From contig OZ024742.1 of NCBI GenBank assembly GCA_964016885.1, forward strand, positions 78,554,001-78,618,000: DNA of 64,000 nt, written 5' to 3'. Made by a program: the position numbers and the translations under genes. The notes under the pieces are model-generated. The model saw only the letters and a program-made list of their open reading frames with translations, ran no database searches and was not told where the DNA came from. Each line of letters starts with the position of its first letter. Position 1 is the stretch's first letter. The stretch comes from Eledone cirrhosa. Taxonomy: Eukaryota. Of this stretch, positions 1 to 64,000 are shown one piece after another.

Positions 1-1
1 G

Positions 2-36
<35 letters not shown>

Positions 37-330
37 GTATTTATATATATATATATCAAAGGTATATAGTGAGTTAGAAACTCAAAATAGTCTCTTACAA
101 TAAAATAGCTCTAGGAAAGAGATTTTCCCAAGCCGTATATTATAATTGAATATAAAAGAGAGATAAACATAGATATATACATATATGTGTTCAAATCGTA
201 AGGGACCAGATTCGCTAAGGTGAAAAAAATACTAACTATGTATATAAAACATGCAAAGTTATAGATGTTAAAGAGTCCTTTATCAATAAAACTGTGATAC
301 ATATTTCAATGACCATCATGGAGGCACATG

Positions 331-676
331 GAGGCACATGGCTTAGGGGTTAGAGCATTGGCCTTGCAATCGAAAGGTTGTGAGTTCAATTCTCAGACCG
401 GGTGATGTGTTGTTTCCTTGAGCAAGACACTTTATTTCACATTGCTCCAGTTTACTCAGCTGTAGAAATGAGATGATAGGGACTAGGGTCCATATCATTC
501 CACTGCAAAGTGGTCGTGGAGGTGCCACGACAAAAAAGCACCCAGCACTCACTATAAATGAGGTTGGTGTTAGGAAGGGCATCCAGCTGTAGAAATCAAG
601 CCAGCATCAATTCCCGTCCCACCCTTGCAAGCAGGGAAAAGTGGACGTAAAATGAAATGATGATGATGATGATGAT
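331..676 (+). mobile_element. tRNA-headed CORE-type SINE with RTE-derived 3' tail
   Basis: Box A/B-like head (tggcttaggggttagagc...gagttcaattctc); CORE-like ccttgagcaagacactt...ctcagctgtagaaatg; tail matches the RTE 3'UTR at 27095-27245; (TGA)n end; near-identical copies at 17454 and 56982. Confidence 0.85.
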
Positions 677-855
677 CATGGTCACTTGATTATGTAACCA
701 TTTTCTTGATCTCGTCAGACAGCAACATTGAGTAAATGGTTACATTTCTGAAGCAGTCCAAGATGCAAGGGAATGGACAAAAAATTACGTTTTTGTTGGG
801 GTTGCGTAGGTACAGAGGTGGAGGAAGTTGACGAGGTAACCTTTTACTCAATGTT

Positions 856-928
856 GCTCTCTGATGAGATCACGAGAATGTTTAAATAATCAAGTGACCA
901 TGATCATCATTGAAATATGTATCACAGC
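856..928 (+). ncRNA. Hammerhead-like motif (type I, long imperfect stem II)
   Basis: gctct-CTGATGA-g...-GAAA-tatgta-TC-acagc; the mirrored copy in the left arm reads gctgt-CTGACGA; base of stem II is imperfect. Confidence 0.4.
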
Positions 929-1070
929 TTTATTAATAAAGGACTCTTTAACATCTAAAACTTCGCAATTTCCTCAATCTAATTATACTCTGTCATTCTT
1001 ATTTTGAAGAAGTAACATGATGAGTGCTTGAATTGAATTGCATCTATGTCTACTGTAAATATATATATGT

Positions 1071-1149
1071 GTGTGTGTGTTTAATTAAATAGCTCTGTAC
1101 AATACATAGAGCACTCTTCTTTCCTTTATCTTTTCTATGGAAATACTTA

Positions 1150-1200
<51 letters not shown>

Positions 1201-1350
1201 CGTCTAACCCATGCTAGCGTGGAAGATGGACGCTAAATGAAGATGATGATATATAAATGTGTGTGTGTGTGTTAAGTATTTCCGTAGAAAGGATAAAGGA
1301 AAGAAGAGTGCTCTATGTATTGTACAGAGCTATTTAATTACACACACACA
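1071..1350. repeat. Inverted repeat (~70 bp unique arms) around (TA)n and a short RTE tail
   Basis: 1082-1151 is the reverse complement of 1271-1340 with ~2 mismatches; the spacer holds (TA)n and an RTE 3' end at 1199-1250. Confidence 0.85.
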
Positions 1351-3022
1351 GCTTTTGTTTTGCAAACACCTTCACAGATGTGACATTTGTACTGTTTGTT
1401 TCCTGGCATTACCGGCTTCGATGTGTCTTCATGCATTTCTACCATGTCTGGTCAGTCGACCAGCTGACTTGCAAATTAACCCACACTCATTGCAAATGTG
1501 TCACAGAGGGTGAGCTAGTAGAAGGATCTCACAAGTGACTCAATCTTTCCCTGGTTTGTGTGATTCATTTTATCTTTTTTTCCCTGCAGTTGATACAGCT
1601 CTCAATCATGTTGCATCTGCTTGTCATACATTCATATACATACATGTATATAAAAATACAGGCATAAATATATATATAATTAATATTATTATTTTATCAT
1701 CATTATTATTATTATTATTATTATTATGATGATGTAAAATTGACTCTCACAAAGCAACTGGACCCTTTCAAAAAGTTGTTATATATATGGATACATGTGT
1801 ATGTGTGTGTGTGTAAACCAGAGAAAGAAAAATGCAAAATCAATAACAAAAGTAATGTGATCTAATTTAATGGTAGCTGAAACTTCATAAATCTTTACTA
1901 CAAAGTGTTATTTTTTTCTTTTGTCAATCTTAGGAAGATGATGCAAAAACAGTGCATAATATTGGTTATAAAATGACCATTCAGTAAAAATATATCAATA
2001 TCATAGGGAATGCAAGTTGTATGAAATGTAATAATGGAATATTTTTGGTTTATGCTATATCTGTTGTTTGAAAAATAACGTAGCGACTTGAGCCTTTCTT
2101 TGATAGAGATAAGATAAATCATATGAAACAATATGTTGGGCATAATGTATACATAAAAAGTTATACATATACACAAAAACCTGAATAGTTTGATAGGTGT
2201 GGCAATATAAAAGTTCTATCAGTGTAAGGGAAATATCTTGGGGTATTTAAATGTCTTTATCACCTTTAAATTTTAGTTAACACGTTATATTATTCCAAAT
2301 TTCCTGAATTATATATATAAATATATAGGTACCTCATCTTGTGATTTGGAGGTATATAATTGCTAAATAAATACTTGAAATGCAATTACTTAATATATGT
2401 AGAGTTTACAGAATAAATTAGAATGGAATTTGGAAGAGATACAGGAAGTGAGTTGGTCAATGATTAACTATTTGATTTTATGCCTGAATGATCCTGTCTC
2501 TTTTCAAAATGTACTGGAATAGCTTGTGGGAATTATGCTTTGAATAGCTTGAGGGAATGTTTTGTCTGGGTTCTTAAATGCATATATTAATGAAAGCAAT
2601 ATTTAGTGAGAGCAATATAATTCTTCAGACAACTGATGTTAGCTTGTTGGATTTGCTATAGATTTTAGACCTTTTTAAAGAAACCTATCATTTAGGAGAC
2701 AACTTAGAAAGTTTTTTTAGAATTAAGATAATTAAAAGAGCTTGAAAAATATTTACAAGAAGATTAGCTTACCTTAATTGAATTTCTATTAAAACTATTA
2801 TGGTATCTGTAATTTATACGAAAATGAAGACATTAAATTTAAGTCTCTGGCAATAGTGCATGTATGATTAAACTAAAGGCTAGATTATACCATACAATAT
2901 TCATCTATTTTAATGCAATGGGACAGTATTGCTTCTGTAAAGCCAGCATTAGATATCTTCATTTAAATAATGTGAAAAACGACATCAGCCTCATCCAATG
3001 GCAACAAGAGTAAATACTTACT

Positions 3023-3199
3023 TACGAGGGCCAGCTGAAAAGTTCATAGGTTGATTATGAAAGAGCGATGCTAGAGCTGTGAAATCTTGCATGCATTAAT
3101 TTCAAATCTTCTTATTAATAACTACATTGTTTCTTTCCACTGACTACGTTGAAATATAAAACTCATTTGGTCATTCTATGAGAGTATCCGACCCTCATA
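3023..3199. mobile_element. Mariner/Tc1-type MITE
   Basis: TACGAGGG...ACCCTCATA termini with TA ends; second copy at 16118-16305. Confidence 0.6.
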
Positions 3200-4369
3200 T
3201 ATTAGGGACTAAGCTTATTATAGAATGGTGGATAAAATCTTTACAAACACGAACATTGTCAAAATGTTTACATTTTTCTATAAATATATATACATTCACA
3301 ATATATATTATTTATTAGGGCAAACATATTGTTTTTCATATATTATATTTACCTCTACCATACAAAAGGTCAATAACCTACTATCCATTTTCTAAATTAC
3401 AATTATATCATTAGCCAATAAGTTTCTATTATTTCATTGAAACCAATAAGTGTTTGCTATCATATGGAAACATTTTTTCTGTATGCTCATTATATATCAA
3501 CATTTTATGTAGTAAGAACTCTGGAGTGGTGATCTATCTAATTTGAACTTCCAATAGACTACACACACATATATATATATATGTAAATATACATATATCT
3601 GTGTGTGTTTGTGTGTAAGAGAGAGAGAGAGAGTGAGAGAGAGAAAGAGTGTGTGTATAAATACATTAGATTAAAGCCCAAATGTATTTAATACTAGATT
3701 CTTAAGTAATGTCTGTTGTACTTTCAGCTAAGAAAAGAAAGCTTTTACATACTGCATTCTCCTTCCATTTGTAAAACCAAACACACACACATATTGAAGA
3801 TGTTTCCTGGTTATGTAGGACTACATTGAAACATGCGTCTGGTATTATATAACGTTTTGAGTGAAATTTGGTTGCTTTTTCTAGTAGGTTAAGTGACCAC
3901 AGAGAGGCTTCATAGCTGGCTTGTATAGTTGTATAATGTCCAATTTATAGTGCCATTTTACACCAATTTTAATTACCATGTGTGAACACATTGTAATCCC
4001 AAATACATTGGCCTAAACATTAATCTAAACTCCAACATAACTAACAAATTCCTCCCTCAATATGTTATTACATATTTATGTTGTCCTTTGGAATTGTTTC
4101 CTTCCCAATATATTCAGTATTATCAACCTTTGAAGTACATGCTTCTCTTGTTTGAGGTTCACAAAACTCAATTATGGATCTTGATATGATATGCGTGCAG
4201 AGCAAATTGCAATTCGTTAAGCTTGATGGAATCTCGCGAAATATTTCCTTTTCATATGCTTTTATTTATTTATTCTACATTTTCTGTTCCATGGCAGCAT
4301 TTGTAGAGTGATTTTGATTCAGATGATTTGCCTATGTTTAACTTTCAGATTTACATATATATTATAAAA

Positions 4370-4420
<51 letters not shown>

Positions 4421-4423
4421 TAA

Positions 4424-4459
<36 letters not shown>

Positions 4460-5311
4460 AGAGAGAGAGAGAGAGAGAGAGACATACACACACCAGATAC
4501 ACACACATATTTATTACATATACATATATATATATATAACATCCTCTTCATCAGTTTTAGGTCCATTTTTCAATGCTGTCAAGGTTTAGATGAGATTTTT
4601 GTAGGTAGAATTCTAAGGCCTTATGCTTGTCTTCACAGGAACACTCATTATGGATTTTCGTACATCTTCCAAGCAGCAGAGTCTCCGTTTACAGCATACA
4701 GAAACAAATATCACCCACAATGATGTTAAATCCAAAGAGAAAGGAGAAAACAAACACACATTCACACACACACAAACATATATATATACAAGGGGATTCT
4801 TTACAGCTTTCAGCTGTTAAGGTCATTCAAAAATTATTGGTCAATCCAAAGTTATAGTAGCAGAGACTTGCTCAAGGGGATATAAAGCAGGATATAAGTT
4901 GTTATGGAGTGAACATCTTAAGCATATAGCCATGTTTACATTTCTTGCTCTCACACTATCTTTTTATATAACACACATATAACATTATTAACACACATAT
5001 ACATGTGTATGAGTAATCCAACAACATTTACAAGACAGAGAAACAAGTGTTTAATTTTGCCTGGTACCATATAGAAGGGAAATATTTTAGGATGGAAAGT
5101 TCATGGATTTACAGCCCCTTTCAGTTTCTTATTGTTTTCCTGTTGAGTATCATATCTTAACATTTTCCTTGCATTGTCTCAAAACAATACATATATATAT
5201 ATGCAACTATAAATGCCTGGGACACAGTCTGTGAAACATGTGTTGCAGTTTAACCAAGTACTACTGTAAATGCATCTAAACACACATGTACATACACACA
5301 CACACACATGT

Positions 5312-5348
<37 letters not shown>

Positions 5349-5511
5349 TACATATATATATATATACACACATATATATACTTATATATATATATAAGTA
5401 TATATATATATATACATACACATTTATACATCATCATCATCTTTGTTTAACGTCCATTTTCCACGCTAGCATGGGTTAGATAGTTATCAATATATATATA
5501 TATATATATAT

Positions 5512-6110
5512 AAACAGAAAAAATGAAACGAAATTTCATTTCTCACTCTTAGTACGGCTGTTACTTAAATATAAGTATGTATACGTACATACATATATGT
5601 ATACAGACGTACAGTAGTATGTATATATATATACATACATGCACAGATATATATATGTACGTATGGATTCACCGAACATTCATTATAATGCTCAGTGTGT
5701 TTGTAAACAAACATCCCAAATTAAGCCGTACAGTGTCTAGCAACCATCATTGCTCATTTGTTCAACCCTGACACAGGAACGACGCACCAGTTTCAAGCTT
5801 ATTAGCTATCGTCAGCAATGCACACCTTCCTGCCAGATGATTGAACGCCTGAAAGCATATACTTTCCTTATGCATATTAACAGCTGAGCAGCCCAATTTG
5901 CATATCGAGTGAGTTAATCGGCCGGGGTACCGAAAACGATAAACGGAAAAAATGAAACGGAATTTCATTTCTCACTCTTAGTACGGCTGTTACTTAAATA
6001 TAAGTATGTATACGTACATACATATATGTATACAGACGTACAGTAGTATGTATATATACATACATGCACACATATATATATATACGTATGGATTCACCGA
6101 ACATTCATTA
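5512..6110. repeat. Partial tandem repeat, ~429 bp period, containing a hammerhead-like motif
   Basis: 5512-5685 recurs at 5941-6110; flanked by (TA)n-type repeats. Confidence 0.8.
5785..5815 (-). ncRNA. Degenerate minimal hammerhead motif
   Basis: Minus strand CTGACGA-t-agct-aata-agct-t-GAAA-ctgg-TG; G at position 17 and weak stem I. Confidence 0.45.
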
Positions 6111-6762
6111 TATATATATATATGTGTGCATGTATGTATATATACATACTACTGTACGTCTGTATACATATATGTATGTACGTATACATACTTATATATA
6201 TATGTATATAAACACACACATATACATGTGTGTGCATATATATATATATATATATGCACACACATGTATATGTATATATATATATATACACACACATATA
6301 TACATACACATATATATAAATACACACACGCACATATATATTTTTGTGTGCATGTACACTTTACAATTTAATAAAAATAATTAGAAATTCAATGAGAAAG
6401 ATTTCAACAATCATTAAAATAAAACAAACAATGTCTGTATTTGTACAAACACAACAGAAATGCCATTTATATAATACATGAATATGTGTGTGTGTTCTAG
6501 GTATTTAATGTATGTAATAAAATGAAATGAAAATACTAAATTCAATATATTAATGATGTGTATCTGAAATTAAGAATTATGTATGGTGGGAAACGGTTAT
6601 ATATATTAGGGGTTTCATGTATTCTCAAAGTACCAGTGATGTATACTAAACTGTTTGATAACTGGTGATTGAAACTAGAGTGTGAACTTGGGTTTGTGGA
6701 ATACAGAATCCCTGCAATAATATGGTGCTCCTCAGATGTGAAAAGGAAAAAAGATTTTAACT

Positions 6763-6920
6763 ATTGAAATAGAAGACTTCACTGTAATTTTTTTTACTAA
6801 ACAAAATAGTGTAATAACAGGGTGTATAAACCCAATGAACAGAAAAAGATGGGTTTATACGCCCCATTGTTAAACTATTTTATTTAGTGAAAAAGTTACA
6901 GAAAAGACTTCTACTTCAAT
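6763..6920. repeat. Decayed inverted repeat (~70 bp arms)
   Basis: 6763-6834 vs 6850-6920, many mismatches. Confidence 0.6.
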
Positions 6921-7619
6921 TGCATTTTAAAACTTTGCTTGCTGCTTTCTTAACATACTTCCTTCATTTTAAAAATATTTCAATGATTGAAACATAGCAT
7001 TAACAATATCAACAAAATCTGATTATCAATAACTAGTATTATTCATTGCTAATAAGGTCAGAATAAAATAAAACATATCCAAAATGTGTTGTCTACTGCT
7101 GTTGCTAGAGACAAAGAAATATTCATCATTGACTAATATCACTTAGTTCTATTTGGCATTTTAATTCTACAATATGTAACCTCAATGTGACTATAGTTGA
7201 AAGAAATACACTGCTTTTGTGTTTCAATTAATTTCGAAATTAATAAAAAATGTTGAGTAAAACAACAAACCTTTCTTTAAATTGGCATTTGAAACATAGC
7301 TTTAAAAATTTTTTTACAGAAAATAATAATATAAGGTTTTAATTTAGATGCCATTATTTTAAAATTAACACTTCTATTTTGCACCAAGCGCTAAATATTT
7401 CAACACTAACTAGTCTAGATTAAAAGATAAGATTTAAAAAAAATTTAGGATTGCAAGTTTTAATTCAATTTTTTTTTCTAATGACTGTTAATTTAGTAGA
7501 AATAGAGTGAGGAAGGAACTGTTTGCTAATGATCATAGAGAAGCTTTATTATACTTTGGCACATTCTTTATAATTTAATGTTTTAACATTTTAAGACTAT
7601 TTTCCCTGCTAAAGCAAAG

Positions 7620-7960
7620 GTTAGCCTTGTAGGAGGGTTGCATATCTCTTCACCCACCCCTGGCTTTCAATTCTTCCTCCATCTTCTTTAGCCATGTCTT
7701 TCTTGGTTTTCCCTTTCCTCTACTTCCTTCAGCATTCATTTCTTTGACTCAGCTCACCCAGTCACTTGCATCCTTCTTCAACACATGACCTAGTCATCTC
7801 ATTTCATTTCATTTCACTGTTTGTTTTCCTATCTTTGAGAAATAATCCATTCATCCTCCGAACCATTCTTATTTCTGTTGTTTCCAGCTTTCACTACTAC
7901 TCCACATTCATCACCCATGCCTCCTTCCTATAAATTCACTCACTCCTCTTGTCACATTTA
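7620..7960 (-). pseudogene. Decayed RTE LINE ORF C-terminus
   Basis: Minus strand translates as R*LGHVLKKDASDWVS*VKEMNAEGSRGKGKPRKTW, similar to the end of the 27273-29531 ORF. Confidence 0.65.
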
Positions 7961-8082
7961 AGGACTATGTTTAAAATTATTCGAAGTCATCTGGCTGTGA
8001 GAAATGGCTTTAGGTTTTTTTATAAAATGTTATCAATAAAAAATAAGAGCATTATTTTAAAGAGTTATAAAGAGTTTTAAAG

Positions 8083-8273
8083 AGGGCGGTGGATTGGCAG
8101 TATCGGTAGAGAGTCAGACGCCATGCTTTACAGCATAGTTACGTCCCTTTACGGTCTGAGTTCAAATCCCGCCGAGGTTAACTTTGCCTTTCATCCTTAC
8201 GGGGTCGATAAAATAAAGTACCAGTAATGTACTGGATAATTGCTGGCCTTGTGCCAAAAGTAGAAACAATTAT
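8083..8273 (+). mobile_element. SINE with Nin/Deu-like central domain (family 2)
   Basis: gagttcaaatccc box B; tttgcctttcatccttacggggtcgataaaataaagtaccag core; attattttaaa(a)gagttat on both sides; more than 12 copies in the window. Confidence 0.8.
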
Positions 8274-8899
8274 TTTAAAGAGTTATGAAAGGACCATCAA
8301 ATATAGTTTGTTGTGACTCACTGAAGTAGTATCAGTTTTACATTTGACTAGTTAAAAGACAGCTTGTGTTGATATCAATATTAGGAAATGACCAAGGCAG
8401 TCAGATGCAGGAATAAAAAAAGTATTGCAATATTCAGTTCCATCATTATATGTTCAAATTGGACCATATCATCGCTGAGAATGAAAAATTATAGTGCTAG
8501 TAGTATGCTAGAAGAGATCCAGTTAATAATATGCACCTGCTTTTCTTTACCTGGGGTACTTGATATCTAACACCTGCAATGTCAATCCTCATATTCTGAC
8601 AAAAAATAAAAGTTTAAGTTATGTGAAATTAATTGTAATTAAAAGATAGTTTTTGATGAAAATTAACAGATGTGCCACAAGTAATTCTGAGAATCCAATT
8701 TTTTATGACAAGTCAATGCTAATAATTGTTTCTAACTTAGACAGAAGGCCAACAATTGTCCAGGGAAAGATGAAAGGTGAAGTTTGTCCCAGCAAGATTT
8801 GGTACTGGAACATGAAGGGGGGGGGGGGGGGTTATAATGATATACTGTCATGCAATGCCCAAATAATTCTGCCAATCCACTGCCCCGGTCAATCTTGAT

Positions 8900-9090
8900 A
8901 ATGGTTTCTGATATAGGCACAAGGTAAACAATTTCAGGGGGAAAGGTAAAGTTGATTAAATCGAACCCAGCACATTACTGGTGCTTATTTTATCGCCCCA
9001 TGAGGGTGAAAGGTAAAGCTAACCTCAGTGAGATTTGTACTCAGAACATAAAGGGTTGTAACTCTATTCTGCCAATCTCTACCAATACAG
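8900..9090 (-). mobile_element. Family 2 SINE copy (diverged)
   Basis: Reverse-complement similarity to 8083-8273. Confidence 0.65.
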
Positions 9091-12000
9091 CCAATCCAAC
9101 ACCCTGTTAATAATAGCAATACACTTTCCTTGCAGCATCTACCATTCTTGTGTTCAAATGACTCATTTACTGGGAGTTGTTTGTCTCCGTTGACAGTATA
9201 TGTTCAATAAATTTAGGATCAAAACATATATTGGGACTTATTCAAATATACATCTATTCACTAACAAAAACAGATGATAAAACCTTGGGATTAGGGAAAA
9301 ATGATGAATCATAATACTTGTAGGAACTGTCTTTCCCTTATGCCAAACAAGAAATACAAAAAAAAATATTCTAATATTTTTACTGTTTTTATTTCAAATG
9401 TTGCAAATGTGTGTGCATGAGTGTGTATAAAGATGTGTTAGTATGTTCATGTCAGTGTTTGTGCTTACTAGACACATGAAAAGGCAAACAAAGGGTAAGG
9501 TTTAACCCTTTTTCAACCATATGTCTAATGACATACACTACTTATAAGTTTCTATTAAACCTATTGGCACTAAACTTTCTGAAATGGCCCCTGGTTCTAC
9601 AGTACAAACTATTTGTTTTAACGTGTTTATATTTATCTATAAACGTTGCATCATAATTCTAAATAAGAATCTTTGTTAAATGATGCCTCAAACACCAGAT
9701 TCATAATGAGAATGTTAGCTATATTAGTACATCCCTCTAAATCCTTGTTTACTTTTAAAATTATGTGAAAATCATAGTTAGTGCTTTTTATTAGAAATAT
9801 GGTATAGAGAAGGTTATATTAAAAAATAATTAAGAATATGAAGGGATTTAGTAAAATAATTAACTTCTTTTCATTAATAAGCTAGTTTGGGAACATAATA
9901 AAAGTTGTAACATAACATTTTGATGCAATATTTTAATTTAATTACAAATATATTAAAATAATCTGAGTTAGTCTCAGTTAGCTTTGTACTGAAAGAGTTA
10001 AAATTACAAAGTTTACATATTTAATTAATATCAAAACATATGTACCTCTCTTTAGTGTGGTATTTATTAGGAAATGGCTGGCAGAATTAGTAGATCAACA
10101 AACAAAATATTTCAAATGTTTTGAAACATTATACTTATAATAATTTGTTTTGTTTTGTTTTGCTTTTAGTTTAAAACTCATTGGTGCCGCTTTGTTTTTG
10201 CCCTTTTTTTTTATCTGAGATCAACAATGAAAATATAAGTCTACTACTAAACTTGAAAAAAGTCTCCCACATTTCTTCCTCAAAAGATTTATGGGCCTTC
10301 TTGTGTTTAGGTAAGAAATCCTCCTCCTTTACATTACTATTACTACTGCTACTGCTGATATACTACTACTACTACTACCCTTATTACTTCTATTATAACT
10401 GCTTAGTTAAGACCATTCGGAAATACTAGAACAAAATTACTTTCTCTCCACCCCATACCCACCTACCTTAAATAAAGTATTATAAATCAGAGAGTTGGTC
10501 ATCATCATTGTCATCATTCTTATTTCGGTATATATATAAATATATATATATATATATAGTTATGTAATAAACAACATAAGATAATTATTTCATTTACCAG
10601 TGGTTTCTTGAAAGCAAACCAAATCTGCTTTCAGTCATCAGAATGAAAAAAAATCCTGGTGTTTTTATTGAATATGGATTAGGTTCCCAAATCCATATTC
10701 AATAAAAAACACTAAGTTTTCACAAGGCCATATGGTACCATTTCATACAGCAAACATCATCAACATATAGATAAACATCAGCAAATATATGTGTGTGATT
10801 TGCTTAAATGGTAGAACCCTTGTTCAACCCACAGGTGTGGATTCTAGTTCCACATATGCTGACACAATTTTTTTTTTCCATTCAGGGGGCTTATATGCCG
10901 TTATTACTGTTAAAACTGCTAATTCAATTTTCAAATATCTCCCGCCTTCTTCTAAATACACAAGCTATATCTATATATAGTTATATATAATTTATACACA
11001 CACAGATACTTTGTTATTTAATTGTAACATTTTAAAAATTTGGTGACTCATTGAAATAAAAAGAAGAAAAATCAGACTGCTTGGAACAATAAGTAGCCGA
11101 GTAACAATAACAATAAGAAACATACAAATAAAAATAACATTTACAAAGTCAGCAATATATTTTATGTTGTTTTATGTAACAAAATCACCATGATGATGAT
11201 GATGATGATGATGACACCTGAGAGAACCATCAGATACCAGCAGCAGCAGTAGTAGTACTATCGTCCTGATAATCATTATATATATATATAATCCTGTGCA
11301 TGTAATTACATTTACACGTGTGTATGTATGTGTGTGTATATATATATATAAATGTGTGTCTGTGAAGGTCGGTGTATTTTTGCAAGTTTGTGTATGCATG
11401 CATAATGATTATGGGATTAACTGATCTAATATCATTTGTCAATGATTTCCCCCAATGCACAAACCATTTTTAAGTGCTACAGTGAAATCTATATGGTAGA
11501 CTGTAGTTAAACACACCACGTTGGATATATATCATTTGTGGGAGACTAAAACTGAATAAACAATTTCATTTGGTCATTACACACAAAGGCTGCTCATAGT
11601 GTACATACATACAAGCACACACATACAAATGAATAAATATACATATGTGTGTGTGTGTACATGTAATATATATGTATGTATATATGTCTATATGTATGTA
11701 TGTGCTCTCTTTTACATACATACCAAATACATTGTGTACATTATATACACGTGGGTGGGTTCGGGTATATAACTACATTTTATTTCAGTTCACATGCTGC
11801 ACGCTATAACTTCTTAAGAAATTATCTACTGAAACACTTTTCTTTTCTTGTGTGTGTTTTTTAATGAACGACAACAACAACAATAATAAAAACAACAATA
11901 AAAATACTAATAATAATTATAATATCAAAGGGGTGTATCCATTTCCCCTTCCAGTGCAATTTATAGCTTAATTGTTTAACAAACACACAGATGAGAAATA

Positions 12001-12567
12001 TATTAACCCTTTTATATGATTTTGTTTAAAATTTCCTTCATGCAGAGATGTGTTATATGAGAGAATACTAATGAAAGGAATACAGAAATGTCTCAGCAAA
12101 TGATATTCATCTGTTTGCAGACATTTCACTAAGAGTCACAGCACAGACAGTTTCACAAACACTTCCTGCCAGATATTTTCTTTGGATTGCTTCTGGTCTC
12201 ACAAAGAACAATCCCAGAATCCCAACACCCTCAAATGTTTGGATTATTTTAAGAAATAATATTCCCTAGTGTATGTCTACTTAGTTTTAAACATAAGATA
12301 TGCGATAAATCCAGACACACACACAAATGTATAAGGCAGTCAGATATTCAAAGCTCTAATGCTACCTGCTTCTTGACTGAAACATATGTAAATGAATTAA
12401 ATAATATATTAATATATTAAACCTTGGTTATATATATATACACATATATATATTATCATTATTATAATTATTATTATACATAATTAAATTTGTCATGAAT
12501 AAACATAGCATATCAATGAAAAGAGATCATGAAAAGATCTTATTCAGAGAAGTAAATATATATAAAG

Positions 12568-12747
12568 AGTATCTTATACAAATAACTGTAAGGTAGATAA
12601 AGCAGAATTCTCTAGGGATATACTCACATTGAAGCAACTTAAATATAGGAAGCCTACTCAGGCTCCTTATATTTTGGTTGCTTGAATGTGAGTATATCCC
12701 TAGGAAATTCTGCTTTATCTACCCTTCAGTGATTTGTATAAGATACT
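12568..12747. repeat. Long hairpin, ~88 bp arms with a 4 nt loop
   Basis: 12568-12655 pairs with 12660-12747, scattered mismatches. Confidence 0.9.
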
Positions 12748-13020
12748 TTCTCTCTGTATGTATGTATATATATATGTGTGTATATACCTATCTATCCTAT
12801 ATATTTATATATATGTATGTATAAACACACACATATATATATATATAGAGAGATAGATAGATAAATATACACGGGTGTGTATGATTGTGTATAGAAGATT
12901 ATATTAATAAGAGGAATTCCAACTTTGTCTGATTTACTCGTTTTATTTGCAATCCTTTAAAATTTTATAATGGTATTATAATGAAATAGTATGATAGAAT
13001 ATTAAATGTTAAGTGATAAT

Positions 13021-13059
13021 TGAACAAGTACTTTCATGCTTTCGCAATCTTCAGGTTCA
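13021..13059 (-). ncRNA. Minimal type I hammerhead ribozyme
   Basis: Minus strand tgaac-CTGAAGA-t-tgc-gaaa-gca-t-GAAA-gtac-TT-gttca: 5 bp stem I, GAAA-capped stem II, palindromic stem III. Confidence 0.75.
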
Positions 13060-13068
13060 TGATATGTG

Positions 13069-13110
13069 GTGACAGTCGAGTTTGCAATTAATTGCAAACT
13101 CGACTGTCAC
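13069..13110. repeat. Perfect 42 bp palindrome
   Basis: gtgacagtcgagtttgcaatt|aattgcaaactcgactgtcac. Confidence 0.95.
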
Positions 13111-15095
13111 ATACATATATATAAATATATAGGATAGATAGGTATACACACACATACATATATATGTCATACATACATTCATACACAGTACATATCTATA
13201 TTGAAACAAAGCCGACAAATTGGCAGAGTCATTAGAGCGTTGAATAGAATGCTTTGTGGCATTTATTTCGGCTCTCTGCTCTATGTTTAAATCCAGCCGA
13301 GATCAACTTTGCCTTTCATCCTCTTGAAGTTGATAAGAAAGTACCAATCTAGTATTTGGGTTGATTCTTCCTTTATATCTCTTTCTCACTTCCTCTCCTT
13401 CTTTGGAAGAAATCTGCAGAGGGTGGGCTCCTCCAGGCTTAAAATTCTCAAAAATGCCATACATTACTACAGTGCCCCTCCAACTACCAGGAGTTACGGA
13501 ACCATACCATATCCCCATACCCATAGAGACAACCTCTATAGAGTTACTTTAGCTGCTAGAAATAGCAACCAAATCTACACTAAATTACATCCAACCTTCT
13601 TGATTATAGAGCATATTAATCATTACAGCCCAACAGTCTTAAAATGATGTATATATAATCTGTGTTATGAGGTGGTTAATGATATGATGTGTAGGAAGGG
13701 AATCCATTCCAAATATATATTACAGCTATCAGCTTGAGAATTGAAAAGCAGATGAACAAAATATCATGTTTAACATTTACATTACTATATTTCTAATGAA
13801 AGACACTGCTTATGGCAAACTCATTTTGGAAATCAGTTGGAGGGTTTTGTAACCTAACTAAGTTTTCCATCATTAAGCTGTTTGGAACCTATCAAGAGTT
13901 CTTACATAAACTTACACTGGAAGTCTTGAGATAAATAAAGACAACTTAAAAAGAATCTTTTGTATATTAAAATCAAAGGTGGTTCCAGGCTGGTTGGTAA
14001 CAAAGGCTTAACTTTTGACATCCTGTACCATATGGACTCACATTAACAAGACATTTCTGAAAAGTAATGTGCTGTGAATGCATCACAAAACAATACGATA
14101 ATTCTATAATATATTTATTTTAACTAATAAAAAAAAAAGGTGCTATCTGAGACACATTGATATAAACATCAACAAATATTAGAAGTTTTCTCCATTGCTG
14201 TGTGTATCAGATAATGAATGGCAAAAAAGAAACAAGAATCTTGCATCCAGGAAAGCAAGCAAAATAATAAAACAATGAGGATGATAATAAAGGCAATATA
14301 TACAACAAACTTTTTCAGACCATTTTTCTTAATAAAGGAACCCAAAATATGGGGTCCTTTTCAAAGAATGTTTTATATCTAGATCTTTTCTTCCTAGTAT
14401 CATCTATTTGAATTGCTTCTTACGACACATGGATTCAGTGCATAGATTTTAACCTGGATACATACTGTAAGAGAGGCAGTGTAAGTGTGTTTAAATGATG
14501 ACACACACATATTACGTAAATTGTACATCTACACACAAATACACAGAGGTGTGGAGAGTTAAATACATATCTACATAAATATATACACATACAGAGACCT
14601 AAACAAAAGAGTCACTTTGAAAGTGTAACAGCAACTTTTATACGCACCATAGAGCTAAATAAGGTAATAAATAAAACAGGAAGGAGGAGAAAACAACAAC
14701 GACATCATCACCATAATCAGTCTGAACCAAACACCTAATTGCAATGTGCAGCAAAGCACTAAGTTCACACACTGTGCAAAATGCACTGAAGTGTTTATCA
14801 ATAAACAGAGCAGAGAGAGCAGATCATTTGCATAACTACCCCACCACACTCTGTAAGAATAGTATACAAGATTTAATTAAAAAAACAGTCCTTCTAGCTA
14901 CCCACTCTAAATACACACATACACGTATGTCCATAGATACACATGCATGAAGACTTAGATGGTTCTCTAGTTTTCAGATGCACACACACACACACACATA
15001 CAGATAGATACACAAACACAAAAAGCATTGGAACATATCTGAAGAAATAATGAACCGATGTGCATATGTGTTTGTATGCATAGACACACATATAA

Positions 15096-15131
<36 letters not shown>

Positions 15132-15545
15132 GTATATATATGTGTTTGAGTGTGTGTGTGTGTGTATATATATAGAGAGAGAGATGGGGGGGGGGGGCAT
15201 ACATAAGCCAAGACCAACACACATTCACGTACAGACATTTCTAATGTATCTAATCATTTATTTGATTTGTTTAATTTGTGGAGTATTATTGATTCAGCTC
15301 GTTCGATATGCTGACAAATCGTTAAAAATAAATAAGTAAATAAACAAACAAGAAACCTAGCCCAAATAATCAGATAAAACACACTAGAGAAATGTGATGA
15401 TGATGTATAAATTTACACTCAATAATGAATGAAAGGAAGTTCTGTTGCTACTGATGGGGAGTCAAGTGTATATATGTTTGTATGTATGTGTGTTTGGATG
15501 TATAGTGAATATATCTGTTTCTGGGTATGTGTGGTTCTAAGCACA

Positions 15546-15593
<48 letters not shown>

Positions 15594-16117
15594 CATATAT
15601 ATATATATACATATAATGCTGATGATAATGCTGATGATAATTGATGATATAAACATATCTATCTATCTATATATATATGTATATATCTGTTTGTAAACAT
15701 TGTGAGGATGTGTGCATGCAGGAAATAGTTGGAGTTAATAAAATATATTGTCATTGTTGAAGGAATAACCTTGCAATACTGTTGTTGGAGTTGTTGCATT
15801 TGTTTGAAACCCACAAGTCAGAGCTGGTAGAGCACAGTACACCTATGATTAAATGTCATTTGGCAGTGACCACTCCATCCTTCCTGTCTTTTATTGTAAT
15901 ATAGTGTATCAAACTGGTTCTGGTACATTGCTTTTTAATTGCAGTGTGGTTTAAAGGGAGATTTGGTTGTTTTTTCTAGCAAGTCAAGCATAGAAGCTCC
16001 TTCATTAGCTGATGGTTTGTTCTATTGTTGTTTAGTGACATGTCAATTCACCCTGAGCAGACTTCTCTGATCCGAGAAATTCAAGCAGTGAACAGCCAGT
16101 CATTTTCCTCCAGACAA

Positions 16118-16305
16118 TATGAGGGGGAGGGGGTGGGGGAATGAAAGGTTCATAGGCTGATTATGAAGGAATGATGCTAGAGCTGTGAAATCTTGCATGC
16201 ATTAATTTCAACTCTTCTTATTAACTACATTGTTTTTATCCAGAGACTATATTGAAAAAGAAACCCCATTTGATCATTCCATGAACTTATCAGCTGACTC
16301 TTGTA
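16118..16305. mobile_element. Mariner/Tc1-type MITE, second copy
   Basis: Shares gatgctagagctgtgaaatcttgcatgcattaatttc and neighbouring sequence with 3023-3199. Confidence 0.6.
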
Positions 16306-17453
16306 TGCCCTTCATTTTGGAAAAATACAAAGGGTAAATGATGATAAATAAAACAAAACAAAGAAATGTTTTACCTAGAGTATTTCAACATGATATTTCA
16401 GAGCTATTACCTTATTTTCAAATGTGGAGCTGAAATGAATGATCGATGTGTTCTTCCCTAACTGGCTTATATGTCTGAAATATATTCTTGATTTAGTTTT
16501 CACATTTCTCAACAGACCCATAAATATGGTTCTTTTACTGGAATTTAGGCAACTACAACTTGGTAGTCAATTAAATATATCTGTCTTATTATTTCCTTAT
16601 TTGAAATTTTCCTGTAAAAAAAGAAATCTTCACTTCCAGGGATTAGGTCACAATATGTAGAAGTTTTGAAAAGTCTTAGATATTTGTAGTTCTGATAACA
16701 GGTTAAATTTGCAAAGTGAGTAGTAGCTAGTCACTTTCTTTGGCTGAAAACCCCCAAATTTTCAAAATTGCCACATAAATATTTACCAATATAGACAAGT
16801 ACACAAATAACACGTAATAAATCAATGTAAATTTACACTCTGGGTATGGATACTGAAGGTTTCAAAATAGTTCTCCATAAATATCATCTTCCTCATTGCT
16901 TTTGAAAGAAATATTCACATCTGCAGAGCATCTGACCTCTGAGACTGTACACAATTTTGTCTCAAACAATCACACCATTATTATGTTTGCATTTAACGGA
17001 AGTTTTGATGGAATTATATATTTGTATTCCACCAAAGTATATGTATTCAATAACAAAAATATTTTTTATATTTATTCCAGGGAAGTCTTAACTACAGATG
17101 GTATTGCCTATTGTTTTAGCAACATTTTGTCACATTGGAAGGTCATACCTTGATGACATTTTCATCAGTTGTTGGTCATTGGTTAAATATATGTTCCCAC
17201 AGAAACGTAACATAAACAATATTTGTACATTTGGTATTTTATATATATCTCATACTCTTGAATTGCAAAAGCATAATGATAAAAATATGTCATAATGTAA
17301 TGGTCACACATCCAAAAAAAGCTCTGATTGCATGTGTGTATGTATGTTAGCATGCATACCTACATCTAAGTATGTGAATCTGTGTTTGTATGTATGTATG
17401 TATGATAGCATGCATGCCTACATTTGAGTATGTGAATATGCGTTTGCATCTGA

Positions 17454-17796
17454 AGGCACATGGCTTAGTGGTTAGAGCATTGGCCTTGCAATCGAAAGGT
17501 TGTGAGTTCAATTCTCAGGTGATGTGTTGTTTCCTTGAGCAAGACACTTTATTTCACATTGCTCCAGTTTACTCAGCTGTAGAAATGAGATGGTAGAGAC
17601 TGGGGTCCATATAATTCCACTGCAAAGTGGTCGTGGAGATGCCATGGCAAAAAGCACCCAGCACTCACTGTAAATGAGGTTGGTGTTAGGAAGGGCATCC
17701 AGCTGTAGAAATCAAGCCAGCATCAGTTCCCGTCCCACCCTTGCAAGCAGGGAAAAAGCAGACGTAAAATGAAATGATGATGATGATGATGATGAT
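17454..17796 (+). mobile_element. tRNA-CORE-RTE-tail SINE
   Basis: Near-identical to 331-676. Confidence 0.85.
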
Positions 17797-18099
17797 CTGT
17801 GTATGAATGTATGTAGATTTATTCCAAACTACTTGACTGTTGCTCCTAGTAATAATAGATTGCATGCATATATTTTGGCCCAAACATGTTTGCCCATACA
17901 GCCAGATGTATAAGTACATGCATAGATACAAACATATATGAAGAGATACATACATGAAGACAAATATACACATAAATGCATATACAAACATCCCCAAGAG
18001 ATGGCAACATGAATGGACCTGTTATTTTTCTCTAAAAATATTTTTTTCCAATTCCACACCGTCCATCTCTTTAATCTATCTAATTTGTCATTCTTTTTT

Positions 18100-18128
18100 C
18101 TGATGAGGGACTAGCTTCCGAAACGTTA
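18100..18128 (+). ncRNA. Minimal hammerhead motif in a probable Penelope pLTR relic
   Basis: CTGATGA-ggga-ctagc-ttcc-GAAA-cg-TT; stem I not evident; a more decayed relative lies at ~57817-57845. Confidence 0.5.
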
Positions 18129-19573
18129 ACACTCTCTTCCTGCTATTTCAAACGTAAACCTAATATATTCCTTCCATATATTGTACTGATTGTGTTGTTA
18201 TTTTTGTTTACCTTTTACATACATATATATATACTGTATATATATATATTCATATATACTTTTCACATACATGCACAACTACAGATAAGCTCAGTAATTT
18301 ACATAAAAGTTTAAAAACTTATACAAACACACAAGCATGCATGCAAGTAGCTTTATCAGAATATGTGTGTATCTAGGTATATCATCATCATCATCATCGT
18401 CATCGTTTTTTGCGTCCGTTTTTTTCATGCTTGCATGGATTGTATATATGTATATGTGTGTGTGTATGTGTGTGCATATATATATTTATGTTTACATACA
18501 TAACAGATAGATAGGTTGATTGAAAAGATTCCAGACCTCATTATCTCAACCAAAGGAAACAATGTTTTCATTGGTCTTTTCATTGCTGATACTATCTACC
18601 AGATGCAACTCCTGGCAGAAAGAGTAACATGAAATAAAGTGTCTTGATCAAGGGAATAACGCATCACCCATTCCGAGAAGTGAACTCACAACTTCACAAT
18701 TGCGAATCCAATTCTCTAACCACTAAACCATGCATCTTTAAAGAAATAATCTATCAAACTGCAGTAGGATGCTATCAAGTTTGTTGGGTGTATATATAAC
18801 CCATCTGGCTTTAGTAAAGTTTTTATAAAAGCTAAATATTTTCTTGGCTACACTCCTGATTCAGCCTACCCTGCTTTGGTCCTCTTATCTCAACATAAAC
18901 CATTGAAATCATTTTGAAAGGGGTGGAATGAGATTGTTTAGAAACTGTCTATTCTTTTAAGGAAGTTTTTTCTAAGTCATGTAAACAACCCTTCACTTCA
19001 CTATCTTTTTATTAACCCATCCTGCTATCGTTTCTATACTTTATGGCTTCCCAGCAGCACCTGTCCTAGGCCAGGGAAACAAATACAATAACTTAGAAAG
19101 GCAGGCAATGAAAGCAGTATAAAATGTAAGTAGGTAGCTGGAGGAGGGAGGGGAGCATCAGAAGAGCTTTCACAAAAAATCAATGTCTTTGCCCTACCCT
19201 CTGCTTTTCTCAGGTGAGCAACAGAAATTTTGCACAGACCCTCTGCCACCTATTCCCCATATTGCAGCAGTAAAATATAAATTACGTAGGGTAGGTAGTC
19301 TTTCCTTTCCTTTGTCTTGCCATATTGTGTGTAGCTGTGTGTGACAAAATAAGTTTATGGGGGTATTATGAATTATGTAGGTATGAATTATGTAGGTATG
19401 TGTATATGTAGGTATGAATATAACAACACAGCACAACAGAATGAAAGAATATTTGAAAGAAGGAAAACAAGAGGAGAAACACGAGGATGGGGCTAGTTTG
19501 TAGAAGAGAGGCTGGTTGATGAAAGCAGAATGGGCTTGGAAGTTAAAACCAAGGTCAATTTGTAGTAAGTTAT

Positions 19574-20100
19574 ATCATCATCATCATCACCATCATCATT
19601 ATTTAACATCTATCTTCCATGCTAGCATGGGTTAGACGGGAGTTGTCCCACTTGAGGCAAGATTGGTTGGGTGACCGTGTCTCGCTCATATAGGACTATC
19701 TGGCAGGTTTTCTACGGCTGGATGCCCTTCCTAACACCAACCACATTTACAGTGTGGACTGGGAGCTTTTTACTGTGTTACCTACACGACCACATTACAG
19801 CATGGACTGTGTTTTTTTTGTCATGATACCTACACGTTCTCATTAGTTTGAACTTGATGTTGTCGTACCAACATAACTTTATAGAGAAAGGGTGGTGCTG
19901 GTGGGAGTGGGAGGATGGAGTAGGCGTAGAGGGTTGAGGTGTATGTTTGGAGGGGCCTGCCTACTCACTGTAGGTTAATTTTGCATGTAGGGAAGGCAGG
20001 TCTTCTGTATTACTGCATGGTACCAAAGATCTCAATCCAGTGACATTGTCTTAGTGAGGTGCAAGTGTGCAAGGTCTGAATTTATCATGTCGCCCCAGGT
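19574..20100 (-). mobile_element. RTE LINE 3' fragment (3'UTR and ORF end)
   Basis: (CAT)n tail; similar to 34082-34580. Confidence 0.8.
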
Positions 20101-20224
20101 TTATATATATTTTAAATTTTGTTATCCATTACAAACTTTTATCATATAACAAACATATGTATGGAACTGTAACTTCTAAGGGAGTTGTAGTGGTACCATA
20201 TTGACACATGGCATTTTTAGAGCA

Positions 20225-20460
20225 TTTTTAAACCTTGTGGAGCCCATCTCCTCTCCACATCTGAATACAGCAGATTTCTTCCAGAGAAGGATAGAGAGTG
20301 AGAGAATTGAAGGAAAAAAGACATATGAAGGAAGAATTGACCCCAGTACCAGACTGGTACATACACCAAGCTTCATGACCATAGATAAGGGTTGGCATGA
20401 ATACCAAATTGAATATAGTGAGTTTGGCTTTTACACCTACCTCCCTTATTTTAATAATCA
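20225..20460 (-). pseudogene. Decayed RTE-like RT C-terminal fragment
   Basis: KAKLTIFNLVFMPTLIYGHEAW resembles the RTE K..LY...I...LLYG.E.W motif. Confidence 0.5.
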
Positions 20461-23400
20461 AAGTAGATGTTAAAATAATGAAAATATATCCAATATGTGT
20501 ATTTTATTCTTTACATTAACTCTATCATTTTTGGGGCCCATGAAAATATTATCATGTTGAGTTGAAAAGAGAAACATATATTTCAATCAAAGAACTTCAT
20601 TCAATTTTCAGGCAATTTAATCCATTTTTTACAGTGTTGTGGCCAAAATGTTCATCAGTAACTTAGAATAATTATTTTTAAAACTTCATTTTGCTTTTTT
20701 CTTTAATTACCTCACTCTATTGATGGTATTTAACTATCTCTCATCATTGCAGGTGACAACATTTGTACACCCAAAGAAGTTTTGAAAATTATATATTATA
20801 CATGTTGGATATATAATATTGGTTTATTGGTTGATCTGCTGTCATGTTTAACAACATATGGAGAGAGTAAAAGAGAGGTAGAGAGAAAATTAACATGAGT
20901 TGAAGGAGTAGTATACATACTTATCGAAGTAGCAGGTAAAATATGAGAAATAGAATAAATGCTAAAATGAGAGTGAGCATATGCAAACAAACATATGTAC
21001 ATGGTGGGCTTCCACCTACCATATTTCACTCACAAGGTATTGATTAATCCAAATCTATAGTATAAAATTAGTAGTAGGTGCCATACAGTTAGACTGAACC
21101 AGAAACCCTATAGTTTCAAAACAAACTCCTTAACCACACAGTCATATGTGTGTTGTAACAGCAGTTATAAAGTTATAAACAAAAGAAAGAAAACAAACAA
21201 AACAAAACATGAGACAAAACAAATAATCAGTTTACAATAGAATATATATGTCTTGCATCCGGATCTCTCTTTTACCATTCTGTGATCTCATCACGCACAC
21301 ATATATAAGCAGCATGTGATATCAAAGTTATCAAGTTCTTATGAAATAATGCACATGCATCTAGAAATGTCATGCCTGCTGATGCAATAAGCATCACAGC
21401 ATGGTTACTGAAAACTGTCCTTTGAATGTCATGCTTGTATAACATAAGCTCAGTTGGTAGAGCAGAGGATTGTGGTTTAGTAATCACACTGTGTTGATGT
21501 GGATGGCATATTAATGCATGCATAAGCAGTAACAGCAACTATAGCAAAAGTATCAGAACGGAAGTGGGACGTGTTCCAATGAATAAAAGTACAAAGAAAC
21601 ATGAACATTAAGTGAACTGCTCATCTATTTATATACCCATTCATCCGTATACACATACATATGTCCATACATACATACCTACACGTGTACATAAATGTTT
21701 GATGTTGTCTAAACTCTAGCCAAGGAATCTTCTTGTCAATTTGTTGGAGTATGGCCATCACTCATTTCTAAAAGAATTGTCTCAATAAATACATAATGAT
21801 TTCTTTTCAATTGGCACAAGATCAACTTTTTTCTTGGAGAGTGCAGAATTGGATGGTGGTGGTGGTGGTGGTGGTGGTGGGGTTTACCAAACCAACCACT
21901 AGATATAACAGGTTGTTATTTTATTGCTGCTGGGTAGATTGAAATACTAAATTCAGATTCTTGCAGTATTTTGACTTGAAGTATAGGGAGTACAAAATTA
22001 AAATCTGAAAAACATTACCACACAATTTTCTAATTCCTTCTACCTTATTTTAAGTGAATAAGCAATTTCTTTCTGGGATAAAAGGTCTCTCTTTCTAAAG
22101 TAGGAATATGAATCTAATCATCAAACCTGAAATAATCTGATAAACATATTTCACTGGAGTATATTAAAAACAAACTTTGAGAAACTACACAATGTAAACA
22201 CAGAACATTTCCTCTCTCCACTATATTAACTTTACTACATGGTGTGCATGAATAATGGGTTTCTTTGATTCAAATCAATCATGGCAGTATAAATAGAGTG
22301 TGGGCCAAAGTATCTTGCAGTATAAAGACTGTAAAGCAGCTAATCCCCACCGGTCACAACATTGACCATTTTCATCAGTAACTTAGAATAAATATTTCAT
22401 CTTTTAGTATAATGATATTAAAGCCTGACCTTTCTCTTTAGAGCCAGAAAATACTTTTGTCGTCATTAACTAATAACTCTCTACAGAGCTTGAGTAGTAC
22501 CTACAATGATGTATTGCACATACATTTAGAATAATGCTGCTGCTACACAAAGAGACATCCTAAACTGTATATAGACAAAGGCTACTCATCAGATTAACAT
22601 CAAATCACTCACTAGCATCTTCTGGCCTATAGATATGCTGTTTCTTCTCAGTGGTTTTTCTACCATTACTTCAATGAACTCCATTCTTTAGAGCTGGATG
22701 ATTTCTTGCAATACCTACTCAGGCACTTCCATCTCATTTGTTTGTCTTCTCATCACCATGATGTATCCTACTCCACCTGCTTTAACCATTACTCCTAGTC
22801 CTGTCTTCCACAGAATGTCATCCTTTTGGAATTCCCTCCTTGCACATGTCTTTCCTGCATGCATCAACTTAAAACACATTAAGCAGAATTTGTGAACCGT
22901 TTAGCAACCACATCCTTTGCTGGCAAGGGTTGGGTGTTAAATGGATATCAATCTCTCTAGTCTTTGAAGAGCAGCAATGGCCAAGAAACCCCCATAATGA
23001 AGGCCCTTTCTCCAGAGCAAAATCATTAAAAAACATATATATATTTAACATATATTAAAATAACACACTGTAAAGTGGCAGTGTTGGAGTTATAATAAAA
23101 TTTACCCAGAACAGTCTGTAAAGTGACACAATTAGTGTCAAAATAAAATGCACCCAGCATACTCTGTAAAGTGGTTGGTATAAAAAGAGCTCCCAGTCAT
23201 AGCAACCATTATTAAAACAGAACATATGAGTAAGATGTTTTCCACTGACTTATTTAGACACTCTAACAACTTATCGAACCAATGCCAGCATGGAAAACTG
23301 ATAGATGACGATGATTAAAGCATTTCCCCTACATCCCTTACTCTTAGATGAAGTGGAAGGGCCCAAAATGTTAGATTTTTTGCTCCTCAGAGCAATTAAA

Positions 23401-23935
23401 TGTAGCAACATTATCTCTAAACTGTCCTATGGATTAATTGTTTCTGACACAGACCATCATTGCTTTCTTTGAATTAGTGTGTTTTGAATTGTGAAACATA
23501 ACAAAATAGTTCATGTGGTTGGCTAATTTTAATATCTTACAGCGGCATTGACAACAAGCTAAATAAATATGAGACAAATATTAGTATATGACAGAAATAA
23601 GTATCTACTATTAAAATAATGAGACTTTTCATAGCTCAAATGTACATACACACAGGCACACACACATGTGTACATTAACATATGCTGTCATTGATAATTT
23701 AGAATTTCTTGTGGGAGGAACCATGTGTGTCTATATGTGGCTGGTGTTTAAGAAATTACACATGCATGCTACTAATACATACACACCAAAGCCATATATA
23801 CTTCCAAATATAAATATATATATATATCAAGATGCATGTATGTATGCGTATATGTAGGTGAGTGTGTGAATGAACAATACAAACCAGTATACTAGATATA
23901 TAATTTTATTATAATCTGAGATTATCCTTTCATTG

Positions 23936-23988
<53 letters not shown>

Positions 23989-24547
23989 TCAGTATACAAG
24001 GATGCAATTCACTTCTAGCACTCAATGTCATATTACAGAAATGTTACCTTTTAATCAATTTTTGCTGTCTGGAGAAATCACGATATCTATTGTCATTGAA
24101 ATATGTATAACAGTTCAATTAATAAAGGACCATAACATCTTCAACTTCACATTTTCCTCTTTCTTATATATATATATATAAGATAGAAATGTATGTAACT
24201 ATAGTTGCTGGCGGTTCATCAGTTAAAGCACTCAATGCTGTTATGCAGGTCCGTCTCATGTAGGTTTATACTTCAGTGTACCCCAGGGCTAAGGCAACTA
24301 ACTGTAACTGAGCTAAATGATATGGAAACAACTGTAATATGCAATAAAGTTCTTTCATGGTGTAAACTTGACTTCACTCCTGCTTACTTGCTATATGTGT
24401 GTGCATATGTAGGTAGGTATTATTATTATTATTATGGAAGTAAAAACATATAAAATACATACGCAGTTACTCAAGTATCCGATTGACTGATTTCCAACCA
24501 TTTTGTATATATCTGGATGTATTAGAGATCGAGAGAGAAAGAGAGAG

Positions 24548-24584
<37 letters not shown>

Positions 24585-26699
24585 ATGTGCAAGATGGTGT
24601 AGATATATATATATATGTATTTGTGTGTAAAGTTGGGTGTTGAAGAATATAGAATATTTATGGGTGAATGCAGAAGTAAATGGTGTGTGTGTGTGCATGC
24701 CAAGTTGTGTGTAAGAGTTAAGTTTGTGTTTCATATTTGACAAAGAAAAAAATTTATAAAAAAGAAAGTAGGTTATGCATAATGAATTAATATTCTATTC
24801 TGTGAAATCAGATATTTTTAATCTTTTCTTTCTAAGTTACGTTCCCTCTCTAGTTTTTTGATTTTTGTTTATATATGTAATTTTTCCCTTGCCATTTTAT
24901 GTTACTTTTTCTTTTACTTCAACATAGATAGAATGTAATTACAGAGTAAGGTTGAAAGATGTAAGCTGTAGTTTTCATTATTTAAAAAGGCTGGCATACA
25001 CTAAAGTGCTTGTTGTCATTGTTGGTTAACTCCATGCCAATACTTGAGCTATGAACAAAGATATTCCAACCATGACCGTTCAGTTTGCTTCTTTTTTTTT
25101 TTTAATGTAGTATATTTCAAAATTTAGGAGCCAATATGTCACTCCATTTTAAAACAGTATAAACAGTACAAAAAGCAAGAACACCACCAACAACATTTTG
25201 TCTTTTGTAAACATTGTGCATCAAAAGATGTGATTTAAATTGACCCAGCTCAAGCAGAAGGACAAACAATGGTTAAGGTATGTTGAAAAAGAATGTTTTG
25301 CTACTCAAAGAACTTACCCAGGAAAGGGCAAGAAGGAATAAAGGTTTGCATATACCCTTCAAAGAAGGATTAAAGAAAGCCTTGGCCAATGTCTGACAGA
25401 ATATGTGACTTATCAAACAAGGCAGGAAACATGAGGGCATGTGTCTGGTCTTTAAAAACCAAGAAATGTGGGGGAAAAATTAACACAGCTGAGGCATCAA
25501 AAGCTTTCCCAGAAACTGGTACTGCATTACTTTGGTCTCAGGAATACAAAGACCATGGCCAGAGATTTCTGTACTGACACTCATTCTTGGGCCATAGTCA
25601 AATAAATACAGAAGTGACTTTAGGGAGTAGAGAGAAAGTCAATGAGTTTGATGGCACAGGATTGGAGCTCAGCTGCTACTCATGCCCAGAAGAAGGAAAG
25701 CAGAAGAAAACACAAGGAGGAGAAGAATGGAACAAGGAAAATGGGAAACTGTTTGAGAGAGTAATGAAAGTAAAAAGGGGCAAAAACTAAAGAAGGAACC
25801 CAGGGTAAATGCAAGTAAGAGGCTATAAGATCATCAGAACAAAGATAGTCCCTCTGTGGAGTGAATCAAGTTCATAATCATATGAATTAACAACAGCATA
25901 TATATGCTAGAGATTATTATTATTTTTTAAAATCATTATCGTTATTATCATTATAATCATCCTAATTTTGGGGTATGTATTAATATCTATGCTGTCAGCT
26001 TTTAAATGCTTCCACTGCATAAGTATTTAGGAAAAAAAAACAGGGACAAAGTAAAAATGTAGAGCACAAAAACAGATAATATAATAAAATAAAGTGTATA
26101 TATATATGTGTTTATGTGTGTGTGTTTAATGAGTTTTCAAATGTATTGGGCATTTAAGAGTGTACTACTCAAAATATATATAATTACTTAAATATTTATG
26201 GGTTTAAAACCATAAATATTTCAGTCTTATGAAATGTCACATTGTATCATATGTTGAATTTCTGTTGTTCAATTTGCAATATAACAATACAAATATAGAT
26301 AGTGATAGACGAACAGATAAGTTGTAAGTATATTTAAATATTTATCAACTGATATTAATCACATATACTAGCTTGGGATGTATCAGACAACTGTTGGAAT
26401 CATTTCATAAAAACATTTTATATTTATATACATATAATTTATATTAATGTTATCAATCCATCCATCTATTTATCTATTATGTCTATCTATATCCAATTCT
26501 CTCTATACACAGACACATATGAGTGTATGTGTGTATAATAGATTTCTTGTCTGTTAAACTGGCCACAGGTTGAGGAAATTTCAGAAGAACAGGCCACTGT
26601 ATCAGATAAAATTTATTTATACACCACTATGTCTGCTTTTCCTTGCTTGTATGGGTTTGTTTGGTCCTCTCCAGCATATCAGAACCCAACATATTGTAT

Positions 26700-26972
26700 T
26701 ACTTTGTCATTTCTGTGGGGCTAAGCTCTAACTGCATCTAACCAAGTTTTCTTTGGTCAACAGCAACTTCTTTCCACTGGCATATGGTAGCTAATCTTCC
26801 TCAAGCAACTGTTATTCATATGCATCAGATGTCCATACCAGTTCAGTCTTCTCTCTAGCACTTTACATCAGACACCTCTTATATCCAGTGTTTTTCTCAG
26901 TTCATCCATACAAGATCATCCATACACACTAACATTACACATCCAATGGAGCATCATCATTTCATTTCTCTA
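26700..26972 (-). pseudogene. Old RTE copy, 3' part (host of the nested young RTE)
   Basis: Minus strand RNEMMMLHWMCN...; continues the old fragment at 29477-29530. Confidence 0.7.
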
Positions 26973-29476
26973 CATCATCATCATCATCATCACCGTTTTA
27001 CGTCCGTTCTTCCACGCTAGCATGGGTTAGACGGGTTGTCCTGTTGTGGGCAGTGTCTGGTCGGCTGACCATGCCTTGCTCATACAGGAACTGATCTGGC
27101 TTGATTTCTACAGCTGGATGCCCTTCCTAACACCAACCTCATTTACAGTGAGTGCTGGGTGCTTTTTCGTGGCGCCTACACGTCCACTTTACAGTGTGGG
27201 CTGGGTGCTTTTTTGCCGTGGCACCTCCACGACCACCTTGCGGTGGGGGGGGGGGCATATTGTTTATATGCTTCAGCATGTACCCATGGGAGGTCGGGTA
27301 CCCTGTATTACTGCGTGACGCCAGAAGTCACGGTCGTGTGTCATTGACTTTGAGAGGTGTAGTTGGGTAAGGTCGGCTTTTATCACCTCATCCCAAGTCA
27401 TCTTGGGTCTCCCCACTCCGCGGTTTCCATCAACTTCTAGTGCTCTGCACCTTTTTATGCAGCTGTCATCCTTCATACGCATCACATGTCCATACCAGCG
27501 TAACCGCCTCTCCTGCACGCAGCATTTGATTCCTCTTATGCTCAGTCTCTCTCTCAATTCATTTATGCTTTGTCGTTCACGTATATTACTGTTACACATC
27601 CATCGGAGCATGCAGGCTTCGTTTCTCTCTAATCTACGTAAGTCTTCCACCTTCAGCGCCCAGGTCTCACTACCATGCAACATCGCTGTTCGGATACACG
27701 CATCATACAGTCTGCCTTTCATTCTGAGGGAGAAGCCTTTTGCAGCTAGCAGTGGTAGTAGTTCCCTAAACTTCTTCCATCCCGTTCTTACCCTAGTTAT
27801 TGTACTTTCTGAGCACCCACCTCCGTTGCTAATTCGGTCACCTAGGTAGCAGAAGCTGTCTACTGTTTCTACAGGGCCCTCCCAGAGATTGGTGGTACTT
27901 GTTTCCTGTGGCTGTTTGCTTGCTGTTTCAGCACAGCTGCTGCATGTGAATCCTACATTCTTAATTAAGCTTCCTGAGATCCCGCTACATCTCTTGTGTA
28001 CCCATTGTTTGCATTTGGGGCAAAGAATGGAGTTGCTACCTACACCTTTCCTACATACTGAGCAAGGCCATTTCCCTGAGGGGATCTGGGTTCTGTTTTC
28101 TCGTCTACTTATAAGGACCTTAGTCTTTGTCATGTTGACTTTGAGGCCCTTTCTCTCTAGTCCCTGCTTCCAGGTTTGGAATTTATTCTCTAGTTCTACC
28201 ATAGATTCAGCTATGAGTGCGAGGTCATCAGCATACAGGAGTTCCCATGGGCATCCGGTCTTAAACTCCTCCGTTATTGCCTGCAGGACTATGATGAACA
28301 GGAGAGGGCTAAGAACAGAGCCCTGGTGGACCCCAACCTGTACGCTAAATTCCTCGCTATACTCATTGCCAATCCTAACTTTGCTGACTGCTCCCCTATA
28401 CATGGCTTGTACCGCTTTCACAAGCCATTCATCTACTCCTAGTTTTCTAAGAGCCCACCAGATTACTGCACGTGGAACTCTGTCAAAGGCTTTCTCAAGG
28501 TCGACAAATGCCAAGTAGAGTGGCTTACTTTTAGCTAGGTACTTTTCCTGTAATTGCCTCACAAGGAAGAGCGCATCAGTGGTGCCTTTCCCTGGAACAA
28601 ACCCAAATTGCATCTCGTCTATATTCACCCGGTCCCTAATCAGCTGTGCTATAACTCTTTCTGTTACTTTCATGACCTGGTCCATCAACTTTATACCTCT
28701 ATAGTTTCCTCTATCTAGTGCATCGCCTTTACCTTTGTAGCAGTTGACAATGATGCTACTGCACCAATCTTTTGGTATGGCCCCCTCTAGTATTACCTGG
28801 TTAACGATACGTGTGGTTATAGTGTGACCTACAGACCCAGATGCCTTCAGCATCTCGGCAGCTATACCCGATGGACCGGTTGCCTTCCCTATCTTCATAT
28901 CTCTGATTGCCTTACTTACTACGCTGCCGCTGACTTGTACTGCTGGTCCCTCTATAGGGTCTACGTGGGGTAGGGTCTCTTCTTCCCATGCATTCTCCTC
29001 ATTTAGTAATCTATCATAATGACTCTTCCATGCATCTTTCTTCTCAGCACTTGTGAGGGCAAGCTCACCTTTATCATTCCGGATACACTTCTCTCCAATG
29101 ACATCACAACTATCTCTGACACACTGCCTCGCAATCTTGAATACCTCCTGTTTCTGGTCCTCACGTTGTAAAACATGCTTGAATTTTCTATCCTCTGCTT
29201 CCCTCCTAGCTAAGTATACTTGTCGCCTAGCTTCCCTCTTGGTCTCTATGTAATGTACCCTGCTCCCCCCGTTCTTCCATTCTTTCCATGCCTGTCTCTT
29301 GGCCTTGACTGCTTCATCTACCTTATTGTTCCACCACCAAGTCACTCTCCTCCTGCTTGAGGTCTTACTCCAGCCACAAACCTCATCCGTCGCCTCTAGT
29401 AAGTTATTTTTTAGGAACTCCCAGTTCTCTTCTACGTTAAATGTCTCTATCTGTTCTTCTTTACTGTCGTAGGCGT
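26973..29476 (-). mobile_element. Young 5'-truncated RTE-clade LINE
   Basis: (TGA)n tail, ~300 bp 3'UTR, uninterrupted RT ORF; APE endonuclease absent. Confidence 0.93.
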
Positions 29477-29531
29477 TGAGCCTGTGCATATCCTCAGTAT
29501 TTCTGGCACATGTCTTACCATCAAACCACAT
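27273..29531 (-). CDS. RTE non-LTR reverse transcriptase with PHD-type finger (N-truncated; first ~18 aa come from the older host RTE)
   Basis: NYRGIKL, QFGF, FVDLEKAFD, GVHQGSVLSP, LLYADD, YLG, RRLRWYGHV motifs; C4HC3 finger CSVC...CPKCKQWVHKRC...CSSC. Confidence 0.92.
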   Translation of the reverse strand: MWFDGKTCARNTEDMHRLNAYDSKEEQIETFNVEENWEFLKNNLLEATDEVCGWSKTSSRRRVTWWWNNKVDEAVKAKRQAWKEWKNGGSRVHYIETKREARRQVYLARREAEDRKFKHVLQREDQKQEVFKIARQCVRDSCDVIGEKCIRNDKGELALTSAEKKDAWKSHYDRLLNEENAWEEETLPHVDPIEGPAVQVSGSVVSKAIRDMKIGKATGPSGIAAEMLKASGSVGHTITTRIVNQVILEGAIPKDWCSSIIVNCYKGKGDALDRGNYRGIKLMDQVMKVTERVIAQLIRDRVNIDEMQFGFVPGKGTTDALFLVRQLQEKYLAKSKPLYLAFVDLEKAFDRVPRAVIWWALRKLGVDEWLVKAVQAMYRGAVSKVRIGNEYSEEFSVQVGVHQGSVLSPLLFIIVLQAITEEFKTGCPWELLYADDLALIAESMVELENKFQTWKQGLERKGLKVNMTKTKVLISRRENRTQIPSGKWPCSVCRKGVGSNSILCPKCKQWVHKRCSGISGSLIKNVGFTCSSCAETASKQPQETSTTNLWEGPVETVDSFCYLGDRISNGGGCSESTITRVRTGWKKFRELLPLLAAKGFSLRMKGRLYDACIRTAMLHGSETWALKVEDLRRLERNEACMLRWMCNSNIRERQSINELRERLSIRGIKCCVQERRLRWYGHVMRMKDDSCIKRCRALEVDGNRGVGRPKMTWDEVIKADLTQLHLSKSMTHDRDFWRHAVIQGTRPPMGTC

Positions 29532-29589
29532 CCCTCATATAGGCAACATACAATCCACCTTTCAATTAGAGCAAGATAAATGTTTCCAA

Positions 29590-30160
29590 ATGTTCTTATT
29601 ATAGGTACTATATGTATATTTCTCACAGTTGAATCTCTTGAAGAATAGGAAGCATGGAAAGAATAAGTCTTAAAATATACCTAACAAAGACAAAATATTT
29701 AGTTAGCAGGAATGAAGAAGCAACTACTGTTATCTAGGAAGTGGCTGTGTTTGATATGATGAAAACAAGCAGTTAGGAATTCCATACTGTGTACCTAATG
29801 TAAACTGAGTGCACAAGAAATGCAGTGGGATCACAAGTAGGTTGACAGAGAAGGAATTAGAATGTAGCTAATGCTCAGGAGCAGTTAGCAGTAAAAACTC
29901 TGAGGAAATAGATTCTTTCACATTCTTAGAAGGCTCCCTAGATTAGTAAATAGCTTCTGTTACTTAATTGATCTAATTAGCAGAGGAGGGCATTTCAATC
30001 TCCATCTTCTAGAATTACCCTTATTTTGATATCCAGAGAAGATAGAGGAACACTGTAGCTGTCATTTCCCAACTGAAGAAGTTAAGTTCTTCAATCAGAA
30101 AATAAATTTATTGATTGTAAGTACCTTTAACACTTCTTGTACTTCATTTACAAAAGAAAC
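29590..30160 (-). pseudogene. Highly decayed non-LTR retrotransposon 3' region (CR1/Jockey-like)
   Basis: Faint resemblance to LINE ORF ends; a similar relic lies at ~22600-22870 (+). Confidence 0.3.
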
Positions 30161-31017
30161 CACCCCTGTTTCTATGATATATAACAATCTATTTTAAAAT
30201 GCTTATATTTATCTACAAAAAACTTCTATCATAATTTTATTTAAGGATTTTTTATTGTTGCTGCATGATAATAAAAATGTTAGTTATAATACAAATTCTC
30301 AATTATTTTCAAAATGATTGAAAACCACATGCAGTGTCTTTTGTACTTCGTTAGAAATATGGCAATAAAACAGCAACAGAACAACACTCAGTTGTTTGCT
30401 TCATTCTGCCTTTCTGAGACCAAATAAACATCGACTTCTACAGTTGAATGGGTATAAAGAAAGAAGAGTATCCATCTCTAAAGCCAGTTACACCAACAAT
30501 ATACAAATATCCCAAATCAATGACATAAAAGGTCTAAAAAAACTGCCTATATTTACACATGGAGACATATACACATATTTTCATTTATTTATATACACCA
30601 ACACAGATATCCAAACAGACAATGATAAATATATATACCTGCATAGATAATAAATTAGGGGTGATAGATAATAGGTTCATCACAGTGGGAAATGCACATA
30701 TAATGAATTAACTGCTGTTCATATTAAAATTTCATGTTGATAAGGCCCCTGTTGTGGAAAGCAGAAACACAAGTGAATATGAAAGCTGATCTCCATAGCA
30801 AACATCAACAACAACAACACTAGAAACAATTATTAACTGGATGTAGGTCACGATTTATATTTATTTATATTTATATTTTGTTATTCAGATCCAGTTTATC
30901 ACATATTTTCTATGGAATTTTAGCTGGTGTCATTCTGTCTTGAAGATAAGTACATACACACACTATATATATATCTTTTACCCGTTCCAGCCAACTGGCT
31001 GAAGCCATGCTGGGGCA

Positions 31018-31080
<63 letters not shown>

Positions 31081-31087
<7 letters not shown>

Positions 31088-31487
31088 CTGATAGTAGCTA
31101 TGATGTTTCCATAGGCAGTATGCCGGTTGAGCAATCTATGTTCTTACAGAGCAGAGTGTGATATAATATTAAACAAAAAATCAGTGATGCATCTGAACTC
31201 AATTTATTGTGTGTTACAATTGTTTCGCTGGCATACAGCTCAAGAGTGCATGCGCGTGTCTATGTATATGACTGTACGTGTTTGTGTATACGAGTAGATA
31301 TACGCGTATGTATGTGTGTGCGCCTGTGTACGTGTGTGTGTGAGTTGATGTACATGGGCTGTAGGCAGGCATCTGTGGACGCGTATGTCTAAAGTTTTAT
31401 AGGTTCTCTTTGGGTGCGTATGTATAGCGGGAGTATATGCGTACGGATGTTATTTATATGATTGTGTGCATGTGTGTGTGTGTGTGA

Positions 31488-31537
<50 letters not shown>

Positions 31538-31888
31538 ATGTGTGTGTGTGTGAGTACGCACGTGGACGTGTGTACTACCAAACCCAGCAGGGATTCATTG
31601 AAGTGTGGCAGGAAAAAGGACAGCTGACAGTACCTGTTGGCCAAAATTTATGATGACGTAGAAGAACAACAGCCAATAGCAGGATGAGCGAAGAGGATGT
31701 TTTTTTACGCTAACACCCCAGTGAGAAAATTTGATCCGAAATTATTAGAAGTGTCCAACGAACCTGTAGATCCAGAATCAGACAGATCCACACAATGATT
31801 GTGTCCACAGCTGTCTGCTGGCGAAACAATTGTAACACACAATAAATTGAGTTCAGATGCATCACTGATTTTTCGTTTTATATTATAT
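31081..31888. mobile_element. Inverted-repeat element, 80 bp arms carrying hammerhead half-motifs
   Basis: 31161-31240 pairs with 31809-31888; each arm has stem II-GAAAC-AATT-GTA but a defective CUGANGA box; (TA)n on both sides. Confidence 0.65.
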
Positions 31889-32252
31889 ACATATATATAT
31901 ACACACACACATATATATATATATACACAATTATTTCAGCTCAACTATTCTCCACTATCTTTAGCATTTCACCAAAACACATTAAAAGAGAAACAGACCA
32001 CATAAAATTCAAAAAGTCTTTGGGCAAATTTCTCCAAGAAATACTGGATAAACTTTCTACACCTGGTTTTGCCTCTGTAAACAATAACTCTCTACTTGAG
32101 TGGGCCAAGCCATCCAAATCTTGATTTGAAAGACTTCGCTAGGTGGTGCTAAGTTAGACATGGCCTGGGCCAATACTGGCCAAAAGTTATCAAAGTTTTA
32201 TATATATATACACACAAACACTCATGAATGATTATGGCAATTTAATAAATTC

Positions 32253-32299
<47 letters not shown>

Positions 32300-32674
32300 T
32301 ACTCCAAGTAAAAAGTATTGGTTGATCAAGCAATCAACAGACTGCAGTGTGATCAGATGCAGGCGCATCACAATGTGGATACCTTAAGGTATTACCTATA
32401 TGGTATCAGACAGTGTGACAATATTATAAAGAAAGAAGAAAAACAGTATCACACATACATCTTCAGTTTCTTACATACAGTGTCATTCTGAATCTCCCTG
32501 AGAATTGTGTTAAATGTACATGTGTCTGTGGAATGCTCAGTTATTAGCTTGTTAATTTCATGGGCTAGCTTATTCAATGATCAAACAACTAGAACATTCA
32601 TCATTGGAACCAGTGGAAACTTTGCTTCCATTGGTCTTTCCATTTCTGATACGATCTGCCAATTGTAACTCTTG

Positions 32675-32900
32675 TAATGGTTTCTTATATAGGCACAAGA
32701 CAAGGCCAACAATTTTGGGAGAGGGGAAAGTCAATTAAATCGACTGCAGTGTGTGACTGGTACTTTATTTTATCGACCCCGTAAGGATGAAAGGCAAAGT
32801 TAACCTCGGCGGTATTTGAACTCAGATCATAAAGGGCCGTAACTCTATGCTGCAAAGCATGGCGTCTGACCCTCTACTGATACTGCCAATCCACTGCCCA
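32675..32900 (-). mobile_element. Family 2 SINE
   Basis: Reverse complement of the 8083-type sequence. Confidence 0.8.
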
Positions 32901-33564
32901 GTATACATAATATTGACTAACATTGACATATATTTTCTATTAAAGTATAGGATTGAAGCATCGGTAGCCCATAAATAATAAAGATAATATTAATAATGAT
33001 TATTATTATTAAGAAACAAAATCATTCTTGTTACATATCTTCAAAAGAGAACACATTTAACTATGTAAACAATATACATTTAGTGTCTATAGACATTCAG
33101 GATATAGAATAGGTAAACATTGAAGAAAAAGAAAACAAACATACAATATAATAGCTGGTCAATACATAGACATAAATAAGCAAAGTCCTTCACATACACA
33201 GAGGCACCATAGAAATTATTATCATTAGCACCATTGTAGTCATCCTCATCATTATCACTAACAGATTGCCAGTACAAGCAATATCACTATTGTCATAAAT
33301 CACTAGCTATTTTTATTGCTTAGCCCCAGCAAGAGCAGACATATCTTCAAAGGCTTCCCACCAATCATCAACCTGTCATGATTTGAAAGAAATTTAGCTA
33401 TGATTTCTGACAAGTTAAACAAGCACATACAATCCTCATTGAAACACAAGGTAAGTAGTTTTATCACTAAAGTGTTTAAATGACTCAACCAGAGTAACCT
33501 CAATATAGTTAATAAACATAAACATATATTGTCTTGCTGTGACAGTAGGCCTCTACAGATGCAA

Positions 33565-33900
33565 ATATGGCTGAGTGGTTAAGAAGTTCCCTTGACAATC
33601 ATGAAGTTCTGGGTTCAATTTCACTGCATGTCATCTTGGACAAGTATTTTTACAATAGCCTCAGGTCAACCTAAATCTTGCCAGTGAAAATTGTTAGTTG
33701 GAAACTCTGTGAAAGCATGTCAGAAGAATTGTAACTGTGATTGAAAAGTCCAGCTTTGTCACATATTACATGATAGTTACATTAAGAGTACAAGTGTCTG
33801 TAGAATACTCAACTAATTATATGATTACATGTTAATTCACAAGATGGAGATATAGTTGAGGAAATACTAATTGTTCTTCATCGAAATTGACGAAGGGTCC
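33565..33900 (+). mobile_element. Diverged tRNA-CORE SINE
   Basis: tggctgagtggttaagaag head, gggttcaat box B, tcttggacaagt CORE-like segment. Confidence 0.55.
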
Positions 33901-34081
33901 ATCATCCTCATTTTTATCATTATGGGGCCCCAATGATAACACTACAGGATTTTCAGCAGTTTGGGACTAATTTTGTTTTTCATTAGAGTCTCATAAGAAA
34001 TCAATTATATCTGTCTTCCAAGCTGCAGAGACTAAGTATCATAAATCGAGAAATATAGAAAATTATATATATATATATATA

Positions 34082-35788
34082 TCATCATCATCATCATCAT
34101 CGTTTAACGTCTATCTTCCATGCTTGCATGGGTTTAGATGGGAATTGTCCCATGTGAGGCAAGATTGGTTGTCTTGCTCGTATAGGACTGTCTGGCGGAT
34201 TTTCTACAGCTGGATGCCCTTCCTAACACCAACCACGTTTAAAGTCTGGACTGGGAGGTTTTTAACGTGTTACCTACATGGCCACATTACAGCATGGATT
34301 GTGTGTTTTTTTTGTCGTGACACCTACACAACCTCATTTATTTAGGACTGGATGTTGTGGCACCAACATAACTTTAAGTGTAGATGGGGTGGGGGTAAGG
34401 GTAATGGGGTGGGGTGTATTTTTGGTTAGGAGGAACCTACTGACTGTAGGTTTCGCTTTGTACGTAGGCAAGGTGGGGCTTCTGTATTACTGCGTAGTGC
34501 CAAAGATCTCGGTTCAGTGACATTGTCTTGGAGAGGTGTAAGTGTGTAAGGTCGGAATTTATCAAATCGTCCCAGGTTTTTCTGGGTCTACCTACTCTGT
34601 AGCTTCCGTCTATTTTAATCGCCCTGCACTTTTTTATACAGCTGTCGTCTTTCATGTGCATCACGTGACCATACCAACGTAGTCTTCTCTCGAGTAAACA
34701 GCACTGATCCCTCTTATTCCTAATTTCTCACTTAGTTCATTCATACTTTGCCGTTCAGGTATATTACTATTACACATTCAACGGAGCATGCAAGCTTCGT
34801 TCCTCTCCAGTCTGCACAGATCCTCTGCACACAATGCCCATGTCTCACTGCCATGTAACATTGCTGTTCGTATGCAGGCATCATACAGTCTGCCTTTCAT
34901 TTTTAGGGAGAAACCTTTAGCGGCCAATAGTGGTATAAGCTCTCTGAACTTTTTCCATCCCGTTCTGACCTTAGCTACTGTACTTTCAGAGCACCCACCA
35001 CCACTGCTGATTTTGTCACCCAAATAACAGAAGGTGTCTACTATTTCTATAGAACCATCTGGGCAATGGAAGGAGATAGTATCTTGTGGGCACTTGCTAC
35101 TACTTATTGCACCTGAGCACTGGCCACATATAAAATCTATGTTCTTGGTTAGTTTACCTGTGATCCCACTACATCTTTTATGCACCCATACTTTGCATTG
35201 GGGACATAAAATGGAGTTTCTGCCTACTCCTTTCCTACACACTGAGCATGGCCATTTCCCAGAGGAGACCAGTGCCCTATTTTCCTTCCTACATACTAGA
35301 ACTTTAGCCTTAGACAAGTTAATTTTAAGGCCTTTTGATTCTAGGCCATACTTCCAAGTTTGGCATTTCTTCTCTAGTTCAGCCATTGATTCAGCTATGA
35401 GCGTTAGATCATCTGCGTATAGAAGTTTCCACGGGCAGCCGGTCTTGAACTCCACTGTTATAGCCTGAAGGGCAATAATAAAGGGGAGGGGGCTAAGGAC
35501 AGAGCCCTGATGAACACCGACTTTTACGCTAAATTCTTCACTATATTCGTTGTTAATTCTAACCTTGCTGACTGTTTCTTTATACATGGCTTGTATTGCT
35601 CTCACAAGCCATTCATCAATACCTAGTTTTCTAAGAGCCCACCAAATAATGGAGTGGAGGACTCTGTCAAGGGCTTTCTCCAAGTCAACAAAAGCTAAGT
35701 ATAGGGGTTTACTTTTAGCTAGGTACTTCTGTAGTTGTCGTACAAGGAAAAGAGCGTCTGTGGTACTTTTACCTGACACAAACCCAAA
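34082..35788 (-). mobile_element. 5'-truncated RTE LINE (second subfamily) with stop/frameshift
   Basis: ORFs 34778-35779 (LLYADD, PHD finger) and 34437-34664; (CAT)n tail; both ends abut (TA)n. Confidence 0.9.
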
Positions 35789-35894
35789 TATATATATATA
35801 TATATAATTTTAGTATACTAGGGAGAGGATCAGGGGTGTATATATAATTTTATATATTTATATATATATATATACACACACACACTGTAGAGGT

Positions 35895-36187
35895 AGGTAA
35901 GAGGTAAACCCCCTTCGGTCACGAATGACCATCGAATTTGCACCTAGAAAGTTCACCTCCAAGGCACAAGTCTGGGCAAAGTTATTTGTAGAAGTTGCCC
36001 AGGGCATATCACAAGGTTATGTGTGGTAGTCACCCAGGGCATACCATTCTCCAAAGGGAAGGCAAAGGCTAATACAGCTTGGCACCAGTGACATTGCCAC
36101 TCATTTCTACAGCTGAGTAAACTGAAGGGCATAAGACATCACCCGGTCTGGGAATTGAACTCACAACCTCACGATTGCAAGCCCAAT
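35895..36187 (-). mobile_element. tRNA-CORE SINE with a different 3' tail
   Basis: Head and CORE end match 331-480, tail does not; related heads at 18555-18735 and 38300-38540. Confidence 0.6.
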
Positions 36188-37194
36188 TGATCCAGTTGGA
36201 TCTCCAAGAAAGACTAGCTGAGCTCATAGATGTTATCCACCTATCTTGCTTGGGGTCAACCAGTAGGTCTCCTGCCAGTTGGTTTTCAAAATTATAACAT
36301 GCATAATCAAATTTACATAAAATCCATCTGTTTTAGCCATCGGATCCATTTTCACACCAAAGTCAAATATATGGATGTGACTCTGTATGCATATATATAA
36401 CCTGTGCTTTATTGGTACTTTAGTCATTACTAGCCAGTTATCAAACTTGTACCATCACGTAAATCTAATTATACCTGGCATAATTTCATTTATATTTCTA
36501 TAAACAGTTTACACTCAGAAATTAATAACTGCATCATCGTCTTCCACATCATCAACATCACAAATAGCAGATGTGATAGCATCTCTACTACTATTACTTC
36601 TACAATAACCACAACTTAACATGTAATGGAGCTTCTATGTGATAAAAGGACCTACTAGAAATAACAGCCAAATCACCTTCAAATTATACCATACTATTTT
36701 AAATAAGGAGGTTACATATTAAATACTGTTACTGCACACAGACCTAACATGTAGAACTGTCTATCATATGTCTACTTGATCAGGAAAGACCTAGAACAAA
36801 AGAAAAGTACTACCACCACCACTATCATCCTCACTAATATCTGTAATACTAACCAATGATGATGACCAATACTACCACCACCATTAATATCACTACTACT
36901 GCTAACTACATTACCACTATTACATGAATCTCTATCACTATCATTACTGATATTATTATTATCTTATAAACTACCTCTAATGTTACATGAATTACCACCA
37001 ACCATCATCACCATCAATACCACTACCACCACCAACACCACCCTCACCACCACTATCGCCCAGCCTCCACTGTCATCAGCACCATCAATCCAGTAGTTTT
37101 ATACCATTTTTTCTTGCAATGCTTGAATGACCAAGCTGGTTTCATATGCATATGCTTCCATAAATATGTACGACACAGAGAGATAAAGAAAGAG

Positions 37195-37308
<114 letters not shown>

Positions 37309-38829
37309 AACTACTACTACTAATAACAATGAGATTCATGGAAGTGATCAGTCAGGTGTGCAATGAGACACCATTCATGTTATATTGAATTGCAGATCAC
37401 CTGTGGCATATTGAAAATAAAGAGATGCAGGGAGTTTGGTCGAGTGAATAGCACCAAATAAATATGCAATGACATGCACAGTTACAAAGAAGGAGCCACC
37501 AGCTGTTGTTATTATGCTGGGGTGTAAATTATGCAGAAGGGCAAACTGAAAAAGACAGGCAAAGCATCTTTCAACAAGTACAAATGTAAGACTACCTTCA
37601 ACATTTCTAACAGTATTTGTTTATATAGCTATGTATATCTGATGATATATATGAGACCTGTAGAAAACATGATTGTAATGAGATGAAGTCGTAAAGACTG
37701 ACTTCACAAGATTAAACTTCATGACAGAAGTGAAAAATGTCAGTGATTATTGGTGAGGTGTTTCCATTGGTCTTTCCAACTCCTGACAAAAAGAGCAATG
37801 TGAAATGCTAGAGGTGATCTGCCCACTGGTATAAGAAGCAAGATTGCATAATATGTCCCTATAAACTCCACCCTGTCTCCTTTTCCACTGTACTGTCTAC
37901 TATACCCTCATACACTGCTACTCATCAACACATCTAATGCATTCTCTGTGCTACATACAACCATGTAGCAGCGAAGTGACATTTGGTCAGTCCAAACTTG
38001 ATCTCTCCACAATCACTCTATTACTATTCTCACCACCACTGTACTCCATCACTCTCTACTACATAACTATATCCCCTCTCCATTCTTATTATTCTGTTCT
38101 ACCCCACCACATTTGTCATACTGCTCTGTTACATTTTAAACCACTCCCTTTTATTACCTCCATTGAACATGTTTATCTTGTAACAAAACAATCTCTCCAG
38201 TATTGGTGCCACTATAACATTTTCCAAACAACTGTTCTTCCTCTTTATACATTTATATCATTGCACCAACATAAAAAAAAAATTGATCAACAAGTTCTCC
38301 GACCTCATTCGTTTACCGAGTGGAGGTTGAATTCAAATCGGACCAAGGCAACAATGTTTCCATTAGTCTTTCCATTGCTGATAATATCTACTGGTTGCAC
38401 CTCCTGGCAGAAAGAGTAACATGAAATAAAGTGTCTTGCTCAAGGATATAACACCTTGCCAGTCCAAGAATCAAACTCATAACCCTCATAACCTTGCAAT
38501 TGCTAATCCGATTCTCTAACCACGAATTCATGCACCTTCACTATGTAAGAATTCATGATTCTATTGTAAAACCATATACTGTACTTCATTCAGCTCTGTG
38601 ACATTGTGACATGTGCCAAATCTTCAACATCATCATAATTATTTACATTACTGAAAGCAGTGAGAAGATGGCTGCCAAAACAAGAGAATGCCAGATTTAA
38701 TTCTAGATATAATTTTATTTAGTGATTCATTTTTACAATCAATTTATACCAGAGTAAAGTGTGCTATCTGTCTGTCAGTCTATCTGTTTATCTATAAATT
38801 TATCTATCTAGCCTTTTGATATTATAAGC

Positions 38830-38868
38830 ACTAGCAGAAAAACCACCCTTCGGGTGGTTTTCTGCTAG
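38830..38868 (-). other. Hairpin bounded by CTAG, resembling a Helitron 3' terminus
   Basis: ctagcagaaaaaccaccc-ttc-gggtggttttctgctag; minus strand reads GC hairpin then CTAG|T. Confidence 0.4.
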
Positions 38869-39224
38869 CATGTGTAGTGTGTATATTGATATTATACGCA
38901 GGTATATATACATGTTGATATGATACATCAAATAAAATCGTAATTGACAATATATTATACATAGAAATTGAACAAAGACTGTGTTACACTGTCTTATTTA
39001 ATCAGTAACGTAATCCATGATACATTAAAAAAGACGATATCATATATAAACTGCATTAAGAGAAAATTAGTATGTTTATTTAAGCGATGGCCAACCGGAA
39101 GTGTTGACATTTCAGAAATTTTAAAGAGGTCCCGTGCTCCTTACTTTATTATAGTTTAGATGAGTTTAAAAAAAAAAAGAGTTAATAAATAAATAAAACC
39201 TTATACTTGTTTTACCCTCCCATT

Positions 39225-39650
39225 TCCAATTAAACCGAACGCTATCATGACTGTATGTGTGTGTTTGTGTAAATGTATATGTATGAATGTATGTATGTTT
39301 GTGTAAATGTATGTTTGAATGTATGTATATGTGTGTGAAAGTATGTATGTTTGTGTGAAAGTATGTGTGAATGTATGTATATTTGTGTGGAAGTATGTGT
39401 GAATGTATGTATGTTTGTGTGAAAGTATGAGTGAATGTATGTATATTTGTGTGTCACATCTCCAATTAAACCGAACGCTATCATGACTGTATGTGTGTGT
39501 TTGTGTAAATGTATATGTGTGAATGTATGTATGTTTGTGTGAAAGTATATGTGTGAATGTATGTATATTTGTGTGAAAGTATGTATGTTTGTGTGAAAGT
39601 ATGTGTGAATGTATGTATATTTGTGTGAAAGTATATGTATTTGTGTGAAT
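39225..39650. repeat. Tandem duplication (236 bp period) of a GT-rich minisatellite block
   Basis: tccaattaaaccgaacgctatcatgactgt at 39225 and 39461. Confidence 0.85.
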
Positions 39651-40779
39651 TATGTCCGTGAGAGTGTATTTTTATAAGTTTTGTGTTTGTGCGATTATAG
39701 TTATATACTCATAATAGTTATATACTCATACATATAGATGTATGTATGTGCACAATCATACGCATCAGGTGTAGAAAATCATAATCTCTCTATCTCTCTC
39801 ATCACACACTCTCTCTTTCTATATATATGGTAGTTGAAGTGGTGGTGGTGGTAACGGTATACCGGAAGTGTAACTTTGAAAAGAAGTCAATTTGAAATTA
39901 TTTATTTTTACGAAATTGAGTACATAAATTATGTAATATTCATTCATTATTTATTCAAAATGAATTGGCAGTATCAGTAGAGGGTTGGATGCCATGCTTT
40001 CTAGCATAGTTACGCCCCTTTAAGGTTTGAGTTCAAATCCCGTCGAAGTTAACTTTGCCTTTCATCCTTACGGGGTCGATAAAATAAAGTAGTAGTAGAA
40101 ACTATTATTTATTCAAAGTAATCCAACTTATTTTACAAACGGGATAAAAAATATTTTGGGAGCTTAAGTCATTTGTTAAATTTATGCAATTTATTTGAAA
40201 TAAAATACCGTACATATTATGTGTCCATATATTTATAACTTATAAATAAAATATTTAAAATATCACACTAATCATTAATATTTGGGGGTTGTTTTTAAAT
40301 AAATTGTGGAATTTCCAATAGTTAGAAAGCTAAAATAACTTTTCCATAAAATAATTATTTTATATTATAGTAGTAGTAGTAGTAGTTACTATTACTACTA
40401 TTACTAGTAGTAGTAGTAATGTTGGTGTTGGTGGTCATTGTAATAGTGGTACATTGAAAATAAAGAAGCTATGATACAATAGGCTGTCACAAGTTATCAA
40501 CTAACTGGCAGTAAATGTTCAATGCTGGTCGACAGAATATGGAGGGTAGAATGCAATGGAATGTAGAATAGAAAAGAGAATGTAAAATTTAAGCCACAAC
40601 AGAATGATAGACATAAAGAATGGTTTCTAATTTATGCTCAAGATCAGCAATTTTAGGAGTGGAAAGCCAATTATATCAACCCTAGTACTTGACTGGTACT
40701 TTATTTTACCGATCCCAGAAAGGCAAAATAGATTTTGCTGCGATTTAGACAAACTAATGCATCTGGTTCAAAATTATCC

Positions 40780-40990
40780 TATTTTTCAATACTGGTGCTG
40801 CCCACTTTCTGAAGTACTGCAATATCAGGTTTGTAAGGGGACCACTTGATGTTCAGAATGTGCTGGATACAATTGCTGATGAAACCTTTCCAACTGCTTG
40901 ATATGCTGACTGTAAGTTGTTCACATCTCACACCCATATAGAAAGGCTAAGAACACAGATCTCATACACTTTTGGTAACATGTAACCCAG
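40780..40990 (-). pseudogene. Decayed RTE (BovB-like) fragment
   Basis: Minus strand KVYEICVLS / YGCEM*TTYSQHIKQLERFHQ. Confidence 0.55.
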
Positions 40991-41291
40991 TGCAATGTGT
41001 CACATAGTTGTGTTGTCAGCAATTAAACTGACAACTCCACCAAAATAACTTGGTGAGGGGGGTGGGATGATTTTTGGATACTTGCTGGATGAAGAACAAA
41101 ACCTGACAAAAGGCAGAGAAACTCTATTTTTTTTTATTGGATCGCCAGTCTGAAGAGCAGATCGATAATGGAGTCAGGCCCATAACTTCTCTGGGTGACC
41201 CTGAGCCAATCCTCTGTGAAATGCGTGTAACAGGTTGGTACACAATAAAAAACTAAACACATGTAAATGAAACTTCATCATTTTTCTTAAT

Positions 41292-41322
<31 letters not shown>

Positions 41323-43432
41323 ATATATCATTGTATATATACATGCATGAGTATTTATGCTTGCAATAATATATATTTTCATGTGGAGAAACTGAAGCTA
41401 ACTTAATTCTACAGAGTTTCTACATGTTTAATATCACCCCCACAGAGAAACAGTGTAATAAATAACATTGAATATTTTTAAAAATACAGATTTCCTTCTA
41501 TTAACTACATCTTGTTAGTACCTAAGTACTAATACACACATACTAGTGTGTACTATATATGTATATGATCATCATCATATAATAAAAAAACCCATGCTAG
41601 CATGGAAAAACGGATGTAAAATGGTAATGAAGATGATGATGTAGCCTTTCAAAACAAACTGTATCATCAATTTGGTATCATTCTTACACATTATCTTGTC
41701 TTACTCTTTTCTTTTATTACTCTTCTTTGACAAATGACATCCAAAAACGTCAGATCCTTTCTCTTTCTATCTACTGTAATGAACATTCCACTGCACACAC
41801 ATTGTACATAGTTTTGTGCACATATTTTATCAAATACCTCTTCTTTTTTCACAATCTTTTCACTTTAATCTGTTTTCAACTTTTCCATTTTAACTGATAG
41901 CTGAACCATTCTTTTGTGTCATCCTGACACACATACATGTAGTGCGATCTTTGCATTGAATATGAGCCAAACCACCTTTAAACATGTAGAACAGCTGTGA
42001 TATATACAATTACATATTTTCTTCATTCTCTATCCACATTTGACTATCTACATTTATCTACCTCATTTCTCTTTATCCCTCCCCCTCTCTCTCTCTCACT
42101 CTCTTTCATCTCACTCTGTAATAATCTAGCTATATGAGCATTTTGAAGTCTGCATGTGTGTTTGTGCCCAAGATCTCTCCATATATTCATTTCTCTACTT
42201 CTCCTCTTCATCGTATATAGTTACTCTGTCATCAATATAGGATAATGGATAGACGTACACCCCCCCCCCCCACACACACACACACACATACATTGGTTGT
42301 CAGCTCAATACAAAGCTTGACCACTTCTGTGTACATGAAACTCAGTTCTGGCATGTAATTTTATGTGTTTTTTTAGACCAGATATACTTTTAAAAAAAAA
42401 CATACACATAAATTGCACATTAGATTTTGGGCAGCTTGGATTAAGAAATGTTTTTTCAGATCTCCTTGACATTTGCAAATCTTGTGGTACATGTAGCATT
42501 GATACAAGTGAACTAGTAGGTATGTTCTGTAGTGGGTAGGAAGTACCCTATTGTGTGAGATTTATGAGATTAAAGTCCAGCCTCTGGCAGGCAGATTTTG
42601 CCACAAACTGTACAAGTAGAAAAAGTTCCATTAATTTCATATTCCTTTATTGGCAGTTCTTTTTTTTTTTCCTCTTAATATTTACTTGCCTGTTTTACTC
42701 AAAGGTTTTCACATCATCCCATATTTTTGAATGCTTGGTAGAGCGATCTGCTGCGAGACTTGCCAGCTTTTTTTAAAATCAATTTCTACATTCTTCAATT
42801 TCTCCTTCAATGTATTTTTTAACCTTTTCTTTGGCTTACAGTTTCCTTTTCCCCTCAACAAGTTACCCATAAATCATACATACATACCTTTTCCATGACA
42901 TAAGCCACAAAGCATACCAAGCTCCCATGCACCACACACCTCCACAACTCGCTTATTGTTTTATTTCTAATGGGAATGCAACAATCATTGAACCCACTAA
43001 TATGTTAGAAACCAAATTGTGTAAAACTGTATTTGAGCAATAATGGAAACGTAAACTAAAACAATAATCTTTTGATATTTCAAGTAAAATTTTCAACTTT
43101 TTATGCTTCTTAGGGGAAAATATTTTCTTTCTTTTTTAATAAAACAGAAATGACTAATAGTTTGCATAGGATTAATCATTTTTGGAAATTTGGACTGTTG
43201 GATTAATATATTTTGACGAACCTTAGCAATGATATAAGTGTGAAAAACGTTTTAGAAAAATTGCATGGGCTTGAGACAGTCAAAAGTAACCAGCTGAAAA
43301 TACACACACTATAAGTTTGGCATAACATTTTGGTTTCTTAAAAATGAATTGGACTAAAAAATTTGAAGAAATTCAGTGTTGCACTATTCTGTTTACCATA
43401 ATGGTTTCATTATTACCCACATAAGGCTTACA

Positions 43433-43657
43433 TTAACCCTTTAATGTTCAAACCGGCCAAAACTGGCCAGAATTCTCTACCTCTTTCTGTTGAAACTGGC
43501 TGTAACTACTCACTCAAACTGATGTTAAGGTATTGTTCTCAATAAATACTTCAAAATCTGATAGATTCGATATTATATGAGATAATTATGTGAGGTAAAG
43601 CCTTTACCATGAAAATATAATAGTATATATAGAGTAATGTGTATGCTAAAGGGTTAA
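43433..43657. mobile_element. piggyBac-type MITE
   Basis: TTAA-CCCTTT...AAAGGG-TTAA termini; inverted copy at 50996-51285. Confidence 0.65.
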
Positions 43658-44899
43658 AAGGATGGTACAGTCTGGGTTTTTTGTGTGAGAGAAAAATTTA
43701 CCATAATGAGAGAATAAGGAAACCATGAGAGGAATAGCAGATAAACATGTACTTAAATGCTCTAATGCATGTGAAATCAGTGTCCTAGTGTTCTTTTATA
43801 TAGATAATAAATACAACCACAAGGATATAGTCTGAATGTGTAAGAGCCAAACTCCCACTGTCATCATCTCCATCTCTTTCGCCCTCCCCATCTCTATGTA
43901 TGGTGAGCAAATGGGGTCCCACATGCTGGCCTCCCCACAGTCCCGGCAGACAGAATGGAGGAGTTTCCCTGAAGGATGGTAAGGGAGATGCACTGGAAGA
44001 GCCATTCGATGCATTACAGTGTGAGAAACTAAGTTATGTTCCAAATATCAGGTGGCTATTGAGAAAGCTGGTTATATTACTGAATTCCTCCAAAAATCTT
44101 AATTATTTTGAAAATTATTTAAAATCATGGAAATGTCTTAATAAAAGGGTTAACACAGAAGCTGTACATTCAGGCCAACTACAAGTTTGCTTTAAGTTAT
44201 TATTCTAACTTAGATCACATTTATTGTTATCACTGTAACAATAACTGATGAAAGTTACTTTTCAAAACAGTATAACCCGAGAATATAAAAGTTGGACTCC
44301 AGAAGGAGATCACTGTAAAATTAAACTACCAGGAAACATCAGGAAAGGTAAAGGTATATAGTTTATGTGTAGTTTAGCCAGGAATAGGGGGATATACTAA
44401 TGAGATTTGTGTGAAGCAGAAGGAGATTTTTCATTACCTTCCTATGTCTTCCTAGACTCATGAGAATGTTGTGGTTAACATATAGTTTAAACATCTTTAG
44501 GCCAATGAACGTACAAAGATAATGGATAGGGAGGAGAAAATTCTGGCGATTTGACATTCCGGGGTAGAAGGATTGGGTATAATGGTTACTAGGTGGGGAA
44601 GTGGGTGGGGAGAGGGGGCAAATATCTAGGTGCTGATTTGTATCTAAGAGCAGAGTTGCATTCTCTCCTTGTTAACATGTCTAACCCACAATAATAAATA
44701 TCTTTTCATCTGATTAATATTAATATGCACACAGACACACACACATACATATATATATATACATACATACATACATACATACATACATACATACATACAT
44801 ACAAGCCTAATAAATTATGCAACAAGCTTAGAATTGTCATTACTCTCTCCACTACTACAACAAACACAAAGTAGGATATATATATATATATATATATAA

Positions 44900-44982
<83 letters not shown>

Positions 44983-45122
44983 GTGTGTGTGTTTTATTTG
45001 CAAAGGGGTACTGCCAGAATAAGATAGTTGATGGTGATTTACTGAAACTATCATTGATCTAGGCATCTGCGTCTCTAAGTAAATCTTCACCAATACACAC
45101 ACCCCCTACACATATATAGGTC

Positions 45123-45166
<44 letters not shown>

Positions 45167-45227
45167 CGCGCACGCATATGTATATCTATATATATATATA
45201 TATATGTCTGTGTGCGTGCGCGCACGC

Positions 45228-45275
<48 letters not shown>

Positions 45276-45917
45276 ATGTATATACACACACATACACATA
45301 CATATATATATATATAAGAGTGTGTGTGTCCACATATCACACACATACGCAGAAACTATATGACACACATTTAGACATGCACATACATGCACATACACAC
45401 ACACAGCAATTTAATCAGACATTTAGGAGAAGCTGCCAACATATCTTTTAGTGTTTGCAAGATATGATGGTGAGCCAATATACAATAGAAGAGATTAAAA
45501 CTGAGAAATCCTTGCAGGCTATGTCCATATATGTCAATAATTACTATATTCTACTGATTTGCCGAAAGCTTGCACTCAGAAAAGGGAAGGTCATCAGCAG
45601 ATGAACTTATGTGACCTTTTAGGTTTGTTCAAATTACCACATAAAGAAATGAATAAAAATGTTCTTCTTTGAAGCTATACATGCTCACCAATGCTCAAAC
45701 TAATTTCAAACTGAACTTATTCAAATATGAATAAAAATACCAATATAAAATTTTAAATAAATAAAGTGTAGTCTGATAGTTAAAACTAAAATCAATTACT
45801 TTAATTTTAATTAAATTAATCCACACATATAATTCAATTCAGTAGATATATACATATGATATATATAAAGGAAATGAATACAAGGAGTATAAACCGTTAA
45901 AACATGTTTATATAACA

Positions 45918-45962
45918 ATGCACCTACGTACGTTTCATCCAGAGTTGGCTTATCAAGGGCAT
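45918..45962 (-). ncRNA. Minimal hammerhead, U3-A8 variant
   Basis: atgccc-TTGATAA-gccaactctggat-GAAA-c-gtac-g-TA-ggtgcat. Confidence 0.65.
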
Positions 45963-46601
45963 GGAAAACAAAAAAATTATCAATACGCGACCCAGGAGGG
46001 GTTCCAAGGATAAATTCACATGAGAGTTCATTCTTCGCTTAAGTGCATGTGTTGTTATTCCGTCAGAGTAGGAGTAGTAACTCTGGCCGGTGCTCAACCA
46101 ATCATGTCCTACTTGGTTTTGTATCCATTCATATGATGGCATTTGTGTTATTATTTTGTGGGTGTTGTTTTACTAATGCAGGTTCGAGCCAAGTCTGGGA
46201 GACACATTTTGTGGGTGTTGTTTTACTCATGCCGGTTCATGCAGTGTCTGGGATGTACATTTGGTTCACAGATGTTTGCTTACACCGCCTGCCCACCGGA
46301 GTGTTATGGTTTGGGCAGGTGGACCCAGTTTATAGTTTTCATGCCGCAGTCGCTTCCCAGGCGAAGTACGAGTCCTGCACTCGGGGCTTACAGTTTATGA
46401 CTGATTCAGCCCTGCTATTTATGAGCTCGTGTGGTGTTCTTATGATGTAGTAAAGCTCCAAGAGGCAAAGCTGGCATTTCCAACAGCACCCAATATTGTG
46501 GTTGCAGCCCCGGCAGACGAAACCGACGTAACCTAGGCGAGACTGGGGAATATACTAGTGACTCGCACAGGTCACCCACTGACAACAGAACGGGCTGCGG
46601 C

Positions 46602-47130
46602 GTGCGGAGGGATAATGGTACAACACCACATGCCCTGAGATATAACAGTACCAACGACCGAGATAGAGACATAGATAACAACATAGGTAGCAATAGTAAT
46701 AGCTTTACTTCAGGAACTAGGAGCGACAGTGACAGGAAATGCAACTGTCGTGACAGGGGAGGCTGCCCTCTCAGGGGAAACTGCCTGACTGATAAGGTTA
46801 TTTATAGGTGCACCGAAACTAGCCATAATAGAGTTAAACACTATATAGGAGCCACCTCTGGCCAGTTCAAAACGAGATTTAGAACACATCTCCACTCTTT
46901 CAGGAATAAAAAACTAAGACACTCCACGTCACTTGCCAATTACGTCACTACATTAAAAGACGCCAACATCAGCTTCTCTGGGATATTGTCTGTAGGGCTG
47001 CACCCTACAACTTCACGAGAAAATGCCAGCTTTGCCTCATGGAGCTTTACTACATCATAAGAACATCCCACGAGCTCAAAAATAGCAGGGCTGAATCAGT
47101 CATAAACTGTAAGCACCGAGTGCAGGACGA
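46602..47130 (+). pseudogene. Penelope-type GIY-YIG endonuclease (frameshift near 46978)
   Basis: CNCRDRGGCPLRGNCL..VIY...HYIGAT...FKTRFRTH; next frame WDIVCRAAPYNFTRKCQLCLMELYYII...KNSRAESVINCKH. Confidence 0.85.
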
Positions 47131-47404
47131 ACCGGCATGAGTAAAACAACACCCACAAAATGTGTCTCCCAGACTTGGCTCGAACCTGCATTAGTAAAAC
47201 AGCACCCATAAAATAATAACACAAATGCCATCATATGAATGGATAAAAAACCAAGTAGGACATGATTGGTTGAGCACCGGCCAGAGTTACTCCCCCTGCT
47301 CTGACGGAATAACAACACATGCACTTAAGCAAAGAATGAACTCTCATGTGAATTTAACCTTAGAACCCCTCCTGGGTCGCGTATTGATCAATTTTTTTGT
47401 TTCC

Positions 47405-47450
47405 ATGCCCTTGATAAGCCCACTCCGGGGCGAACCGTACGCAGGTGCAT
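47405..47450 (+). ncRNA. Minimal hammerhead, U3-A8 variant, stem III mutated
   Basis: atgccc-TTGATAA-gccc-actccg-gggc-GAAC-cgtacg-CA-ggtgcat. Confidence 0.55.
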
Positions 47451-47670
47451 TGTTAGATAAACATGTTTTAACGGTTTATACTCCTTGTATTCATTTCTTT
47501 TATAATCGCTCTGCTTATTTTTTCTCGCCCACTAAATATTAACGCTTCTAATATTTAACCCTGTAGGCACGAGTATTGAGCACATTTGCACAAACTGTTG
47601 GCAACTAAATATATGTATCGCCCATCTTTCCTTTTTTCTCTCTCTTGATACTAAATCATTCTATGATATA

Positions 47671-47728
<58 letters not shown>

Positions 47729-47842
47729 TATCAGGGGCAAAGGGTCCGTGCATGCGTTACAGAATCTTGAGTTGATCAATTGCGTCAGTTGAAGCAAGCA
47801 GAATTTTGGTTGCTTACTAAAATGTATAGACACAAAAAGATA

Positions 47843-47874
<32 letters not shown>

Positions 47875-48081
47875 GACAGCTTTGGGACAAGCAGAATTTT
47901 GACTGCTTACTAAATCGTAGATACATAAAAAGATAATACACACACACACACACTAGATAACACTACATGCAGCTTTGACCGGGAGGGTCATTTAGAGGGA
48001 ATTGAGGGGGGGGGGGTAAGGCTGTACAGCCCCACTTTCCGCCATGGCGATTGGACTGCATGCCCTGCTTACCTTTCGCCA

Positions 48082-48138
<57 letters not shown>

Positions 48139-48419
48139 AAACAATGTTAATGAAACATATTGTTAAGACATTAGAAGCACCACTGGTGGGATTTGAATCA
48201 CCTATCTCATTTATTGAGGGACTGAGTTACAAATTACATACTAGTAAGACAGTCAATTTATTCCCTCAAATAAGATACTATAATTTGTTTATACTATCCA
48301 CCCATGTCCTAACACCCTACACACGTTCTAACAACCCACCCCCCAGAAATTTCCCTAGATCTACTTCCCCCACCCAAGTCCTCAGTCAACACACTAAAGT
48401 GATTATGTTGGTGATATAG

Positions 48420-48652
48420 CAAAAAGAGCCCAATCCACACTCTATAGTGTAGGTGTCACAATAAAAAGCATCCAATAAACACTCTAAATGAGGTTGGTGT
48501 TAGGAAGGGCATTCAAACATAGAAACCAAGCCTAAATCAGTTCTGTATGAGCAAGACACGGTCATCTGACCTGGCTTGTATCGCAATGGAACAACTCATC
48601 TAACCCATGCTAGCATGGAAAATGGATGTTAAACGGTGATGATGACGATGAT
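48420..48652 (+). mobile_element. RTE 3'UTR fragment
   Basis: gttggtgttaggaagggcat...taacccatgctagcatggaaaa, (TGA)n tail. Confidence 0.7.
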
Positions 48653-48770
48653 ATCTGTAGTACTTATAAGACAATTCATCAATCATTCAGTCCTCTATAT
48701 TCAGCAAAAAAAGGTTATTTTTATTTTGGTACCAAACATATAAGATATTGTTACCAAATCTCTCCTAAGA

Positions 48771-48772
<2 letters not shown>

Positions 48773-48802
<30 letters not shown>

Positions 48803-49171
48803 CCGTTTTACGTCCGTTCTTCCACGCTAGCATGGGTTAGACGGGTTGTCCTGTTGTGGGCAGTGTCTGGTCGGCTGACCATGCCTTGCTCATACAGGAA
48901 CTGATTTGGCTTGATTTCTACAGCTGGATGCCCTTCCTAACACCAACCTCATTTACAGTGAGTGCTGGGTGTTTTTTCGTGGCGCCTACACGTCCACTTT
49001 ACAGTGTGGGCTGGGTGCTTTTTTGCCGTGGCACCTCCACGACCATCTTGCGGTGGGGGGTGTGGGGGCATATTGTCTATATGCTTCAGCTTGTACCCAT
49101 GGGAGGTCGGGGACTCTGTATTAATATGCTTCAGCTTGTACCCATGGGAGGTCGGGTACTCTGTATTAATC
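48773..49171 (-). mobile_element. Young RTE 3'UTR-only insertion with a 45 bp tandem duplication at its 5' end
   Basis: Nearly identical to 26973-27310; units 49080-49124 and 49125-49169; candidate TSD aagaca at 48767-48772 and 49172-49177. Confidence 0.88.
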
Positions 49172-50995
49172 AAGACAGTACATAACAAGGATAAATCTGA
49201 GTGGCAGGTTTACTCTATCACTCCGTTTAACACGCCCTAAATCATAAATCATCTTTGGTTCTATGAAACAAAACCACCCATTTTGAAGGTTTCTTTTTAA
49301 ATTTAAAATTTTCCATCATAATTTGATATAAAAACCATATGGTTAAGTCATATTACAAATAACATTTTAATTACGAAATAATTTTCATAACTCCCCTTAC
49401 ATTCTTCATTAATTAATTGAAATACTGTGGATTTCATAAGAAATATGGTCATGAAAGCGTTAACATACCACCTGGTCCTCAGGTTTCTTAGCTAGCCAAG
49501 TTAACTCTGTTGAAAGCATTCAAAGCAGATCTCTAGTTTGAGCATACCTTGCCTCTCCCTCTAGTCTGAGAGACCTTGAAGAGACCCGTGCCCACAGTCC
49601 TTCCTTCATTGACTAAACCAAGAAAAAACAGAAATAAAAAAAGACAAAACTGTAGTATCATCTATATAGTTATATGAACAGATCAGTGTAGCAACTAAAT
49701 ACTTTTCAGTGGTCTCCCAAGTATTTTTGGAAAAAAAAAACATGCATTAATTATATATGTTTCAAGGTAACATGTCAGATATAGACAAATAATCTTGCTT
49801 AGCAACCATGTGGTTTAGGATTTGATTCCACTGTCTTGCAGATTGTAAGTATAATTTAGTAGGTAAAAACTGTGCAGAAGGTTCGTGTGTGTGTATATAT
49901 GTAAGTTTATATGTACATTTGAGAGTGTGTATGTATATGTATATAAATTTATGAGAGTAAGTTTGTGAATGTATATATATATATATGTAATTATATGTAT
50001 GTAAGTTTGTGAATGTCTTTTGTATCAAAGTAGTAAGTTGGTAAATCGATAAAATATAGATTGATAAGATAAGTAAGAGACTGAAATAATTATTGGGGTC
50101 ATTATAATCAAATAAATATCCCTTAAGATAGTAGCTTGGTATAACCACAGTCGAATAACTGAAACCAATAAAAGAATACCCTGAAATAAAACTGTAAGGG
50201 CCATATGTAAAATGTCAATCAAACCCTTTTTTACTGGTTATTTCTGTACAATTTCTCTCAGTTAGTGTTGTCAGGGACTGCTCAATGATTGCAACTAATT
50301 CTATCACAAATTTATTGAAGGAATGATCACAATGAACCACACCATTGTAATCATTCATAATACCTCCTCACACACACATTCAATAATACCCATACCTGCA
50401 CACACACACATAATTTAACAACAGAAGATTGTTTTTGTTATGTTTTTTTTTTTATTTTTTTTTTTAAAGAAGGCTTGAAATTTATCAGATCAATAGTTCT
50501 AATACATTATGGTATAAATCTAAAGATTTTTGGAAGAGAGACAAAACTGAATTGTTCAAAATACATTGAAGAAGCTGCCTATAATGAAAAATCAGTAAAT
50601 CAATATTTATAATAATACATTGACAAATATATGTATCTATAAAGAATACACATAGAGTTTGGAAGAGAGACAAACCAGCCCTTTATTTCTAACTAATTGA
50701 AAGTGGAGGGCCACTATAGTAATTAAATGATCTAGAACGAATAATATATGCTATAAAAGTTAGAAGGGATTTCAAAATAATGGAAATTTCATTATCAATA
50801 AAATAACAGTTCATTCTGAAATTTCTGAAGAAAAATAATTCAATGGCCATGTTGCAGTTACATGATACAACAACAGCTACTGATTTTCAAAGCTAACATG
50901 TTCATAGTCTTATATGTTTGGCAATAAATTGGCAGAGTTGTTAGAGAGTCAGATTAAATGCTGCAGTAGTTGTTCAAGTACTGTTCATTCTGGGT

Positions 50996-51285
50996 TTAAC
51001 CCTTTGGCATTTACATTACTCTATATTTACTATCATATTTTCATGGTAAAGGCTTTACTATATATATATTGGGCCGTGAAGTAGGAAATTTGTAGAAATT
51101 TCTATAAATTTCAGACTTGAAGACCCAATAATTATCTCATAATATCGAATCTATGAGATTTGGATATTATTTATTTTGAGAACAATACTTTAACATCAGT
51201 ATGAGTGGCCAGTTACAGCCGGTTTGAACAGAAAAAGGTGAGAGAATTCTGGTCAGATATAGCCAGTTTAAATGCTAAAGGTTAG
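50996..51285. mobile_element. piggyBac-type MITE, second copy
   Basis: Reverse-complement similarity to 43433-43657. Confidence 0.6.
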
Positions 51286-51989
51286 ATACTGCCTTGTGTC
51301 ACGGGAAAAGCAGTAACACTTCTGCCATTAGCTGCCAACAGCAGATAATATCAGCAATGGAGAGACCAATGGAAACATAGTTTCAGGGCATCTGGTGGAG
51401 ATGGGTGGAATGGGGGCGGGTATCCACAAACTAGAGACATGGCCTGAATGCTTGCAATAAATTGGACTCTGATAAAGGCATGCAAGAGCAAAGTGGTAGG
51501 TTTGAAACCAAGCAACGTAATAAGCCTACCACCTAAATGGCTAATGTGGGTTTTGAATGTAAAACACAAAATCCTGGAAGAAATACCCTAAGGTATTCCA
51601 TTCAATGCCCTAACATCTACATTAATACTTTTAATTCCAAACTACATGTAAAGAGTTGTGTTTCTATGATATAAAACTACTTGCTGTAGTGTGCTTATAT
51701 TTATCTTAAAACCTGCCATCATAATTGTATGTGAGAACCTTCGTTAAGTTCAATCACCAACTTAATCATGAGAAGGTTAGTTATATTAATAAATCCTTCT
51801 AAATTCTTGCTTATTTTCAAAATTATTTGAAAATCATAGGCAGTTTCTTTTATTATAAACATCGTAATGAAAGGGTTCAGATTAAAATATTGTTTATTAA
51901 GCCAATTTAATCTAGAGTTTCTTCTATCTACTCACAATCAGTAACTTCAGCATAACAAGATTCAAGTTTGGTCTCATATATATATATGA

Positions 51990-52248
51990 GATCGTGTAGG
52001 TGTCACGTAAAAAAAACACACAGTTCACGCTGTAATGTGGCCGTGTAGGCAACACAGTAAAAACCTCCCAGCCCCACACTGTAAATGTGGTTGGTGTTAG
52101 GAAGGGCATCCAGCTGTAGAAAACCCGCCAGATAGTCCTATGCGAGCAAGATAATCACTCTTGCCTCAAGTGGGAAAACCCCCGTCCAAACCCATGCAAG
52201 CGTGGAACACGGACGTTAAACGTTGATGATGATGATGATGATGATGAT
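51990..52248 (+). mobile_element. RTE 3'UTR fragment
   Basis: Reverse complement of the 34082-34330 type; similar copy at 57970-58205. Confidence 0.75.
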
Positions 52249-52436
52249 ATATACACACATATATATATGGAATGGAAATAGAAATAGAAGCTTTGCCGTA
52301 TCATTGACTATATAATATAGTCTAATAATGAGCAGTATAAACCTACTGAACTGAAAAAGGTAGTATGCTGATACCCATCTTTTTCTGTTCAGTGGCTTGA
52401 TATAGTTCATTATTAGATTGTATTATTTAATGTTAC

Positions 52437-52718
52437 GGGCGGTGGATTGGCAGTATCGGTAGAGGGTCGGACGCCATGCTTTCCAGCATAGTTACGTCCC
52501 TTTACGATCTGAGTTCAAATCCCGCCGAGTTGACTTTGCCTTTCATCCTTACGGGGGTCGATAAAATAAAGTACCAGTAATGCACTGGGTAATTGCTGGC
52601 CTTGTGCCAAAAGTAGAAACAATTATTTAATGTTACGGGGTCGATAAAATAAAGTACCAGTAATACACTGGGTAATTGCTGGCCTTATGCCAAAAGTAGA
52701 AACAATTATTTAATGTTA
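52437..52718 (+). mobile_element. Family 2 SINE with tandemly duplicated 3' half
   Basis: Full copy 52437-52627 then repeat of the 3' part; attatttaatgtta occurs three times. Confidence 0.85.
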
Positions 52719-52800
52719 TGGTGGATTTTCTATTTCAATTCCAAACTGCATTCCAAGCAAACTTCGATATATATATATATATATACACATACATACATAC

Positions 52801-52840
<40 letters not shown>

Positions 52841-53089
52841 CCTATGGAAAGGGAAGAACTATGAAAACTTGAGATAATGTGGTGAAAGCCAATCTCACTC
52901 AGCTGAACTTCTCAAAGAAGTTGATCCAGGATCAAGTTAACTAATTTTCCCATACAAGCAGGATAAAATGAGCATAAAAAGGATTCCTTTGCCCATCTGA
53001 ATGAAGGCTTTTGACTACCTCTCCACACCTACCCGAAGAAGCAGAGAGGTGGATATCATTCAGGTCCTCGCATGCTTGTATACTCCTGA

Positions 53090-53822
53090 TTTAGGCCAAC
53101 ATGAAAAGCCAGGTACATCCTAAAATATGTCAGACACCATCCAAATGCTTTAAGCCCCCACCCCCAACCCCAATGTGGGATAACTGTAGAACCCCAGTAA
53201 CTATCATATAGCCTGCACCCCTCACATTTATACAGCCTCACCCACATCAATACATCCCCAACCTGACTGAGGACACAGAACATGCTAATGTTGTAATGAA
53301 GTAGAGCTGGTGCCACATTAAAAAGCATCCAGCCCATTCCTTAAAGGGGTAATACTGGTTCTACAGCAAAAAGCACCCAGTTGACTCTGGAAAGGTAGTA
53401 GTGCTGTTATCACTACAAAGAACACCCTATCTACATTATAAGGTAGTTTTACCATGACAAGATGGCCCCCTTGTATAAGTTGTAAACTGGTCAATGTTAA
53501 GTAGGGCATTCAGTCATAGAAACCATGCTCCTAGTACACAATGTAAAGTGGTTGGAATTAGGAAGGGCATCCAGCCATAGAAACCATACCCCCAATGTAC
53601 AATGTAAAGTGGTTGGAATTAGAAAGAGTATACAGCCATAGAAACCATGCTTCCGGTAAACAATGTATAGTGATTGGCTTTTGGAAAGGCATCCAGTCAT
53701 AGAAACCAAGCCCAAAATGGAGTATATGAGCACAACAGTCACCTGACAAGTCTAGTCTCAGTGAGACAACCAGTCTAACCCATGCAAGCATGGGAAACAG
53801 AAGTGTGATGATGTTGATGATT
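53090..53822 (+). mobile_element. Old RTE 3' end with internal ~59 bp tandem repeats
   Basis: About four repeats of gtaaagtggttggaattaggaagggcatccagccatagaaacc at ~53480-53710. Confidence 0.65.
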
Positions 53823-55444
53823 TATATATGTATGTCTATATTGTACATTGAAATTCATTTTTCAGTGCAAACAAATAAAATTATATTTTCCTCATGATAT
53901 TTTGATATAAATGTCCTTTGGGAATGATTTTGTTTTTTATTAGAACATCACAGAATTGGAAAAGTCACTCATCATGGCCGCATTGGGGTTTCATGTCCTA
54001 CATATGAAGATATCAAAGTCTCATCTACTGTCACAGAAGTTTAAAGACTTTGTTACTACATTACAGATTTTAAAATAAAGAGTGAATATTATTAATATCT
54101 ACGGTAGAAGCAGCCAGCGGGAATTTGTTTTAAGGAAAACAATTCCAGCTACTGTGTAGGTAAGATGAGCAGTATATTTTAAGGGACCTCATTCTGTGAA
54201 TGATTCAACATTTAAAAGAAAATTAAAAGGAATTTTAAAAAAGTTTTTCCAAGAATCAAATTCTAAAGCTAAAGTAAATGATGTTAAATTTATGGTAATT
54301 GTTAGAAAATTATATGAATAACTTAAGTAAAATCTTGTCTTCTTCTCTCCTAACATGTTATCAGATTTTTTTTTTAATATTCCATTTTATTTTTCTAATC
54401 CTTCCTTAACAGTTTTAAAATATTGACAGACTTAGAAATAAAAATTTAACATTTCAAATATTTCTGTTTTTATCATAAGCAACAACATTGTTACTACTAC
54501 TGCTTCTACTACTACTACTACCATCCCCACCACCACTACTACCACCAGCACCACCACCACCAATACTATTAAAATTCAACATGTATTATGTGTTGTTACA
54601 CTTTTATGCCCAATGGTACCTCTAATTGTTTTATTTATTTAATTTTCTTTCACAGCTGTCATGCTATTGTCTGTCTGACAGTACATATATACATTATCTC
54701 TCTCTATATGTGGTGTATATATATATGTGTATGCATGTGTATATATATATATAGGCATCCTAATCACCATCACCATTTAACATACATACATACATATATT
54801 ATAACACAATTGTAATCTTTTTTTTATGAATTGTCTATCACTAGCCTCTTTAAGCAAATTCTTAACAGTTGTCATCATTCAACATTTATGCAAAAAAACA
54901 ACAACACAAATTTTATCATATAAAAATGGAAATAAATAAATAAAATAAAATATAAACATTTAAAAAATATGTAAAAGCAAAAGTGTGGAAATCTTTGATT
55001 TTCAATTCTCCCATTGGGCTGTCAAAACATGGTTTTTCTTTTCATATTTGACAATTTTTTAAAGAAACCCCTCCCTCCAAGAAAAAAAAAGCAAGCCAAG
55101 AACATGTTTTAGAAGAGAACAAAGGAACAAACATATTATTTGGGTGTGAAGGAGGTGGTATGGAATAGAAAAAAAAATGAGAAAATGAAACAGCAAAAAA
55201 TATTTACAAAAAAATCCTCACTGAATGGGGTTTAATAATAACAAGAATAATAATGTTATTTTATTTGCTACAAGGGAGAGAAATGTGGTATATTACTAAA
55301 ACTCATTGAAGAGAAAACAAAAAGTGACCAAATATAAAGAAATTCACAAAAAGAAAGTTTAAAAGAGAAAAGAGAGAAAGATATTTAAGATAATGAAAGA
55401 ATGGAACTATAAATGGAAAAACTGCAATAATAATAATAATAATA

Positions 55445-56347
55445 ATAATTGTTTCTACTTTAGGCACAAGGCCAGCAATTACCCAGTACATTACTAGTAT
55501 TTTATTTTATCGACCCCGTAAGGATGAAAGGCAAAGTTAACCTTGGCGGGATTTGAACTCAGAATGGCAAGGGCCGTAACTCAATGCATCAAAGCATAAT
55601 AATAATAATAATAATGATGGTTTCTGATTGAGGCACAAGGCCAACAATTTTTGTGGAAAGGGAAAGTTGATTAAATCAACCCCAGTGTGTTACTGGTACT
55701 TTACTTTATCAACCAAGTAAGGATGAAAGGCAAAGCTAACCTCAGCGGGATTTGAGGTTAGCTTTGCCTTTCATCCTTACAGGGTTGATAAAGTAAAGCC
55801 CCAGTAATGCACTGGGGTAATTGCTGGCCTTGTGCCAAAAGTAGAAACATTATTATTATTATTATTGCTGTTGTTTCCATTTATATTTCTATTCTTCCAT
55901 TATTTTAAACATTTTTAATAATAATTGTTTCTACTTTTGGCACAAGGGCAGCAATTATCCCAGTGTATTACTGGTACTTTATTTTATCGACCCCGTAAGG
56001 ATGAAAGGCAAAGCTAGCCTCGGCGGGATTTGAACTCAGAGCGTAAAGGGCCATAACTCTATGCTGCAAAGCATGGCGTCCGACCCTCTACTGATACTGC
56101 CAATCCACATTTTTAATAATAATGATAATAATAATGGTTTCTGAATTAGGCACAATGCCAGCAATTTTTGGAGAAAGGGAAAGTTGATTAAATCAACCCC
56201 AGTCTGTTACTTTATTTTATCAAACCTGTAAGGTTGAAAAGCAAAGCTAACCTTGGCGTTACCTGAACTCAGAATGTAAAGGGATGCAACTACATGCTGC
56301 TAAGCATGTTGTCCGATGCTCTAACCCCTCTGCCAATTCACTGCCCT
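55445..56347 (-). mobile_element. Cluster of family 2 SINEs including a local inversion
   Basis: Four minus-strand copies plus a plus-strand partial copy at 55755-55850. Confidence 0.8.
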
Positions 56348-56571
56348 TAGCTAATCCATAATAATTGTTTCTATTTTTTTTTCCATATCATTGCAGAAGG
56401 GTAAAGAACTTTGCTCCACACAACTTGGTTTCAGGTTCAATCTCACTCTGTGACACCATGGACATCTGCAACTAGAGATTTCCAGCTAATCAATGCCTCC
56501 TATGACTTTAGTGGATAGAAACAATAAAATATCTTATCTCTCTATCTGTGTATTATGTATATATGTATATA

Positions 56572-56966
56572 TCATCAATATCGTTTTACATCCATTTCTA
56601 CATGCTGGTATGGGTTAGACGAGTTGTCCTTTTATGTTAAGTCAGGTGACAATGTCTTGCTAAAATAGAACTAGTTTTGGCTTGGTTTCTACACCTTGAT
56701 GCCCTTCCTAATGCCAACCACATTTACAGTGAGTACTGGGTGCTTTTTGTTGTGATACCTATACGACCACTTTACAGTGTGGGCTGGGTGCTTTTTACCA
56801 TGTCACCATCATGATCACTTTACAGTGTTTCAGCTTCTCATGAGAGATGTATGGGAGAGTGGGATGGGGTGGTGCATACTGTATAGACGGTAGGAGTTTG
56901 ACTCTTCCATGTTTGGACACATTGCTTCAGCCTGTGCCCATGGGAAGTCGAGTCTTCTGTATTAAT
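56572..56966 (-). mobile_element. Diverged RTE 3'UTR copy
   Basis: Similar to 26973-27310. Confidence 0.7.
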
Positions 56967-56981
56967 ATATAAATATATATA

Positions 56982-57325
56982 TCATTCATCATTTTCATTT
57001 CATTTTTACATCCGCTTTTTCCCTGCTTGCAAGGGTGGGACGGGAACTGATGCTGGCTTGATTTCTACAGCTGGATGCCCTTCCTAACACCAACCTTATT
57101 TACAGTGAGTGCTGGGTGCTTTTTTGCCGTGGCACCTCCACGACCACTTTGCAGTGGAATGATATGGACCCCAGTCCCTATCATCTCATTTCTACAGCTG
57201 AGTAAACTGGAGCAATGTGAAATAAAGTGTCTTGCTCAAGGAAACAACACATCACCCGGTCTGAGAATTGAACTCACAACCTTTCGATTGCAAAGCCAAT
57301 GCTCTAACCACTAAGCCATGTGCCT
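56982..57325 (-). mobile_element. tRNA-CORE-RTE-tail SINE
   Basis: Reverse complement of 331-676, high identity. Confidence 0.85.
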
Positions 57326-57450
57326 ATAATAAATTCAAAGGGTATATATATATAAATTAGACAAAGTCATAGATACATATATGCGTTTGGCAACCATTCA
57401 CGGTGTGGCTCAATGAAGAATTAATTAAATAATTATTAATCAGAGCAATT

Positions 57451-57700
57451 TATAAAAATGTAAGTCCAAAGAATCATTAGATAAAATATATACAGTATTT
57501 CCTCTCCCAATCAGTATAAATTAACCACACAAAAAATCATTTAAACGAGGCTATAAGATTAAAATGTACTATTTCTTCATAAGTAGATTTTAATCTTATA
57601 GCCTCGTTTAAATGATATTTTGTGTGGTTAATTTATACTGATTAGGAGAGGAAATACTGTATATATTTTATCTAATGATTCTTTGGAGTTACATTTTATA
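57451..57700. repeat. Long hairpin, ~120 bp arms with an 11 nt loop
   Basis: 57451-57570 pairs with 57582-57700; (TA)n at 57343-57354 and 57697-57719. Confidence 0.92.
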
Positions 57701-58214
57701 TATATATATATATATATATGCATGTTTGTAACTGAACACGCGTGCCTTTTCTTCAAAAACATTTTCTTTTCCATTTCTTCCTCTTTTCACTCTATCCTAT
57801 CTTTTTATTTTTTCTTCTGATTAATGACTACTGTCTAAAACGTTATCACTCATTTCCTACTTTATCAAGCATGAAACTAATATATATCTTCATTATACTG
57901 TATTGTTTTGTTGTGCTCTTTTCCATTTAATTTTTGCATATTATATATATATATATATATATATGTGTAAACAAAAAAGCACACAGTCCACGCTGTAATG
58001 TGGCCATGTAGGAAACACGGTAAAATGGCTCCCAGGCCACAGTGTAAATGTGGTTGGTGTTTGGAAGGACATCCAGCCATAGAAAACCTGCAAGATACAG
58101 TTCTTTATGAGCGAAACATAGTTACCTGATCAATCTTGCCTCAAGTGGGACTATTCCCGTCTAACCCATGCTAGCGTGGAAGATAGACGTTAAACGATTA
58201 TGATGATGTTGATA

Positions 58215-58492
58215 TCTAAAGTCTGTCTTAAGCCAGAAGGCTCCTTTGGCCAGTGTTTATCCCAGTTTTATGGTGTGAAGCGACTGAGAGTATAAGACTC
58301 CCTCCTGAGCAGGATGCCAGTCCATCGCAGGTTTAAAACCCCCAGCTATTGATGGTACTCATTTTCAGCTGAGTATATTGAAGCAGCATGAAATTAACTG
58401 TTTTGCTCAAGAACATAACACACAACACAGGAATTGAACCGACAACATTATGATCGTACGTCCAACACCCTTACCACTAGGCCACATGCCTC
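58215..58492 (-). mobile_element. tRNA-headed CORE-like SINE (another family)
   Basis: Minus strand ggaggcatgtggcctagtggtaagg head, ggttcaattcc box B, ttcttgagcaaaaca CORE-like segment. Confidence 0.6.
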
Positions 58493-59884
58493 CATATATA
58501 TATATATACATACACATACATAGGCATATGTCAGTTTATTTCATGCTACTCCATATTGACAGAATTTAAAGCAAATGATAAAATATACAAAAACATTAAT
58601 TTGAAAATAGTGAGTTTACTGACAGAGCTAGAGAGTGAGAAAAGCATTTGTGTAGTTGTTTTTCATGAAAACAAAGAATATTTTCTAGGTTAACATGTGG
58701 GGGATCCATTTCAAGAGATTCTAAAAATGGTGGGATGGGCACTATTCTGCATGTGTGTTCACGTGCATGTGTGTGTATATGTCTGTGTGTAGTGTAGTGT
58801 GGTGTGGAGGCTAACATTGTATTTATTTTTTTATTTTATTTTAGAGCCAAACATATCTGAAACAATGATATTGCAATGTTAAAGAATTCTGTCTTGGAAT
58901 TTGGTTTTAACCCATCTGCTCTCTCCACTCACATCCATCACCATTTATTTATATTATTATCATTATTAGTGTTATTATTATCACCGTCATCATTGAGTAA
59001 CATGAAATGAGGAAAGCAGTGTCATATTTTTTTTTTTTCAAAATATGAAGACAGGACCTACTAACATATCAAATATGCCTGGGTTAGTGAGAGGCAGATT
59101 TGTTAATTTGAAATAACCAACCACCTGCCACCAAAAAAGAGGAAGAAGGAGGAGGAGGGGGAAAGAAGAAGAAGGAGGAAGGGGAAAGAAGAAGGAGGAG
59201 GAAGCCAAAAATAACAACCACTACCACTATTACTGTTACCAACAGTAGTCTCCAAATATGTGGCACCTATCAATAATTCTTCATATTTTCGGTGTTTCTA
59301 TATTCTTCCCTACTTTTCCACTATTATATTTAGCGAAGTTTACTTTGCCTTTCATCCTTACGGGGTCGATAAAATAAAGTACCAGTAATGCACTGGGTAA
59401 TTTCTGGCCTTGTGCCAAAAGTAGAAACAATTATATTTAGTTTGTTATTTCTACAAGTATGTCTAATTATTGTCCTGTTTTGACGTTAGTACCTTTTATT
59501 TTCTATTCAGGTTTATGATTCTATTGATCTCCTATATGGAAGTCTGGTCTGAGGACAAATACTTAGCAAATGTCTCTAGTAAAAACGAAAAAGAAAACAA
59601 AAAACAAACAGATCAAAGATTAACCGTTTCATTACAATAATTCTAATATACAGCCCGTGATTTTGAAATAATTTTGAAAATACTCAAGAATTTGGAGACA
59701 TTTTGTAATTGAAGTAACTTTTGGTGTTTAGAACATAACTTAATGATTCTTACATAAAATTATAATGGATAGTGTTATATATATATATATATTTTGTTTC
59801 TGAATTTGATACCAGTGAGCTGGGACTCCTACTTAAACTTACCTATAATAATGATTATCTAGATACGTATGACCTTAGCAACCT

Positions 59885-60652
59885 GTGCCCTACAAGACCA
59901 GCAAGAGGCAGACCACCTACCATTATCTCATTGGCCAAGAAAACCCACGCAGAGCCATACGGACCCCCGAAAACCACGATGAACGAAAAAAAATGATTGC
60001 ACATGCGGTGGGGGCCAGTATAAAACTAACCCTTAAGGAACATATGTTCAAATTTAATGGAAAAACATATGCCCAAGAGGAGGGAGCAGCCATTGGTGTT
60101 AGCATTGCAGGTGACATAGCTAACCTATTCATGGTATGGTGGAACAATAAACTTAAACTTAAAGAACAATTAGAAGACAGCAACCTCTTAACCCTGATAA
60201 TGTACTCCCGCTACGCTGATGATATAAACATCGTAGTAAAAACACCCCCACTAGAGAACAGTCAGGAATTAGAGAAAAACACCATGGAAAGCATCCAGCT
60301 AATAGCTAACTCCATCCACCAGAGTATTAGAGTTACTATAGACTACCCAAGCAAACACCCCAACCATCGATTACCTGTACTAGACACAGAGCTCTGGTTA
60401 GAAACCATTAATAACAAAAAACAAATCCGCCATTCCCATTATGCCAAACCCATGACTTCCAAATATCTGATCCACCGAAACTCAGCTGTTTCAGATTACA
60501 CCAAAATCAACATACTGATTGCGGATTTGGTACGAGTGATGAGAAACGTGTCCCGCATGTGCAACCCCAAAGAACTAGAGAGACACATACAACACTTCAT
60601 CCACCATATGCAGTTCTCTGGTCACAATCAGAGAGATAAAATCAGAGTATAA
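59885..60652 (+). pseudogene. Penelope-type reverse transcriptase fragment
   Basis: FKFNGKTYAQEEGAAIGVSIAGDIANLFM, RYADD, LPVLD, YAKP motifs; frameshifted on both sides. Confidence 0.88.
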
Positions 60653-60782
60653 AGAGGATCCAGAACCAAATGGTAAATAATGATACAAATGGGACCTGCC
60701 CCTTGTATAGGAGCAAATTTTGGAATAGAATAAGGTTAATAGAATAAACTCATGGTATGATAGCAATAAATACCAGAGTGTA

Positions 60783-61285
60783 ATGTTCATCAATACAACC
60801 CCTAGAGGTGAATTAGCTTACAAATTTAGAAGGGCCCTAGATAAACTTAAACTTAAGATTAAGATAGTAGAAAGACCAGGTACCTCCATAAAAACACTTA
60901 TTAGCAATACATACACTTTTCAAAGACCTCCCTGTATAGATAAGAAATGCATAATCTGTAAACTAAGCCCCCATATTAAATGTAAAACTAGAAATGTAGT
61001 ATATAGCATAAGATGTACTGAATGACAATGTAAATATAAGAATATAGTGTACATAGGTGAGACAGCTCGTAGTATAGAACGGTTAAATGAACACTGGAGA
61101 GAGCTTCAAGATAAAAAAGAATCATCAATACTTCACCAACATGCTAAAATAGAACATAAGGGCAAATTAGAGAACATAGAAATAAAATAGAATCTACACA
61201 CAGAAAAGACGCAATGTTTAGACAAATCACAGAGGCAATAAACATAAATGAACTCCAACCAAAATTAAATAGAAAACATGAATGG
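60783..61285 (+). pseudogene. Penelope GIY-YIG endonuclease with Cys-rich linker; in-frame TGA and later frameshift
   Basis: CIDKKCIIC...CKTRNVVYSIRCTE*QCKYKNIVYIGETARSIERLNEH. Confidence 0.82.
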
Positions 61286-61510
61286 AATAGCAACATCACA
61301 ACTTACAATTAAGGACAAAATGAAAACACACACACACATAGAACAAACAACCAACCAGTAACATGTAAATAAACAAATAAATAAACAAATAAAAACACAC
61401 ACAGACACCCGGATGTAACACATACGCAAACTAAGCACACAACACACACAAAAACAAGATGGTGTAAGACAGAATAAAGGAGAGGCACAAAACAAAGAAA
61501 AGAATCCCCA

Positions 61511-61553
61511 GTCACTGAAGAGGTCACAGAATGTATGACGAAAGAACTTTGAC
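61511..61553 (+). ncRNA. Minimal type I hammerhead in the Penelope 3' region
   Basis: gtca-CTGAAGA-g-gtca-cagaatgta-tgac-GAAA-gaac-TT-tgac. Confidence 0.7.
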
Positions 61554-61853
61554 AATATATGAACAACCGTCCGGTTGTGGAACCAACCAACCAACCGGAA
61601 ATTTATAAATTCTTAAATTTATAATAAATTGTAGTGAAAGCAACTGGTGTGTATGTTTCTTATTGGCAACATGACCCTCCCAAAGTATAACAATATATAT
61701 ATATATATATATATATTAGAAAGTGAGGTTTTTTTTACAAAATGAAAAATAACCGAGGTGTCCTACACGAGTGGAAGTATAAAGAAAAAGGGATGAAATT
61801 GAAAATGCAACTGAAGTCTTATTTTTTTTTTAAATATATATATTTATTTGGTC

Positions 61854-61891
61854 CCTTTACCGGTTTCGCAGTTCTTCTGCTTTTCAAAAGG
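61854..61891 (-). ncRNA. Minimal hammerhead, U3-A8 variant
   Basis: Mirror image of 61955-61992. Confidence 0.75.
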
Positions 61892-61954
61892 TGAGTTGAG
61901 ATGGAGGGTCTGTGGTTTTTCTGAGAAAAACCACAGACCCTCCATCTCAACTCA

Positions 61955-61992
61955 CCTTTTGAAAAGCAGAAGAACTGCGAAACCGGTAAAGG
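61955..61992 (+). ncRNA. Minimal hammerhead, U3-A8 variant
   Basis: cctt-TTGAAAA-gcag-aagaa-ctgc-GAAA-ccgg-TA-aagg: stems I and II fully paired, ACCGGT palindromic stem III, GUA site. Confidence 0.78.
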
Positions 61993-62061
61993 AACCAAAT
62001 AAATATATATATTTTTTAAAAAAATAAGACTTCAGTTGCATTTTCAATTTCATCCCTTTTT

Positions 62062-62138
<77 letters not shown>

Positions 62139-63256
62139 TACATATATAAAAAAACATTTTAAAACAAATAGTTTTGTATCATGTAACTAGAGTCAGTTTT
62201 AAAAAGTTTAGTATCAGAAGAGTTAAGGCAAATAACAATCTCATAGAGAGTTGTGGTTAGTATATGTTGTAGTGCACGTGAGCACTGTACACAATAGTTT
62301 TCATTATATTATATTAAGGTTGATTTTTCATCCTTACAGGGTCGATAAAATAAAGTATCAGTCACGCACTGGGGTTGATTTAATCGACTTTCCCCTCCCA
62401 CAAAATTGCTGGCCTTGTGCCTATATAAGAAACCATTATATTAAGATTGATTTTTTAAATTTACATTGTTTCTTAAAACATTTTTTGCAGTATATGTTGA
62501 GAATCACCAGAAAATGTTATCTAATAAAAATAAAACACATTACTAAAGGGAACAGAAAAGGAAGAGAAAAGAAAATGAAAAGGAGAAAAAAGAAGGATCA
62601 AGCAGTGAAAAAAAGGGAGAGGGAGGTGGACAGCCATTGCACATAAATCTGAGCAGTGCCTCTGCACACAAAAACAAAAGACCTGGTAACAAAGTGAATT
62701 CTCTTATAAGCACTCAAGGGACATTTGTTGGCATTGCCCCAGACAATGGAATTAAGACTGTCATCCTAAAACAGAGGATGTTAAGAGCTGGAACAACTGC
62801 CACACTGTGTCTCATCCAACACTTGAACAATCATGCTACTTAATTTTATCAGCTTTGAAATGTAGAAAACAAAGTTGGACATAGCAGTGTTTGGACTCAG
62901 AGAGCATAGAAAACCAGAATAGATAATATGAGGCATTTTGTCGTATGCTCTAACAACTTTGCCAATTCACTGCCATTTGTTGTTTTATTTTGTATTTTGC
63001 CTTTATACCATATTCAAGATGTTTTTGTGACCAAATTATTCAGGATTGGTGGGGTACCTAAGTCACCCCTGGGTCGTCCACCCGCTATAGGAGAATTTAT
63101 TTTGTTATATTTATGCATAGTTTATTTTATATTTTTTATATCTTCATTGTTTTAGTCTTGCCATTGTGCACTTTTACTCGACCTTATTGTAAACCCCCAC
63201 TGTTCCTGTCTTTGTATTGTCCCCTACATGTTGGCCCTTGTGGCTAATAAATGAAA

Positions 63257-63291
<35 letters not shown>

Positions 63292-63293
<2 letters not shown>

Positions 63294-63980
63294 GGATTGG
63301 CAGTATTGGTAGAAAGTAAGACAACATGCTTTATGGCATATAGCTACATCCCTTAACATTCTGAGTTCAAAAGCCACCAAGGTTAGCTTTGCCTTTCAGC
63401 TCTACGGGATCGATAAAATAAAGCACCAGTAATCCACTGGGGTTGATTTAGTCGACTTTCCCCTCTACCCAAATTACTGGCCTTGTGCCTAAAGTAGAAA
63501 TTATTATCATTGTGGATTGGCAGTATCGGTAGAGATTCAGAGAACGTGCTTTGTGGCAGATAGTTACATCCCATAACATTCTGAGTTCAAATGTCACCAA
63601 GGTTAACTTTGCCTTTCATCCTTACAGAGTTGATAAAATAAAGTACCAGTAATGCACTGGTATAATTGCTGGCCTTGTACCAAAAATAGAAACAATTATC
63701 TCTTCACACTCTCTACTACTAACGCACTGGAGTCAATTTAATCGACTTTTCCCTCCCCACAAAATTGTTGGTCTTCTAAATCAGAAACCATGTTGAATTG
63801 GCAGTATCGATAGAGGGTCGGACGCCATGCTTTCCAGCATAGTTACGTCCCTTTATGTTCTGAGTTCAAATCCCACCAAGGTTAACTTTGCTTTTCATCC
63901 TGACGGGGTCGATAAAATAAAGTACCAGTAATGTACTGGGTAATTGCTGGCCTTGTGCCAAAAGTAGAAACAATTATTAT
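63292..63980 (+). mobile_element. Head-to-tail cluster of family 2 SINEs
   Basis: Copies at ~63292-63505, 63512-63698 and 63795-63980, plus a fragment at 63722-63790. Confidence 0.82.
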
Positions 63981-64000
63981 TACTGTATAGAACTTTTGTT

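Follow-up and report, generated by a model that had tools for sequence, protein, structure and literature searches.

A hammerhead-bearing palindrome in the Eledone cirrhosa genome as a head-to-head pLTR pair of a Penelope-like element, probably formed by twin priming

The window, i.e., the whole 64-kb stretch of Eledone cirrhosa DNA analysed here, contains a palindrome of two 145-nt arms that are 97% complementary (141/145 paired) and separated by 1 nt. An inverted-repeat scan of the window identified this palindrome (61778-62068) as its longest short-range inverted repeat. The four arm mismatches consist of unit position 70 and a 3-nt shift at a T/A run. The palindrome is flanked by (TA)n on the left and right, and an extension of 61 bp is present on the left side only. 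The two ends are asymmetric, and they lie in (TA)n, in which a target-site duplication cannot be read. The arms centred on 61923, the one-sided extension, and the (TA)n flanks, all reported by the first-pass annotation, were confirmed from the sequence. Arms were numbered from their inner end, with positions 1-145 for the arm, 146-206 for the extension, and 0 and below for the bases that lie upstream in the parent element described below. The parent reads on through ATATATA, so that the true end of the extension falls at 61710-61717; this point would represent the outer reverse transcriptase (RT) start site, and the end of the right arm would represent the inner one. In the window, both arms end 6-7 nt short of the inferred RNA 5' end. 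The features of the locus are listed in Table 1.

Table 1. Features of the palindrome locus (positions in the window)
Feature	Position	Strand	Basis
Neighbouring Penelope-like element, decayed and of a different family; C3-G8 hammerhead at 61511-61553	59879..61692	+	28% aa identity to parent RT
Left (TA)n target tract, shared with the 3' end of the neighbouring Penelope	61693..61716	.	sequence
61-nt PLE 'tail'; follows the pLTR in the parent and enters the first ORF	61717..61777	-	L076, L152; (TA)n loose ends
Left arm; pLTR positions 1-145 in sense orientation on the - strand, followed by the tail	61778..61922	-	parent comparison
Hammerhead motif, minimal type I, U3-A8; predicted cut 3' of 61858	61854..61891	-	motif scan
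Junction base; minor centre class (14 exact copies)	61923..61923	+	pattern counts
Right arm; tail-less, pLTR positions 1-145 in sense orientation on the + strand	61924..62068	+	parent comparison
Hammerhead motif, second copy; predicted cut 3' of 61988	61955..61992	+	motif scan
(TA)n target tract, right	62065..62148	.	sequence

An assembly artefact produced by hairpin reads can be regarded as extremely improbable. No contig from four runs spans the whole palindrome stretch, a gap that in itself proves nothing, but the contigs of a separate short-read run hold head-to-head joints of the palindrome's kind at 61922. Private differences between the arms, the asymmetric tail, and the many centre types found at 1,493 loci also speak against an artefact.

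The best matches between the palindrome and the neighbouring Penelope were at most 23 nt long, or 28 nt at 75% identity, and none was located in the neighbour's hammerhead, which bears out the earlier statement that no sequence is shared with it. A link between the two elements was rejected, as the neighbour has 28% aa identity to the parent RT, no meaningful similarity was found, and their common feature is the (TA)n ends. The 3' end of the neighbour's family was observed within about 1.5 kb of palindrome-family copies at several unrelated loci (L004, L050, L051, L044, and L038), probably because both families target (TA)n. A second palindrome, with 116-nt arms, a one-sided extension of about 100 nt, and (TA)n flanks, is located at 57346-57697 and belongs to another repeat family, for which 3,641 candidates were recorded, including copies with inverted short arms at varied spacing; the window scan found no canonical hammerhead in it. 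Further short-range inverted repeats with 66-103 nt per arm are present at 669-910, 1072-1350, 5995-6200, 12553-12762, and 55679-56021, several of them beside simple repeats, and the last is a SINE-like repeat common in the window.

Hammerhead cores with stems I and II were searched for on both strands of the whole window using a relaxed scan that allowed U3-A8. Three motifs only were returned: the U3-A8 cores at +61955 and -61891, corresponding to the two outward-facing hammerheads of the first-pass annotation, and the neighbour's C3-G8 core at +61511. Rfam gave 0 matches at the gathering score in the whole window, so the hammerhead call rests on motif anatomy and not on the Rfam model. Both palindrome motifs have the core positions 3-9, G12-A15.1, and U16.1-H17, the paired positions 3-8, a 4-bp stem I, a 4-bp stem II with G10.1-C11.1, and a palindromic stem III, which is the anatomy of the minimal type I hammerhead of the Penelope kind that had been proposed. 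Stem III is predicted to form a 6-bp self-duplex (-10.3 kcal/mol), which would allow a dimer. Dimeric, slow cleavage by minimal hammerheads is covered by the review PMC6765202 in its accessible part. The U3-A8 pair is described as active in vitro in PMC3088659, and the tolerance of this pair assumed earlier agrees with the accessible text of that paper and of PMC4209133.

The hammerhead core has 15,184 exact matches in the genome (control, 1). Among the first 100 of them, U3-A8 was found in 99 and C3 in 0, and no sister family combining C3-G8 with this stem III was seen. The core was also uniform across 271 aligned arms; as the repeat is young, this uniformity is no proof of selection. In an older subfamily, stem I is shortened to 3 bp. 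The 5' ends of arms did not accumulate at the hammerhead cut site: 253 arms started near it versus 144 in a control window, an excess not taken as a signal since CpG and AT content were unequal between the two patterns. The inserted copies cross the cut site of the putative ribozyme and derive from uncut RNA. The minimum free energy of the palindrome was about -239 kcal/mol, with one long duplex predicted on either strand. Because the whole element is predicted as one duplex and the antisense arm comes first in read-through RNA, masking of the ribozyme is likely; such RNA would form a 145-bp duplex hiding it. The dsRNA hairpin suggested by the first-pass annotation is thus upheld as a prediction. 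Its further suggestion of a switch between hairpin and cleavage found no support, given the missing pile-up at the cut site.

The E. cirrhosa genome contains a full-length RT/GIY-YIG element whose pLTRs match the window's arms at 96-97% identity, and the palindrome is almost certainly a pLTR pair of a Penelope-like element (PLE). The parent is a 4.7-kb autonomous element containing RT, a CxxC linker, and GIY-YIG, and it has no other match in the window beyond the arms and the extension. In the copy L076, the arm occurs as a direct repeat ~4.9 kb apart, and the 61-nt extension runs straight into the first ORF. The arms are inverted around a truncated body in L061 and L080, and L152 has both direct and inverted pLTRs. 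The RVT_1 domain was detected in L061 with E=1.1e-6 and 28.9 bits, just below the cut-off of 29.6, and the GIY-YIG domain in L076 with E=3.5e-5, above the cut-off; L152 encodes RT and GIY-YIG in one frame, in keeping with the C-terminal GIY-YIG endonuclease that follows the RT in EN+ PLEs. The motifs GLKF, DKG, YLDD, CX4CxxC, and CCHH were read in a 768-aa frame (P0121). The closest named matches of the parent protein were from Octopus bimaculoides (74% over 60% of the query).

The features of EN+ PLEs named in the accessible text of PMC8557442 (zinc finger, GxKF, and DKG) were used for comparison. The 768-aa frame contains GxKF, DKG, and a CCHH zinc finger, two Cys of which lie between GIY and YIG. 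Direct and inverted pLTRs and 5' truncation, also EN+ PLE traits, were found in L076, L152, L061, L080, and 26 long pairs. A tail is present as well; at 61-68 nt it is longer than the 30-40 bp reported for EN+ PLEs in the text available. The CX4CxxC linker agrees with the CX2-5CxxC linker of the Neptune/Nematis type, and (TA)n is found at nearly all ends, as in that type; by the linker motif alone, the parent is assigned as putatively Neptune-type. The first ORF and the RT/EN ORF of the parent overlap in the -1 frame in 7/7 copies covering the junction (L152 (1824-1990), L061, L076, L150, L151, L155, and L194), with a T-TTT-TTA heptamer inside the overlap, which makes a programmed frameshift likely. 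The SINE-like repeat that makes up 55679-56021 of the window also interrupts the 3' UTR in several copies of the parent, and it was found in one copy of the family behind the second palindrome (L150, L151, L147, and L206).

A DNA search of the species' own genome (3.0 Gb) yielded 964 candidates, and all 40 of the 40 scored matched across the centre. An arm 26-mer had 6,107 exact matches in the genome versus none for the reversed control, which rules out chance. Short palindromes, defined by two arms no more than 30 nt apart, were found at 1,493 loci, and a 28-mer from just upstream of the arm matched 2,486 times. The many copies anticipated by the first-pass annotation are thus present. The tiny non-autonomous element that it envisaged is not, because the arms and extension belong to the pLTR and tail of an autonomous parent. 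Its converse possibility, a one-off truncation product, comes near to what was found, except that the product is recurrent. No head-to-tail neighbours at monomer spacing were found among the first 100 of the 6,107 arm matches, the neighbours being head-to-head; tandem head-to-tail monomers each with a hammerhead, as in retrozymes, were not what was observed, nor was a single inherited internal structure following lineage, as in SINE- or MITE-like repeats. Discovery of the RT/GIY-YIG parent led to the abandonment of three other identities, namely a Helitron, a MITE, and a parvovirus-like hairpin. According to the accessible text of 10.64898/2026.07.22.740005 and PMC7229834, non-LTR retrozymes are likewise short, non-coding, equipped with a type I hammerhead, and derived from PLE pLTRs; their head-to-tail tandems are thought to use circular RNA, whereas the present copies are head-to-head and contiguous with coding copies.

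The distribution of tails was determined in a short set comprising 44 of the first 50 listed short palindromes in order of position, two of which represent one segmental duplicate. A tail was present on exactly one arm in 43/44 and on neither in 1/44. The best-hit copies had one tail in 25/26 and two tails in 1/26 (L030). Palindromes without any tail number one or two. For the long pairs, 27 loci were entered and 26 scored (L154 was missed). Exactly one tail was found in 25/26, located on the longer arm in 11 pairs and on the shorter arm in 11, with 3 ties. Solo arms lacked a tail in 10/27 cases compared with 1/44 palindromes with none (Fisher p=1.5e-4), where the solo count was obtained by merging two lists by hand, with three duplicates dropped and one borderline case, and where solo arms may be former palindromes with one arm missing, a possibility that would weaken the comparison. 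A tail-to-tail pair of tailed solo arms was observed at L071:4996-5479.

The centres of the short set comprised 21 different strings in 44 copies. They had 0-2 unpaired nt in 24/44 copies and a 4-nt spacer in 5/44, and 37/44 reached -4 or beyond on one side. The common centres are found with either subfamily and with the tail on either side. Some centres contain short templated repeats, and those in L068, L077, and L051 are typical of end-joining. The centre, which had been put forward as the mark of a family, does not serve as one: that of the window has 14 exact copies among the 1,493 short palindromes, and centres cross subfamilies and orientations.

These data also bear on the idea of a small non-autonomous hairpin element that is transcribed whole, mobilised in trans, and switches between duplex and self-cleaving states. 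In favour of such an element, the 1,493 short palindromes are of similar size and a few centres recur often, and the accessible literature provides both internal promoters in other Penelope elements (PMC2377424) and pLTRs that suffice for mobilisation in trans (PMC3846280). However, the centres are too diverse, with the window's own in so few copies, and follow neither haplotype nor tail side; copy lengths grade without a break into full length; short copies lack the TATA box; and a duplex would need unwinding for reverse transcription. The hairpin element is therefore considered a quite improbable source of the palindromes.

The arm starts were counted in 100 position-ordered arms: 44 were located at -9 to -3, 13 at -2 to +7, 5 at -40 to -10, and 38 further up, the search anchor hiding arms that begin further down. 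In total, 57/100 arms began at -9 to +7. Position -6 is 30 nt after TATAAAA, and from this spacing the short arms likely stop at the transcription start. A base other than the native C before position -6 was found in 928 matches; a hand count among the first 100 gave G in 47, T in 33, and A in 20. At 30 loci inspected, 6/12 G junctions were, in the analyst's reading, not explained by flank or slippage, and these lend modest support to a copied cap. In short-read contigs from two runs of one study, the summed depth rose several-fold at the arm-start point. Both runs had (TA)n loose ends at positions 143 and 211, with a fall of >100-fold beyond the tail.

The two arms of a pair share a haplotype. 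Across 97 pairs, discordance at polymorphic sites was found in 56/658 comparisons (8.5%), including 22 centre artefacts at -5 and -2, versus 36% in shuffled arm pairs (lowest shuffle, 28%). Fully called pairs agreed at all five main sites in 69/84 cases, and a two-base subfamily marker was on one arm only in 3/84. The three discordant pairs may reflect two templates, conversion, or a mutation hotspot. In L072, L137, and L140, the marker in stem I differs, the tail-less arm being of the older type and the tailed arm of the younger type (3/3). Rare variants were found 121 times on one arm only and 13 times on both arms, including one in the window copy, which indicates that the arms were not homogenised later. 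The pairs might instead owe their form or orientation to later events, with inverted repeats recombining or being repaired against each other once inserted, in which case the tail side and centre would be uninformative. Long palindromes are unstable, and the 13 rare variants common to both arms fit such exchange. The 121 variants confined to one arm put exchange far from saturation, yet the tail side is fully random, and kb-long spacers have the same tail symmetry. With arms that were not homogenised, later flipping would be limited, and as an origin of the pairs it is very unlikely.

In LINE-1 twin priming, the other target strand also acts as a primer, so that one RNA yields an additional cDNA, and the resulting inversion is joined by microhomology. 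The two LINE-1 cDNAs represent different RNA segments, with variable sites, whereas here the same segment and two fixed sites would be involved. The palindrome is proposed to be a head-to-head pLTR pair made in one insertion by twin priming, with a probability of roughly 0.6. The RNA would start ~7 nt upstream of the arm, 30 nt after the TATA box. The RT/GIY-YIG protein, probably a dimer, would cut both strands of the (TA)n tract, and one target strand would prime a cDNA at the pLTR end (145) and the other at the tail end (~206-213), both being copied from the same uncut RNA or from RNAs of one locus. With priming at the 5' pLTR, both cDNAs would run off the RNA 5' end after 150-220 nt, giving a double 'strong-stop'; with priming at the 3' pLTR, long, unequal inverted arms would result. 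The two cDNA 3' ends would then be trimmed and joined by 0-2 nt microhomology or short templated inserts, and each strand would be filled in on the other. The short copy, without TATA box and ORF, is likely a dead-end by-product.

Parallels to these steps were described in vitro for Poseidon PAc, a PLE of Anolis carolinensis (PMC11167929, main text). It is predicted to be dimeric, cuts and extends both strands of an AT-rich target, uses uncut RNA, and starts reverse transcription at two internal sites bracketing the tail. It differs in belonging to the Penelope/Poseidon clade without the linker Zn finger and in having its start sites inside the ORF, and its main text gives no model for inverted pLTRs. 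The target strands showed no start-site difference in vitro, whereas the genome requires one start site of each kind per event, and twin priming leaves the enforcement of this pairing unexplained. Copying one RNA twice also needs strand displacement, from which a longer tail-less arm would be expected; this is not seen in the 11:11 split. An early impression from the first long pairs, that the longer arm comes from the leading RT, was given up when the larger set gave 11:11.

Head-to-head junctions have been read in print as self-priming (PMC3846280; Arkhipova 2013), as has the tail (PMC8557442), so far as the accessible texts go. In the version considered here, a cDNA, or an antisense RNA as proposed by Arkhipova (2013), folds back and copies itself into a free hairpin with the tail on both strands; ahead of integration, the endonuclease makes staggered cuts, at the pLTR end of one strand and at the tail end of its complement. 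This would account for the haplotypes common to both arms, for the single tail of each event, and for the 11:11 split, and fold-back is compatible with the 4-nt-spacer centres and with long junctions at native near-palindromes (L146 and L159). It is disfavoured by the 24/44 centres whose 0-2 unpaired nt are too tight for a loop, and by the commonest centre, in which both arms extend almost all the way to the inferred RNA start. With an antisense template, a halt 30 nt after a sense TATA box would have no explanation, and the tail ends match the RT start sites reported in vitro (PMC11167929, main text). Self-priming from a free hairpin is accordingly held to be unlikely. The target-primed form of fold-back is rejected, as copying by fold-back cannot supply a tail missing from the template and the tail is on the shorter arm in half of the untied long pairs (11/22); it also fails because almost no palindromes are tail-less though tail-less solo arms are common. 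Taken together, one tail per pair, the independence of the tail from arm length, near-zero spacers, and the shared haplotype point against target-primed fold-back and for twin priming. No twin-priming model for PLE inverted repeats was found in the literature searched, mostly main texts outside subscription journals.

As an object, the palindrome is ordinary for PLEs. Inverted 5'-truncated pLTRs and a one-end tail are standard PLE features in the accessible parts of PMC8557442, PMC3846280, PMC2377424, and PMC8969392, and the first three describe for EN+ PLEs an inverted 5'-truncated copy at the 5' end, a one-end tail, (TA)n targets, and junction palindromes. In contrast to those elements, the insertion here is reduced to two pLTRs in about 1,500 cases, and truncation piles up at the inferred RNA start. 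U3-A8 minimal hammerheads in PLEs and opposite-strand pairs of them 100-700 bp apart are reported from Schistosoma in the accessible text of PMC4209133. There, the Cercyon PLE of Schistosoma mansoni resembles the present family in its U3-A8 core (about 1,300 there), its 4-5 bp helix I, and its opposite-strand dual motifs. It represents a different PLE family and host; here, the 4-bp helix II is without the extra base after A9 and stem III carries a 4-nt palindromic insert, and the part of that paper available contains no analysis of palindromes. Inverted pLTRs, tails, U3-A8, and opposite-strand hammerhead pairs are thus already published, and what is new is the population anatomy of the short and long pLTR pairs.

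The hammerhead motif is carried in some 15,000 copies, the inserted ones coming from uncut RNA. It is conceivable, though improbable, that the palindromic stem III of the uncut hammerhead pairs two RNA copies for the dimer, in the manner of a retroviral dimerisation signal. The family supplies the genome with about 1,500 hairpins, nearly perfect over 145 bp, which might, speculatively, be linked to RNA editing. A broader reading, to which about even odds are given, is that PLEs insert by obligate twin priming, in which one dimer would use both strands and two fixed sites of one RNA; the inverted pLTR with its one-sided tail would then be two joined cDNAs, and the short palindromes would be double strong-stops that map the RNA 5' end and the start sites. 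The building of tandem and inverted PLE insertions is named as an open question in the accessible text of PMC8557442, and the steps after priming are left unvalidated in the main text of PMC11167929. The existing in vitro PLE system can test twin priming directly. PLEs are telomerase-related retroelements, for which this family offers thousands of young, simple insertion events, and twin priming, if true, would explain how they build their inverted ends.
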